Shown here piece by piece: positions 1-51,817 of a DNA stretch of 51,817 nt. The stretch's first letter is position 1; each line of letters begins with the position of its first letter. Position numbers and translations under genes: made by a program. The notes below the pieces were generated by a model. The model did not search any database. It was not told the origin of the DNA and worked only from the letters and a program-made list of their open reading frames with translations. The DNA is from a virus. Taxonomy: Duplodnaviria; Caudoviricetes. The stretch is from IMG/VR virus record IMGVR_UViG_3300044822_000145, positions 1 through 51,817 of that record; one strand, given 5' to 3'.

Positions 1-310
1 CGCGGACCTCAGCCGCGCGGACCTCAGCCGCGCGTACCTCAGCGGCGCGGACCTCAGCAGCGCGTACCTCCGCGGCGCGTACCTCCGCGGCGCGTACCTC
101 CGCGGCGCGGACCTCAGCAGCGCGTACCTCCGCGGCGCGGACCTCATCGGCGCGGACCTCAGCAGCGCGTACCTCCGCGGCGCGGACCTCATCGGCGCGG
201 ACCTCAGCGGCGCGGACCTCAGCCGCGCGGACCTCAGCCGCGCGGACCTCCGCGGCGCGGACCTCAGCCGCGCGGACCTCAGCCGCGCGGACCTCAGCCG
301 CGCGGACCTC
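1..310 (+). repeat. 15-bp tandem repeat GCG(G/T)ACCTC(A/C)(G/T)C(C/G/A)GC, about 20 units
   Basis: Directly visible; encodes the pentapeptide repeats. Confidence 0.95.
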
Positions 311-637
311 GAACCAATTCGCGAAGACTTTCGCCTTGTTCTCGATGCGGCGAAGCCTGAAGTTCCCGCGCTACTGCAAGCGATCAAAGACGGCAAGGTT
401 GACGGCTCAACATACACGGGTCCATGTGCGTGCCTCGTCGGCACGATCGCCAACGCACGCGGCGTCGATTATCGGCACGTCGTCGGATTGGATCCAGATT
501 TATCGCGCCCGGCAGAGCGATTCTTTCTCGCGATTCGTAAAGGCGATACGCCGGAGAATAATCAGATAGCGGCAATCGCGGCGCAGTGGATTGAGGATTT
601 TTTAGCAGATCAGTCAACGACGGCGGAAGCGATCTAA
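1..637 (+). CDS. Pentapeptide-repeat protein, 3' part (continues from 51503 across the circular junction)
   Basis: Frame starting at nt 2 reads A[DY]L[SRI][RGS] repeats, then EPIREDF...GKVDGSTYTGPCACLVGTIA...; TAA at 635-637. Not in the ORF track because its start codon is at the other end. Confidence 0.9.
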   Translation, partial: ADLSRADLSRAYLSGADLSSAYLRGAYLRGAYLRGADLSSAYLRGADLIGADLSSAYLRGADLIGADLSGADLSRADLSRADLRGADLSRADLSRADLSRADLEPIREDFRLVLDAAKPEVPALLQAIKDGKVDGSTYTGPCACLVGTIANARGVDYRHVVGLDPDLSRPAERFFLAIRKGDTPENNQIAAIAAQWIEDFLADQSTTAEAI

Positions 638-638
638 T

Positions 639-797
639 ATGCCCGTTTCCAAGGCTTGCGCCGTCATAACCAAGCGCGACAAACCCTGCGAGCTACCCGC
701 GATCCGGGAAGTGAACGGCAAGCGCGTATGCAGGTCACATGCCTCCCACATCAAGGCCGGGAAGACGCTGAAGTTCGCTGAGGAGATAACCGTATGA
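639..797 (+). CDS. Small Cys/His zinc-ribbon-like protein (52 aa)
   Basis: Own translation: MPVSKACAVITKRDKPCELPAIREVNGKRVCRSH...; ATG 1 nt after the upstream stop, ATGA overlap with the next gene. Confidence 0.7.
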   Translation: MPVSKACAVITKRDKPCELPAIREVNGKRVCRSHASHIKAGKTLKFAEEITV

Positions 798-1138
798 CGT
801 TACGCGAGGAGATAGCACAGTGCATACATTATCATCGCGACCGCCCATGTTCTGACGGAGACTTTGTTCGCTTGAGCGACGTGCTCGCGATTATCGACAG
901 TTGGACGGCCAACGGCACGCCGCTTCTCACGTATGGCGCAGTTGACGACAAACCGGCCGCACCGTCGAGCGAGGAACGCCCCGCGCGGGATGAATTTAGA
1001 GTCGTCCTTGCGCGCTTGCCCCGCGAAACCGACGCAAGCCTTTCGCCGACGATCGGAAGCGCACTCTTGACAGGCATCGAAGCAATCCTCGAATCCATCG
1101 ACGCGAACACGGCGGCGATACGCGAAACGCGCACATGA
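794..1138 (+). CDS. Hypothetical protein
   Basis: GAGGAG RBS; ATGA overlaps at both ends. Confidence 0.7.
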   Translation: MTLREEIAQCIHYHRDRPCSDGDFVRLSDVLAIIDSWTANGTPLLTYGAVDDKPAAPSSEERPARDEFRVVLARLPRETDASLSPTIGSALLTGIEAILESIDANTAAIRETRT

Positions 1139-1419
1139 AAATTAAGACCAAAGACGGCAGCGTTATCGACCTCGAAGACATACGCAAAGAGCAAGTTTTC
1201 ATCGGCAACCCGTATGCGGTCGATAACGCGATACTCATCAAGCACAACATCGCGCTTTTGGATGCGCTCGAAGCAGCGTTGAATATAACAGACATGGAGC
1301 CGCAACCATCCAAGCGCGCATCGGAACGGCAAGAAGCATGGGCGTCCGGTTTTAAGGGCGCAACGCATGCTGTTCGTAGCGCCATCGGATTGATCGAGGA
1401 GAACCCCGTTGCCGACTAA
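1135..1419 (+). CDS. Hypothetical protein
   Basis: ATGA coupling within the + strand operon. Confidence 0.7.
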   Translation: MKIKTKDGSVIDLEDIRKEQVFIGNPYAVDNAILIKHNIALLDALEAALNITDMEPQPSKRASERQEAWASGFKGATHAVRSAIGLIEENPVAD

Positions 1420-1984
1420 ACCGAAACTCGAAACCTGCTCCCTGTGCAAGCGCGTCGGCGATCACGCGAAGCATTGCCCGAATCGCCAATGCCATATGTG
1501 CGGTGTCATCGGCGGCAAGCATACTGATGACTGCTTCATGATTCGCGATGCGATCAAACCCGTACAGCGCATGGAAGTCAACGGCGAAACAGCGCGCATC
1601 ATTCGCTCGCGCGACATCGCAAACGCGCCCGCGTTCGGGCCTGTGCCGATCAAGATCGAGTGGGTACGCCGACTGCAAGAACAATTCGACATGGGCAAGA
1701 TCACGATCCCCGGCGTAACATCCGACGATCATTGCCGCGTGAAAGAATCGCGCCCGTACAAAGGCGGGGCCGTCGAGGTCAATTGTCCTCATCGCGCCGT
1801 GCTGCGCGAAACGGAGAAGACGACGTGCAACGCCTGCAACAGTCACAAGACGAGTACGATCGTCTACCTGTGCTTACTGCACGCGATCACGCATCACGGA
1901 AACGGCGCTCCGATTGCCGACATGGGGCCGTTGTTTGTCGATTCCGAAGCCGTCGCGGAATCGAGGGACTCGCATGACGCATGA
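1409..1984 (+). CDS. Hypothetical protein with Cys/His zinc-binding motifs
   Basis: Two CxxC...HxxxC motifs at the N-terminus and further CxxC/CxxH motifs; GAGGAG upstream of the TTG start. Confidence 0.65.
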   Translation: MPTKPKLETCSLCKRVGDHAKHCPNRQCHMCGVIGGKHTDDCFMIRDAIKPVQRMEVNGETARIIRSRDIANAPAFGPVPIKIEWVRRLQEQFDMGKITIPGVTSDDHCRVKESRPYKGGAVEVNCPHRAVLRETEKTTCNACNSHKTSTIVYLCLLHAITHHGNGAPIADMGPLFVDSEAVAESRDSHDA

Positions 1985-2276
1985 TATCGATTTTGAACGC
2001 AAAACGGCCGAGATACTCAATCAAGAAGCGCAATTTCCTGCTGGCTGGTGGTGGTGCTCCTTTGTTGATAAAGACGGCTTTCTCGGCGTTGCAATCGTTT
2101 GGGCACGCGGCATTCTCACCGCGACGAAAGAAGCGAGAAGACGCGGCATCAATCCGGGCGGTCAAGTGCTTGCGTATGAAATCGCCGAACCTCCCGAGCA
2201 ATACCGGAACAGGCTTCTCGATAGGGCTGAAACACTGGAGGCAAAGAACATCATAGAGAAAGGCAAGAAGCCGTGA
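1974..2276 (+). CDS. Hypothetical protein
   Basis: Start moved to ATG 1974 (GAGGGA upstream); GTGA overlap with the next gene. Confidence 0.65.
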   Translation: MTHDIDFERKTAEILNQEAQFPAGWWWCSFVDKDGFLGVAIVWARGILTATKEARRRGINPGGQVLAYEIAEPPEQYRNRLLDRAETLEAKNIIEKGKKP

Positions 2277-2566
2277 GCGATACTGCGATTGTGACGGATG
2301 AAAAAATTACGATCATACTTCCGAAGAATATATCCATCGGAGTTCTTGCATCCGATGAATCCGATGCGCCAGCCTTCGTGATTATCCATTTCAATGAAAG
2401 CAGCAAAGGATTCGGATTCGGAGATACGACCGACGCAACGCGAGCGTTGGCAATCATGGCTTTCCGATGCGCCGACGAAGCCGACCGCGTGAACGGCGTA
2501 TTCTCCCCAAAGAAAACCGAGAACGCACTACGAAAATATCTCGCGGAGATGAAGGCGAAACGATGA
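2273..2566 (+). CDS. Hypothetical protein
   Basis: Overlap-coupled at both ends. Confidence 0.65.
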   Translation: MSDTAIVTDEKITIILPKNISIGVLASDESDAPAFVIIHFNESSKGFGFGDTTDATRALAIMAFRCADEADRVNGVFSPKKTENALRKYLAEMKAKR

Positions 2567-2889
2567 ACGATACGCCCAAGAAAAAACCGCCGATAACCAC
2601 TGCGGAAGCCGGGCATCTCGGCGGTACGAAAGTCAAGAACCTCTACGGCACCGGGTTCTATGAGGCTATCGGCAAGAAAGGCGGCGAGGCAACGAAGGCA
2701 TCCCACGGCCTGGAGTTTTACGAGATGATCGGGAGAAAAGGCGGCAAGAAAGGCGGCGACGCAACGCGCGATAAGCACGGAAGCCCATTTTACGAAGCAA
2801 TCGGCGCGAAAGGCGGCGCGAAGGTGAAAGCGATTATCGCAGCCGGGAAGAAAGCATTGGCGGATGAGGCGAAGAAAAACGAGACGTGA
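2563..2889 (+). CDS. KGG-repeat general stress protein (GsiB/Em-like)
   Basis: Three (H/Y)GxxFYExIGxKGG repeats; ATGA overlap start at 2563. Confidence 0.85.
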   Translation: MNDTPKKKPPITTAEAGHLGGTKVKNLYGTGFYEAIGKKGGEATKASHGLEFYEMIGRKGGKKGGDATRDKHGSPFYEAIGAKGGAKVKAIIAAGKKALADEAKKNET

Positions 2890-3125
2890 GTTCATCGCCG
2901 CGCGTTATCTCGGAAATCATCGAACGCTTGTCGTCGGAAATCGACCATGCGCGTGAAAAGCATCCGGGCGGTGATAGGTTCGTCGCTTTGACTTGTGAGT
3001 TCCTAGAATTGACGCGCGCCATACAGGCCGGGGAATCCAAGGAGAATATCCGACAAGAAGCTCTTCAGGTTGCATGCACGGCGATTCGGTTCGTCGAGGA
3101 AAATCTCGATGGTCATCACCATTGA
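2886..3125 (+). CDS. Small MazG-like/all-alpha NTP pyrophosphohydrolase-like protein
   Basis: EFLELTRAI...IRQEALQVACTAIRF resembles the ExxE...ExxQVAxxA pattern of phage MazG-like proteins. Confidence 0.45.
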   Translation: MSSSPRVISEIIERLSSEIDHAREKHPGGDRFVALTCEFLELTRAIQAGESKENIRQEALQVACTAIRFVEENLDGHHH

Positions 3126-3618
3126 AGTCCCCGGCGCTCCGGTAAGCAAGAACCAGGGGATGCGTATCGACCCGCGGCGCCCCGGCATGCCGATGTTCCG
3201 CCCGCAGGAGGCAACGGATTGGATGCGCCGGATTCGCCATGAGGCGCAGCGCGTTGCAAATGCCGCGAAGTGGCCTGACCCGTTCCTCTGTGCCGAGGTG
3301 GCGATCGACTTCCGCAAGTATAATAGCCGGCACGATTCGGGCGCCGGGAACGAGTACGTTTTCGATGCCTTGCAAATTCCCACAACGCGCGATATGGTGC
3401 GATTCAAGTCTTCCTGGGGGCTGTACTATCGCGACAAGGACGCATGGTGCAGAGAATCCCCCATGCCCGTTCACGACGATGGTGCGCGCCGATGCGTGTT
3501 CATCGCCGAACTCCTACGAACGCGAGATCCCGAAGAAGCCGACCGTCTGCGCGGGCTTTGGCTGGCCTCCATACGACGCGCGCATATAAAATCACACACG
3601 CCCAAGAAAGATGCCTAA
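3109..3618 (+). CDS. RusA-like Holliday junction resolvase (diverged)
   Basis: IEVPGAPVSKN N-terminus and D-x8-DAL...GLYYRD pattern; catalytic motif degenerate. Confidence 0.5.
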   Translation: MVITIEVPGAPVSKNQGMRIDPRRPGMPMFRPQEATDWMRRIRHEAQRVANAAKWPDPFLCAEVAIDFRKYNSRHDSGAGNEYVFDALQIPTTRDMVRFKSSWGLYYRDKDAWCRESPMPVHDDGARRCVFIAELLRTRDPEEADRLRGLWLASIRRAHIKSHTPKKDA

Positions 3619-3926
3619 TGCCACCTCGCACAAAAACCGCCGTCAAGAAGAAGCGTTCGCTTCCGACGAAGGCCAAGAAAGTCACCAAACGCGCCGCCAA
3701 GCACCGGGAAACGCCCCTCGAAAAGCTTGCCTTCCGCGTCTCGATCCTCGAAGAGGGGTTTAACGCTCTCGAAAAAGACCTCCGCGACTTGAGGCGTTCT
3801 TATGGCGAGCATGTCGTTCTTAAACTCGTTGAATCCGAGATAACCGACGTTGCGCCGGAGCCTGCGAAGATGCTTGACGAATCCTCCGCACACACGGAAC
3901 CTGTACTAAGCGACGATGAACTCTGA
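3618..3926 (+). CDS. Hypothetical protein with Lys-rich basic N-terminus and coiled coil
   Basis: TAATG coupling; MPPRTKTAVKKKRSLPTKAKKVTKRAAK. Confidence 0.65.
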   Translation: MPPRTKTAVKKKRSLPTKAKKVTKRAAKHRETPLEKLAFRVSILEEGFNALEKDLRDLRRSYGEHVVLKLVESEITDVAPEPAKMLDESSAHTEPVLSDDEL

Positions 3927-4239
3927 AGAGTTCATAAAGCGCGCGGCAAGAACCGACGGGGACAGCCTCTATGCCTCATGCAAAACATGCAGCGAAGTCG
4001 CCTCATGGGTTCCGTACAAGGCAGGCGGGGAGTGGGAATGCCAAGCCTGCCGCGTCGGAACGCGCCAGTTTGGGCGTGCCGATCGCGAAAAGTACCTGCT
4101 CGGAAAAATTGGGCCGGCCGAGCGGCGCGAGCGCGTTATCCGCACGACCATGAAGATGATCGCGTTCGCCATCGGTGCGTTTCTAACGTGGGAAGTCCTC
4201 AAATACTGCTTTCCGATCATCTTGCCGGCCGGGAGCTAG
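3916..4239 (+). CDS. Hypothetical protein, zinc ribbon plus C-terminal TM helix
   Basis: CKTC...CQAC and a hydrophobic C-terminal segment. Confidence 0.6.
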   Translation: MNSEEFIKRAARTDGDSLYASCKTCSEVASWVPYKAGGEWECQACRVGTRQFGRADREKYLLGKIGPAERRERVIRTTMKMIAFAIGAFLTWEVLKYCFPIILPAGS

Positions 4240-4292
4240 GAATGACGGTGCTTTTGGAGGAGCCCACGAACGGATAGACCAGGAGGCATATC

Positions 4293-5513
4293 ATGTCAAA
4301 CCGTCGCGGTCACAATCCCACGCCTGCGCCCACGCCGACCCCGGTTCCCACGCCCGTCGCTTCAAGCGTCGGCATGGCGGACGCCTTCGTAAGCTCGATC
4401 GGCGTCAACACGCAAATCGACTATACGAACACCGTCTACTACACGAACTGGCCTGCGATCTGGACGCTCTTGCAAGCTTCAGGCATTCGCAACGTGCGCG
4501 ACGGGCTCAACGACGACGGCGCATGGTACTACGAGCGTCTCTCCTCAATTATCGCCGCCGGCATATCGCTCGATCTCGTCTCCACGCCGGGACAAACGTC
4601 CGCATGGGTTTCCGGCTTCTCGAAATTGGTACCGGGCATCTTGTCGATTGAGGGCGCGAACGAGTGGGATGCAAACGGCGGAACCGGATGGGTCGCAGCC
4701 GATATCGCATGGCAAGAGCTGGTCTTCAAGGCCGTTAATAAGACGCTCCCGGTGCTAGGTCCCTCGCTCGCTTCAAGCGCGTCGTATCCGTTGCTCGGTT
4801 CCGGCGCGCTGCCGTATCAAAACTACGGCAACCTCCACATGTACTTCGATAATTACAATCCTGGCAATACCGGCTACGGCGATGCGTTTGCGCCCTACGG
4901 CACGTTCGGCACGATGAGTTTTTGGCTCAACTTGGTCAAGAGCATATCCGGCACGCAGCCGATCATCATCACCGAAACCGGATACGATCAAGAGGCCGGA
5001 TTCATCGACGCAGCGACCGTCGCGAAGTATCTCGTACGCACACTGCTCATGACCTGGAATGCCGGGGTCTCCAAGACATTTATTTATGAGTTCGCCGATG
5101 AAGGCGGGAGCGCCGGCAACTTCGGTCTCGTCACGGCAAGCGCAGCGCCCAAGCCCGCGTACGTCGCGATTAAATCGCTCATTGCCGCGCTCGCCGATCC
5201 GGGCGCGACATTCGCGACGACGCCGCTGTCGTACACGATAAGCGGCGCATCGACAATGCAAAGCACGCTGCTGCAAAAACGCAACGGCACGTACATCCTC
5301 GCGATCTGGAATGAAGTTCCGTCGTGGAACACATCGACGAACGTCGAAATCGTCGTCCCGCCGCAAACGGTTACGCTTACATTCACGAAGGCTCCGACGA
5401 GCATCAGCGCCCTCGCATTCAACGCCGCCGGCAATCTCGTTGCATCGCCGGTCTCTGCGACGCATTCGCTTGCGATAACGGATACCGTGACGCTGGTCAC
5501 GATAACGCCCTAA
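4293..5513 (+). CDS. Clan GH-A glycoside hydrolase (GH5/GH39-like TIM barrel plus C-terminal beta domain)
   Basis: AGGAGG RBS; IEGANEWD (acid/base) and IIITETGY (nucleophile) motifs, NLHMY, FGLV...PKPAY; N-terminal PT linker. Confidence 0.8.
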   Translation: MSNRRGHNPTPAPTPTPVPTPVASSVGMADAFVSSIGVNTQIDYTNTVYYTNWPAIWTLLQASGIRNVRDGLNDDGAWYYERLSSIIAAGISLDLVSTPGQTSAWVSGFSKLVPGILSIEGANEWDANGGTGWVAADIAWQELVFKAVNKTLPVLGPSLASSASYPLLGSGALPYQNYGNLHMYFDNYNPGNTGYGDAFAPYGTFGTMSFWLNLVKSISGTQPIIITETGYDQEAGFIDAATVAKYLVRTLLMTWNAGVSKTFIYEFADEGGSAGNFGLVTASAAPKPAYVAIKSLIAALADPGATFATTPLSYTISGASTMQSTLLQKRNGTYILAIWNEVPSWNTSTNVEIVVPPQTVTLTFTKAPTSISALAFNAAGNLVASPVSATHSLAITDTVTLVTITP

Positions 5514-5517
5514 CGCA

Positions 5518-5550
5518 AAAAGCCCCGCCTTTTTTTTCAGCGGGGCTTTT
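5518..5550. terminator. Bidirectional rho-independent terminator
   Basis: AAAAGCCCCGC...GCGGGGCTTTT hairpin between convergent genes. Confidence 0.85.
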
Positions 5551-5598
5551 CGTGCGTAATGCAGGTATGTAGTTCTTGAAATATGGGTACGCGGCGTA

Positions 5599-5784
5599 TT
5601 ACGCCTTCTTTGCCGGTTGAACCTTTAGCTTTAGCGCTTGCGACGCCGCCTCACGAGCGGACTCAAGCGTCTTCTTGGCCTCGGCGATATCAGATGCGAC
5701 GCCGTGCGTTGCGACGGCTTGCGCAGCCGTAACGAGCGCCTTGGTTGCGGCGATGAATTCTGCGAGGACATCAGGAATTGGCAT
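5599..5784 (-). CDS. Small Ala-rich helical protein in the lysis operon
   Basis: AAGGAG RBS on the minus strand; downstream of the lysin. Confidence 0.6.
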   Translation of the reverse strand: MPIPDVLAEFIAATKALVTAAQAVATHGVASDIAEAKKTLESAREAASQALKLKVQPAKKA

Positions 5785-5827
5785 GGGACTCCTTCGATAA
5801 GGGTGAAAGTTGTCGCGAATTTCCGCG

Positions 5828-6127
5828 TTATTGGGACGGCTCCTGGTACACGGTAATCGGCGGAATATCGGTTATCTTCGTGATCGTGACTTGAAAGATG
5901 TCGTCGCTTCCTACGGGAACGCGAAACACTCCGGGCTGACCGCTCGCGATCGTTGCCGCGATCAATCCGGCCGCAGCGAACGAGAACCCAGGCGCCGCAG
6001 GCTTCCCGCTCATCGAAACGATCGCGATATTAAAATGCACGCCTTTGATCGTCTGCACAAATGAATGAGAACGATGCACGAAGAGTTGCAAGAATGCGGA
6101 TGTGTATGCGCTTAGATTTTTAATCAC
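5828..6127 (-). CDS. Hypothetical protein (99 aa) coupled to the lysin
   Basis: GTG at 6127 overlaps the lysin TGA (GTGA); 3' part of track ORF 5828..6625. Confidence 0.55.
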   Translation of the reverse strand: MIKNLSAYTSAFLQLFVHRSHSFVQTIKGVHFNIAIVSMSGKPAAPGFSFAAAGLIAATIASGQPGVFRVPVGSDDIFQVTITKITDIPPITVYQEPSQ

Positions 6128-6693
6128 GATGCTTCTTTCACGTATTGACTCCATGCGACATCGACGTTCAATGAGACCGCCGAAAAGTTTATCCAGTCTT
6201 GGAAGACTGAAGCACCATAGTTCTGTCCCGTCGTCCACGCATCCGGGCTGACATGCTCGGCCAGCTCCAAGCCGACGCCCTGGATTCCCAAGTTGTAGGC
6301 AGCGAACGCGGCGATGTGATCGTTCGGGTACTTGTGAAGCGCGGGTTCGAGAAACTCGTGCGCGGCGACGCGCAGGTTCGTGAGAGGGTCCATGAGGTTG
6401 CCGTAGCCGGGATAGCTTGGAAACACCCCGCGCCATTGGACGCCGAAGGTAATCTGACAAATTCCGGCACCCACCCCCGGCCCAGGTATCATCCCACGCT
6501 GCAAGATATTCTCGCCACCTGATTCTCTGTCCACGATCGCCGCGAGCATGCACGGCTCCGTAAGCGCGCAACCGGCAACGGCTTCCGTATAGAGCGGCGC
6601 GTAGGCCATGAGCGCCTTGCGCCACGGCACCGCAAATGCGGGCTTCTTTTGAGCCGCGAGCGCGGCGACTTGCTGCACCGTGAGGAGTCCCAT
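6124..6693 (-). CDS. Lytic transglycosylase (SLT/GH23), probable endolysin
   Basis: AIVDRESGG, GAGICQI, DPLTNL and AAYNLG are the canonical SLT motifs; start taken at ATG 6693. Confidence 0.85.
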   Translation of the reverse strand: MGLLTVQQVAALAAQKKPAFAVPWRKALMAYAPLYTEAVAGCALTEPCMLAAIVDRESGGENILQRGMIPGPGVGAGICQITFGVQWRGVFPSYPGYGNLMDPLTNLRVAAHEFLEPALHKYPNDHIAAFAAYNLGIQGVGLELAEHVSPDAWTTGQNYGASVFQDWINFSAVSLNVDVAWSQYVKEAS

Positions 6694-6726
6694 GCCCGAG
6701 GCCTTCAGGAGCGCGGCGCGAACGCC

Positions 6727-6735
6727 TGGTATAAT
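6727..6735 (+). promoter_or_regulatory. Extended -10 promoter (TGgTATAAT), probably giving a leaderless transcript
   Basis: TATAAT at 6730-6735, 7 nt before ATG 6743; no SD. Confidence 0.6.
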
Positions 6736-6742
6736 GGGGCCA

Positions 6743-7234
6743 ATGCTACATGAGATACGAGAGATGCCCGTAAGCGAACTCAAAGCCGCGCCGTACAATC
6801 CGCGTAGGATCGACGCGGCTGCGATGGCGGCGCTTACCAAAAGCATCGAACGATTCGGCTATGTGGAACCGATCGTATTCAACAAGCGCAGCGGCTTCGT
6901 TGTCGGAGGTCACCAACGGCTCAAGGTGTTGCGCGCAAGTAAGATCAAGGAAGTCCCGGTCGTGATCGTTGACCTCGCCGAGAACGAAGAGAAGGCGCTC
7001 AACGTCGCGCTGAATTCGCCGACTCTCGCCGGTGAGTTCACGGATGATCTTCAAGCTATGCTTCAGGATATTCAATTAAAAGATGAATCGTTATTCGAAA
7101 GCCTTTTGTTCGATAAACTCTTGGGTGAAGGCGCGCCTACCTTCGAACCGGAGAATATAGAATCGTTAAAACGTCTTGACGAGAAAAAGATGATCGTCTG
7201 CCCGAACTGTCAACATGAATTCTCTCAATCCTAG
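6743..7234 (+). CDS. ParB/Srx N-terminal-domain protein with C-terminal CxxC
   Basis: LKAAPYNPR, SIERFGYVEPIV, VVGGHQRL, ALN and CPNC motifs; typical partner of phage DNA-modification genes. Confidence 0.85.
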   Translation: MLHEIREMPVSELKAAPYNPRRIDAAAMAALTKSIERFGYVEPIVFNKRSGFVVGGHQRLKVLRASKIKEVPVVIVDLAENEEKALNVALNSPTLAGEFTDDLQAMLQDIQLKDESLFESLLFDKLLGEGAPTFEPENIESLKRLDEKKMIVCPNCQHEFSQS

Positions 7235-7856
7235 TCTTCACATAGCGCCATGCACGTTAGAAGCCGCTGAATACGCATGTAAGAATTATCATTATAGCGG
7301 AAAATTGGCAGGTAAAGGACTATCAACTGTCCCATTCGGCGTTTGGGAAAACGGTATTTTTGTAGGTTCAATTATGTATGGCCTTGGAGCAACGGGAAAT
7401 ATCGGAAAACCGTTCGGGCTCGTAAAAGGCGAAATTTGTGAACTCGTTCGAATCGCGTTAAAAAAACATGAGACACCGGTATCTCGAATGCTCGCAATTA
7501 CAGTAAAAATGCTGCATAAGAGCTCTAATGGTCTTCGTATGATCGTAAGCTTTGCCGATTCGGGACAAGGCCATCACGGCGGAATTTATCAAGCATGCGG
7601 ATGGATATATCTCGGGAAAACTTCAGGGAATGGATATTTTTTTATACGAGGAAGAATCGTACACTCAAGGAGTATTCATGGTAAATATGGGAGCGGCACT
7701 CAATCTCTCTCATGGATACGAAAGAATCTTGACCCAAAGGCAACACCCGTTCAAACAGGAGCAAAACATAAATATGTTTGGTGTTACGACGAAAGATTAA
7801 AAAGGAAAATAACCGCTATATCTCTTCCATATCCAAAACGTGCGCAGGGAGCATGA
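7215..7856 (+). CDS. mom: Mom-family (GNAT fold) adenine hypermodification enzyme
   Basis: YHYS, ELVRIAL, IVSFADSGQGHHGGIYQACGWIYLG, KHKY and PYPK motifs match Mu Mom-like proteins. Confidence 0.85.
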   Translation: MNSLNPSLHIAPCTLEAAEYACKNYHYSGKLAGKGLSTVPFGVWENGIFVGSIMYGLGATGNIGKPFGLVKGEICELVRIALKKHETPVSRMLAITVKMLHKSSNGLRMIVSFADSGQGHHGGIYQACGWIYLGKTSGNGYFFIRGRIVHSRSIHGKYGSGTQSLSWIRKNLDPKATPVQTGAKHKYVWCYDERLKRKITAISLPYPKRAQGA

Positions 7857-7916
7857 TGGTAATGTGCAGTCATTCCATGATTGAGAAGGCCGTTCGAATC
7901 GGACCTCTGCGCTCCG
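7842..7916 (+). tRNA. Non-canonical tRNA-Gly(TCC)-like RNA
   Basis: Acceptor GCGCAGG/TCTGCGC, D arm GCAT/ATGT, anticodon arm CAGTC/GATTG with TCC at 7874-7876, T loop TTCGAAT, T stem GGCCG/CGG[A]CC with bulged A7903, U73; position 8 is G and the 3' end is CCG. Confidence 0.8.
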
Positions 7917-7962
7917 ATCCCCGTATAAAGGCAAGCATAAACGGTAAAGAAAGCTAGATGTC

Positions 7963-8388
7963 ATGGCTGGAAGACCTAAAGGCACATTCGGAACGAAGAG
8001 AATTACAAAAGAACTTACGAAAAACATATGCGACCTAATAGAAATAGGTATGCCTCCGCATTATGCAGCACAGGAACAAGGCATATCTGAAAGACTATTT
8101 CAGATATGGATGCAACTAGGACGACAAGCACAAGAAAAAGACGAATGGATTAAGTCCTATTCCGATTTTTTTTCGGAGATAGCGCGCGCCCGCGCGCGTT
8201 GCATAAAAAGGATGCTTGTGCGGGCTCATACTGGTGAGAAGGGAAGTAGTACGGCTATGTGGGTTCTCGAAAAACAGTACAGAGAAGAATTCGGCTCATC
8301 AAAGCCCGATGACGGAAAGCAACAAATAGAGATCGTCGTTAAAAATGCCATACGCGAGCGCGATAGTGAGAGCGAATGCCAACAATAA
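7963..8388 (+). CDS. terS: Terminase small subunit
   Basis: MAGRPK start, HTH-like segment, AMWVLEK...EEFG motif; directly upstream of the large subunit. Confidence 0.8.
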   Translation: MAGRPKGTFGTKRITKELTKNICDLIEIGMPPHYAAQEQGISERLFQIWMQLGRQAQEKDEWIKSYSDFFSEIARARARCIKRMLVRAHTGEKGSSTAMWVLEKQYREEFGSSKPDDGKQQIEIVVKNAIRERDSESECQQ

Positions 8389-9641
8389 CGCTGCCCAGGC
8401 TGCATGGTGGACAGAATGACATCCTCGCGGGCGAAGGGCGTTTCAGAGCCGTGCGGTGCGGTCGCCGCTTTGGGAAAACCTATCTCGCATCCACGCTAAT
8501 ATGCGACGGCGCAGCATCGGGAGAATCATGGGGGCTCTTTGCGCCTGATTACAAGATTCTTTCGGAAACGTATCGTGAGATACATGAAATACTTGATCCG
8601 ATTATTCTTTCATCCTCCAAAATAGACGGCGTAATCCGCGTTCTCGGCGGCGGGCGCGTGGATTTTTGGACCTTGAATAATCCTCGCGCTGGACGCTCGC
8701 GCAAGTATCACGGCGTTATGATCGACGAAGCAGCGTTCGCGGATAAAGACATGGAATCGTTGTGGACGAAATCTATTAAGCCGACGCTGCTCGATTACGG
8801 CGGCATTGCATGGGCGCTATCAACACCCGCAGGCAAAGACGAAGACAACTGGTTCTACCAAATCTGCAACGACAAGAGCCTCGGCTTCGTCGAGTTCCAC
8901 GCGCCGACCGAAAACAACCCGTACCTACCGCGCGAAGAAGTCGCCAAGCTCAAGGATGAAAACTCACCCGAAGTTTACCGCCAGGAATACCTCGCGGAGT
9001 TCGTGGATTGGTCCGGCGTCGCGTTCTTCTCGATTGACGCGCTTCTCGTTGACGGTAAGCCTGTTCCGATGCCGACGATGTGCTATACGGTATTCGCCGT
9101 AATCGATACCGCGATCAAAAGTGGCGAGGAGCACGATAGTACCGGCGTCGTTTACGTTGCATACAATCCCCTCATAAAGCCGTGTACAGTCCTCTTGGAT
9201 TGGGACATTCTCAGCATAGAGGGTGCGCTCCAAGAAGTATGGCTATTGACCGTCTATGAGCGGTGCGAACAGCTAGCGCGCCAATGCGGCGCACTGAAAG
9301 GCTCTATGGGCGCGTTCATCGAGGATAAGGCGACGGGCAGCGTCCTCATCCAGCAGGCCAAGAACAAGGGCAGGCCCGCGTCTGAGATCGACTCCAAACT
9401 CACCGCGATGGGCAAGGACGAACGCGCTATCGCGGCGTCTCCCTACGTGTACGCGGGCGACATCAAAATCGCGGATGAGGCGTTCAATAAGGTTAAGGTA
9501 CATAAAAGAATTTCCGCCAATCACCTCGTCAAGCAAGTCACGGGCTTTCGCATCGGCGACAAGGGGACGGGCAAACTGGACCTGCTCGACTGCTTCACTT
9601 ACTCCATCATCATCACGCGAAACAAGCTTTGGCCGAGGTAG
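8376..9641 (+). CDS. terL: Terminase large subunit
   Basis: Walker A CGRRFGKT, Walker B VMIDEAA, STP coupling motif, RQEYLAEF, nuclease IDTA...IEDKATG...DLLD. Confidence 0.95.
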   Translation: MPTITLPRLHGGQNDILAGEGRFRAVRCGRRFGKTYLASTLICDGAASGESWGLFAPDYKILSETYREIHEILDPIILSSSKIDGVIRVLGGGRVDFWTLNNPRAGRSRKYHGVMIDEAAFADKDMESLWTKSIKPTLLDYGGIAWALSTPAGKDEDNWFYQICNDKSLGFVEFHAPTENNPYLPREEVAKLKDENSPEVYRQEYLAEFVDWSGVAFFSIDALLVDGKPVPMPTMCYTVFAVIDTAIKSGEEHDSTGVVYVAYNPLIKPCTVLLDWDILSIEGALQEVWLLTVYERCEQLARQCGALKGSMGAFIEDKATGSVLIQQAKNKGRPASEIDSKLTAMGKDERAIAASPYVYAGDIKIADEAFNKVKVHKRISANHLVKQVTGFRIGDKGTGKLDLLDCFTYSIIITRNKLWPR

Positions 9642-9678
9642 AGGTGGGAACTAAAAATGAGGGTATCTATAATAGGGA

Positions 9679-10272
9679 ATGTTCAAGAAGTACGTCACAG
9701 AATCTTTAGCTCGCATTGAAGGGATACTACTTACCATGGCTACAGCCCAGATCAATAACCAGGCAGCACTCGACGCGGCAATCGCCGCCGTACAGGCAGC
9801 CGTAACGCAGCTCGGTGCGGATCAGACGACCGCGATTGCCGCGCTCCTCGCGAAGATCGCGACGCTTCCCACGGGCGCCGGCGGCACGACCGATTTCACC
9901 CCGGAAGTAACGTCGCTTCAGACGATCGCGGCGAAGCTCACCTCCTTGGACGCTTCAGCCGTCGCCGCGAACCCTGCTGGAACCACGGGCACAGGCACGG
10001 GAACCGGAACAGGCGCGATCGTCGCCAATCCGGCAACGCTCACGATCGCCGGAGGCGCAGGCGCGACCGGCACGTTTTCCGTCACCGAAGCGGCGAACCC
10101 GTCGGCGACGTTCACGGCAGTAAGCTCGGCTCCGAACATCGCGACGGTCACCCCGGCCAATACCGCCGGCTCGTTCACCGTCACGGTCGTAGCCAAGGGC
10201 ACCGCAACGATCAATGTCTCGGACAACGCGACCCCGCCCAACACGGCGACCGTAGCAGTCACCGCCTCCTAA
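9679..10272 (+). CDS. Coiled-coil plus C-terminal Ig-like (Big_2-type) protein
   Basis: Ala-rich helix, GT linker, SSAPNIATV...TVVAKGTATINV; TATAAT at 9668-9673; alternative start at 9736. Confidence 0.7.
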   Translation: MFKKYVTESLARIEGILLTMATAQINNQAALDAAIAAVQAAVTQLGADQTTAIAALLAKIATLPTGAGGTTDFTPEVTSLQTIAAKLTSLDASAVAANPAGTTGTGTGTGTGAIVANPATLTIAGGAGATGTFSVTEAANPSATFTAVSSAPNIATVTPANTAGSFTVTVVAKGTATINVSDNATPPNTATVAVTAS

Positions 10273-10497
10273 CCCGTTCCCTACAAGCGAGGCGAGCGAG
10301 GAAGCATCAGGGCGTCGGGCAACCCGCGCTCTTTTGTTTTTCCTCGTCCTATTGTTGCTTCCGGCTCCAGCGAGGATGCGACCGCAGTCGCACCGCAGTC
10401 GGAGCCCCCCGCGCCCATCGGGTGCGGCTTTCAACAAATCGGCGGCACGCCGATTCTCCTTATTGGTATGATAGTCGCGCACGTTTACGCACAACCG

Positions 10498-10605
10498 TGT
10501 CTCCCCTGAAACTCCCAGGGGAGACATACGTGTGTCTCCCCTCAGGGGAGCTAGAATCTGTCTCCCCGTAGCAAGCGAGCAGGGGAGACAATAGGGTGTC
10601 TCCCC
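10498..10605. repeat. Cluster of six TGTCTCCCC/GGGGAGACA 9-mers (iteron- or operator-like)
   Basis: Direct copies at 10498, 10533, 10559 and 10597; inverted at 10518 and 10582; partial GGGGAG at 10545. Confidence 0.85.
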
Positions 10606-10607
10606 TA

Positions 10608-10979
10608 TCAGGCTCCTCTCTGCAATCGGTATTCCGATCCGAGGTGCGCCGAGCGCGTGGTTTTCGTAAGGAATCCGCCCTTCTCTAGCGAGACTAGCGC
10701 GCGTTGAACGCTGCGCTCCGATACGAGGGCGTCATTAGCTATCGTCTTTTTCTTGGGATGACAAAAGCCGTTCACGTCGGCGTATGACGCGAGAACGAGA
10801 AGCACTTTCAATTCAAGGTGCGTTCGTACGTTGCGCTGCCATGATCGCGGCACGCATCCAAACGGCTCGCCGATGCAATGCACCGGGCGGCGAGATGTCG
10901 TGTCCGCGTAACTCTGATATGTCGTAGGGCCGGGCTTCCTGCCCGTAGTATCATTCATGGGCATTCCTATGGCGGGCAT
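10608..10979 (-). CDS. Winged-HTH (HTH_36) replication-initiator-like protein, short or possibly frameshifted
   Basis: LKVLLVLASYADVNGFCHPKKKTIANDALVSERSVQRALVSLEKGGFL. Confidence 0.75.
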   Translation of the reverse strand: MPAIGMPMNDTTGRKPGPTTYQSYADTTSRRPVHCIGEPFGCVPRSWQRNVRTHLELKVLLVLASYADVNGFCHPKKKTIANDALVSERSVQRALVSLEKGGFLTKTTRSAHLGSEYRLQRGA

Positions 10980-10988
10980 GCGTGGATG

Positions 10989-11022
10989 AAAAGCGCCTGG
11001 CTTGATCGTTTAGGCGCTTTTT
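10989..11022. terminator. Terminator-like hairpin
   Basis: AAAAGCGCCT...AGGCGCTTTTT. Confidence 0.55.
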
Positions 11023-11091
11023 GTATTTAGGTTGAGACGAAGAACGCTCCTAGCGAACGGAGGCGTACTCGTCCGCGCGGAAGGTGCGCCT

Positions 11092-11259
11092 ATGAGATTG
11101 CTTGACGATCCCGAGCAAAAGGAAGACGGAACCGTACTCCTGGGCTTGCGCCAGGTGCTTCCAGATAACTCCGATCGCTACGTTGGAATCGAGTTCTCTC
11201 GCGAGGAAGCGAAGGAATACGGCGGCATTCTCATAGAGGCTGCGTCGCACTATGCGTAG
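11092..11259 (+). CDS. Hypothetical protein
   Basis: GGAAGG upstream of ATG 11092; overlaps the next gene. Confidence 0.55.
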   Translation: MRLLDDPEQKEDGTVLLGLRQVLPDNSDRYVGIEFSREEAKEYGGILIEAASHYA

Positions 11260-11449
11260 ACCTATCGAAGCCCTTGCTCGCGAACTTTCGAAAGAGACAG
11301 ACTTGAGCGTTACGGCTGGAGATATGGCGGACAAGCATCGAGAAACTCCCGAGCGAATCATGGATGCGTGGCAAGTACTCAAGATTCTTGAAATAACTGA
11401 CATGCTGGATGAAAAGCCGCTTACCTACATAGGGGGCAGTCATGTATAA
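11252..11449 (+). CDS. Hypothetical protein
   Basis: Overlaps the upstream gene and the portal start. Confidence 0.55.
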   Translation: MRRPIEALARELSKETDLSVTAGDMADKHRETPERIMDAWQVLKILEITDMLDEKPLTYIGGSHV

Positions 11450-12926
11450 CTCCAGCCCGGAGCAGAGCGATACGCCGTCAACGGTCTCCGTGGGCGGGCA
11501 ACTTGGCTCCGTGCTTACGAATCTGCTCATGTGCGGAGAGATTGTGCCGGGCTCTCCGATTGGGTACGAATTGTGCAAACAGTTGCATGCGTTTCACGTA
11601 TTAGGGGCTCTCCTTACCGATGCGCCGATAACGCGCGCACAGAGCAAGAAGCGTGAAATTAGCGTTCCCGTCATTCTCGGAGAGCAACGCATCGTCGAGC
11701 AATTCGAGAAAACGTATCGTGAATTAGGCAAAGTCGGCGCAACGGTTGTCATACACAACCTTGTTAAGACGAGCCGCATCTATGGCATTGCATCGCTTGC
11801 TGTGGGCGAACGCGGGAAGGGCACGAACACGCCGCTCGACCTCGCGAAAATAGCCGAATCCGACTTGTATTTCAACGTACTCGACCCGCTCAACACGGCG
11901 GGAAGCCTCGTTCTCAACCAAGATCCCAACAGCCCTGACTTCCTCAAACCTGACGACAACGTGCATGTGCAAGGGCAAGCATGGCATCATTCTCGCCTCT
12001 TCGTCAAAATGAACGAGCAGCCGATTTATATTGAGTGGTCTGCATCGGCTTTTGGTTTTGTAGGTCGCAGTATTTATCAGCGTGCGCTATACCCGCTGAA
12101 ATCATTCATCCAATCCATGCTAACGGACGACATGGTAACGCGCAAAGCCGGGCTCCTCATTGCGAAAATGGAATCCCCCGGCAGCATCATCGACAACATC
12201 ATGGGCTCCATGTTCAACTCGAAGCGCGCGAAGATCAAGGAAGGCGTAACGAATCAAGTCGCATCAATCGGCGTAACCGAAGACATTCAAACGCTCAACA
12301 TGCAGAACCTCGATAAAGCGTTTTCCGCAGCGCGTACGAACATCCTCAAAAACATTGCAACCGCAGCGGGAATGCCCGCGTCAATCATCGCGCAAGAAAC
12401 CATGACCGAAGGCTTCGGAGAAGGCGTTGAGGACGCGAAGAAAGAGGTCGCATACCTCAACTACATCCGCGAGGACATGCAGCCTGCGTATGACTTCGTG
12501 GATAAGATCGTCATGCGCCAAGCGTGGACGAAAGAGTTCTATGATTCGCTCAAGCCTGATTACCCGAAGTTAGCGCCGTATGAGACATGGCTGTACGAGT
12601 GCATTCACGCCTTCAAGGCGGAATGGCCGAACCTCATGGAAGAAGCGGATAGCGAGAAAAGCAAAACCGAGAAGGTGAAAATGGAAGCGGTCATCGCGGT
12701 CGCCGAAGCCGTTGCAACGCAGTGCGATCCCAAGAACAAAGCCAAAGTCCTCGCCTGGATCGCCGATAACGTCAACGCATGCGAGAACCTCTTCGCGGGC
12801 AGGCTCGACATCGACGAAGACGACCTCGCGGAATGGGCGGAAGAGAACGAAGCGGCGCAGCAAGAGGCGGAAACCGCAGCGGATAAGCCCGCAGGGCGAC
12901 CGAGGCCGTTCTCGGCGGCGTCCTAG
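11442..12926 (+). CDS. Portal protein (DUF1073-like)
   Basis: 494 aa after the terminase; SRIYG, HHSRL, FGFVGRSI and IATAAGMP...GF motifs. Confidence 0.85.
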   Translation: MYNSSPEQSDTPSTVSVGGQLGSVLTNLLMCGEIVPGSPIGYELCKQLHAFHVLGALLTDAPITRAQSKKREISVPVILGEQRIVEQFEKTYRELGKVGATVVIHNLVKTSRIYGIASLAVGERGKGTNTPLDLAKIAESDLYFNVLDPLNTAGSLVLNQDPNSPDFLKPDDNVHVQGQAWHHSRLFVKMNEQPIYIEWSASAFGFVGRSIYQRALYPLKSFIQSMLTDDMVTRKAGLLIAKMESPGSIIDNIMGSMFNSKRAKIKEGVTNQVASIGVTEDIQTLNMQNLDKAFSAARTNILKNIATAAGMPASIIAQETMTEGFGEGVEDAKKEVAYLNYIREDMQPAYDFVDKIVMRQAWTKEFYDSLKPDYPKLAPYETWLYECIHAFKAEWPNLMEEADSEKSKTEKVKMEAVIAVAEAVATQCDPKNKAKVLAWIADNVNACENLFAGRLDIDEDDLAEWAEENEAAQQEAETAADKPAGRPRPFSAAS

Positions 12927-12929
12927 CGC

Positions 12930-13742
12930 GTGAGCAAGTCCTTTCGCGCGTTCCTCATCGAGGCGCTCCGGGAATTTTCCGAACGCGGCTACGTATCAGA
13001 ATCCGACCTCCAGCAGTGGACCGCACGCCTGCACGCCATGATCGAGAGCGAACTCCCCACAGACGAGGAGAGCCGGGAAGTCCTCGCGGGGATACTTGGG
13101 AGCGTTTATGCGCGTGAATACCGCTCAGGGATCGCCAAGCGCGTTCCGGGCGTTTCTCGCTACACCGTGGACCGCGTTGCCCCCCATTTACGCGCGGAAC
13201 TCGACAAGCGCATCTTCGCTTCCGCCGACCTCATCCGCATTCGAAAGCGCGAGACGGTAGACAAAACCCTCGCGCGCTTCTCCGGCTGGGCATCGTCTGT
13301 CCCGCCGACAGGGACGTTCGACTTCTCCCCGCGAGCGCTCTCCAAGCACATAACCAAGGACTTAGTATCATTCAAGTACGAGCGGCGGCGCGTTGCCATT
13401 GATCAAGGCCATAAGCTAGTCAGTAATATCTCGCATGTCGTTGCAATGAACGAAGGCGCAATAGCCGCTACGTGGTATGATCGCGGAGAAGACGATCACG
13501 GATACGATGCGCGCCCGGATCATCTCAAGCGCAGCGGCAAACTCTTTCTCGTCAAAGATAGCTGGGCAATGAACGAAGGGCTCATCCGCAGAGGCGCGGC
13601 TCCTTACACGGATAGCGTAACGCAGCCGGGCGAAGAAGTGTACTGCTCGTGCTTCTGGACATGGATCGTGCATCCGCAAGACTTGCCTGAAACATTCCTA
13701 ACCGCCAAGGGGCGCGCTTACATAAGACCCATCGCGAGCTAG
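12930..13742 (+). CDS. Head morphogenesis/minor head protein (SPP1 gp7 / Mu F-like)
   Basis: Follows the portal; AIDQGHKL, RPDH and PGEEVYCSC motifs. Confidence 0.8.
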   Translation: MSKSFRAFLIEALREFSERGYVSESDLQQWTARLHAMIESELPTDEESREVLAGILGSVYAREYRSGIAKRVPGVSRYTVDRVAPHLRAELDKRIFASADLIRIRKRETVDKTLARFSGWASSVPPTGTFDFSPRALSKHITKDLVSFKYERRRVAIDQGHKLVSNISHVVAMNEGAIAATWYDRGEDDHGYDARPDHLKRSGKLFLVKDSWAMNEGLIRRGAAPYTDSVTQPGEEVYCSCFWTWIVHPQDLPETFLTAKGRAYIRPIAS

Positions 13743-14017
13743 TCTTCCTTCGGACGACAATGATTTTTTATCGCATCTGCTTTCGTGCCTGAATTCCCAG
13801 AAGCAAACCTCGCCCATTGGCAATTTTCCGCCGCAAGCATGAATCCAACGTCCCTAGCTTTTTCAATCGCGTCGACCTCGGTTTCGCATATCAATCCAAG
13901 AAAGTATTTCGTGAGACCATGAACTATCTCGCCGTTTATTGAGCGAATGTTCTCCTCGGCCTGCGCCTTGATTTTCTCCGCGAGGACATCGGGTATGCGG
14001 ATGTGCAGGTCGGTCAT
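13739..14017 (-). CDS. Arc-like ribbon-helix-helix regulator
   Basis: LHIRIPDVLAEKIKAQAEENIRSINGEIV matches the Arc pattern. Confidence 0.8.
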   Translation of the reverse strand: MTDLHIRIPDVLAEKIKAQAEENIRSINGEIVHGLTKYFLGLICETEVDAIEKARDVGFMLAAENCQWARFASGNSGTKADAIKNHCRPKED

Positions 14018-14181
14018 AGCGATATGCCTTCGGATGAAAAATCGGCTTCCCACTCATAGTGGTAGAATTCAGGTTTTGCCTCGCGGCAATCCCCATTTGC
14101 CTCAGTTACGTGGATGTCTATGTCATCGCCATGCTCTTTTGCGAGATTCTCAAGCGCGTCGATCAATTCGCGGATTTTCAT
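14014..14181 (-). CDS. Hypothetical protein (55 aa)
   Basis: Own translation MKIRELIDALENLAKEHGDDIDI...; ATGA overlaps at both ends. Confidence 0.7.
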   Translation of the reverse strand: MKIRELIDALENLAKEHGDDIDIHVTEANGDCREAKPEFYHYEWEADFSSEGISL

Positions 14182-14363
14182 AATCCGTACCTCGATGGTA
14201 CTTCTTCATTAAATTGACAGTATGAAAACATACATCTCGATATTTCAATTTGAGCGTAATCAGTCGCGTCTTTCTCAAGATACCTTTTTGTAAGCGCAAG
14301 CGCATCCTCAAGTTCCAGAGTGGCGATATTTTTTCCAGCAAACTTAACGTGAAAATGATCCAC
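14178..14363 (-). CDS. Hypothetical protein
   Basis: First gene of a three-gene minus-strand operon behind a consensus promoter. Confidence 0.6.
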   Translation of the reverse strand: MDHFHVKFAGKNIATLELEDALALTKRYLEKDATDYAQIEISRCMFSYCQFNEEVPSRYGL

Positions 14364-14369
14364 GGGATG

Positions 14370-14398
14370 ATTCTACCCCACAATGGGACTATATGCAA
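14370..14398 (-). promoter_or_regulatory. Sigma70-type promoter TTGCAT-17-TAGAAT, leaderless
   Basis: Exact 17-nt spacer; -10 lies 6 nt before GTG 14363. Confidence 0.7.
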
Positions 14399-14516
14399 GA
14401 ACCGGGCCGTTCTCGCAGGGAGTACGCACGATCCTCGCGGAAATAAAGCAAGGTAGCCAAGCACGTTCAGGCGCTCGACTACCTTTAACGCTCGAAACCT
14501 CTCATGAAGGCTACGA

Positions 14517-15224
14517 ATGCTGCCTACATCTTCCGAAAATTCTTATGTCGTCCCTTCGCGGGTATGTGAATTATGTGGAATCCCTCTTGTCGGAAATCTT
14601 AACGGAAGGCCGATAAAGCGATTCTGTTCATCAAGTTGTTATCAAAGGAATAGGCGGGGACTCCCTCCTCTCCTCAAAGAGCGCGCATGTGATATTTGCG
14701 GGAAAGTATTTCCCGTTCTAACTTCCAAGAAATTTGTCTGTTCCAAAAAATGCAAAGAAAAAAAGCGCGCACAAAAGCCCGTTCGCCGAGAGTCCCAGCG
14801 AAAGCACGCGAAAACATATTACTTGAAACACAAAGATAAAATAAAAAAGGCTAATCGCGAATGGATCAGTTCTCATATGGATAGAATGCGTGAACTCCAA
14901 AAGGCGTTTCGCTTAAAAGATATGGATATGACCAGACAAAGAGGACGCCTTTATGCAATTCGGCGACGAGCAAGGAATCGCGGAGCGCAGGGTTCTCACA
15001 CGATAGATGAATTCAAATCAATATGCAAAAAGCAAGGAAACAGGTGCGCGCACTGCAACAAGAAATGCAAGTTAACCATAGATCACGTCATGCCGCTTGT
15101 AGCGGGCGGGACAAATTACGCGTTTAACCTGCAAGGTTTGTGCCTTCCATGCAATATAGCCAAAGGCGCGAAAATTCTGCTTTACGCTCACCCGTCGCTA
15201 TTCGATAAGCGAGTGCCGGTCTAG
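14517..15224 (+). CDS. HNH endonuclease with N-terminal zinc fingers
   Basis: CAHC...LTIDHVMPLVAGGTNYAFNLQGLCLPCNIAK; AT-rich. Confidence 0.9.
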   Translation: MLPTSSENSYVVPSRVCELCGIPLVGNLNGRPIKRFCSSSCYQRNRRGLPPLLKERACDICGKVFPVLTSKKFVCSKKCKEKKRAQKPVRRESQRKHAKTYYLKHKDKIKKANREWISSHMDRMRELQKAFRLKDMDMTRQRGRLYAIRRRARNRGAQGSHTIDEFKSICKKQGNRCAHCNKKCKLTIDHVMPLVAGGTNYAFNLQGLCLPCNIAKGAKILLYAHPSLFDKRVPV

Positions 15225-15256
15225 GAGCTACCCTCTCGCATCCGAAGATTACGTGA

Positions 15257-16729
15257 ATGGCAAATGAGGCCGAGGAAAAGTTAGCCCGAGGCGAGCTTAC
15301 CGATCACGAAGCCGCCGAGGCCGTGAGGGACGGCCTCCTCCCAAGTCCTACGAAGTTTGGGGAATTTTGGCTTTTCGCTCTTCGTGTAACCGGCACGGGA
15401 GCTGCCTTTCGAGACCAATTAGAAGAGTATGCCTATCGACATAAAGAGTTATGGACCTCGCCTGCGTTCCTGGAACGCGCTGCCTCTATCCCGATTATCT
15501 GGGGCCATCCAGAGAAAAGCGGCTTAACCTCGGATGAGTACAGGGAGCGCAGCATCGGTAATGCGGTCCTTAGTTATGTCGAAGGCGACTCCGTTTGGTG
15601 TGTGGCTAAGATATTCGATGCCGATTCCGCAAAACTGATGGAAAACGGCTCTTTTCGGAGTACGAGCCCCGGAGTAACTCCGCCCAAAGGTGCGGAGGCC
15701 ACTAAGTTGGAAGGCGACGAAGGGAAGCGGATTCTGAATGAACCACTTCCGCTCGTTCTCGATCACTTGGCGATCTGCGAGCAAGGCGTGTGGGACGCTG
15801 GCGGCCCCCCAGTCGGCGTAAAACTATCCGCCCTAATTGAGGAGCAATCTGTGACCAAAGAAGAGGAAGAGAAGCTCGCAAAGGAACGCGATGATGCGCG
15901 TTCTCGTGCCGACGCCGCCGAATCGAAGCTGAAGCAGTATGAGGACGCCCGTAAGGACGCCGAGGCCAAGGCAAAAAAGGACGCCGAGGAAGAGAAAGAG
16001 CGCGCCGACAAATCGAAGCGCGACGCGGAAGAGACCGAGCGCCAGGCCGTAGAGAAGGCTGAAAAAGAAAAAGCCGATGCCAAGCGCGACGCCCGCAAGA
16101 GTCGCCACGATTCCGAAAAGCACGACGGAGCGCACAATGACTGCTCCCGGTGCGACGCCTTTGAGAAAGGCGAAGTAGAAGATAAGAAAAAGGATGCTGC
16201 CGCCGCAGTTGAGACCGTGAACCCGGAAATCGACAAGCTGCACGATGCGCGCCGGGCCGATTCCAAGCGAATCGAAGAGCTTGCAGCGGAAATCGCCGCG
16301 CTCAAGAAGCAGCCGACTATGGATGATGCAAATGCGATCGCGACGGCGTACCACCGCTACGATTCGATTTATCAGATGCTTGGCGAGCGGGTACCGCAGC
16401 ATATGCCCGGCGAGTCGCCGATTGCATATCGCCGCCGATTGGCGGACGGCCTTCGCAAGCATACGAAGACCTGGAAAGAGCATGTATTGCACGACGCCGT
16501 GACCGGCCCGGCATTCGACATGCTCGAAGATTCGATTATCAACGAGGCGCTTGCCGAGGCGAAGAACCCGACGCGCACCGATGCGAACGCGGGTCGGCTC
16601 ATCGAGCGAACGACCGAGCAGAACGGGAAGACGCGCACCGAGTTTTACGGAGATTCATCCGTAGCGTTCGCGCCGTTCGAGGCTCCGGTCATGTCGTTCA
16701 AGTTCAAGAAGCCTTCGAAGGCGGCGTAA
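15257..16729 (+). CDS. Prohead protease/scaffold (DUF2213-like)
   Basis: PIIWGHP, STSPGV, LDHLAICEQGVWD; charged coiled-coil C-terminal half. Confidence 0.85.
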   Translation: MANEAEEKLARGELTDHEAAEAVRDGLLPSPTKFGEFWLFALRVTGTGAAFRDQLEEYAYRHKELWTSPAFLERAASIPIIWGHPEKSGLTSDEYRERSIGNAVLSYVEGDSVWCVAKIFDADSAKLMENGSFRSTSPGVTPPKGAEATKLEGDEGKRILNEPLPLVLDHLAICEQGVWDAGGPPVGVKLSALIEEQSVTKEEEEKLAKERDDARSRADAAESKLKQYEDARKDAEAKAKKDAEEEKERADKSKRDAEETERQAVEKAEKEKADAKRDARKSRHDSEKHDGAHNDCSRCDAFEKGEVEDKKKDAAAAVETVNPEIDKLHDARRADSKRIEELAAEIAALKKQPTMDDANAIATAYHRYDSIYQMLGERVPQHMPGESPIAYRRRLADGLRKHTKTWKEHVLHDAVTGPAFDMLEDSIINEALAEAKNPTRTDANAGRLIERTTEQNGKTRTEFYGDSSVAFAPFEAPVMSFKFKKPSKAA

Positions 16730-17335
16730 ATGAGCAGCATTTCCTTTAATCCGACCATCACGACGAACATATCCGGCGGATTCGTCCTCTCTACTGAAGG
16801 CTACGTCCAGGGCGTCTTTCTCGACGATCCCTCGATGCGCACGCAGCTTGAGGGCGGGCAAGTCGGCAGCGGCGTTACGCAGCCCCTCTGGGGCGGAATA
16901 GCCGTCGCGCTCAACGTGCAGGCGGTCGGCGCGAACGCGCAGGGATCGACCGTGGTTCCCGCCACAAGCGCGGGCACGATCGACGGCTGGACGCTTTTCA
17001 ATCAGGGCATGGCGGGTATCATAACGCCGAGTTCGACGGTTCCATTATATGCGGCGGGTGCATCGATCAACTTCGCGCGTAACGGTTCGCTTCTTCGCGT
17101 TGCGGTCGCGGTGGAAAACACCACGATTCTCAACGCTCTCGCGAATGCGGCAGCGAACGTCGCGCTCTATTGGGACCCGACGAACCTGTGCATCACCAAT
17201 AGCGCAGGCGGGAACTACGCGCTACCGGCGGCTACGCAGTTGCTAGCACTGAGCGCGACGAGCAAGACGGTAACATACAGCGGCGGCAACGCAACCTGGA
17301 ATGCGACCGGCCCGGCCGCGATCATTCGGATATAG
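16730..17335 (+). CDS. Capsid decoration/cement protein
   Basis: Between protease and major capsid; beta-rich, 201 aa. Confidence 0.7.
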   Translation: MSSISFNPTITTNISGGFVLSTEGYVQGVFLDDPSMRTQLEGGQVGSGVTQPLWGGIAVALNVQAVGANAQGSTVVPATSAGTIDGWTLFNQGMAGIITPSSTVPLYAAGASINFARNGSLLRVAVAVENTTILNALANAAANVALYWDPTNLCITNSAGGNYALPAATQLLALSATSKTVTYSGGNATWNATGPAAIIRI

Positions 17336-17349
17336 GAGCGCATTAAAAC

Positions 17350-18366
17350 ATGCCAGTAATTGCACCGGCCCGCGTCCTCGTTCATCCGAATCGCATTGAG
17401 CCGAACCTGATAATCACGATTGCGCAGCCGTCCGGCTTTATGCAGGGATTGGGCGGGAAGAAGCTTCGGCAGTTGTTATCCGACAACGATAAGGTCGTCT
17501 ATCAAAACCATGTCGATGTACGCACCGCCGTTGCCGCGCAGCAGGCCGCAGCGAACGTGTTGCCCTCCGCGACGATCACGCTGGACTACATTCAGACGCT
17601 CACCTACCTGATTCGTACGCGCCAGGACTACAACGAACTCGACGTTGCCGATGCGGGCGAATATAACGTCGCCCTTCCGGCGGCGTATCGTCTCGCGGCG
17701 CGGCAGGGGATCTATCAGTTCATCCGTGCGGCCTTCCTCTATGGCGTGAATGCTTCCAATTCCGAAGGCATTATCAACACTCCGAACGCGACGGCGGTTA
17801 CGTTGCCTCCCGATACCTTCGGCGACACGACGCTACGAACATACGACGCGGGGCAGCTCGCGATATGGTTTAACTCGCAGATTCAGGGTGCGCTCCAATC
17901 CATGTTCCGCCTCGGCATGCCGGGTCGCGTGGTCCTGCTCGGGCCGCAACGCATCATCGGTACGCTCCAATGGCAAGATATCGTGCAGGTTACGTCCTAC
18001 CAGCGCCCCGGTGCGGGTACGGCGACGACGGGGCAAGTCGTCTCCAAGATCGGCGATGAGAACGACGTCACGATTGATTGGGCATACGACGACACCTTGA
18101 TCGGCAAGGGCGCGGGCGGTACGGACGCCGTGCTCCTACTCGTTCCCGAAGCGGTTGTGCCGACAATCCCCGGCATCAATACGAACGAATTCGCGAAGCT
18201 CTCGCCCACGACGGATGCGATGATCCTTCAATATACCAACGTTGCCGCGCCGATCGAAATCACAACGCCGATTCCCGAAGGGCTCGACGTGGTGAGTATG
18301 CAGCGCATTACCTCGGGCTGGGCGCCCCGTCCGAACGCCGTGAACGTACTTTCGCTGCCCTATTAG
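17350..18366 (+). CDS. Major capsid protein (HK97 fold)
   Basis: 338 aa, position, GGAG RBS, C-terminal RITSGWAPRPNAV. Confidence 0.85.
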   Translation: MPVIAPARVLVHPNRIEPNLIITIAQPSGFMQGLGGKKLRQLLSDNDKVVYQNHVDVRTAVAAQQAAANVLPSATITLDYIQTLTYLIRTRQDYNELDVADAGEYNVALPAAYRLAARQGIYQFIRAAFLYGVNASNSEGIINTPNATAVTLPPDTFGDTTLRTYDAGQLAIWFNSQIQGALQSMFRLGMPGRVVLLGPQRIIGTLQWQDIVQVTSYQRPGAGTATTGQVVSKIGDENDVTIDWAYDDTLIGKGAGGTDAVLLLVPEAVVPTIPGINTNEFAKLSPTTDAMILQYTNVAAPIEITTPIPEGLDVVSMQRITSGWAPRPNAVNVLSLPY

Positions 18367-18367
18367 C

Positions 18368-18637
18368 ATGACGGATGAAGAAAATATCCCTAGGCCGACA
18401 TGCGGGCGTATCGTGCATTACGTTTCACGAAGCGGGACCGGGGATATTTGGGCAGCGATCGTTATGAAGGACCCTGCGGCTCCTCGCGGGTTGCGCGTCG
18501 ATCTTACCGTTTTTGGCCTGACCGGCCCGCGTATAGAAGAAGACGTTCCGTACGATAAAGACAATCATCCGGGTTCTTGGCATTGGATGGCGTACCAGCT
18601 CGGTCAGGCGTCCTTGGGGAAAAAACCGGGGACATGA
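18368..18637 (+). CDS. Conserved phage hypothetical protein
   Basis: PTCGRIVHY...AAIV...VPYD...GSWHW motif. Confidence 0.7.
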   Translation: MTDEENIPRPTCGRIVHYVSRSGTGDIWAAIVMKDPAAPRGLRVDLTVFGLTGPRIEEDVPYDKDNHPGSWHWMAYQLGQASLGKKPGT

Positions 18638-18695
18638 ATTAGGCATGGAACGCCCCGGCAAGTAGTCAGGGCGTTTTTCTTGAAAGAAGGACTCC

Positions 18696-19220
18696 ATGCA
18701 GCTTCTCGTCGGCAATCCCACGCTCCAGACCGTGCATTTCCATTACCGCGTGCCGGAAGTGGAACGCGCGCTCATTGCCGAGATTCCGCCGGGAAGCCAG
18801 GCGCATCTCATGCCGATGGATCTCAGCGAAGCGCAAATCAAGGCGATCATTCCGCAACTTGAGCGCTACGGCGGCGTGCCCGAATCCGATATCGTGAACA
18901 TGAAAACGGCGCATAGCCTCGTGTTCTCGGTGCGCAAGCCGATAACGGAAAACCAGCTCAACACGGCCCGCGAGAAAGACGAGCAAATCCGCCAAAAAAT
19001 CTCCGACCAGGAAACGGAGAACGCGGGCGTCGCGACGATCCCCTCGGTGCTTCCCCAAGCTATTCAGCAGCGCATGCACCAGACACAGCAGAACTCGACG
19101 TTGCATGTTGAGCAAATCAGTAACTTGGAAGGCGAGCATCCGCAGACGATCAAGGGCGGCGTGAATACGACCGTCACCGTCTCCAAAAAGGCCGGCGCAC
19201 GCGAGCGCAAAGAGGGCTAA
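18696..19220 (+). CDS. Virion-associated hypothetical protein
   Basis: AAGGA RBS; position in the head module. Confidence 0.7.
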   Translation: MQLLVGNPTLQTVHFHYRVPEVERALIAEIPPGSQAHLMPMDLSEAQIKAIIPQLERYGGVPESDIVNMKTAHSLVFSVRKPITENQLNTAREKDEQIRQKISDQETENAGVATIPSVLPQAIQQRMHQTQQNSTLHVEQISNLEGEHPQTIKGGVNTTVTVSKKAGARERKEG

Positions 19221-19817
19221 GTGAGCGTCACCGGAACCGGCGCGTCATCTCAGGCCGAGCAGACCGCGAACGGGATCGGTGCGGAGACGCCCACGAACGG
19301 CTTCCTCTGGCCGAATCGACCGAACATTATCGACTTTTGGTTTTGGTTGCAAACGAATGTATCCATCCCGCAGGCCGCGCTTCCCGCGACATCGCCCTAT
19401 CCGCAGTACGCGTTATGGCAGGCGCTCGAACTCGTTCTGTGCGATCGCGGCGTGCCGTTCCGCAATGGGATGAACTTCGAGTATAGCGAGCCTACACCGA
19501 GGAATCTCTGGGGCGGCATTAGCTACACGCTTGCCGTCTATAATTGCGCGACGCATCTTTTATTCGGCATCGCGCCGGATCAGCCGGGACAGAACTTCTT
19601 TACCTCCGCGCGTGCGAACAGCGGATACTCACTCGTGAACCCTTCAACGGGCCTCGTAGCAGCATCGTCCGACGTAACCACAAGCTCGACACTTGCAGCC
19701 CCTGAGTGGGCATCGAGACTTACCGTCGATCAATTGGATTTTTATAAGACGCCGTGGGGGCGCTATTTTCTATCGTACAATCAGAAGTATGGGCCGACAG
19801 TCTGGGGCCTGACCTAG
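19221..19817 (+). CDS. Head-tail adaptor (DUF4054-like)
   Basis: YNCATHLL and TPWGRYFL motifs. Confidence 0.75.
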   Translation: MSVTGTGASSQAEQTANGIGAETPTNGFLWPNRPNIIDFWFWLQTNVSIPQAALPATSPYPQYALWQALELVLCDRGVPFRNGMNFEYSEPTPRNLWGGISYTLAVYNCATHLLFGIAPDQPGQNFFTSARANSGYSLVNPSTGLVAASSDVTTSSTLAAPEWASRLTVDQLDFYKTPWGRYFLSYNQKYGPTVWGLT

Positions 19818-19952
19818 ATGATATGCCAATACTGCTCCACCGAGATGCGCGAGGTGGATCAATGGGTACAAAACGACAGCGGCAGCGGGGAGTATCTCAC
19901 GCGATGGTATGTTTGCGTTAACGCGCGTTGCCCTGGAAGAGAGAGGCGATAA
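19818..19952 (+). CDS. Small zinc-ribbon protein (44 aa)
   Basis: Own translation MICQYC...WYVCVNARC; abuts genes on both sides. Confidence 0.6.
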   Translation: MICQYCSTEMREVDQWVQNDSGSGEYLTRWYVCVNARCPGRERR

Positions 19953-20108
19953 ATGCAGCTACATGATGAATCCCCAATCGTCTCCGTCTGGTGGACCTGT
20001 GTAGCTTCCCGAACGAACGAATGCGGCGACTTCCTGGCGCTTGCAAGCGAAGATACGCCTTCATGTCCTGACTGCGGAGAGACGGCATGTGAAAGGATTA
20101 TGTACTAG
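19953..20108 (+). CDS. Small zinc-ribbon protein (51 aa)
   Basis: Own translation ...WTCVASRTNECG...SCPDCG; exactly fills the gap to 20109. Confidence 0.6.
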   Translation: MQLHDESPIVSVWWTCVASRTNECGDFLALASEDTPSCPDCGETACERIMY

Positions 20109-20624
20109 ATGCCAACCTTACACTTGGGCGTTTTGGATATGCATTATTCCGACGCGAACGGCGGCGATCCATCGCAGACCACGGGCGAAGTCGCGGAGAA
20201 ACTTGAGAAAAAGTACCACATCATGGAAATCTTCTATGAGTCGCGCAAGCATTCGATAGCGGATTATCTCGCGGAAGACATGGCGCATTCGCTAGAGCGC
20301 ATCATCAAGGGCAAAGGCATCGCAGGCAGCAAGGGCGCGTCTTTCTCAAACAAGTATCACGGTATCAGCGAGATCTACGAACGCTCAAGCCTAACGTACG
20401 GCGCGGATCAAAAGATCGAACGCGACTTCCGCAAGTTCATCTTCTCGAATGAATTGCAAAAGTTGAGCCTTGCGCTTACGGGCGCACCGATCTCGCAAGC
20501 GGCGGCAAGCGGCGTGAATCATCGCTTTAAACGGCCCTATGCGAAGAAGAATCGCGCGAGAATTGCGTTTGTAGATACGGGGTTGTTCGTAAGTAGTTTT
20601 AGATCATGGGTTAGCAAGACGTAA
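20109..20624 (+). CDS. Neck/tail-completion protein
   Basis: C-terminal FVDTGLF motif; position. Confidence 0.7.
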   Translation: MPTLHLGVLDMHYSDANGGDPSQTTGEVAEKLEKKYHIMEIFYESRKHSIADYLAEDMAHSLERIIKGKGIAGSKGASFSNKYHGISEIYERSSLTYGADQKIERDFRKFIFSNELQKLSLALTGAPISQAAASGVNHRFKRPYAKKNRARIAFVDTGLFVSSFRSWVSKT

Positions 20625-21688
20625 TGCCGAGCGCGCAAGAAGCGAGCGGACAACAATCAGCGATTCAATCTGCCCTGGACGCAGGCCTGAATTCAATTGC
20701 GCAGCGGCAGCAGGTGCAGTTTCAACGGTACACGCGCATTGCTCTCGCGTCGGACGGCAGCGTATTCTGGGTTGCGCAACAGGCCGTCGTCATGACCGCG
20801 ATCGGTTCGCTTCATTACGCGACGGACAGAGAACAATCGGAAACCAGCACCCTCGGCTTATCGGATGTGATCTTCAGTAGTGAATCGGAGATAACGCAAT
20901 TCTCGGCGATTGCTCCCGATTTTATGTGGATTGGGCGATGGGATATTCCGAACGCGCCGCCGTTGCGCGTCGCATTTTCGCATCTCGGCAACCTCTTCCG
21001 AGAAGCGGAAATTTTTCATTACACCGGCACGGCGATCACGGCGCTCATGCTGCCGAACATCATCGACAATCCCGCCGACATCCCCGCAGGTCCAATCGTA
21101 AGCAATAGCCTGCCGATATGGCTTTCGATGGGACAGATTACCGGACAAACTGTCCCTTGCTTCGCCTCATTTTTAGTGCCGGAAAATTTGCCCCCACCGT
21201 ATATCTCCGTGCATATCGAGCCTACCATGACCGAGGCGCTCGCAGCGGCTCCCCTTATCGGCCCTTGGCCGGGCGCTACGGAACCAAACAGCGGCGATTC
21301 GCCCCTCCATGACCTCGCCGGCTCTCAGCTTTGCCGCGACGATGTGACGCTCACGCTCTATGGCTTCAGTAACGATGCCGCATGGCAATATCTCGTCGCG
21401 ATCTACGAGGCATCGTATAACGGGACGATGGGGTTCGGATTCGCAAACTCCCCTGCGATTCAGGATGAAAAGCATCTTTCCAGAGAATTGGCGGCAATCG
21501 CGCAAAAGAAAACCTTGCATATCAGCGCCAACTACCTACAAGGCACCGCCGACGCGGTAGCTCGCAGGCTCATCCTCTCCGCTATGCTTTCGAACATCGA
21601 GGTCATCGGGGGCGTGACGCCGACCGGGACAGGGGCAAGCACGCAGGCGCCGCAAACGGCTTCGGGAGTGGGAAGCGTTTATGAATGA
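20624..21688 (+). CDS. Head-closure/tail-terminator-type neck protein
   Basis: DGSVFWV, GSLHY, IVSNSLPIWL and PPYISVHI motifs; position. Confidence 0.7.
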   Translation: MPSAQEASGQQSAIQSALDAGLNSIAQRQQVQFQRYTRIALASDGSVFWVAQQAVVMTAIGSLHYATDREQSETSTLGLSDVIFSSESEITQFSAIAPDFMWIGRWDIPNAPPLRVAFSHLGNLFREAEIFHYTGTAITALMLPNIIDNPADIPAGPIVSNSLPIWLSMGQITGQTVPCFASFLVPENLPPPYISVHIEPTMTEALAAAPLIGPWPGATEPNSGDSPLHDLAGSQLCRDDVTLTLYGFSNDAAWQYLVAIYEASYNGTMGFGFANSPAIQDEKHLSRELAAIAQKKTLHISANYLQGTADAVARRLILSAMLSNIEVIGGVTPTGTGASTQAPQTASGVGSVYE

Positions 21689-21738
21689 CATGTGCGACAG
21701 TGGGAAGCATTCGATCCGTTGTCTAATCCATTTATGTC

Positions 21739-22431
21739 ATGCCAAAAAAAGCAATCGACCCTATTGTGAGATTTTTTCAGTATGTAGATAAAAATGGTCC
21801 GATTCGAAATGCCTCTCGGTGTTGGCTATGGACCGGAGCAAGAACTTATATTCCTGGAAAGCCGGCAAGTAGCGGATATGGAAGATTTGGATTAGGCGGC
21901 AAAAATCGGCATGCCCATATTGTTTCTTGGGAACTTTTTCGCGGGCCAACTAACGGAGCATGGGTACTTCATCGGTGCGACAATCCGCCATGCGTCAACC
22001 CAGATCACTTATTTTTAGGTGACAATACCGCCAATCAAACAGATAGCCTTCTCAAGGGTCGTAGCAGAGCGGCTATGCTCGCCAGTGCTACCCATTGCAA
22101 GCGCGGTCATGAATTCACCCCAGAAAATACCCTGCACGTTAAGCGGTCTGATGACTCTAGCAAATGGATGAGGCAATGCAAAACTTGTGGGCGAATGCGG
22201 GGACGAGTACATGACGCAAAACGTAGACCTCGGATTAGGGTACGCAAGCCATGCGTAAAGCGTCCGCCTATTACGCATTGCAAGCATGGGCATGAATTCA
22301 CCCCCGAGAATACTATTTTATGGGGGCTCAATGATGGATCTGAAAAACTATGGAGACAATGCAGAACTTGTCAACGAGTTAGGGGGCGTGAGTTTGCCAT
22401 GAAGTACAGATTCCGAATGCGCCATAACTAG
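21739..22431 (+). CDS. HNH homing endonuclease with two THCKxGHEFTPENT zinc repeats
   Basis: CWLWTG, YGRF, AHIVSW, VLHRCDNPPCVNPDHL...N. Confidence 0.92.
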   Translation: MPKKAIDPIVRFFQYVDKNGPIRNASRCWLWTGARTYIPGKPASSGYGRFGLGGKNRHAHIVSWELFRGPTNGAWVLHRCDNPPCVNPDHLFLGDNTANQTDSLLKGRSRAAMLASATHCKRGHEFTPENTLHVKRSDDSSKWMRQCKTCGRMRGRVHDAKRRPRIRVRKPCVKRPPITHCKHGHEFTPENTILWGLNDGSEKLWRQCRTCQRVRGREFAMKYRFRMRHN

Positions 22432-22438
22432 CGGCGAC

Positions 22439-22720
22439 GTGGGGCCGATCCTCCTGATTGACGCGGGCGGCTATTCGCTCACGGGTTCCACCTGCACCCT
22501 TCTCGCCGCGCCCGGCCGCTGGAAGAAGCTTCTCGGTCGCCCTACGACGTTCTCGCCGGTTGTCGTCTCGCAAGACGGCCTGAGCGGAGCGTACACCCAG
22601 AACGGGAACGACTTCACGACGAGCGGGCCTTGGACGATTGAACTGCAAGTACAGACGCAGGACGGCCAAACGATCACCTCGCCGCCTGGATATATTTTCG
22701 TGTTTCCTAGAATTGCCTGA
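22439..22720 (+). CDS. BppU-N-like beta-sandwich domain; possibly the detached C-terminus of 20624..21688
   Basis: Clear paralogue of the C-terminus of 24101..27004 (DAGGY, G-x-W-x-x-x-L, TSPPG); no SD seen. Confidence 0.65.
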   Translation: MGPILLIDAGGYSLTGSTCTLLAAPGRWKKLLGRPTTFSPVVVSQDGLSGAYTQNGNDFTTSGPWTIELQVQTQDGQTITSPPGYIFVFPRIA

Positions 22721-22742
22721 CCTTGAGGAGAGCAACCCTGAC

Positions 22743-23777
22743 ATGAGCATGATCGACGCGTTTCATCCCTGGGGCGGGAACGGGAAACAACTTCGCAATG
22801 GTATCGAGGACATACGCGAAGACGTTGCGCTCATGACGCGCGGCGTGCTCGATGCGAAGAGTCTGTGGAGCGGATACACGCGCGTCAAGAATCCGGTTGA
22901 AGTCCGCGTCTTCGAGGGCCGGAAAATGGAGAAGCTCGGCGCGCGCATGATCGCGGATCGTGTGATCGATGATCTCGGAAATGTGGATCGCGCGCATTGG
23001 CGATTTCGCGGGGATCGCGTCGATTTTAACGATCCGCGCTGGTCGTCCGCGATCAATCAAATTCGGCGTACGCACAATCTGCAAGTTACCATGGGCATAA
23101 ACCAATGGCTTCGCAGCTTGTGCTTCGGTGATGTCACGGCAAATTCCACAAGCTACACGGGCGTCACCGGGACGGCGACTTCTACATCTGCAACCTCACT
23201 CACGAACACGGGCGCAGCTTTTCCGACGACGGGCGGCGTGAATACGGGGCTTCCTGGGCATGTTGTGTATTGCCCCGCAGCAGGCGTTTACGGCGTGATA
23301 ACGGCGAACACAGCGACCGTTCTCACCGTCGATCAGTGGACCTCGCAGAGCAGCGCAACGGGTGCAGCAGGGTCAACCCCCGCAGGCACGGCGATCTATT
23401 CCATTTGCCCCGGCGCGGGAATCGCCGGATGGATTGGCCTCTCGACCAATTCTGCCGCAGCCGCAGCAGGCGACGTACTGCGTACGGCAGACGGCCTTTT
23501 TGCCGACGGCACAACGGGCGCGGCGGCGACGGAGCAAACGACGAACGGGCTGTCACGCGCGTACGTGCAAGCAACGCTTCCAGCTAGCACGCAGTCGCAG
23601 TTCGCCTATACCTGGACATACACAGGCTCTACAACCGTCGCAATTGCGAAAGCAGTTTTGTGCAACAGTAAGGCCGCAGCGGGTTCTTTGCTTGTCCTAG
23701 AAACGCTTTTGAGCGCAGTGGCAACCGTGGCAGCTTCAGGCGACACATGTGCTTTGACCTGGGTAATCACCGTTTAG
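22743..23777 (+). CDS. Virion fibre/appendage subunit
   Basis: GAGGAG RBS; HNLQV...WIGLST...GLSRA...GDTCALTWVITV pattern typical of phage fibre subunits. Confidence 0.65.
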   Translation: MSMIDAFHPWGGNGKQLRNGIEDIREDVALMTRGVLDAKSLWSGYTRVKNPVEVRVFEGRKMEKLGARMIADRVIDDLGNVDRAHWRFRGDRVDFNDPRWSSAINQIRRTHNLQVTMGINQWLRSLCFGDVTANSTSYTGVTGTATSTSATSLTNTGAAFPTTGGVNTGLPGHVVYCPAAGVYGVITANTATVLTVDQWTSQSSATGAAGSTPAGTAIYSICPGAGIAGWIGLSTNSAAAAAGDVLRTADGLFADGTTGAAATEQTTNGLSRAYVQATLPASTQSQFAYTWTYTGSTTVAIAKAVLCNSKAAAGSLLVLETLLSAVATVAASGDTCALTWVITV

Positions 23778-23795
23778 TAGTATTTAGGAAAGAGG

Positions 23796-24038
23796 ATGAG
23801 AATGCCTGACCCTTACAAGATCACCGTCGAATCCACGCCGACGCAGCAAACCGATCTCAACGAGACGCATCGGACCTTGCTCTCGTCGATTGCCGAACGC
23901 TTTGCGGCGCTCGGGCATACGGTGCATCGCATTCGCTTGGATCACGGCTCGCTACGCGGCGGCGCGAAAACCTGGAAGCCCGGAGACGATGCGCCGACGG
24001 ATGAGCTTGTCGCGCATGTGACGCCAGCCCCCCACTAA
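23796..24038 (+). CDS. Hypothetical protein
   Basis: AGGA/GAGG RBS; co-oriented with the tail genes. Confidence 0.6.
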   Translation: MRMPDPYKITVESTPTQQTDLNETHRTLLSSIAERFAALGHTVHRIRLDHGSLRGGAKTWKPGDDAPTDELVAHVTPAPH

Positions 24039-24100
24039 GTCCTATGGATACAGGCGCACTCGTTGCATCGATGAACGATGCGCCTCATCGGCGGTTTTAA

Positions 24101-27004
24101 ATGGCGAATCCTGCGATAGTTCAAACGGGGACGGCTGTTATTACGAATGGGACTAGCGGGACGATATCTCTAAGCACAACTCTTCCTTCTGCTCCGTCGA
24201 GTTCTAATGTTTTAATTGCGATGCTAAGCATTCAAACAAACGGCGGAGGCAGCGGCATAACGCCGCCGTCTGGGTGGACATTATATTCAACAAGCGGTAG
24301 TTTAGTATCATCGCAACCACAAACATGGGTTTATTTTATTACCGGGCAAACTGCGACAAGTTATACGTGGCAATTCGCAACAGGTGGCTATCATGTAATT
24401 TTTGACGGTCAAATAATAGAAGTATCTGGGACAAGTACGACAAGTCCGTTCTTGGCTCAGACATCTTCTATTGGTAACGCTTCTGCTACGACAACTCTTG
24501 CAAGCGGAACAGTTGTTGCCGGAGCCGCAAATCTTTTACCGATAGCGTTTGTATCATTTTTAAATCCCAGTACAGCCGTTCCTGGAGCACCTTCGTCGTA
24601 TACGACAGGATGGTCAGGACTAGGGAATGTTTCTTTTACATTTACAGGAGGATTTCAAGGCGGAGCACTTACATCGTCTATAGGTCCATTGACGACGAGC
24701 GGGCAAAGCGTCTCGGTAACATACACGTATGGATCTAATCTTAGTGTCAATGACGTTTATGTTTTTTTCATTGGATTATTACAACCGCCGTTCACCGCAA
24801 TATCGTCCGTTCAGACAACCGCGAGTGGAACGTCTGCGGCGTCAACGTCTCTGGTTCTCACGTACGGACTGACGCCGACAAGTGGGAATAAACTCATTGC
24901 ATTTATCGCGCAGGGTGCGAATGCCGTTGCTTCCACAGGTCCTACCGGGTGGGTGCTCGCGCAAAGCGAGTATTCTACGGATGCGCTTGAACTTTGGTAT
25001 AAGGATGCAGGCGCATCCGAACCTACGACATACACTTGGACGCTCTCGACATCGACGGCAGTCGGCGATGCGACGGGATATGAATATCATAATGTCGCAA
25101 GCGGCTCAACAGGAATAAACGCAAGCGCAGCATCGACGGGGACGGGCACAAGCCTTGCCACTGGTTCTGTTACGCCGTCTGTTCTCCATACGCAGCCTGT
25201 CGCAGCGTGGAGCGGCATTGTCACGAGTTGGTCAACGCTTACAACGGGATGGACGATCGGTACGACGGCGACAAGTACGTCGTACTCTTGTCAGCAGGCA
25301 TCGCAGAATACGCTTACGGGCGACACCACTACGGCGATAAGCGCATCAAACAAAAGCGCATCCGGCAGTTTGCGAAAACTGAGCATCATCGTTTTGCTTG
25401 CTCCAAGCGCGGGCGGTAATTTCAATGTCGTCACGGCTTCGGATTCCTTTGCCGCGATAACCGATAGCCTATCGAGAACGATCACGTTCACGCGTACATT
25501 GTCAGATTCTCCGTCCGTATGGTCTGATTCGCTCGCACGTATAGTTTCGCTTCCTCGCGCGATAAGCGATACCACGGCAGCGTTTACAGACGCCCTCTCA
25601 CGCCTTGTAGGACTGCCTCGCTCGCCTTCTGATACGCTTGCAGGATGGATCGATACGGCGACGCGAGGGGCAATGCCGTTCACGCGCACAGCCTCGGATA
25701 GTTTCTCGGCGATTACCGATTCCGTCGCGAGGACCGTCTCTTTGCCGCGTACGGCAACGGATACGCCCGCAGCATGGTCGGACACCCTCGCGCGCGGATC
25801 ACAAGCATTCACGCGAACGGCATCCGATTCTCCGGCTGCATGGGCGGATACCGCTTCGCGAGAGGTCGTCCTTGTGCGCGTCGTGAGCGATACGAACGCG
25901 TCATGGTCGGATAGCGTCTCGCGAAACGTTGTCTCACCCAGGACGGCGGCAGATACCGTCTCGGGGTTCTCCGATACGCTCTCGCGTTCGCCTATGGCAT
26001 TTGCGCGCACGGCGAGCGATAGCACATCCGCATGGTCAGATTCGATCTCTCGTGCCGTCGCTTTCGCGCGTACAGCAAGCGATAGCGTCTTGGGATGGTC
26101 GGATACGCTCGCGCGCAGCATTCGCCTCCCACGATCCATCTCCGATACGTTCACGGCATGGTCGGACATCGTATCGACCGGGAAAGCGTACTTCCTCACC
26201 GCGTCTGATACGCTCGCATCATGGTCGGATTCTTTGTCGCGTGGACCTATATCGTTTGCGCGCTCCGCTTCAGATTCGCTCTCGTCATGGCTCGATGTCC
26301 CCTCGCGCATCGCGTCGTTCTCGCGCAGCGCATCCGACGTGCTCGGCGGATTCTCCGACGTTGCCTCGCGGGTTTTCGGCGCTCACCGTAGCGCGACGGA
26401 CAGCATCGCGGCGATAACGGATATGGCGAGCAAGCGACAAGGCTTCTCGCGCACGGCTTCCGACACGTTCGCGGCTCCCACGGAATCCCTAACCCGTGTC
26501 GTATCGGCACCTCGAAGCGCATCCGACACGCTCTCGGCCTGGGGCGAATCGATCGGGCGCATCCTCCGCCTCCCGCGCGGGATCTCGGATACGGTCGCCT
26601 CGTGGATCGATGTCCTCCTCAATATCCCGCATATCATCGGTATCGGCGCGTCTACCCAGGCTTCCCAAACCGCCGCAGGCTTCATCGTCGTTGAGAACCT
26701 GGGCCTCGGACGCGCGATCGTCATGGATGCGGGCGGCTACGATATGACGGGTTGCACTGCGACGCTCATCGCCGTCCCCGGCCCCTTCGACGCACAGGGC
26801 GAGAAACTGCGATTGACGCCCGTGGGGATACTCAATAATGGCCTCACCGGCGTCTACCGCGAGATGAACGAGGAATTCGCGATCGGCGGAGAGTGGAGTC
26901 TTCAGCTTGAACTCCTTCTTCCGACCGGCCTCATCTACACGTCGCCGCCCGGCCAGGTCTTTTTCCCGCCGATTCTGGAGACAGACGAAGAGGAGTTTGA
27001 GTGA
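24101..27004 (+). CDS. Large fibre protein: two beta-sandwich domains, 19 SD-repeat units and a BppU-like C-terminal domain
   Basis: 967 aa; domain structure visible in the translation. Confidence 0.75.
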   Translation: MANPAIVQTGTAVITNGTSGTISLSTTLPSAPSSSNVLIAMLSIQTNGGGSGITPPSGWTLYSTSGSLVSSQPQTWVYFITGQTATSYTWQFATGGYHVIFDGQIIEVSGTSTTSPFLAQTSSIGNASATTTLASGTVVAGAANLLPIAFVSFLNPSTAVPGAPSSYTTGWSGLGNVSFTFTGGFQGGALTSSIGPLTTSGQSVSVTYTYGSNLSVNDVYVFFIGLLQPPFTAISSVQTTASGTSAASTSLVLTYGLTPTSGNKLIAFIAQGANAVASTGPTGWVLAQSEYSTDALELWYKDAGASEPTTYTWTLSTSTAVGDATGYEYHNVASGSTGINASAASTGTGTSLATGSVTPSVLHTQPVAAWSGIVTSWSTLTTGWTIGTTATSTSYSCQQASQNTLTGDTTTAISASNKSASGSLRKLSIIVLLAPSAGGNFNVVTASDSFAAITDSLSRTITFTRTLSDSPSVWSDSLARIVSLPRAISDTTAAFTDALSRLVGLPRSPSDTLAGWIDTATRGAMPFTRTASDSFSAITDSVARTVSLPRTATDTPAAWSDTLARGSQAFTRTASDSPAAWADTASREVVLVRVVSDTNASWSDSVSRNVVSPRTAADTVSGFSDTLSRSPMAFARTASDSTSAWSDSISRAVAFARTASDSVLGWSDTLARSIRLPRSISDTFTAWSDIVSTGKAYFLTASDTLASWSDSLSRGPISFARSASDSLSSWLDVPSRIASFSRSASDVLGGFSDVASRVFGAHRSATDSIAAITDMASKRQGFSRTASDTFAAPTESLTRVVSAPRSASDTLSAWGESIGRILRLPRGISDTVASWIDVLLNIPHIIGIGASTQASQTAAGFIVVENLGLGRAIVMDAGGYDMTGCTATLIAVPGPFDAQGEKLRLTPVGILNNGLTGVYREMNEEFAIGGEWSLQLELLLPTGLIYTSPPGQVFFPPILETDEEEFE
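25430..26632 (+). repeat. 19 imperfect 21-22 aa repeats (R-x-A-S-D-x4-W-S-D-x3-R)
   Basis: Counted in the translation of 24101..27004. Confidence 0.85.
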
Positions 27005-27414
27005 GCGTAGTAGTCAATCTCAGCGATGTCGCAGCGAACGCCCAAGCGAACGCCGCCGCCGCGCTGCTCAATAGCGGCACGATCCAGATTTACTCGGGTA
27101 CGCAGCCGGTAAACGCGAATACCGCGCTTTCGGGGAACACGCTACTTGCCACTCTGACCCTCGGGAGCACGGCTTTCGGAACATCCGTAGCGGGCGTCAT
27201 CACGGCGAATCCGATCACCTCGGGAACGGCGGTAGCAACCGGCACGGCGACATTCGCACGCTGGTTCGAAGCGAATGGCACGACGGTTGTGTGGGACGAA
27301 CAAGTCGGCGTAACCGGCGCGGCGCTGAATCTCAACATCGTTGAAATCGTAACGGGCGGATTGGTGAGTTGCACAAGTTACGCGCATCAAGTACCCGAAC
27401 AGGCGCCGACGTAA
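27001..27414 (+). CDS. Virion fibre subunit
   Basis: GTIQIYSGTQP...LLATL...TGTATFARW...VG pattern of a widespread phage structural family. Confidence 0.7.
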   Translation: MSVVVNLSDVAANAQANAAAALLNSGTIQIYSGTQPVNANTALSGNTLLATLTLGSTAFGTSVAGVITANPITSGTAVATGTATFARWFEANGTTVVWDEQVGVTGAALNLNIVEIVTGGLVSCTSYAHQVPEQAPT

Positions 27415-27415
27415 C

Positions 27416-29752
27416 ATGCCGACTACAACGCAGTATGCTTATGCAAACAATGTAAGCACGACGCTCGCTACTGCAATCAGCTCATCGGCGACGACGATCA
27501 CGCTTGCATCAAGCGCGAATTTCCCAACGATTCCCACGGGATTCGTGTGGGCAGTCACCCTCAACGATCACGCGACACAATCAATCTTCGAGATTGTATA
27601 TGTGACCGCGACCTCGGGAGCCAATCTCACGGTTCTACGCGGCCAAGAAGGCACGGCCGCACGCGCTTGGAACGTCGGCGATTACGTCTTTGCTCCTGAT
27701 ACTGCGGGCATTCTCAATAGCTTCGTCGATCAAGCGTATTTGAATTCGTTAGGCTTATTGACGTACGCCGGGTTATTCAATCCGCGTAATTATGGAGCAT
27801 TAGGCAACGGCTCAACTAACGACGCGGCAGCATTTACCGCAGCGAATACGGCATCAGCAGGTTCTCAGATATACGTTCCACCTGGGAACTATTTAATTTC
27901 CAGCAGCATCGCTATTACGTCGCCTATTATTTTCGCCGCTGGCGCAAAACTTATACTATCGGGAAGCGCAACGGCTACATTTACATATACGCCGCAAGCG
28001 GGACGCTATCAGATATTCGCCGGGACGGCGCTCACATCGAGAGCCGTATTCATGTTTACATCGGCAGCGGCAGTCGATCCGCTATATCCCGAGTGGTGGG
28101 GCGCGCAAGTCGCTCCTAGCAGTATTGATAATGGCCCTGCGTTTACTTGGTGCGCACAGGCGCTTGCGGCATTGCAAGGCGGATCGGTTTCGCTGGCTTC
28201 AGGCAATTACACGTTTGCTTCATCAGTAGTTTGGACTGGATTAAACGGCTTATCTGTGTTCGGACAGGGAGGCAATGCGACAACTTTAAGTTGGCCGAAC
28301 GGCTTTACCGGACAAGGCATAACGATCGGAGGCGCAACGTCCGGCGCTCCCTGTTACAATATAAGACTCGGCGGTTTTCAAATTTATCAGGATTTTGGTA
28401 CAGGCCCAATCGGACCGACAACCGGCGTATCAGGTCTTTATGTGCAATATGCCATTAGCACGATTCTCGAAAATATCATCGTTCAGAATTGGGCAGGCGG
28501 CGTTTATTATAAATCCGTGACGGATTGCTTCTCGAAGAACGTCTCATCGTTCACGAGCTATGCACAATACCAATCATTCGGGTTTTATTGCGACGGAACC
28601 GTTTCACAGAATGCTAGCTTATACTTTGAATTTTGCTTGTGCTCTCATGGATCGCCGCTTAGCTCGATCACAACATACGGTCTTTACTCCTTTTGCGGTT
28701 CTGGAACAGGGCAAAGCGTTGCCGACCTTTACATTGCAAACTGCGAGTTCGATCAGTGCAATTACGGCGTGTACGTAAACGGCGCAGGCTCTACCTACAC
28801 ATACGGCGCGATAGATATTCGCCTATATGGAGTGGTTTGCGATAACAATAAGCTTACCGGCTTTTTCTTCAATAATCTTTTCGGAGATGCGTCGGTAAAA
28901 GTCACCGATTGCTATGTCGAGTTTGCGTCTGGAACAGTAACGGGGAACGGCGTTATAGCCCAAAACTCATCCGGCGTCAAGATCACGAATCTGGAAGCAT
29001 TCGCTCCTACGTCAACGTCGGGCTCATACTACGCCGTCAATCTCGTAAATTCGCCCTCCTGCCAAGTTCACGGCCTCATCATTCGCGGATATTTTCAGTA
29101 TGGCGTCTTTGTGCAATCGGGTTCGCACTTCGCGACGATCACGAACGGCGATCTCCGTACGGACGCGACAGTCACATCATCAAACGCAATCGGCGTCATC
29201 GGCGCGACGAACGCAATCATCGCGAACAATCATATTTATGGAACGGGATCGGCGACCTGGGGAACGGGCATTGATATTGCAGGGGCTTCGGACTACTACC
29301 GCATTTCCAACAACGATGTAGAGCAAGCCTTTGTCTCGGGCTTTCCGTACCTGCTCCTTTCGACTCTTCTCAACGGGTATGTCGATTATCAAACCGCGCC
29401 CGCATGGACTATCACAGATCAGAGTGGCGCGGCGCTAGCGATCACGGTAAACTCCAATTGGTACGTCAAAATCGGCAGATTCGTCTCCTACCAGTTCGAC
29501 ATCACCTACCCAACAAACTCGAATGCGTCTTCCGCGCGCATAAACGCGCCGACTAACTCTCCGGGGAGTAATTTTCCAGGCGCAACCGTTGCTCCGCCGC
29601 TAACGTCCGGAGGAAGCTCGACGATTACCGGCGTGGTAACAGCTGGGCTTATCATCTTTTCTCCGCAGTCGTCCGGCGCATCACAGTTCGCCAATCTGAA
29701 TCTATCAGGATTCAGAATCACGGTGTCCGGTACATACGAGTCCGCATACTAA
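27416..29752 (+). CDS. Tail fibre/tailspike with pectate-lyase-like beta-helix (receptor binding/depolymerase)
   Basis: N-terminal YANN...EIVYVT...RGQEGT anchor, NPRNYGALGNGSTNDAAAF, YVPPGNY and parallel beta-helix repeats. Confidence 0.85.
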   Translation: MPTTTQYAYANNVSTTLATAISSSATTITLASSANFPTIPTGFVWAVTLNDHATQSIFEIVYVTATSGANLTVLRGQEGTAARAWNVGDYVFAPDTAGILNSFVDQAYLNSLGLLTYAGLFNPRNYGALGNGSTNDAAAFTAANTASAGSQIYVPPGNYLISSSIAITSPIIFAAGAKLILSGSATATFTYTPQAGRYQIFAGTALTSRAVFMFTSAAAVDPLYPEWWGAQVAPSSIDNGPAFTWCAQALAALQGGSVSLASGNYTFASSVVWTGLNGLSVFGQGGNATTLSWPNGFTGQGITIGGATSGAPCYNIRLGGFQIYQDFGTGPIGPTTGVSGLYVQYAISTILENIIVQNWAGGVYYKSVTDCFSKNVSSFTSYAQYQSFGFYCDGTVSQNASLYFEFCLCSHGSPLSSITTYGLYSFCGSGTGQSVADLYIANCEFDQCNYGVYVNGAGSTYTYGAIDIRLYGVVCDNNKLTGFFFNNLFGDASVKVTDCYVEFASGTVTGNGVIAQNSSGVKITNLEAFAPTSTSGSYYAVNLVNSPSCQVHGLIIRGYFQYGVFVQSGSHFATITNGDLRTDATVTSSNAIGVIGATNAIIANNHIYGTGSATWGTGIDIAGASDYYRISNNDVEQAFVSGFPYLLLSTLLNGYVDYQTAPAWTITDQSGAALAITVNSNWYVKIGRFVSYQFDITYPTNSNASSARINAPTNSPGSNFPGATVAPPLTSGGSSTITGVVTAGLIIFSPQSSGASQFANLNLSGFRITVSGTYESAY

Positions 29753-29904
29753 TGCCGGAACCGATCACGGGCGTCGGCGCTAGCTCCCAAGCGCCGCAGA
29801 CCGCGAGCGGCACCGGGAATATGGGCGAGGTCGTCTGCATTCGCCTGCCGATTGTGCCGATCACGCGGATCACGCTGGCGATTACGCCGCCGCATAACTG
29901 CTAA
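29752..29904 (+). CDS. 50-aa protein consisting largely of the shared GxGASxQAxQTAxG motif
   Basis: Own translation MPEPITGVGASSQAPQTASGTGNMGEVV...; TAATG coupling. Confidence 0.7.
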   Translation: MPEPITGVGASSQAPQTASGTGNMGEVVCIRLPIVPITRITLAITPPHNC

Positions 29905-30025
29905 CGATGCTCCCCTCGTATGCGCATAATCGTCTCTCCAAGAAACTCCGTTTTCCTCAAGGGTCCTCACTTCTTAGCCGACGAAGGGCGTTCTTCTTAG
30001 CAGGTTTGTGCCTCGGAGGATGCCA

Positions 30026-30601
30026 GTGGCTTCACAAAACCCATACGCGCCGAATCTATCGCTCGGACAGTATGCCAACGCCGGGAACGGAATTAGCGGA
30101 CAGCTTTTCCAGGGCGGCAATCAGGCGGTCGTAGCGACGGCGCTATCAGCCGGGCTTCCGACAACGTACACCGGCGGCCTCGTATTGGCGAATCCGCCGA
30201 CAAGCACGGTGAACGTGCGCCTCCAAAAGGCAACAGCCATTTTCATCATCGCGCAGACGAACGTGTCAGTCATCGGCCTGGGCATCGGCTTCTCCGCAAC
30301 GGCGCTTACGGGGACGCTTACGGCAGTAGCATCGCTACCGGGCAATCCGGGCTCCTCTGCCGTCGCGCAGGGCCTGCTGTACTCATCGGCGAGCATCACG
30401 CTCCCCGCAGCGCCCTACCTCACGCGCGTCATCGGCCTTGCCGAGACCGGCGCGGTCACGACCGGCGTCGCGACGGGCGGCCTCTCACTCGACCTTCAGG
30501 GCAGCATCATTCTTCCGCCGGGCGGGTACGCTGTGTTCACCAGCTCGGCGGCAGGCACCGCGTCGTCGTTCATCGGCTCCTTCGTGTGGGTCGAAGCCTA
30601 A
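30026..30601 (+). CDS. Virion structural protein (beta-rich)
   Basis: GGAGG 6 nt before GTG 30026; IILPPG motif. Confidence 0.65.
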   Translation: MASQNPYAPNLSLGQYANAGNGISGQLFQGGNQAVVATALSAGLPTTYTGGLVLANPPTSTVNVRLQKATAIFIIAQTNVSVIGLGIGFSATALTGTLTAVASLPGNPGSSAVAQGLLYSSASITLPAAPYLTRVIGLAETGAVTTGVATGGLSLDLQGSIILPPGGYAVFTSSAAGTASSFIGSFVWVEA

Positions 30602-30604
30602 AAT

Positions 30605-31705
30605 ATGCCGACGATTACGTCGCAGATCGTAACCGTAAACGCGATCGTATCGGTCGCGCCGACGCCCTCGCAGCTTCAGCAGAGCGGCGCGTTGGTATCA
30701 ATCGGCGGCACGACGCAAACCGTAGGCACGTACACGTACTACGGGACGCTCGCGGGAGTAACGGCGGCTCTTAGTTCCACGGGGAACTTCCAAGAGATCG
30801 ACAACATGGCGACGACGTTCTTTTCGCAAGGGAACGCGGTCGGCGTCTATGTCCTCGAATTGGGCGTCGAAGGCTCGACGGCAGCGGGAATCACGTCCCT
30901 GGGAACGTGGATCACGGCGAACCCCGGCAACTTCTACGCCTACCTCACGCCCGCCGCATGGGATGCTTCAGGCGCCGCGCTCAACACGCTTGCGGCGAAC
31001 TATTCCAGTCCGACCGGCAAAACGTACTTCTTCGTCACGACGACGTCTTCGACGCTCAGCGCGTACGCGGTAACGAATAAGGCGATCTTCGCGACGGTTC
31101 CAAGCCCAACGGCGGCCTCGACCGAGTTTCAGGCCGCAGCGTTCTTCTACCAATGGCTCTCGAATAATCCGTCCGCAACGTCGCCGGCCCCGCCGATGGG
31201 ATTCCGCTTCCTCTTCGGCGTCACGCCCTGGGTACAAAACGGCAATCAGACGACGATCAACACGATCCTTACCGAATACGGGAACATCGTCGGAACCGGC
31301 GCAGAAGGCGGTATTTCGACGGCGACGACCTTTCGCGGCACGACGCAGGACGGCGAGCAAGCCATGGGATGGTGGGCGATCGATTGGGTGCAAATCCAGG
31401 CGAAGCGCCAGCTCGCAGCCGCGATCATCGACGGCAGCAACGAGAATCCGCCGCTGTACTACAACCAAAACGGCATTAACCAATTGCTAGCGATCCTAAC
31501 AGACATTGGAAGCACGGGCATCTCGTACGGGCTTCTTCAGGCCGCAACGTTCGCAGCCGTTCCGTTCGCAACGTACATCGCGCAGAATCCGGGCAATTAC
31601 CCGGCGGGAATCTACAACGGCTTGAGCGCAACGGTCACGCCGCAGTACGGATTCGAGCAGATCACCTTCAATGTCTCGGCGATTGACTTCGGGAGCGGCG
31701 CATGA
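30605..31705 (+). CDS. Tail sheath protein (DUF3383-like)
   Basis: WWAIDWVQI, PLYYNQNGI and GFEQITFNV motifs; precedes the tube. Confidence 0.85.
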   Translation: MPTITSQIVTVNAIVSVAPTPSQLQQSGALVSIGGTTQTVGTYTYYGTLAGVTAALSSTGNFQEIDNMATTFFSQGNAVGVYVLELGVEGSTAAGITSLGTWITANPGNFYAYLTPAAWDASGAALNTLAANYSSPTGKTYFFVTTTSSTLSAYAVTNKAIFATVPSPTAASTEFQAAAFFYQWLSNNPSATSPAPPMGFRFLFGVTPWVQNGNQTTINTILTEYGNIVGTGAEGGISTATTFRGTTQDGEQAMGWWAIDWVQIQAKRQLAAAIIDGSNENPPLYYNQNGINQLLAILTDIGSTGISYGLLQAATFAAVPFATYIAQNPGNYPAGIYNGLSATVTPQYGFEQITFNVSAIDFGSGA

Positions 31706-32151
31706 GTTTCAATCCAATGGTCCGACAGGGATTGCTCAATCGCGTTCTCACGAGCGTTGTCGTTACAAATTATCCACAGCTTACCGTTACCGCACCGTTC
31801 ATGTCGAAAAATCTTTCGGAGATTACCTTCGACGGTGCAGCGGTCGATCAAATCGGAACAGCAACCGGGATTGTGAATTCGCCGATGCCGTACATAATGG
31901 CGGAGATAAACTGCAATTTGCTTCGTTCGCAAGCGACCGTCGCGGCGTACGTCGCGCAATGGCAGCAGCAGGCGTACATCGGAAGCGTTACGATATACAC
32001 CGACTCCACGCAGCTTCCGCAATTTACCCTCGTGAATTGCTCGATCCTGAACATCACGCCGGGCGCATTTGACGGGCAGGACCCAACGACGAAGGTCCAA
32101 TTTAAGGGCGTTTATTATATTAATAACATCATGTGGAGTGGCACTGTCTGA
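31702..32151 (+). CDS. Tail tube protein
   Basis: 149 aa directly after the sheath. Confidence 0.8.
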   Translation: MSFNPMVRQGLLNRVLTSVVVTNYPQLTVTAPFMSKNLSEITFDGAAVDQIGTATGIVNSPMPYIMAEINCNLLRSQATVAAYVAQWQQQAYIGSVTIYTDSTQLPQFTLVNCSILNITPGAFDGQDPTTKVQFKGVYYINNIMWSGTV

Positions 32152-32729
32152 TAATTAACGACGCGCTGAACCTCGTTCTGCCTGTACGCTCGAACGAGGA
32201 CGGCGAACCGCTTATCTGGGCGCATCATACGCCGATAAGCACCGATGTATTCCGCGCGAATTATCGCATCATCGCCGAGACGAACGCCGCGATATGGGGC
32301 AAGGGAATCAAGTACGCCGCAACCGCAGGCGCACGGATCGCGAACCTCACGCTGCTCGACATATCCAAAGCCGACGCGCAAGAACACGGCATCGAGGACG
32401 CGGGACCTACGCTTCTCGCGGAGATAAAGCGATTGACGCTCATCCTAGCGCCGGGCGCGAATGGATTCGAGACGCTGCCCGTTGACGTTGCTATCGCGCG
32501 TAAAGTAATCGACGCAGACGATTGGGATGAGGCGGAAGGATCGCTTTGTTTTTTTACTGCCGCCTTCCACCTGGCGAAGAGGGCGGGACGAAAGAAGTTC
32601 TCGGAACTCATAGCATCGGTTATCGCGGGATCGACGACATCTCTGGGGCCTTCGGAATACGGAAGTTCCTTAGCCGCGTCGACTCCGGTCAACGATTCAA
32701 TCGAAATACTATCGTCGGAGCCGTCTTAG
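32133..32729 (+). CDS. Tail assembly chaperone
   Basis: Between tube and tape measure; contains a T7 slippery run; exact start uncertain. Confidence 0.7.
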   Translation: MEWHCLIINDALNLVLPVRSNEDGEPLIWAHHTPISTDVFRANYRIIAETNAAIWGKGIKYAATAGARIANLTLLDISKADAQEHGIEDAGPTLLAEIKRLTLILAPGANGFETLPVDVAIARKVIDADDWDEAEGSLCFFTAAFHLAKRAGRKKFSELIASVIAGSTTSLGPSEYGSSLAASTPVNDSIEILSSEPS

Positions 32730-32866
32730 GATGGGCGGCGCAAGAAGGCTTCCACGAGGTCTTCTCACGGCACGGGATCGACCAATTCAATTCCGCGCAT
32801 GCGTACCGTAATCGATACATCCTAGAACTTACGCGCGGGCTTAAGGGGCTAGTAGGAGGCGGCTGA
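32549..32866 (+). CDS. -1 frame extension of the tail chaperone (G/T-type frameshift product)
   Basis: T TTT TTT at 32549-32555 is in frame; the -1 frame is open to TGA 32866. Confidence 0.5.
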   Translation, partial: FFYCRLPPGEEGGTKEVLGTHSIGYRGIDDISGAFGIRKFLSRVDSGQRFNRNTIVGAVLGWAAQEGFHEVFSRHGIDQFNSAHAYRNRYILELTRGLKGLVGGG

Positions 32867-33047
32867 AGCCCTGTTACGCGAATTGCTTGGGGCCGGTTGG
32901 GTTTGGACTCCGCGTAAACTTTGCTCGGTAAGCGCGGAGGGCGAACGGTTCCGGTTTGCAGCATCAAGGGTCGGCGCAATGCGTCGGCTCTTGTTGTATT
33001 GTTTCCTGGAACTTACGCGCGGGCTCAAAAGGGTTAGTCAGCGGCGG

Positions 33048-33392
33048 TTAATTCTTTGGACACATATAAAATCGAACATGCACGCATGTTCCAACTAGCA
33101 TCCACCGTGGAAATTTTGACGGAAGAGAATCTACACCGGTTTCCGCCTGCACTTCGTTAAGGCATTTTCTCGAAACAAACGCAAGTTCCACATACCAGGG
33201 CGATCCGTCCTGAGCATCCGGCATAGACGTTCCCGCCATACTAAGCATAGAGTGACATGATGCGTCCTCGGATGCGCTCGTTGTCTGAAACGCCGCAAGC
33301 GCTGGATAGTACTCGCGATCGAAAGCGGCGTCCGCGAGCGCCGGAGATACGCACATCGCCGCGAGAATCAAAGTGAGGATCGTCTTCTTCAT
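33048..33392 (-). CDS. Secreted/periplasmic protein with signal peptide (moron)
   Basis: MKKTILTLILAAMCVSPALA signal peptide; opposite strand within the tail operon. Confidence 0.75.
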   Translation of the reverse strand: MKKTILTLILAAMCVSPALADAAFDREYYPALAAFQTTSASEDASCHSMLSMAGTSMPDAQDGSPWYVELAFVSRKCLNEVQAETGVDSLPSKFPRWMLVGTCVHVRFYMCPKN

Positions 33393-34171
33393 TTAGGTTG
33401 CCTTATAGAGAGAGAGTTTACTCTCGTAGTATATGCCAATAATCCTTAGAACCGCTGATAGGAAGCGGACTCTTTACACGCCTTACGGTTGCCTTATATG
33501 GCAATGTTACCGTTAACGGAAATTAACGGAAATTAACGCCGCATTTGCGGAGGGAAAAGCGGAAGTCCGTGCAAGCGGAAAGGCAGAGCCGAACGCACTG
33601 AGCGGGCGTCCTAACGGGCGCGTTATCCCTCCTGCGCGGTACAAAAATGTAATGAAAAACCCGGCAAGCATTACTGCGAACCGGGTTCCTCACGACAAGT
33701 TGAAGCCGTCTGAGGAATATACTACATCATCGCCGGGACGGCGCCCTAGCAATACAAGCAGCTATGGCGCACAAGGTCCCTCGGACATCCGCCGATGCGC
33801 AAGCCAATGCGCTTCCCCCACTCTCTTCGATGTAGCGGACCGAATCGAGAAACCTCAATCCTGACCTAACGGGATTGAACAGCGTCCCCCTTCAACGGGT
33901 GCGCCGAGGTAGAATCATCCGAGGCGTAGCGCTGGTGTGTATGATGACGCCGTTCCTTGGACGCGCGGCGAATCTGCGCCACCTGACCCATGCAATGCAA
34001 CGTACAGCCAACCGCCGTTGCGCTTGAGCATGGAATGACGATTCCTTCCGAAGCGACGGCGACGGAGACAGAAGTCATAAGGGTTCCCGACATCCGGGCA
34101 CCTTTATGCCCCAACCTCGCTCTTGCTCAAGAGATGAGGGCTCCTAGAGCGCACGAACGAAACGGTAGCTT

Positions 34172-36073
34172 GTGCCGACAAAAAGCATTATCAGTGTCGA
34201 TGTTGACTCAAGTTCTTTCGAAAGCTTCCACGAGAAGTTCAAATCCTACCTGGGCGAACTCGACTCTCAGCAAGAGAAGTGGGAAAAAGCGGGCGCTGCT
34301 ATAGGGATGTCCGGCGAGGCGCTCGCGGGCGGCGCGCTCAACGCGAAGGATGCCCTCGCGGTAGCGGCGGCGCAAGCCGGGGTCATCTCCGAGGCGATAG
34401 CCAAGGCCGTCAAGGCCCAGAACGACCTGGGCAGCGCAACGAAGCGCAGCGGCGATCACATGGGCAAGCTCCACACGGCAGCTAAGGGCGTCGGCGGGGC
34501 AATCGCGAGCATCGGAGGCTGGATCGTCAAGATCGCGGCCTTTGGCGGATTGGGAGGCATCCTCTCAGGGCTGGGGATTGCCGACTTAGCCGGGGCGACG
34601 CTCCAGCGTTCGCGCGCGGCGGGGCGGCTCAATATGAGTACTGGCGAGCTGGCGAGCTTCGGGGCAACCCTCCAACAGTTTCTCGGTACGGGCGACCTCC
34701 AGAATGCCGTCATGGCGCAAAATACCGTCGCGGGAGTAGGGGGCCTCTCCATGCTCGGGATTAACCCGCAGCGTGCGCAAGGCATGAACCCAGGCGATCT
34801 GGCTATCGAGGAACTCAGGGCCGCAACGAAGATATACCTCGGCGACAAGGCGAGCGGTATGAAATATCCGCTCAGCGATCCGCGTCTCAAGAACGTATTT
34901 CAGGGGATGCTCGGCGGCGATATTCAGAGCGTTCTTCTTGCTGCACAACCTGGAGGATTGGCTGAATTAGATAAAAGACAACGCGCATTTCATCAAAATA
35001 TCGCTGGGAATCAAATAGGAAAAAAACAACAAGATGAATGGAATAATCTCGCCATTACGCTTGGGCTCGCGGGAACGAAAATCCAAACACTGTTCATCGA
35101 CAAATTATCCGGGCTTGCGGGACCGATAGGAAAACTCACGGACGCATTCGTAGGGCTCGTCGGAAAGGTTCTCGGAAGTGACGGCGCTACGAGGGCAATC
35201 GACGCGATCTCAAAAGACTTAGATCAGTTCGGAACCTATTTAACCGGCCCGAAATTTCAAACAGATATGCAGTCAATGCAGAAGAATTTTCATGACTTCA
35301 GCGGCGAACTTGCGGTTATCGTGGACAAGTTTCGTTTTTTGCTTCCGCAGCCGGATGCTAAAATTCCTGATTTAGCTGGAACGCCGGATAAGTACGGCAA
35401 TCTTCCGAACCTCGGGGGCACAGGGCCGCGACATGACAATTCCTCTCCCTTGTTCAGTAGTAGCCAGATAAACACCGCGAAGAAAATCGCGGCTATAGCT
35501 CTAGAATTTGGTGTCGATCCCAGGTTAGCAGTTGCAACGGCAATGCGCGAATCGGGATTGAATCCGTTTGCCAAGGGAGACTTTGATAAAAAAGGACGCG
35601 CTACATCGTTCGGTCCATTTCAGCTTCATGAGGGCGGAGAACTTGGAAACCTCACGCCGAAACAAGCCTATGATGTCGGCATCAATACGAGAACGGCATT
35701 AAGCGAATTCGTATTGACCGGGAAATGGAGCAAGGAGAAGCAACTCAATCAGTTTTCTAAAGCCGTGCGATACGCAATGACGCACTACGACGAGAAGGGA
35801 AAGCAATTCGGGCCGACCGTATCGCATAACGACATCATGGCTCTTTTCGGATCGGGAGGAGTGCATTCGGCTATCTCGCAGCGGCCATCCGATCCATATG
35901 ACTATGCAAGAGACATAAATAATAACATGAAAGCTTTGGCGCAACAGGCTCGTACCGCTCCTAAACCCGCGCAGAAGACTGTCCCGCATGTGCCTCCGCC
36001 GACTAAAATTCACATCGTAAACCAAACGCAATCGCGCGTCGTCGTGCAAGCAAACGCGGCGGCTTACGGATGA
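34172..36073 (+). CDS. Tape measure protein with C-terminal lytic transglycosylase domain
   Basis: Ala/Gly-rich helical body; AMRESGLNP...SFGPFQL SLT motif. Confidence 0.85.
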   Translation: MPTKSIISVDVDSSSFESFHEKFKSYLGELDSQQEKWEKAGAAIGMSGEALAGGALNAKDALAVAAAQAGVISEAIAKAVKAQNDLGSATKRSGDHMGKLHTAAKGVGGAIASIGGWIVKIAAFGGLGGILSGLGIADLAGATLQRSRAAGRLNMSTGELASFGATLQQFLGTGDLQNAVMAQNTVAGVGGLSMLGINPQRAQGMNPGDLAIEELRAATKIYLGDKASGMKYPLSDPRLKNVFQGMLGGDIQSVLLAAQPGGLAELDKRQRAFHQNIAGNQIGKKQQDEWNNLAITLGLAGTKIQTLFIDKLSGLAGPIGKLTDAFVGLVGKVLGSDGATRAIDAISKDLDQFGTYLTGPKFQTDMQSMQKNFHDFSGELAVIVDKFRFLLPQPDAKIPDLAGTPDKYGNLPNLGGTGPRHDNSSPLFSSSQINTAKKIAAIALEFGVDPRLAVATAMRESGLNPFAKGDFDKKGRATSFGPFQLHEGGELGNLTPKQAYDVGINTRTALSEFVLTGKWSKEKQLNQFSKAVRYAMTHYDEKGKQFGPTVSHNDIMALFGSGGVHSAISQRPSDPYDYARDINNNMKALAQQARTAPKPAQKTVPHVPPPTKIHIVNQTQSRVVVQANAAAYG

Positions 36074-36816
36074 GTAATCTTCCGCCGACCGTGCAAACGT
36101 CCGAATCGCCCGCGCAGTCCAATCGCTCGGCATTCGATTTATCTTTTCAAATTTCACCAATTTTGCTCCAAAATGGAATCGTTACCGCGCAGGGCAATAT
36201 CGCGCCGATCACCGATTACACCGGAGGTTCTCCGGCTTCACTAGACGACGCCTTCGCGCGGTATCTTCCGATGCCGGGATCGACTCTTATCTCTCAAACC
36301 GTTGCGACATATCCCTTTGCGAATCAAGCCGTTGCAGCGAACGCGACGATTCAGCAGCCGCTTACGATCTCGCTTATGATGATCGTGCCGGTGAACACGC
36401 CGGGCGGTTATTTGAAAAAATTATCGCTCTTTTCGGGCCTCCAGGCTTCGCTTCAGCAGCACAACGCTGCGGGCGGGACCTATATTATCGCGACGCCTGC
36501 ATTCGTCTATTCGTATGTAATCATGGTCTCTATGACGGACGTAACGCCGCAAGTTTCAGCGGACGGAAACAAGCAACTTCAATCGGCTTACCAGCTTGAT
36601 TTCATACAGCCGCTAGTGACAAGTGCGGCGCTCGCGGCGCAGCAAGGCGCGCTCTTTCAAGCTGTTACGAACGGGAATAAGATCGTAGGTCCTCCGTCGT
36701 ACTCGGGCAATCCGTCGTCGTCTCCCGCGAATCAAACCGGCGTCACCGCGTCGCTCGGAAACGTAACGGCAGCGGGTTCATCCTTCGGCATTCCGACACC
36801 GAGCGCGGCGACATGA
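36070..36816 (+). CDS. Baseplate/tube-initiator protein
   Basis: Position after the tape measure; YPFANQAVAANA and HNAAGGTY motifs. Confidence 0.7.
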   Translation: MSNLPPTVQTSESPAQSNRSAFDLSFQISPILLQNGIVTAQGNIAPITDYTGGSPASLDDAFARYLPMPGSTLISQTVATYPFANQAVAANATIQQPLTISLMMIVPVNTPGGYLKKLSLFSGLQASLQQHNAAGGTYIIATPAFVYSYVIMVSMTDVTPQVSADGNKQLQSAYQLDFIQPLVTSAALAAQQGALFQAVTNGNKIVGPPSYSGNPSSSPANQTGVTASLGNVTAAGSSFGIPTPSAAT

Positions 36817-37097
36817 GTACGACGCTGCTTGCGTTCACGCCGAGCCCCGTCGCAGCGCCGCCGTTTAGTGCGGTCGTAACGCTCGATGGCGCGAGTTATA
36901 CGCTTGCAACGGCTTGGAATTTTTACGGAAGTCGGTGGTATTATAGTCTGAGCGATCAATTCGGGAATATCACGATCAACGCTCCACTCGTCGGCTCCCC
37001 TCCGAATGCAAACATTTATCTTGCGCCGGGCATCTTCACGGCAACGACGTTGCTCTTTCGTACAAGCACGCAAAACTTTGAAATAACGACGACGTGA
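36813..37097 (+). CDS. Small baseplate protein
   Basis: TLDGASY...WN...RWY motif; position. Confidence 0.7.
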   Translation: MSTTLLAFTPSPVAAPPFSAVVTLDGASYTLATAWNFYGSRWYYSLSDQFGNITINAPLVGSPPNANIYLAPGIFTATTLLFRTSTQNFEITTT

Positions 37098-38056
37098 GAT
37101 ATTATTCGATAAGCGTTTTCCCGCAAGCAACGAATTCAACGCCGAGCAAAACATGGTCATCGTATCCCAACGGCAAGATCGACCCCGGCGCGCTGCAAGT
37201 GGAATTCGACATACTCGGCAGCTTTCTCGGCATACCAGGCGGAGACGTAGGCGCATGCTCCGTTACGATACATGGCATTCCGCTTTCCGACTTGCGCCAA
37301 GCGCAGAACTATTACGGCTCGACTATCTCAGTACGCGGCGGATTCCAGAAGGGGCTTCCGCTGGCAAATCCCTCGCAAGCGGGACTGCTCGTGCAAGGGA
37401 AGGTATGGCAATCGTTTAGTAATTGGATCGGCGACGATATGAGCCTGACATTCGTCCTCGTCCCCTCCGTGGCGATTCTCGACAATCCGGGAAACTTTTC
37501 TTTTACCTGGGCGAAAGGACAACCGATTTCTGCCGCGATCCAAACAACGTTGCAAACCGTGTATCCGTCGCCCCCGTACAAAATCAACATGGCGATCGGC
37601 AACTATTCAACGCCGCAGGCCATACCCAATCACTGCTCAACACTCACCGAATTCTCACAGTTCATCTATTCGCAAACAAAAGGACTCGTGAATATATTCA
37701 TGTGGGACGGCGTGAATGTATGGGTAGTTGACGGTTCTGTAACGCCAAAGCCCAAGAGCCTCAATTTCACCGATCTTATCGGGCAACCGAAATGGGTCGG
37801 ATTCAATATCATGCAATTCATGACGCCGATGCGCGCAGACATTCAAATAAATACCATGATAAAAATGCCGCAAGGACTTCCTAACGCGCCCGGAACGGTG
37901 ACGACGACCGCTGTATCAGCGCCTTCGCAAGCGAAGTATCAATCGGCATTCCAAGGAACTTTCACCGTGCAATCGGTGCGGCACGTCGGCAACTTCCGTG
38001 ATCCTGACGGCGCATCGTGGGCGAGCATCTTCGAGGCGTATCCGAATGCCGTCTAA
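37094..38056 (+). CDS. Baseplate hub protein
   Basis: DLIGQP and HVGNFR...W motifs; position. Confidence 0.75.
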   Translation: MRYYSISVFPQATNSTPSKTWSSYPNGKIDPGALQVEFDILGSFLGIPGGDVGACSVTIHGIPLSDLRQAQNYYGSTISVRGGFQKGLPLANPSQAGLLVQGKVWQSFSNWIGDDMSLTFVLVPSVAILDNPGNFSFTWAKGQPISAAIQTTLQTVYPSPPYKINMAIGNYSTPQAIPNHCSTLTEFSQFIYSQTKGLVNIFMWDGVNVWVVDGSVTPKPKSLNFTDLIGQPKWVGFNIMQFMTPMRADIQINTMIKMPQGLPNAPGTVTTTAVSAPSQAKYQSAFQGTFTVQSVRHVGNFRDPDGASWASIFEAYPNAV

Positions 38057-38660
38057 CGATAACAATACACTATGGTTTCAGCGATCATTAAATAAGCAGT
38101 CTGCAAATCAAGCGCGCATGGCTATTGCACGAACGGGGCGCGCATTGCCGTGCGTCGTTACCGCCGTTAATGGGTCTCTTGTTACCGTTTCGTTTCAGGT
38201 GCAGTCATCGCAGCCGTACACCTTACCGCAGCTAACGCTTCCGAAGGCGGAAGGGCCGTGGATTCGTTCCCCCACGGCTGTTGGGGACTACGGAATAACA
38301 ATTTCCGCAGATACCAGCATCGGCGGAATAAATGGCGCAGGCGCGGGCGTTGCACAAGTCTCAACGAATTACGGGAACCTCAGCTCGCTCGTGTGGATTC
38401 CTGTCGCATCTTCTGCATTCCCGGCTGCTCCGAACGCAAATCAGGCATGGGTAAACGGGCCTGCTGGAGCGATTCTCTCGGACGAAGCGCAAACGGCATC
38501 CGTTACCGTGAGCGCGAATCTCGTAACGATTAAGGCCGGTGGTTCTACGTGGACGTTTGCGCCTGGGGCGTTCACACTCTCGACTGGAATCATTGCGGAA
38601 TCTCACCAGCATGGCGGGGTCGCGAGCGGCTCAAGCGATACCGGGCCACCGATAGTATGA
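38046..38660 (+). CDS. Baseplate central spike (Gp138/gpV-like)
   Basis: ALPCVV N-terminus and HQHGGV...TGPP metal-binding C-terminus. Confidence 0.85.
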   Translation: MPSNDNNTLWFQRSLNKQSANQARMAIARTGRALPCVVTAVNGSLVTVSFQVQSSQPYTLPQLTLPKAEGPWIRSPTAVGDYGITISADTSIGGINGAGAGVAQVSTNYGNLSSLVWIPVASSAFPAAPNANQAWVNGPAGAILSDEAQTASVTVSANLVTIKAGGSTWTFAPGAFTLSTGIIAESHQHGGVASGSSDTGPPIV

Positions 38661-38673
38661 CGGAGGATTCATA

Positions 38674-39027
38674 GTGCGAACTTGGGGCCGTATAAATGGC
38701 GGTGTTAATGGCGTCGGTGGAACATGGATTGAGGTAAGTACCGATTCCGCAGGATTCAACTGTTCGGTGCAATTAACGACGTTATGTCAAACGCTCAAGC
38801 TCGCGAGCGGCGAGGACCCGCTTAACGCAAATCTCGGCATACCTGGCCTCCAAAGTATCACACAACAGTTGGTGCCGGACGCCGCCGCCGCCGCCGTTCA
38901 AGCGCAATATGCCCCCTCGTTTGCATCGCTTACCGTGGCGCGCATACAAGGCTCATTTCCGCCGACCTATTCGGTGAATTGCGTTTTCCCACCGGGGGCC
39001 GTCCTGCCGTCCGTCGTAGCCCAATAG
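38674..39027 (+). CDS. Baseplate wedge (gp25/W-like) protein
   Basis: GGAGG RBS; LKL..GEDP....GIP motif. Confidence 0.75.
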   Translation: MRTWGRINGGVNGVGGTWIEVSTDSAGFNCSVQLTTLCQTLKLASGEDPLNANLGIPGLQSITQQLVPDAAAAAVQAQYAPSFASLTVARIQGSFPPTYSVNCVFPPGAVLPSVVAQ

Positions 39028-39028
39028 C

Positions 39029-40234
39029 GTGAGCCTTCTCCCTCCGCTTCTCTTCTCCGCATCAGGCGCACCGATCGCGACGCCTCCGGCGACCTTGAAC
39101 GCGCAACTTATCGCGCTTGCAGAAACGTTGTCTCCCGGCCTAACGATTTTGCCATCGGGGCTTATTTCGGACCTCGCGAGCACGGCAACCGGCGCATTAG
39201 TCACGCTCGATCAGGCTCGCGTCGAGGCCGTGAACGCCGTCGATCCCGGAACTGCGAACCCGTACATCCTCGCGCAGCTTGGCGCGCAGTTTGGTCTTCC
39301 GCAGGGATTGCCGTCGAACGCATCCGTCTACGTCGTGTTTGCCGGCAGCGCGGGCTACGTGATACCGCCGGGCTTCTTGGTCTCGGACGGCGTAAATCAA
39401 TATCAGATACAAGACGGCGGTGCTATCGCCACGGGCGGCACATCTTCGCCGCTGTACGCGGTTTGCACGGACTCGAATGTTTTTGCGATCCCGATTTCAA
39501 CCGTTACGATCGTGGTGACATCCGTCCCGAGCCCGTACACGTTGACGGTAACAAATCTCGTCGCGGGCGTACCGGCGCAAGCGGGAGAGACGATTGAATC
39601 GTATCGCTCCCGGCTCTTACAAGCATTCCAGGTCACGACAACCGGCACGCAAGCATATCTAAAGACGCTGCTTCTTGCCGTTCCCGGCGTAAATTCGCGT
39701 CTTATTGCCGTAAACGTCAACGGTGCGGCCTTCACGGTTGTGTGTGCCTCCGGCGATCCTTATCAGGTCGCACAAGCAATTTATGCAGGCGTAAGCAATA
39801 TCGGGATGTTGACGGGCTCCGCAGTAAGTTCCGGGAGAAACGTTACCGTCTCGCTTTACGATGCGCCGAATACCTATAGCGTGGTATTCGTGACCCCGCC
39901 GCAAGCAGTAGTGACCGTGGCCGCACTTTGGAATACGACGCTCACAAGCTTTACTTCCTCTTTGGTGATAAATGCTTACATTGTCGCAGCAATTCAAGCG
40001 TATATAAACGGGATATTAGTCGGGCAGCCGATCAATCTTCTCGTTTTGCAAGAGGCAATTCAGGTTGCTTGTGCTCCGATACTGGCTCCTATAAATTTAA
40101 CGACGCTCCAATTCACCGTAACGATCAATTCGGTAACGGCGACGCCGACGGCAGGTACGTCGATTATTCCTGCGCCGGATAACGAGACGTACTTGTATAT
40201 TTCGCCTAGCGGCGCAACGAGCGCGCAGGGGTGA
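39029..40234 (+). CDS. Baseplate J-like protein
   Basis: GYVIPPG, ETIESYRSR and VPGV motifs. Confidence 0.88.
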   Translation: MSLLPPLLFSASGAPIATPPATLNAQLIALAETLSPGLTILPSGLISDLASTATGALVTLDQARVEAVNAVDPGTANPYILAQLGAQFGLPQGLPSNASVYVVFAGSAGYVIPPGFLVSDGVNQYQIQDGGAIATGGTSSPLYAVCTDSNVFAIPISTVTIVVTSVPSPYTLTVTNLVAGVPAQAGETIESYRSRLLQAFQVTTTGTQAYLKTLLLAVPGVNSRLIAVNVNGAAFTVVCASGDPYQVAQAIYAGVSNIGMLTGSAVSSGRNVTVSLYDAPNTYSVVFVTPPQAVVTVAALWNTTLTSFTSSLVINAYIVAAIQAYINGILVGQPINLLVLQEAIQVACAPILAPINLTTLQFTVTINSVTATPTAGTSIIPAPDNETYLYISPSGATSAQG

Positions 40235-40235
40235 A

Positions 40236-40886
40236 ATGAGCGACTCAATTGCCGCGCCCACGCTGCCATTGCAGAATATATTGCCTGCATACCCCTACCA
40301 GCAATATGCCGACGACGTAAACATTTGCGCCTTCTTCACGGCATACAATACCATCGCAAGTAGCTATCTCGCATGGCAAAACCAAGTCCCCTGGAGCGTG
40401 TACACGAACGCGGGCGTGAACGGCCCGCTGCTTGATTGGATCGGACAAGGCATCTACGGTATACCGCGCCCTGTGTTCTCGACGCTTGCGACGTTCTTTC
40501 GCGGTGCCGCCCTTGACGCCGTGCCGCTTGATACGATAGCGATTGACGGAAGCAGCATCTCCGAGACGGGGACGGCGATCACGGCAACGGACGACTACTA
40601 CAAGCGCGTGCTTACGTGGTTTACATATATCGGCGACGGTCAGCATTTCAACGCGATGGTGCTTCGTCGTAAAATCGCGCGCTTTCTGTACGGCGTGAAC
40701 GGCACGGACATAACCCTAAGTCAGGTGCAAACGGTAAGCATCGCAGTGCAGACGACGCCGACGCTAGAGTACATCATCACGATTCCCTCTGCGGCGAATC
40801 CGGCTTCTCTGTACTTTCAGGATGCGTACAATTCCGGCGTCTTGATGCTTCCGTTCATGGTTGCCGCTACGGTGAATATCGTTTGA
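40236..40886 (+). CDS. Baseplate protein (DUF2612/gpI-like)
   Basis: GPLLDWIG..IYG and TDDYYKRVL motifs; follows J. Confidence 0.8.
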   Translation: MSDSIAAPTLPLQNILPAYPYQQYADDVNICAFFTAYNTIASSYLAWQNQVPWSVYTNAGVNGPLLDWIGQGIYGIPRPVFSTLATFFRGAALDAVPLDTIAIDGSSISETGTAITATDDYYKRVLTWFTYIGDGQHFNAMVLRRKIARFLYGVNGTDITLSQVQTVSIAVQTTPTLEYIITIPSAANPASLYFQDAYNSGVLMLPFMVAATVNIV

Positions 40887-40889
40887 GCA

Positions 40890-41249
40890 TCACGTCTTCA
40901 TGCTCGGAACCGCTTGCATGTCGCCTTCCGTATGTCCGTGCGGTCCCATTTCCATATCGACAATCCCATTCAGCGCATGCAAAGGCGATTTCCGAATATA
41001 GATAGCAGCGTTTCCCTTGCCGACAAAATGCAATCCGTGAATATAGCATCGGATATTTTCGTTAACGAGAATCTTCACATTATATATCGTGGGATTATCA
41101 TTGCCTACGGCTTGGCATGCCGCAACTTGCTCCGTCGTCAAAGAAAACAACACGCACCAAGCAAGACGCAACCGCTCCCAAATGCCTAGATTGATCTCCG
41201 GTTCAATCGTGTTGCCGTCATCGTCGATACGCTTCGTGTCGAATTGCAT
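40890..41249 (-). CDS. Hypothetical protein
   Basis: AAGGAGG RBS on the minus strand. Confidence 0.65.
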   Translation of the reverse strand: MQFDTKRIDDDGNTIEPEINLGIWERLRLAWCVLFSLTTEQVAACQAVGNDNPTIYNVKILVNENIRCYIHGLHFVGKGNAAIYIRKSPLHALNGIVDMEMGPHGHTEGDMQAVPSMKT

Positions 41250-41263
41250 GTATGAAAACCTCC

Positions 41264-42172
41264 TTAGATGAGCGTGAGCTGGCGTTCGAGGTCGAAGACG
41301 GCGGCTTCGAGGTTCGCCTTGGCCTGCGCGAAGTACGAGCCCTTGAGTTCGATGCCCGCGAATCGGCGCTTTTCCTCAATCGCAACGACGCCGGTGCTTC
41401 CGATTCCCATGAACGGATCGAGTACAATATCCCCCGGATTGCTCCACAGGAACATCGCACGTTCGATGATGTCGAAGGCTAACGGGGTCAGGTGGCGCTC
41501 GTCTTCGTCTTCCCGCGCCGATGTCGCGTTCAATGTTCGCGTAAGGCGAATATCCATCCATACCGGAGAAGCGTATCTCTCCCATCGTTTTTGCTCGACG
41601 TTTTCGCTATCGCGCGTCGTCGGCTCATCCTCGCCGATAAAGTATTCGATTCCCTTTTCGTGCTTAATCGGCACGGCGTTCTCGCCGGGTTTACGGAAGG
41701 CGAGAAGGTACTGAGGGATACCCGCGCGCGACATGGATGAATCTTTGCAGAGTTGCTTGTGCAACAGGCCGATTGCCTTTGTTCTCGTCACGTCGATGAG
41801 CGGGTCTTTCCAAATGCAATGCTCGCTATGGAAAATGAATCCGGCTTGTATGAATCCGCGTATGAGATCGCCCCGGAAATCTTTTAAGCCGATGTACCCG
41901 TCGCGGCCTTTCATGGCCGGTACGTTCAAGCAATCAATCGCGACGAGACGGCCAGGTTTGGTAACGCGAAAGAGTCCGTCCATAACGAATTTGAAATGTT
42001 CCCAAAATTCTTCATCGGTAGCACAATTTCCGATGTCGCGTTCGGAATCGCTGTAAACGTATAACGACATATAAGGGGGTGACGAAACAGTGAAGTCTAT
42101 GGAGTTTTCGTCCATACTCGCGAGAACATCCACACAATCGCCGTGATGAATTTTAAACGGTTTACTTTCCAT
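41264..42172 (-). CDS. DNA N4-cytosine/N6-adenine methyltransferase (beta class)
   Basis: SSPPY catalytic motif N-terminal to the LDPFMGIGST SAM-binding motif. Confidence 0.92.
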   Translation of the reverse strand: MESKPFKIHHGDCVDVLASMDENSIDFTVSSPPYMSLYVYSDSERDIGNCATDEEFWEHFKFVMDGLFRVTKPGRLVAIDCLNVPAMKGRDGYIGLKDFRGDLIRGFIQAGFIFHSEHCIWKDPLIDVTRTKAIGLLHKQLCKDSSMSRAGIPQYLLAFRKPGENAVPIKHEKGIEYFIGEDEPTTRDSENVEQKRWERYASPVWMDIRLTRTLNATSAREDEDERHLTPLAFDIIERAMFLWSNPGDIVLDPFMGIGSTGVVAIEEKRRFAGIELKGSYFAQAKANLEAAVFDLERQLTLI

Positions 42173-43469
42173 GAACGGCGTCCACCATCGCCCCGACCAT
42201 CTTCTCCGCGTCGGCTTGTTTTCGTTTCAGGTTCAAGATAATCTCTCCCTCGAATTCGGATGTCACGATATGCACGTTGACGGGATGCGTTTGGCCGAAG
42301 CGATAGCAGCGGCGAATTGCTTGATAAAATCGTTCGAATGAGTTCGACACACCGCAGAAGATTACATCATGGCAATGCTGCCAATTCAATCCATGACCAG
42401 CGACGCTCGGCTTGGTGACTAAAACGCGAATCATTCCGTCTGCGAAACCATCTAACGCTTTCTCCTTATGTTCATCGTCGTCCGCTCCGCTTATTTGCAC
42501 GGAATCGGGAATCGCTTTTGTAAGCGCGTCGCCCTCCACGTTTAGATCACACCATGCGATCACGGGAGAATCAAGCGCGTTCGCAATCTCCGCGCACTTC
42601 GCAACGCGCGCGTCAATCGTGGAACGCCGCACGTCCCTTTGATCGGATAACGTCTTCGCGAATTCCGGGATGAGAACGCCGGATGCGTGAATCTCTTCCT
42701 GGGATGCGGGGATGACGTGATGATGATAGCGCAGCGGCGGGAGAATGTATCCGTCATCGTTATAGTCGCCGATGTCCGAGGGCAGGCGCGCCGTGATCGC
42801 CCATGAGGATACCCATTTCCAGAAGTCCTTTTGCGCGTGTCCTTTCAATCTCCAATCGCCTGTATGGGTCATATCGTTTATGAAGTACATGGAGAGCATT
42901 TCCGTTTGCGTCATGACACCGAGGAATTGCGCGTGATTGCCTAGCTCGACGTAATCGTTCGGCGCGGGCGTTGCCGTGAGCGCCAATCGCCAGGGCGTAC
43001 GCGAGAACGCTTCGATGATCGCGCATCGGGTTTTCGAGTCCATGGATTTGAGGATGCTCGATTCGTCCAAGGCAACGCCCGCGAATTGCGTCGGATCGAA
43101 CTTATGAAGCTTCTGATAGTTCGTGATGTTTATGCCGTTGACGACTTGCGAATCGTCGGAGGCGATGTTCACCGTGACGCCGAGCTTCTTTGCTTCCTTC
43201 GCGAATTGATGGGACACTGCGAGCGGCGCGAGCAGAAGCACGGGCTTATTTTCCAATGCGTGAACATGCCGAAGCCATTCAAGTGCGATGAACCCCTTAC
43301 CTAATCCCGTATCGCAGAAGGTCGCGCATTGTCCGCGTTCTAACGCCTTAAGAACGATGTCCCGTTGGAACTCGAAAAGCATCGGGCTAATGGAATCGCG
43401 GGGAACCGTCTTCCCATGAGAACGTGCGCGCCGTGTTTTCGACGCGAGAAACTCTTCGTAGCTCACCAT
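42162..43469 (-). CDS. SNF2/DEAD-like superfamily 2 helicase
   Basis: DTGLGK, LDESS, TATPAPN, GHGLNWQ and QAIRRCYRFGQ motifs. Confidence 0.92.
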   Translation of the reverse strand: MVSYEEFLASKTRRARSHGKTVPRDSISPMLFEFQRDIVLKALERGQCATFCDTGLGKGFIALEWLRHVHALENKPVLLLAPLAVSHQFAKEAKKLGVTVNIASDDSQVVNGINITNYQKLHKFDPTQFAGVALDESSILKSMDSKTRCAIIEAFSRTPWRLALTATPAPNDYVELGNHAQFLGVMTQTEMLSMYFINDMTHTGDWRLKGHAQKDFWKWVSSWAITARLPSDIGDYNDDGYILPPLRYHHHVIPASQEEIHASGVLIPEFAKTLSDQRDVRRSTIDARVAKCAEIANALDSPVIAWCDLNVEGDALTKAIPDSVQISGADDDEHKEKALDGFADGMIRVLVTKPSVAGHGLNWQHCHDVIFCGVSNSFERFYQAIRRCYRFGQTHPVNVHIVTSEFEGEIILNLKRKQADAEKMVGAMVDAVHGK

Positions 43470-43645
43470 GCGCGTTTATGCGCGGGATTGAAGTCGATAA
43501 GCACATTGCGCCGTGCAATGATGACGTTCACGATGTCCGTGGTAAGCGCGTGCTTATCGAGTAGCTCGTTGCCGATGAGAAACAGGTCCTTCGTCGTTTG
43601 CGCCGCTTCGATGCGGGCGAGGATTGCCGGGTCGATACCGCTCAC
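43463..43645 (-). CDS. Hypothetical protein
   Basis: Overlap-coupled in the minus-strand operon. Confidence 0.55.
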   Translation of the reverse strand: MSGIDPAILARIEAAQTTKDLFLIGNELLDKHALTTDIVNVIIARRNVLIDFNPAHKRAW

Positions 43646-43779
43646 ATTTTCCCTTTGATATAATCACCCATAAACTTCAGTATATCCGTTTGCCCCTTGA
43701 AGAGAGATGTGAATGATATGAGCGTCACGCATGTATTTAGGACGCAGAAGCCTATAACGACAAGCTCGAATACATTCAT
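43642..43779 (-). CDS. Small membrane protein
   Basis: ATG 43779 (ATGA overlap); hydrophobic N-terminus. Confidence 0.5.
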   Translation of the reverse strand: MNVFELVVIGFCVLNTCVTLISFTSLFKGQTDILKFMGDYIKGKM

Positions 43780-44060
43780 GCTTTCCCGCAATGCGCGCAG
43801 CGCGCTCCGGCCTTCGCGATGTGCCCGCAATGCGAACAGACGGCAATCGTGAAGTCGTCCTGCTTGTAGAGAGCGTACAGCTTTTCGACTATTTCCGGCG
43901 GCAACGTCGCGAGATCGTGCTCCGCTTCGTTGAGGAGTGGGACGATGATGCCGACGTGATGCGCTGCCGTGCGCTGCGAGACGTGCGCCTCTTTCCTCGC
44001 GTGTTGTAGGGCGCTTGCGTGGGCTTTGCCGCCGCCGACCGTCGTCATAACGCGGCTCAC
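43776..44060 (-). CDS. XRE-type HTH protein with C-terminal zinc ribbon
   Basis: LQHARKEAHVSQRTAAHHVG...NEAE and CSHC...CAHC; GTGA-coupled start (alternative ATG 44048). Confidence 0.7.
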   Translation of the reverse strand: MSRVMTTVGGGKAHASALQHARKEAHVSQRTAAHHVGIIVPLLNEAEHDLATLPPEIVEKLYALYKQDDFTIAVCSHCGHIAKAGARCAHCGKA

Positions 44061-44251
44061 CGATGCACGTCGTTGCTTTTGCACCATACTTCGTGCGTGC
44101 TTATCATGCGCTGCTCGTAATCCGGCGATGATATCGTTGCAATGGCGCCGCAGTTGCACGTCGCTCGGGCGAGGATTCTTGCGCGCTGCTTCGCGTCATC
44201 GTCTTCGAGTTTTTGGACTTCGCTTTGCAGGTTCTCGAACCACGTACTCAT
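44057..44251 (-). CDS. Hypothetical protein
   Basis: CNCG...HEVWC motif; coupled to neighbours. Confidence 0.6.
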   Translation of the reverse strand: MSTWFENLQSEVQKLEDDDAKQRARILARATCNCGAIATISSPDYEQRMISTHEVWCKSNDVHR

Positions 44252-44406
44252 TTGACATACATCCCATAAAGTAGGCGGCGCGCGACGCCGGGAGGCAAAT
44301 AGGGGGCTTGGCTTATGAGCGCGTCTTCGCGTTGCTCCTGGGCCGTGCGCGGGGCGTTTATGGCGCGCTTGGCCTGCATGGCGAGGGCGAAGAGTGAAGC
44401 ATCCAT
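44248..44406 (-). CDS. Hypothetical protein (52 aa), first gene of the leftward operon
   Basis: Own translation MDASLFALAMQAKRAIN...; ATG 6 nt below TATACT; stop overlaps ATG 44251. Confidence 0.6.
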   Translation of the reverse strand: MDASLFALAMQAKRAINAPRTAQEQREDALISQAPYLPPGVARRLLYGMYVK

Positions 44407-44469
44407 GCCTCTAGTATATCATAGGGTGCTTACAAAGTCTATTAAATATGGTACCATAGAGGCATGGAT
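44401..44469. promoter_or_regulatory. Back-to-back extended -10 leaderless promoters with a 13-bp perfect inverted repeat
   Basis: Leftward TATGaTATACT-AGAGGC-ATGGAT; rightward TATGgTACCAT-AGAGGC-ATGGAT. Confidence 0.75.
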
Positions 44470-44718
44470 ACGCGCTTCGCGGCTCTCATCTCTCGCGTTT
44501 CGACCGGCAAGCTTGCCTTGGCTGTTAAGGTAACGCCTACTACGGTCTCCAAGTGGAAGGCCGCCGCTTGGCTACCCCGCCCGCAGTACTACGAGTCCAT
44601 TGCTTCGGCATGCAAACTCACCGTAGACGAGATCGCCGCCGCCGTCTCATCCGATCATATCGAGCGATACCGCGCGCGTCGCGCCGCCAATCTCACCTCA
44701 CCGTCTCAGGAGTCCTAA
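44464..44718 (+). CDS. Cro/XRE-like HTH regulator
   Basis: KLALAVKVTPTTVSKWK...PRP...IASAC motif. Confidence 0.8.
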   Translation: MDTRFAALISRVSTGKLALAVKVTPTTVSKWKAAAWLPRPQYYESIASACKLTVDEIAAAVSSDHIERYRARRAANLTSPSQES

Positions 44719-46172
44719 TGGATACATCCATCGCAAAGCCCGATCCGGCGCAACTCTCCGTATGGACGCCGACATTCGTTTCATCTCCGAATGAAATGAA
44801 GGCGCGCGTCCAAGCAAAGCGCGCATTCTACAAAGACGTGATGACGGTAGAGCAGCATTACGGCAAGATTCCCGGCTCCGAGAAGGACGTACTATTTAAG
44901 CCGGGCGCGGAACTGCTTCTCTCCTCGATGGGACTTTTCGCCGACCTCGTTGACGCGCAAGTGATTCAGGATTACGACGGCAGCGCGCACGGCGGCGAAC
45001 CGCTTATCGCGTATCGTCGCGCGTGCCTCATTTATCGGCAAACGGGGCCGACCGAGAATGAGCGCGTTCGGATCGCTCGGGCTGAGGGCTTCTGTTCGAG
45101 CCGCGAAAAAAAGTATAGATACCGCGATTCCAAGCCTGAATGTCCCTTGTGCGGTAAACAGGCGATCTTCATTAGCAAGAAGGACGACGGTGCGTTCTTC
45201 TGCTGGAAGAAGGAGGGCGGATGCGGCGTCAATTTCAACGCGAACGATGAACGCATAACAAAACAACCGCAGGGTAAGGTATGGAACCCTGAGATTTACG
45301 ACCTTGAAAACACGATACTGAAAATGGCCGATAAGCGGGCATACGTGGCCGCTACGCTACTTGCGACCGGATGCAGCGACATCTTTACCCAGGACCTCGA
45401 AGACGATCATCACGAGCCCAGGAACGTCACGCCCAAGGACGCGCCGCGCAATGGTAACGGCAGCGGCGAGAGTGATGACAAGAAGTTGCACGATGCCCGC
45501 GCGGCGACCAAGGCGCTCATCGCCGAGAAGAAAATCCCGGCAAAAGATGTCGCGGTACTATGGGCCGACCTTATCGGCGACTTCCTCATGGATTATCCGA
45601 TATGGGAGTCCGGCGATATTAGCATGATTCGCGGCATGTATAAGGCGATCAAATCATGGGAAGCCCCCAAAGAGACGCCGCCCGAGCCGACGCGCGCCGA
45701 TGCGCTTCTTGCCAAGATGCAAGGCGTTATCCCCGCTGAAGACCATCCTGGAGACCATTTCGGATCTCCCACGCTGCCGCAAGAAACCGAGCCGGTCAAT
45801 AATGCTGAAATTACGCTTGACATGGTAACGCATCAAGCGAAGCGCAAAGGACTCGACAAGGACGACTTCAAGGTTCTCGTCGCAAAGGCAACCGGATCGC
45901 CTAAGCTTACGGCTGAGAATATCCCGAAAGTTTATGACGCGCTCACCGCATATCCGCTGCCCATGATCTCGGATGATGACCTCGAAAAGATCGCGGGGAA
46001 TGTGCCTCCGCCTGACATGCGTGCGCTCGCGGTGCAGGCGAATAAGTGCGGCATGGACATGCGCGATGTCTCGGCGCTTATCGGCGAGCTTGCGCTATCG
46101 ACCCCGTTGACAGCGGATAGCTACAAGCAGCTTCTCGGCGAGATTGATGCTCGCGTGGCGGCTGCGGTATGA
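44718..46172 (+). CDS. Putative single-strand annealing/recombination protein with zinc-ribbon insertion
   Basis: AGGAG RBS; HYGKIPG..K..LFKPGAE, CSSREKKY and NTILKMADKRAYVAA motifs; co-operonic with YqaJ. Confidence 0.6.
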   Translation: MDTSIAKPDPAQLSVWTPTFVSSPNEMKARVQAKRAFYKDVMTVEQHYGKIPGSEKDVLFKPGAELLLSSMGLFADLVDAQVIQDYDGSAHGGEPLIAYRRACLIYRQTGPTENERVRIARAEGFCSSREKKYRYRDSKPECPLCGKQAIFISKKDDGAFFCWKKEGGCGVNFNANDERITKQPQGKVWNPEIYDLENTILKMADKRAYVAATLLATGCSDIFTQDLEDDHHEPRNVTPKDAPRNGNGSGESDDKKLHDARAATKALIAEKKIPAKDVAVLWADLIGDFLMDYPIWESGDISMIRGMYKAIKSWEAPKETPPEPTRADALLAKMQGVIPAEDHPGDHFGSPTLPQETEPVNNAEITLDMVTHQAKRKGLDKDDFKVLVAKATGSPKLTAENIPKVYDALTAYPLPMISDDDLEKIAGNVPPPDMRALAVQANKCGMDMRDVSALIGELALSTPLTADSYKQLLGEIDARVAAAV

Positions 46173-46408
46173 CGATTCAAGAGATCAATCTCCTTTCTGA
46201 AGAACGCGAGAAAGCGGAAGCTGCGTATCGCGGGTATATCTCGATCATGCGCTACGTGAACGAACTTGAGCGCCGGTATGAATTGCCTGAAACGCATGTC
46301 CAAGGCAAAGACCTTGACGAGTCCATTACATTGATTACGGAGGAAATGTCTAGTATTGAAGGGCGCCTGACTGTTCTCGTAGGGAAACTAAGGAGGATAT
46401 TCGCATAA
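46169..46408 (+). CDS. Hypothetical coiled-coil protein
   Basis: ATGA coupling. Confidence 0.6.
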   Translation: MTIQEINLLSEEREKAEAAYRGYISIMRYVNELERRYELPETHVQGKDLDESITLITEEMSSIEGRLTVLVGKLRRIFA

Positions 46409-46581
46409 TGGGCGACTTTTTGGCAATCAATGGGCGCGACGTCGGCATAGCGGCATTTCCTCTTAGAAAGGATGCGTACCAAAACGAAGCATACGGCGAC
46501 GAGGCCATCTTCTGGTATCTCGCATTCTCAACATCCGAAGACGCGCGCGAATGGTACGACATAAGCGCAATGGAGTTTTGA
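46408..46581 (+). CDS. Hypothetical protein (57 aa)
   Basis: Own translation MGDFLAINGRDVG...; AGGAGG upstream, TAATG and TGATG coupling. Confidence 0.65.
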   Translation: MGDFLAINGRDVGIAAFPLRKDAYQNEAYGDEAIFWYLAFSTSEDAREWYDISAMEF

Positions 46582-46931
46582 TGAGCGCTACGATTCCGAT
46601 TGAGGAATGGCGATGGTTCGGATCGCCCATGCACTGTATCGTCGGCCCGAAATGCAGGTTTCACTTAGGAACGCAAGTCGGGAATTATCTCATAAGTACT
46701 ATCGGCGAATACTACCCCAACGGCCCATATGAAGCGACGGAAGCGCTCGGGCACAATCGGTACTACGAGCTTATGGTCTTTCCCCTCGCACCTGGAAAAT
46801 TGAATTGCGGTTGCCCGATAGTCGATTCATGGAGCACCATCGACGGGAACGGCTGGCCGGAAAACACACCTCACGAAGAAGTTAGCGCTGGTCATCTTGA
46901 AATGTGCCGCAAGTACGCGGAGATGCCATGA
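46581..46931 (+). CDS. Conserved phage hypothetical protein
   Basis: WFGSPMHCI...CRFHLGT...ISTIGEY...YELMVF motif. Confidence 0.7.
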   Translation: MSATIPIEEWRWFGSPMHCIVGPKCRFHLGTQVGNYLISTIGEYYPNGPYEATEALGHNRYYELMVFPLAPGKLNCGCPIVDSWSTIDGNGWPENTPHEEVSAGHLEMCRKYAEMP

Positions 46932-47032
46932 GCGCGCTCGCGTGCAAACACTGCGGCATGGGCTGGCGGGAAGCCGTCTTCAGGCCGTGCGCCAAGGCGA
47001 CGAATCACGAGTTCGCGCCGCAAATGCTATAA
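46928..47032 (+). CDS. Tiny CxxC protein (34 aa)
   Basis: Own translation MSALACKHCG...; ATGA overlap. Confidence 0.4.
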   Translation: MSALACKHCGMGWREAVFRPCAKATNHEFAPQML

Positions 47033-47038
47033 TGAACC

Positions 47039-47233
47039 ATGCCGCCGTTGACGCCGGATGAAGTAGATTCGTGGATAAGCGCTATTCGACGTTTTGCGCT
47101 CGCGCTTATCGGCATTGGCGGATTGACTATTGTAGTGGTCCGCTTTGCACAGACGGGAGATGTATCACTTCCGATCTTCGCGGCGTTTGCAGGCATACTA
47201 GGATTAAACATTTTGAACATAGGAAAGGAGTAA
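47039..47233 (+). CDS. Two-TM small membrane protein, holin-like
   Basis: Two hydrophobic segments and a charged C-terminus; TGcTATAAT 5 nt upstream. Confidence 0.55.
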   Translation: MPPLTPDEVDSWISAIRRFALALIGIGGLTIVVVRFAQTGDVSLPIFAAFAGILGLNILNIGKE

Positions 47234-47237
47234 CCTC

Positions 47238-47597
47238 ATGATGCGTATCAAGCCGTTTCTCGTAATCCCGTATATTATTTTGCTCGGTATTATTATTGTT
47301 TGCTTCACCGTATTACAACGGGATCAATTACAAATTGAGCAAGTGGCCGAACGAGATTGCACGATCCAAAAGAATATGTATGCAATCATCGCCAGAGGCT
47401 TACGCAATCAAGCAAGTATCGAGCGGTCCCTTCCGCCGCCACCGCAAAAAGGTGACGCACAATCGCTGCGCTCAAATGCACTTCTCCTAGAGGCGCACGA
47501 AATGGACATGGGCGCAAAGTCATTGCCCAACTGCGCGAACCGTCCACTTCAATCGCATCCGCAAATTCTACCTTCGCCAAAGAAAGCACAATCATGA
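47238..47597 (+). CDS. Single-TM protein with periplasmic helix (spanin-like?)
   Basis: AAGGAG RBS; N-terminal TM and two downstream Cys. Confidence 0.55.
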   Translation: MMRIKPFLVIPYIILLGIIIVCFTVLQRDQLQIEQVAERDCTIQKNMYAIIARGLRNQASIERSLPPPPQKGDAQSLRSNALLLEAHEMDMGAKSLPNCANRPLQSHPQILPSPKKAQS

Positions 47598-48352
47598 ATA
47601 GCGAAATCGCTCCGGGTTTTTGTCAGTGCGGATGCGGAGAGAAGACAGCAGTCCCTGATAAAAGCTGTGCATCTAGGGGTCTTATCAAGGGCGTCCCTAA
47701 GCGATTTGCTCATGGGCACAACGGACGGCTCCAGGAAAAGAAGCCGAGAAAGCGCATCGTCCGCGAAAGAAGCGAGCATCTCTGCGAATGCGGATGCGGA
47801 GAGAAAACTTTTCTTATGCCGTGGACAAATAAAAGCGTGGGATGGATAAAAGGGAATCCATCGCAATTTATTACGGGACATAACGCAAGGCTATTAGATC
47901 ATGAAACGGGTTTCCCAAAAGGAGCTTTGGTTGATCCTGAATTTATGTACCTCGAATACAAATATACTTGGTGCATTCGCGCCGGTTATGTCGTAGGCGA
48001 GCATACGCGAAATGGTGAAAAAGAAGAAGTTCGCTTACATCGGATTGTGACCGGAGCATTGCCAGGCCAAGAAGTCGATCATATCAATAGAATAAGAACC
48101 GACAATCGAAAAGAAAATCTTCGCGTTGTAACGCATGCCGAAAACTGCCAGAACCTTCCTCCAGAAGGGCACGGTGGTATATCTGGAATACGCGGTGTAA
48201 GTTGGGAATCTCAGACAAGGAAATGGAAAGCTCAAGCGGTGATTCGCGATAAACATTTTAGTCTCGGTCGATTCTCCACGATAGAAGAAGCCGCTCACAT
48301 TGTGCAAGCGTTCCGGGCTGCAAATATGCCATTCTCGGAGGATGCACAATGA
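47594..48352 (+). CDS. HNH-AP2 homing endonuclease with two CxCGCG repeats
   Basis: LHR...VDHINRIRTDNRKENLR...N and SGIRGVSW...WKAQ...LGRF...EEAA motifs. Confidence 0.92.
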   Translation: MNSEIAPGFCQCGCGEKTAVPDKSCASRGLIKGVPKRFAHGHNGRLQEKKPRKRIVRERSEHLCECGCGEKTFLMPWTNKSVGWIKGNPSQFITGHNARLLDHETGFPKGALVDPEFMYLEYKYTWCIRAGYVVGEHTRNGEKEEVRLHRIVTGALPGQEVDHINRIRTDNRKENLRVVTHAENCQNLPPEGHGGISGIRGVSWESQTRKWKAQAVIRDKHFSLGRFSTIEEAAHIVQAFRAANMPFSEDAQ

Positions 48353-49293
48353 ACGATGATGAGCGCAAGGAATGGGTTCGCGCGCGCCGCCTCGGGCTCG
48401 GCGGTTCAGACGCCGCTGCTGCATTAGGATTCAGCCCATATACGACGCCCTACGAGCTTTACTTGGAGAAGCGAGGCGAAGTTCCAGACAAAGACCTCTC
48501 GGACAATCCGTTCGTGGAGTGGGGTTCCCGTCTCGAAGACGTTATTAGCGATGCCTATAGTGAGAAGACGGGGCAAAAGGTTCATCGCGTCAATCGCATT
48601 CTGAAACACCCTGAGCACCCGTGGATGCTTGCGAATCTTGATCGTCGCATTGTCGGCGACAAGCGCGGGCTGGAAGTCAAAACCGCGAACGCATGGTCCG
48701 GGAGAGACGCGGAAACTTGGGGAGCGAGCGGTACGGATATCGTTCCGGAGCATTATCTACTGCAATGCGCTCATTACCTCGCAGTCACTGGCTACACTGC
48801 ATTCGACCTATGCGTTTTAATCGGTGGAAACGATCTGAGAATCTATACCATCGCGCGGAACGAGGCATTGATCGCGCATCTCATCGAAGGCGAATCGGCC
48901 TTCTGGAACCTCGTGAAGACGGGCGTTCCTCCTGCGGCGAAGACGATATCCGATACGCGCGCAAAGTTCCGTACGCACATTGCGAAGACGTACGTGGAGG
49001 CGACGGACGACGTGAAGCCTCTCGTCGAAGAGTACCTTTCGCTTACGGAGCAGTTAAAAGCATTCAAGGCGCTCGACGAACGCAAGGAAGAACTCCAAGC
49101 GCAGATCGGCGACTTCATGGGGATGAACGAGGTTTTGACCGTGAACGATGTAGACAGGCTTTCGTTCAAAGGCCAATCGACCGGGAAGCGTTTGCCGTCG
49201 TCATTCAAGGACGCGGAGCCGGAGATATTCGCGAAGTACGCCGTCGAAGGGCATACGCGCGTGATGCGGATTCTCAAGGATAAGAAGTCATGA
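48349..49293 (+). CDS. yqaJ: YqaJ-like (lambda exonuclease family) recombination nuclease
   Basis: RRLGLGGSDAAA, WGSRLE, ANLDR, LEVKT and YLLQCAHY motifs. Confidence 0.92.
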   Translation: MNDDERKEWVRARRLGLGGSDAAAALGFSPYTTPYELYLEKRGEVPDKDLSDNPFVEWGSRLEDVISDAYSEKTGQKVHRVNRILKHPEHPWMLANLDRRIVGDKRGLEVKTANAWSGRDAETWGASGTDIVPEHYLLQCAHYLAVTGYTAFDLCVLIGGNDLRIYTIARNEALIAHLIEGESAFWNLVKTGVPPAAKTISDTRAKFRTHIAKTYVEATDDVKPLVEEYLSLTEQLKAFKALDERKEELQAQIGDFMGMNEVLTVNDVDRLSFKGQSTGKRLPSSFKDAEPEIFAKYAVEGHTRVMRILKDKKS

Positions 49294-49478
49294 CCGATTA
49301 CAATTATCAATATGTCGAGGGGCTGGAGGCCGAAGTTTCCAAATTGCAAGCGCAACTTATTCAAGTCACTTGCGAACTAAAAGACGCGCAACGGGAATTA
49401 GAGCAAGCGAAGAAGGAAACCGCGACATGGTTAGGTTGCGCTGAAAAGCTCGAAAGGGCACTGAACGCAAAGACATGA
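49290..49478 (+). CDS. Small coiled-coil protein
   Basis: ATGA coupling. Confidence 0.6.
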   Translation: MTDYNYQYVEGLEAEVSKLQAQLIQVTCELKDAQRELEQAKKETATWLGCAEKLERALNAKT

Positions 49479-49615
49479 TTCCCTACGCCTTCCTCGCCTT
49501 TTTCATCCTCGTATGGATGCGCGAGCACGTGCGCGCTATTCGGCTAGAGAATCTGTGCCGCCGTTGCATTGAGGACCTCAAGCGATTCGATTCCAAGGAA
49601 TCGGCGCGCGTGTAG
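49475..49615 (+). CDS. Small membrane protein (46 aa)
   Basis: Own translation MIPYAFLAFFILVW...; ATGA coupling. Confidence 0.5.
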   Translation: MIPYAFLAFFILVWMREHVRAIRLENLCRRCIEDLKRFDSKESARV

Positions 49616-49618
49616 TCC

Positions 49619-49834
49619 CTACTTCCTTCTAGTCTTCGGCGCATCGAGTTCATAATACAGAGGCTCGTTTTTCTCCATGCGCTCGATAATCATACACGCG
49701 AGGAAGTTCCCGCGCGAGGCTCCTATCTCGGTTGCAGCGGCGTCAATCGCAGCGACGACCGACGTGGGTAGCCGGATCGCGATAGTCTCGGTTTTCTCGT
49801 GAACGAATCCATCCCCGCGCACGCCGGTTCTCAT
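49619..49834 (-). CDS. CopG/RHH regulator
   Basis: TIAIRLPTSVVAAIDAAATEIGASRGNFL. Confidence 0.8.
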   Translation of the reverse strand: MRTGVRGDGFVHEKTETIAIRLPTSVVAAIDAAATEIGASRGNFLACMIIERMEKNEPLYYELDAPKTRRK

Positions 49835-49836
49835 GT

Positions 49837-49880
49837 AGTTGCGTAACTAGTTGCTATCGGCATGGCGCATAGTTGGCAAC
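49837..49880. promoter_or_regulatory. Candidate RHH operator (TAGTTG x3; TAGTT-GCGT-AACTA palindrome)
   Basis: Directly upstream of the RHH gene, between it and the divergent rep gene. Confidence 0.45.
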
Positions 49881-49942
49881 GTGGGAGCTATCCTCCTTGC
49901 GGGGAGTTTTTACGACGACGGGGGAAACAAAAGAGCGGCGCT

Positions 49943-51010
49943 ATGAACGCCGCTCTTTTAATCTCTCTCCTGGAAGATCGAGACGCCTTGAAACGTACCA
50001 CAGAACCTACGCAACCCCCTACCTTTTCGGTAGAACGAACAGCCGAGCAACGCAGCATTCGCCCTCGTCGATTCGCAAAATTCGATCCCGAATGGATTCC
50101 GTTTCTCCCGAATCCGACGGCGCAAACCGTCTTTTTGGTATTGCTTTCCCATGCTCGTTCCGATGGGGAGTGCTGGCCGCGACGGACGACGATTGCGAGT
50201 ATGGCGCATATCTCCCTATGCCATGTCAGCGAAGCATTGCGCGCCCTTGAGGGCATCGGAGCGGTGAAAACAATTCATACAAAAGGCAAAAGATCGAGGT
50301 ATAAAGTCATGTTCCACCCTCAAGAATCAGTAGTACCGGATTCCGGTATCACCCCAAATGGAGTGGTACCGGATTTAGATACTACAGTAGTACCGGATTC
50401 CGGTAGTAGTCAGGTATCGGAATCCGGTACTACACGTAACAGACCAGGGAACATATCAATGAACATAACGTCGCGCGTGCGTGCGCGAGACGACGGCGAA
50501 GAAAAAACGACCGACGAGGAAGCAGGGGAAGCATCGGACTTTATTTTGTGGTTTCTCAAATCGGGCGTCGATGCCGGAGTTCTTCGGCAGTCCCTCGATA
50601 TTCATGCCGCAGCGCAGGGCGAATCGCTCCCGCACGCCGAGAAGCTAATCGGCACATGGGGACGCGCCGAATGTGAGGCGCGAACCCTGCGATTCTTTAC
50701 CGCCGTCGATTCGGCTAAATTGCGCCGTGCGCCGACGATCGAGGGATTTGCCGGAGCGTGGGATTGCTCTGCATTGAAGCCCCGCCAATACAAATCGCGC
50801 ACCGAACCGGGATGGCTGGCCTCTGCAATGGATGACGTTCGCAAACGTAAGCAGGCGCAACTTCGAGAACCAACGGACGGCGAGGCGCGCGTCCTAGAGA
50901 TTTGCTATCAATGGCAATGCGGCGTCTCAATCCCTATGCCGCTTGACCTCAAGCCGCTCTTGGATACGATGCGCCTAACGATAGAACTTCCGCGTCGCCC
51001 ACGCACATGA
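49943..51010 (+). CDS. Replication initiator (lambda O-like, wHTH)
   Basis: VFLVLLSHARSDGECWPRRTTIA...ALRALE wHTH followed by internal iterons. Confidence 0.85.
   Translation: MNAALLISLLEDRDALKRTTEPTQPPTFSVERTAEQRSIRPRRFAKFDPEWIPFLPNPTAQTVFLVLLSHARSDGECWPRRTTIASMAHISLCHVSEALRALEGIGAVKTIHTKGKRSRYKVMFHPQESVVPDSGITPNGVVPDLDTTVVPDSGSSQVSESGTTRNRPGNISMNITSRVRARDDGEEKTTDEEAGEASDFILWFLKSGVDAGVLRQSLDIHAAAQGESLPHAEKLIGTWGRAECEARTLRFFTAVDSAKLRRAPTIEGFAGAWDCSALKPRQYKSRTEPGWLASAMDDVRKRKQAQLREPTDGEARVLEICYQWQCGVSIPMPLDLKPLLDTMRLTIELPRRPRT
50328..50433. repeat. Iterons / probable replication origin
   Basis: CAGTAGTACCGGATTCCGGTA at 50328 and 50385, partial copy at 50363, inverted copy at 50415-50433. Confidence 0.85.
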
Positions 51011-51173
51011 ACCACAGAGGCGCGCAATGGGAGGGGGCCTTAGTCCAACTCAGGGCGACGGCTTCGCGCGCTCCTAGGGCAAATGCGGGGCCTTTTCTTG
51101 GATGCCCCACGCCTGCGTCGTTCGCATAGGGCAAGAGGAGGAACTCTAGGCAAGGAGAGCAAACCTCAGCAGC

Positions 51174-51500
51174 GTGGAATCAAACACGCTCATCCCGCTT
51201 TCCATTCTCGACCGCCATCTTCTCGAAACCGCCGAAGGCAAATGCGACTTCCCCGGATGCGGCAAGGTCCTCACGCGGCGCGGGATGGGCCGGCACAAGG
51301 CGATCCATGCACGCAAGGCTCCGGCGAACCCGAACGACGCGATTGTGGAGAAGCTACGTATCCGGTGCCGGCAACGAGTTGCGGAACTACTCGCGCTCGT
51401 TTCGCATTGGGATAATCCAGAGTTCACCCCTGAGTTACGCGACGTAGTGAAGCATGTTAGAGAACTACATGCCGACCTTGACGTATTGGGAGTTATCTAA
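51174..51500 (+). CDS. C2H2 zinc-finger protein
   Basis: [22 protein letters not shown]. Confidence 0.7.
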
Positions 51501-51502
51501 CC

Positions 51503-51817
51503 ATGACAATAGACGACCTCAAAACCATCCTTGCCTCTCATCTCAAGTGGTTAAAGAACGAAGATGGCGGAAGCCGCGCGTACCTCCGCGGCGCGTACCT
51601 CCGCGGCGCGGACCTCAGCCGCGCGTACCTCAGCGGCGCGGACCTCCGCGGCGCGGACCTCAGCAGCGCGTACCTCCGCGGCGCGGACCTCAGCAGCGCG
51701 TACCTCCGCGGCGCGGACCTCCGCGGCGCGGACCTCAGCCGCGCGGACCTCCGCCGCGCGGACCTCAGCCGCGCGTACCTCAGCGGCGCGGACCTCAGCA
51801 GCGCGTACCTCCGCGGC
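51503..51817 (+). CDS. Pentapeptide-repeat protein, 5' part
   Basis: GGGAG RBS; [28 protein letters not shown]... runs to the window end and continues at nt 1. Confidence 0.9.

What the first reader, a model, noticed from the sequence alone, without database searches (positions are those of the whole stretch)
6727..7916. Mom-family DNA hypermodifier with its own non-canonical tRNA-Gly: candidate dedicated glycyl-donor RNA
Seen: promoter, ParB-like gene, Mom-like gene, then a cloverleaf at 7842-7916. The cloverleaf keeps the bacterial GlyRS identity set (G1-C72, C2-G71, G3-C70, U73, anticodon TCC). It departs from translational tRNAs in four ways: a bulged A (7903) inside the T-stem, G at position 8, an A32-U38 pair, and a CCG 3' end. 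It is the only tRNA I found. Established: Mu Mom is a GNAT-fold enzyme that puts a glycine-sized group on adenine N6; GNAT-fold Fem transferases use aminoacyl-tRNA; T-stem pairs 49-65 to 51-63 set EF-Tu affinity; staphylococci use EF-Tu-avoiding tRNA-Gly for cell-wall synthesis. From memory, recent work reports Gly-tRNA as the Mom co-substrate (not verified here). Inference: the phage encodes a chargeable but ribosome-excluded tRNA that channels glycine into anti-restriction DNA modification.
Basis: partly seen in the sequence, partly recalled or inferred. Interest (0 to 1): 0.92.

Follow-up and report, generated by a model that had tools for sequence, protein, structure and literature searches.

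The report
Mom enzymes carry private tRNA-Gly-like RNA
A phage gene for the DNA-protecting enzyme Mom, which is known to take glycine from charged tRNA-Gly, ends in an odd tRNA-Gly look-alike that recurs beside Mom genes in well over a hundred other phages and prophages, so it is probably the enzyme's own glycine carrier.

Summary
A cloverleaf at 7842-7916 (+) has GCG/CGC acceptor ends, U73, a UCC loop, an extra A (7903) in the T stem and a CCG tail. ARAGORN calls it tRNA-Gly; the Rfam tRNA model does not see it. It overlaps the last 15 nt of a Mom-family gene (PF25680).

It is not a one-off. A homologous RNA sits at the Mom 3' end in 73 of 84 viral loci and 54 of 80 bacterial or archaeal genome loci. 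In reverse, 111 of 122 matches to its T-arm/acceptor motif lie against a Mom gene.

Stems covary. Mom frames read through the RNA in all three registers, so conservation is at RNA level. The family keeps the published GlyRS identity set. It often lacks what decoding needs: about half have no D arm, U33 is present in only about 40%, and 113 of 123 matches carry the T-stem bulge, which lies between two EF-Tu specificity pairs.

Best reading (0.6): a GlyRS-charged, largely non-decoding glycyl donor for Mom. Charging, EF-Tu avoidance and use by Mom are untested. I found no description of it in Rfam or in the searchable literature.

The parts
6726..6734 (+).
   Evidence: Read from the sequence. The consensus scan found no plus-strand sigma-70-type site in 6400-8400, so this is unverified.
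6680..7234 (+). ParB N-terminal-domain protein gene. The ORF runs from GTG 6680; a likelier ATG lies at 6745.
   Evidence: PF02195 ParB_N, E 1.2e-08. ParB-like genes also precede Mom in Microbacterium phage Phonegingi and lie two genes upstream in Arthrobacter phage Shade.
7215..7856 (+). Mom-family GNAT gene (213 aa). Its stop codon TGA at 7854-7856 lies inside the RNA element.
   Evidence: PF25680, E 1.8e-40, full-length profile match. It matches the solved Mu Mom structure 8bv8. R79 and S90 align with Mu R111 and S124, the residues reported as essential, and are invariant in 27 of 27 aligned homologues (paper abstract).
7842..7916 (+). tRNA-Gly-like RNA: acceptor 7842-7848 with 7906-7912, D arm 7851-7865, anticodon arm 7867-7883, T arm 7888-7905, U73 at 7913, CCG at 7914-7916
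   Evidence: ARAGORN calls tRNA-Gly(tcc). The independent model R3 scores it 56.1 bits, E 7e-13, as the only hit in the window. There is no Rfam tRNA match.
7872..7878 (+). Loop ATTCCAT: A32 and U38 can pair, U33, UCC at 7874-7876 (C35 and C36 are GlyRS determinants), A37
   Evidence: Sequence. CC at these positions in at least 112 of 123 model matches. The 32-38 pair is predicted de novo by RNAalifold.
7903..7903 (+). Extra (bulged) A in the 3' strand of the T stem, between pairs 51-63 and 50-64
   Evidence: The same extra A occurs in 113 of 123 model matches. RNAalifold predicts it de novo. Pairs 49-65, 50-64 and 51-63 are the EF-Tu specificity pairs (PMC3239215, passages).

Best explanation

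Proposed mechanism, step by step:
1. The RNA is transcribed with mom and cut out by the host's tRNA-processing enzymes (inferred).
2. Host GlyRS glycylates it, because it keeps the bacterial glycine identity set: G1-C72, C2-G71, G3-C70, U73, C35, C36 (the sequence features are shown; charging is inferred).
3. Mom uses it as glycyl donor to make N6-glycyl-adenine, which rearranges to N6-carbamoylmethyl-adenine in phage DNA. This chemistry is shown for Mu Mom with host tRNA-Gly; it is inferred for this enzyme and this RNA.
4. The extra T-stem nucleotide and, in many relatives, the missing D arm, missing U33, 5-nt loop and non-T-psi-C loop keep the RNA away from EF-Tu and the ribosome. Mom thus has a private glycine pool and translation is not drained (inferred).

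Because the 5' end of the RNA nearly always lies inside the mom reading frame, cutting it out should also cut the message. This may tie enzyme and carrier output together (speculative).
For: Linkage, forward direction.
- Model R1 over the window plus 84 viral Mom loci (335,843 bases, both strands) gave 70 hits. Of these, 69 were one per source at the Mom 3' end and one was a true tRNA-Met.
- R2 adds L079. ARAGORN or inspection adds four tRNA-Gly copies without a bulge. Total: 73 of 84.
- In genomes of cellular species the count is 54 of 80.

Linkage, reverse direction. Of 122 exact matches to the T-arm/acceptor motif in IMG/VR, 84 have a Mom gene ending at the RNA, 24 have one starting at its end, and 3 have one nearby. 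Eight sit at contig ends and 3 have none (Pfam confirmation).

Genome-wide specificity. Five whole bacterial genomes each hold exactly one R2 match, the Mom-adjacent one.

The structure is real.
- On an unguided MAFFT alignment of 21 copies, 95.2% of cells pair, against 71.1% when shuffled and 38-45% when the partner is slid.
- 15 of 21 pairs change on both sides, and 0 of 500 shuffles reach the covariation score.
- The D and anticodon stems were not used to pick the sequences, and they pair at 88-89%.
- RNAalifold recovers the same cloverleaf with the bulge.

The conservation is RNA, not peptide. The Mom frame reads through the RNA in 97 of 123 cases, stops inside it in 18 and before it in 7, and all three registers are used. 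One copy lies on the opposite strand.

It acts in trans. The RNA is found downstream, upstream, on the opposite strand, 1.3 kb away, and in tandem pairs.

Glycine identity is kept, decoding features are lost (123 matches): GCG/CGC 118, U73 120, CC at 35-36 at least 112, CCA 86; but U33 only 49, A34 60, no D arm 61. Only 4 of 17 tested copies pass Rfam's tRNA threshold.

Biochemical background from papers.
- Mom uses Gly-tRNA-Gly and accepts all three E. coli isoacceptors (PMC13219725).
- GlyRS determinants (PMC10464925).
- EF-Tu specificity pairs (PMC3239215).
- EF-Tu sequesters proteogenic Gly-tRNA away from FmhB, and staphylococci keep non-proteogenic tRNA-Gly (PMC7826273).
Against: - There is no expression, processing, charging or EF-Tu data. 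The only sequencing run that holds the stretch is DNA.
- An alpha2beta2 GlyRS (L. plantarum) barely charges an engineered D-armless tRNA-Gly and needs the L shape (PMC10464925). Charging of the D-armless half of the family is therefore doubtful until tested.
- Mu Mom works with ordinary host tRNA-Gly.
- Mu and 7 other cultured phages with distant Mom homologues have no such RNA within 1.2-1.5 kb. Thirty-seven of the 164 closer loci also lack it. A private carrier is thus not required for the chemistry.
- The window's own copy keeps U33, UCC, A37, a D arm with GG and a TTCGAAT loop, so it might still decode.
- It ends in CCG rather than CCA, and so needs 3' repair.
- The single-sequence fold is not unusual (z = -0.92).
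- The bulge statistics lean on models built from bulged seeds. At least four copies without a bulge were missed by R1.
- From recall, not from a call: free Gly-tRNA-Gly that EF-Tu does not shield may be exposed to D-aminoacyl-tRNA deacylase.
Confidence: 0.6

Rival explanations
1. It is an ordinary phage-encoded decoding tRNA-Gly(UCC). It tops up the Gly-tRNA pool for translation of GGA/GGG codons and, incidentally, for Mom. Linkage to mom only reflects a shared demand for glycyl-tRNA.
For: The window copy has U33, UCC, A37, a 4-bp D stem, GG in the D loop and a TTCGAAT T loop. Some relatives look canonical: 4 of 17 pass Rfam's tRNA threshold. Copies without a bulge exist next to Mom (L015, L030, L031, L037, Phonegingi, Shade). 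Mu Mom accepts any tRNA-Gly isoacceptor.
Against: Among 123 matches, 61 lack a D arm, only 49 have U33, and 60 have A at the wobble position. A Watson-Crick 32-38 pair closes the loop to 5 nt. An extra nucleotide sits between the EF-Tu specificity pairs in 113. The window copy scores below E=10 with the tRNA model and has G8 and G14. It is the only tRNA-like gene in a complete 51.8-kb phage.
Confidence: 0.2
2. It is a cis-acting tRNA-like structure of the mom mRNA. It would be a processing, stability or translation-control element, for example an RNase P site that severs the stop codon or start region, or a site where Mom or GlyRS binds its own message. It would not be a glycyl carrier.
For: The 5' end of the RNA lies inside the mom frame in 115 of 122 scorable cases. 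In the upstream arrangement it begins 10-12 nt after a start codon that has a Shine-Dalgarno sequence. Mom is known to be under tight translational control in Mu; Com is annotated, and abstracts were seen in the listing.
Against: The element works in too many positions for a cis role: 3' end, 5' end, opposite strand (Phonegingi), separated by an intergenic gap (Salinibacter phage B2_17), 1.3 kb away (L111), and tandem pairs. The glycine identity set, U73 and an encoded CCA are conserved, which a mere cleavage or stability signal would not need.
Confidence: 0.13
3. It is not a functional RNA at all. It would be a chance ARAGORN call, a conserved C-terminal peptide of Mom (GGxxPTxxLQ), or a tRNA-gene remnant of an attachment site.
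For: ARAGORN does produce false calls in this very window. Many Mom proteins end in a recurring GGxxPTxxL tail. The single-sequence fold energy is unremarkable.
Against: The same nucleotides are read in three frames, or not translated at all. Stems covary. An independent model finds the window site at E 7e-13. The element is a whole cloverleaf at a fixed place beside Mom, in phages of many host phyla, and is not placed next to an integrase.
Confidence: 0.02

Closest known systems
Non-proteogenic tRNA-Gly isoacceptors (NP1-NP3) of Staphylococcus aureus and S. epidermidis, which feed FmhB/FemA/FemB
   Same: These are extra tRNA-Gly species that GlyRS charges, that bind EF-Tu-GTP and ribosomes poorly, and that a tRNA-dependent transferase outside translation prefers. 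Their departures from canonical tRNA lie in the D and T arms (PMC7826273, abstract and passages).
   Different: They are chromosomal, limited to staphylococci, full cloverleaves, and serve cell-wall synthesis. The RNA here is phage-borne, linked to or embedded in the enzyme's own gene, has an extra T-stem nucleotide, often has no D arm, and would serve DNA modification. None of its biochemical properties has been tested.
Mu Mom with host Gly-tRNA-Gly (Silva et al. 2026, PMC13219725)
   Same: Same enzyme family (PF25680), with both essential residues conserved. The co-substrate is glycyl-tRNA-Gly.
   Different: Mu carries no tRNA-like RNA near mom. The paper's main text treats host tRNA as a scavenged resource and mentions no phage-encoded tRNA, gene neighbourhood or tRNA-like element. 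The terms 'phage-encoded tRNA', 'neighbor', 'genomic context', 'adjacent' and 'tRNA-like' each occur 0 times. Its supplements could not be opened.
Ordinary phage-encoded tRNAs (Rfam RF00005)
   Same: A tRNA-shaped gene in a phage genome. A few family members pass as tRNA-Gly and are annotated as such, for example in Salinibacter phage B2_17 and Microbacterium phage Phonegingi.
   Different: Most members, the window's included, fail the tRNA model. They lack decoding features. They are tied to one enzyme gene rather than to codon usage.
D-armless or otherwise truncated tRNAs (for example in animal mitochondria) and viral tRNA-like structures at RNA 3' ends
   Same: Reduced or tRNA-mimicking folds that keep an aminoacylatable acceptor end. 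This comparison is from recall and was not tested here.
   Different: Those occur in organelles or in RNA virus genomes and have other partners. This element is in DNA phages of bacteria, has glycine identity, and is linked to a DNA-modifying GNAT.

Membership tests
Canonical elongator tRNA (Rfam RF00005) | Scores at or above the family's gathering score (29 bits) | tested here: not met
   No match at E<=1 on 351 nt, at E<=10 on 111 nt, at the gathering score on the whole window, or by the genome search. True tRNAs were found by the same tools.
Canonical elongator tRNA (Rfam RF00005) | Four-arm cloverleaf with a 7-bp acceptor stem | tested here: met
   ARAGORN drawing. Family consensus fold.
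Canonical elongator tRNA (Rfam RF00005) | Conserved core nucleotides U8 and A14 and a regular 5-bp T stem (which nucleotides are conserved is from recall) | tested here: not met
   G at 7849 (position 8), G at 7855 (position 14), extra A at 7903 in the T stem.
Canonical elongator tRNA (Rfam RF00005) | Open 7-nt anticodon loop with U33 | tested here: inconclusive
   U33 is present in the window. However, A32 and U38 can pair, and the family consensus closes this pair. Only 49 of 123 family matches have U33.
Mom family (Pfam PF25680) | Full-length profile match above the curated cut-off (27.1 bits) | tested here: met
   139.2 bits, E 1.8e-40, profile positions 2-202 of 202.
Mom family (Pfam PF25680) | Residues equivalent to Mu R111 and S124, reported as essential for catalysis | tested here: met
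   R79 and S90 align to them and are invariant in 27 of 27 homologues. Essentiality is taken from the abstract of PMC13219725.
Mom family (Pfam PF25680) | Makes N6-carbamoylmethyl-adenine in DNA from Gly-tRNA-Gly | not testable with these tools
   Needs LC-MS of DNA and an in vitro assay.
Mom-linked tRNA-Gly-like RNA (family defined here, models R1-R3) | Match to a covariance model built without the sequence under test | tested here: met
   R3: 56.1 bits, E 7e-13, full length, the only hit in 51,817 bases on both strands.
Mom-linked tRNA-Gly-like RNA (family defined here, models R1-R3) | Lies against a Mom gene on the same strand | tested here: met
   It starts 15 nt before the Mom stop codon. 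The same arrangement occurs in 127 of 164 Mom loci.
Mom-linked tRNA-Gly-like RNA (family defined here, models R1-R3) | G1-C72, C2-G71, G3-C70, U73, C35, C36 | tested here: met
   All are present in the window. Family frequencies: 118, 120 and at least 112 of 123.
Mom-linked tRNA-Gly-like RNA (family defined here, models R1-R3) | One extra nucleotide in the 3' strand of the T stem | tested here: met
   A at 7903. A in 113, C in 2, none in 6 of 123 matches.
Mom-linked tRNA-Gly-like RNA (family defined here, models R1-R3) | Encoded 3' CCA | tested here: not met
   The window has CCG. 86 of 123 matches have CCA.
Non-proteogenic tRNA-Gly (staphylococcal type) | Charged by GlyRS, binds EF-Tu-GTP poorly, preferred by the transferase | not testable with these tools
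   These are biochemical properties. Only the sequence determinants could be checked.
Non-proteogenic tRNA-Gly (staphylococcal type) | Belongs to the staphylococcal tRNA-Gly lineage | not tested
   The paper states that the lineage is confined to staphylococci. The RNAs here are in phages and prophages of many other phyla. The likeness is therefore one of working, not of descent.

The most novel reading that the evidence does not exclude
A large lineage of Mom DNA-hypermodifying enzymes travels with its own tRNA-Gly-derived glycyl-carrier RNA that no longer decodes. This would be the first virus-encoded non-proteogenic tRNA and the first dedicated aminoacyl carrier for DNA modification. The carrier is written inside the mom reading frame, at the 3' or the 5' end and in any register. 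Maturing it would therefore cut the message, making a self-limiting enzyme-plus-co-substrate cassette.
Probability: 0.45. Interest if true: 0.93.

Novelty: new variant of a known kind. Interest (0 to 1): 0.88.

Why it matters
Mom's use of glycyl-tRNA was settled only in 2023-2026, and it was described as scavenging of a host resource. A conserved, phage-encoded carrier RNA would change that picture in several ways.

- It would show that phages can insulate a tRNA-dependent side reaction from translation, as staphylococci do for their cell wall.
- It would give natural minimal substrates, about 65 nt and without a D arm, for studying what GlyRS, EF-Tu and Mom each recognise.
- It would explain the odd C-terminal and N-terminal 'tails' of annotated Mom proteins as translated tRNA-like sequence.
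- It would add an RNA family that current tRNA finders and Rfam mostly miss.
- It would mark which uncharacterised phages probably carry glycine-derived adenine modification.

All key predictions can be tested at once with published assays.

Tried and rejected
- Rfam has no family for the site, and only chance-level matches were listed.
- Folding the single sequence gave z = -0.92 and no clean cloverleaf. The sequence alone carries no thermodynamic signal; the evidence is comparative.
- The promoter/terminator scan found no plus-strand sigma-70-like site and no terminator after the RNA.
- Sequencing runs: no RNA holder is listed, and the one DNA run may be the source sample.
- ARAGORN's tRNA-Leu at 217-302 was rejected as a repeat artefact.
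- The peptide-conservation idea was rejected because all three frames are used.
- The attachment-site remnant idea was rejected. The element is a whole cloverleaf, both acceptor strands covary, and it holds a fixed place beside Mom.
- My first regex screen required stem pairing, so its acceptor and T-stem pairing percentages are circular. I rely instead on the D and anticodon stems, the de novo consensus fold and the covariance-model searches.
- The tree is the quick IQ-TREE search, because the careful one did not finish. It has a midpoint root. Eight rows were dropped for short or stop-containing matches. L067 is mislabelled 'none' (R2 finds its RNA). L279 has only 28 nt downstream.
- Protein structure and complex prediction were not run, since they cannot address an RNA partner.
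- Supplements of PMC13219725 are closed. They may hold gene-neighbourhood data for the authors' more than 8000 homologues.
Full report
**What is in the window.**

The window is a complete 51,817-base viral record. The relevant plus-strand features are:
- 6680-7234: a ParB N-terminal-domain protein (PF02195, E 1.2e-08).
- 7215-7856: a full-length Mom-family protein (PF25680, E 1.8e-40).
- Downstream: a small ORF and a large terminase.

ARAGORN calls tRNA-Gly(tcc) at 7842-7915.
- G1-C72, C2-G71, G3-C70 and U73.
- Loop A-U-UCC-A-U.
- G at position 8.
- An extra A (7903) in the 3' strand of the T stem.
- CCG after the discriminator.

Mom's stop codon (7854-7856) lies inside the RNA.

The Rfam tRNA model gives no match, even at E<=10 on 111 nt. 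Controls worked. ARAGORN's only other call, tRNA-Leu at 217-302, sits in a 15-nt tandem array of 20.7 copies and is an artefact.

Alone, the sequence folds no better than shuffles (z = -0.92). Its reality has to be judged by comparison.

**The literature premise.**

Silva et al. (Nat Commun 2026, PMC13219725, with a 2023 preprint) show the following. I read the abstract, passages and the Discussion.
- Mu Mom transfers glycine from Gly-tRNA-Gly to N6 of adenine in double-stranded DNA.
- All three E. coli isoacceptors work.
- R111 and S124 are essential.

The window's Mom keeps both residues, as R79 and S90. They are invariant in 27 of 27 aligned homologues.

The paper's main text does not mention phage-encoded tRNA, gene neighbourhood or tRNA-like elements.

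**Forward test: do Mom homologues carry the RNA?**

Mom-protein searches of IMG/VR gave 84 loci: 4, and the best 80 of 586 confirmed. All four of the first loci showed, right after the conserved PYPKR end of Mom, the following:
- A GCG... acceptor strand.
- A loop with NCC.
- A T arm GGCGG-N7-CCG-A-CC with the same extra A.
- ...CGC-U-CCA.

I built two covariance models: R1 from 21 copies with a D arm, and R2 from 35 copies without one.
- R1 over the window plus the 84 loci (335,843 bases, both strands) gave 70 hits. Of these, 69 were one per source at the Mom 3' end, and one was a genuine tRNA-Met.
- R2 added L079.
- ARAGORN or inspection added four tRNA-Gly(UCC) copies without a bulge in the same place: L015, L030, L031, L037.

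That makes 73 of 84. Eleven have a plain stop and terminator instead.

In one genome per prokaryote species, 80 Mom loci (the best of 96) gave 53 with an R1 hit at the Mom 3' end, plus one cut by a contig end. That is 54 of 80.

Hosts with the RNA span Planctomycetota, Acidobacteriota, Alpha- and Betaproteobacteria, Chloroflexota, candidate phyla and others. Loci without it cluster in prophages of Paenibacillus/Bacillus, Serratia/Yersinia and Pseudonocardiaceae.

On a quick Mom tree, 'no RNA' needs only 5 changes, against 29.5 when labels are shuffled. This fits a few losses or gains, not scatter. The caveats on that tree are listed under Tried and rejected.

**Reverse test: does the RNA imply Mom?**

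A Mom profile scan classed them as follows:

| Class | Sites |
|---|---|
| Mom gene ends at the RNA | 84 |
| Mom gene starts at the RNA's 3' end (projected start -28 to +8 nt) | 24 |
| Mom nearby | 3 |
| Contig end, less than 700 nt upstream | 8 |
| No Mom | 3 |

Pfam confirmed Mom for three of the 'RNA first' ORFs.

In five whole bacterial genomes of 3.2-9.1 Mb, R2 finds exactly one match each, and it is the Mom-adjacent one. Only 150 first-look candidates per genome were scored.

A model built without the window (R3) finds 7842-7916 as the sole hit in the window: 56.1 bits, E 7e-13.

**It is an RNA, not a peptide.**

On the unguided alignment of 21 D-arm copies:
- 95.2% of cells pair, against 71.1% shuffled and 38-45% with the partner slid.
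- 15 of 21 pairs change on both sides.
- 0 of 500 shuffles reach the covariation score.
- The D and anticodon stems, which played no part in choosing the sequences, pair at 88.1% and 89.4%.

RNAalifold, given no structure, returns the same cloverleaf with the bulge and adds a 32-38 pair.

Many annotated Mom proteins end in GGxxPTxxLQ or ...DTDPxAP tails. These tails are the T arm and acceptor strand translated in different registers.

Of 123 downstream copies, the Mom frame reads right through 97, stops inside 18 (the window among them), stops before 7 and runs off one contig. All three registers are used. In the 'RNA first' arrangement, a start codon with a Shine-Dalgarno sequence lies 10-12 nt before G1, and the frame runs through the RNA into the Mom domain.

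**What is kept and what is lost.**

Among 123 model matches from Mom-derived loci (two of them a true tRNA-Met and a truncated copy), the counts are:

| Feature | Matches of 123 |
|---|---|
| GCG/CGC acceptor ends | 118 |
| U73 | 120 |
| CC at positions 35-36 | at least 112 |
| Encoded CCA | 86 |
| Extra A in the T stem | 113 (C in 2, none in 6) |
| U33 | 49 |
| A at wobble position 34 | 60 |
| No D arm | 61 |

The T loop is often NGCNNCA rather than TTCRANY.

The kept set is the published bacterial GlyRS identity set: G1-C72, C2-G71, C35, C36, U73 (PMC10464925, abstract and passages).

The extra nucleotide lies between pairs 51-63 and 50-64. These are two of the three pairs that set EF-Tu affinity (PMC3239215).

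ARAGORN calls few of the copies, and every call next to Mom is Gly or undetermined:
- 9 of the 73 copies in the viral set, all Gly.
- 10 of the 54 copies in the genome set: 9 Gly and one of undetermined identity.

Rfam's tRNA model passes 4 of 17 tested. The family thus runs from near-canonical tRNA-Gly to about 65-nt D-armless forms.

The window's copy is at the tRNA-like end. Its G8 and CCG are its own quirks, since the family norm is A8 and CCA.

**Cultured phages.**
- Salinibacter phage B2_17 has the bulged RNA as a separate gene after its Mom homologue. It is annotated tRNA-Gly; R1 scores it 91.7 bits.
- Arthrobacter phage Shade has an unannotated copy without a bulge that overlaps the Mom 3' end (48.9 bits).
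- Microbacterium phage Phonegingi has a tRNA-Gly(tcc) just after Mom, on the opposite strand.
- Mu itself and seven phages with distant Mom homologues have nothing within 1.2-1.5 kb. These are Synechococcus DSL-LC03, Proteus NotEvenPhaged, Vibrio ICP1, Salmonella VSiP, Enterococcus PMBT2, Bacillus Thornton and Microbacterium Cassita.

**Interpretation.**

Shown:
- A conserved, structured, tRNA-Gly-derived RNA that is genetically tied to one large branch of Mom.
- It retains the glycine identity elements.
- It frequently lacks features that decoding needs.

Inferred:
- It is processed like a tRNA, charged by host GlyRS and used by Mom as glycyl donor.
- The bulge and the other losses keep it out of EF-Tu and the ribosome.

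The nearest precedent is the staphylococcal non-proteogenic tRNA-Gly set. There, EF-Tu sequesters proteogenic Gly-tRNA away from FmhB, and special isoacceptors escape it (PMC7826273).

Its varied placement (3' end, 5' end, opposite strand, detached, tandem pairs) argues for a trans-acting gene rather than an mRNA signal. Even so, because its 5' end is nearly always inside the mom frame, maturation should also cut the message. Possible coupling of the two outputs is speculation.

Main caveats:
- There are no expression or charging data.
- An alpha2beta2 GlyRS barely charges an engineered D-armless tRNA-Gly.
- Mom does not need a private carrier (Mu).
- The window copy might still decode.

**Novelty.**

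Six literature searches found no paper that links Mom with a phage-encoded tRNA-Gly or a tRNA-like RNA. They covered Mom with glycyl-tRNA; Mom with tRNA-like and hypermodification; 'Mom-like' with 'tRNA-Gly' (0 papers); and 'momylation' (4 papers, two read in part). Rfam 15 has no such family.

The library lacks most subscription journals and all supplements, so prior mention cannot be excluded.

I class it as a new variant of a known kind (non-proteogenic tRNA dedicated to a tRNA-dependent transferase), and rate its interest as high.

Noticed in passing
window 1-310: A 15-nt tandem array (consensus CGCGGACCTCAGCGG, 20.7 copies, 89% matches) runs off the left end of the record. It causes ARAGORN's false tRNA-Leu call at 217-302.
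   Followed up: partly
window 7001-8000: G+C falls to 0.438, against about 0.55-0.6 on either side. The change begins inside the ParB-like gene (about 7035) and covers Mom and the RNA. This suggests the cassette was acquired by recombination from a lower-GC phage.
   Followed up: no
L195 3155-3883; L133 6989-7672; L131 1631-2200 (and 21 more loci): There is a second arrangement in which the tRNA-Gly-like RNA sits at the 5' end of a more divergent Mom gene. A start codon with a Shine-Dalgarno sequence lies 10-12 nt before G1, and the frame reads through the RNA into the Mom domain. This gives a 29-43-residue N-terminal extension that contains GG(S/A)IPTSxLQ.
   Followed up: partly
L164 335-472; L113 4375-4519; L200 6277-6380; L230 970-1108: Two copies of the RNA lie in tandem after one Mom gene. 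In L164 and L113 the two copies belong to different D-armless sub-types.
   Followed up: no
L205 2098-2171 (Arthrobacter phage Shade, NC_042015.1): A tRNA-Gly(UCC)-like element without the bulge overlaps the 3' end of the annotated Mom-like gene. It is not annotated in the record and ARAGORN does not call it. Related Marthavirus phages probably share it.
   Followed up: partly
window 6680-7234; L206 975-1508; L205 702-1277: A ParB N-terminal-domain ('ParB-like nuclease') gene recurs just upstream of Mom in the window and in actinobacteriophages. Its role in the cassette is unknown.
   Followed up: no
D-armless copies with connector AAAGAGCAGGNN, e.g. L047 2100-2168, L022 2112-2180: In one D-armless sub-type, a CAG in the 12-nt connector can pair with CTG just before the T arm. 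This lengthens the anticodon-like helix to about 10 bp with an internal loop. The other sub-type (connector AAGCAGGCGAT) shows no such pairing.
   Followed up: no
L216 (genome contigs): One Mom locus with a high-scoring RNA (88.5 bits) lies on a 40-kb contig binned as a Candidatus Woesearchaeota archaeon. This may be a mis-binned phage contig or an archaeal virus.
   Followed up: no
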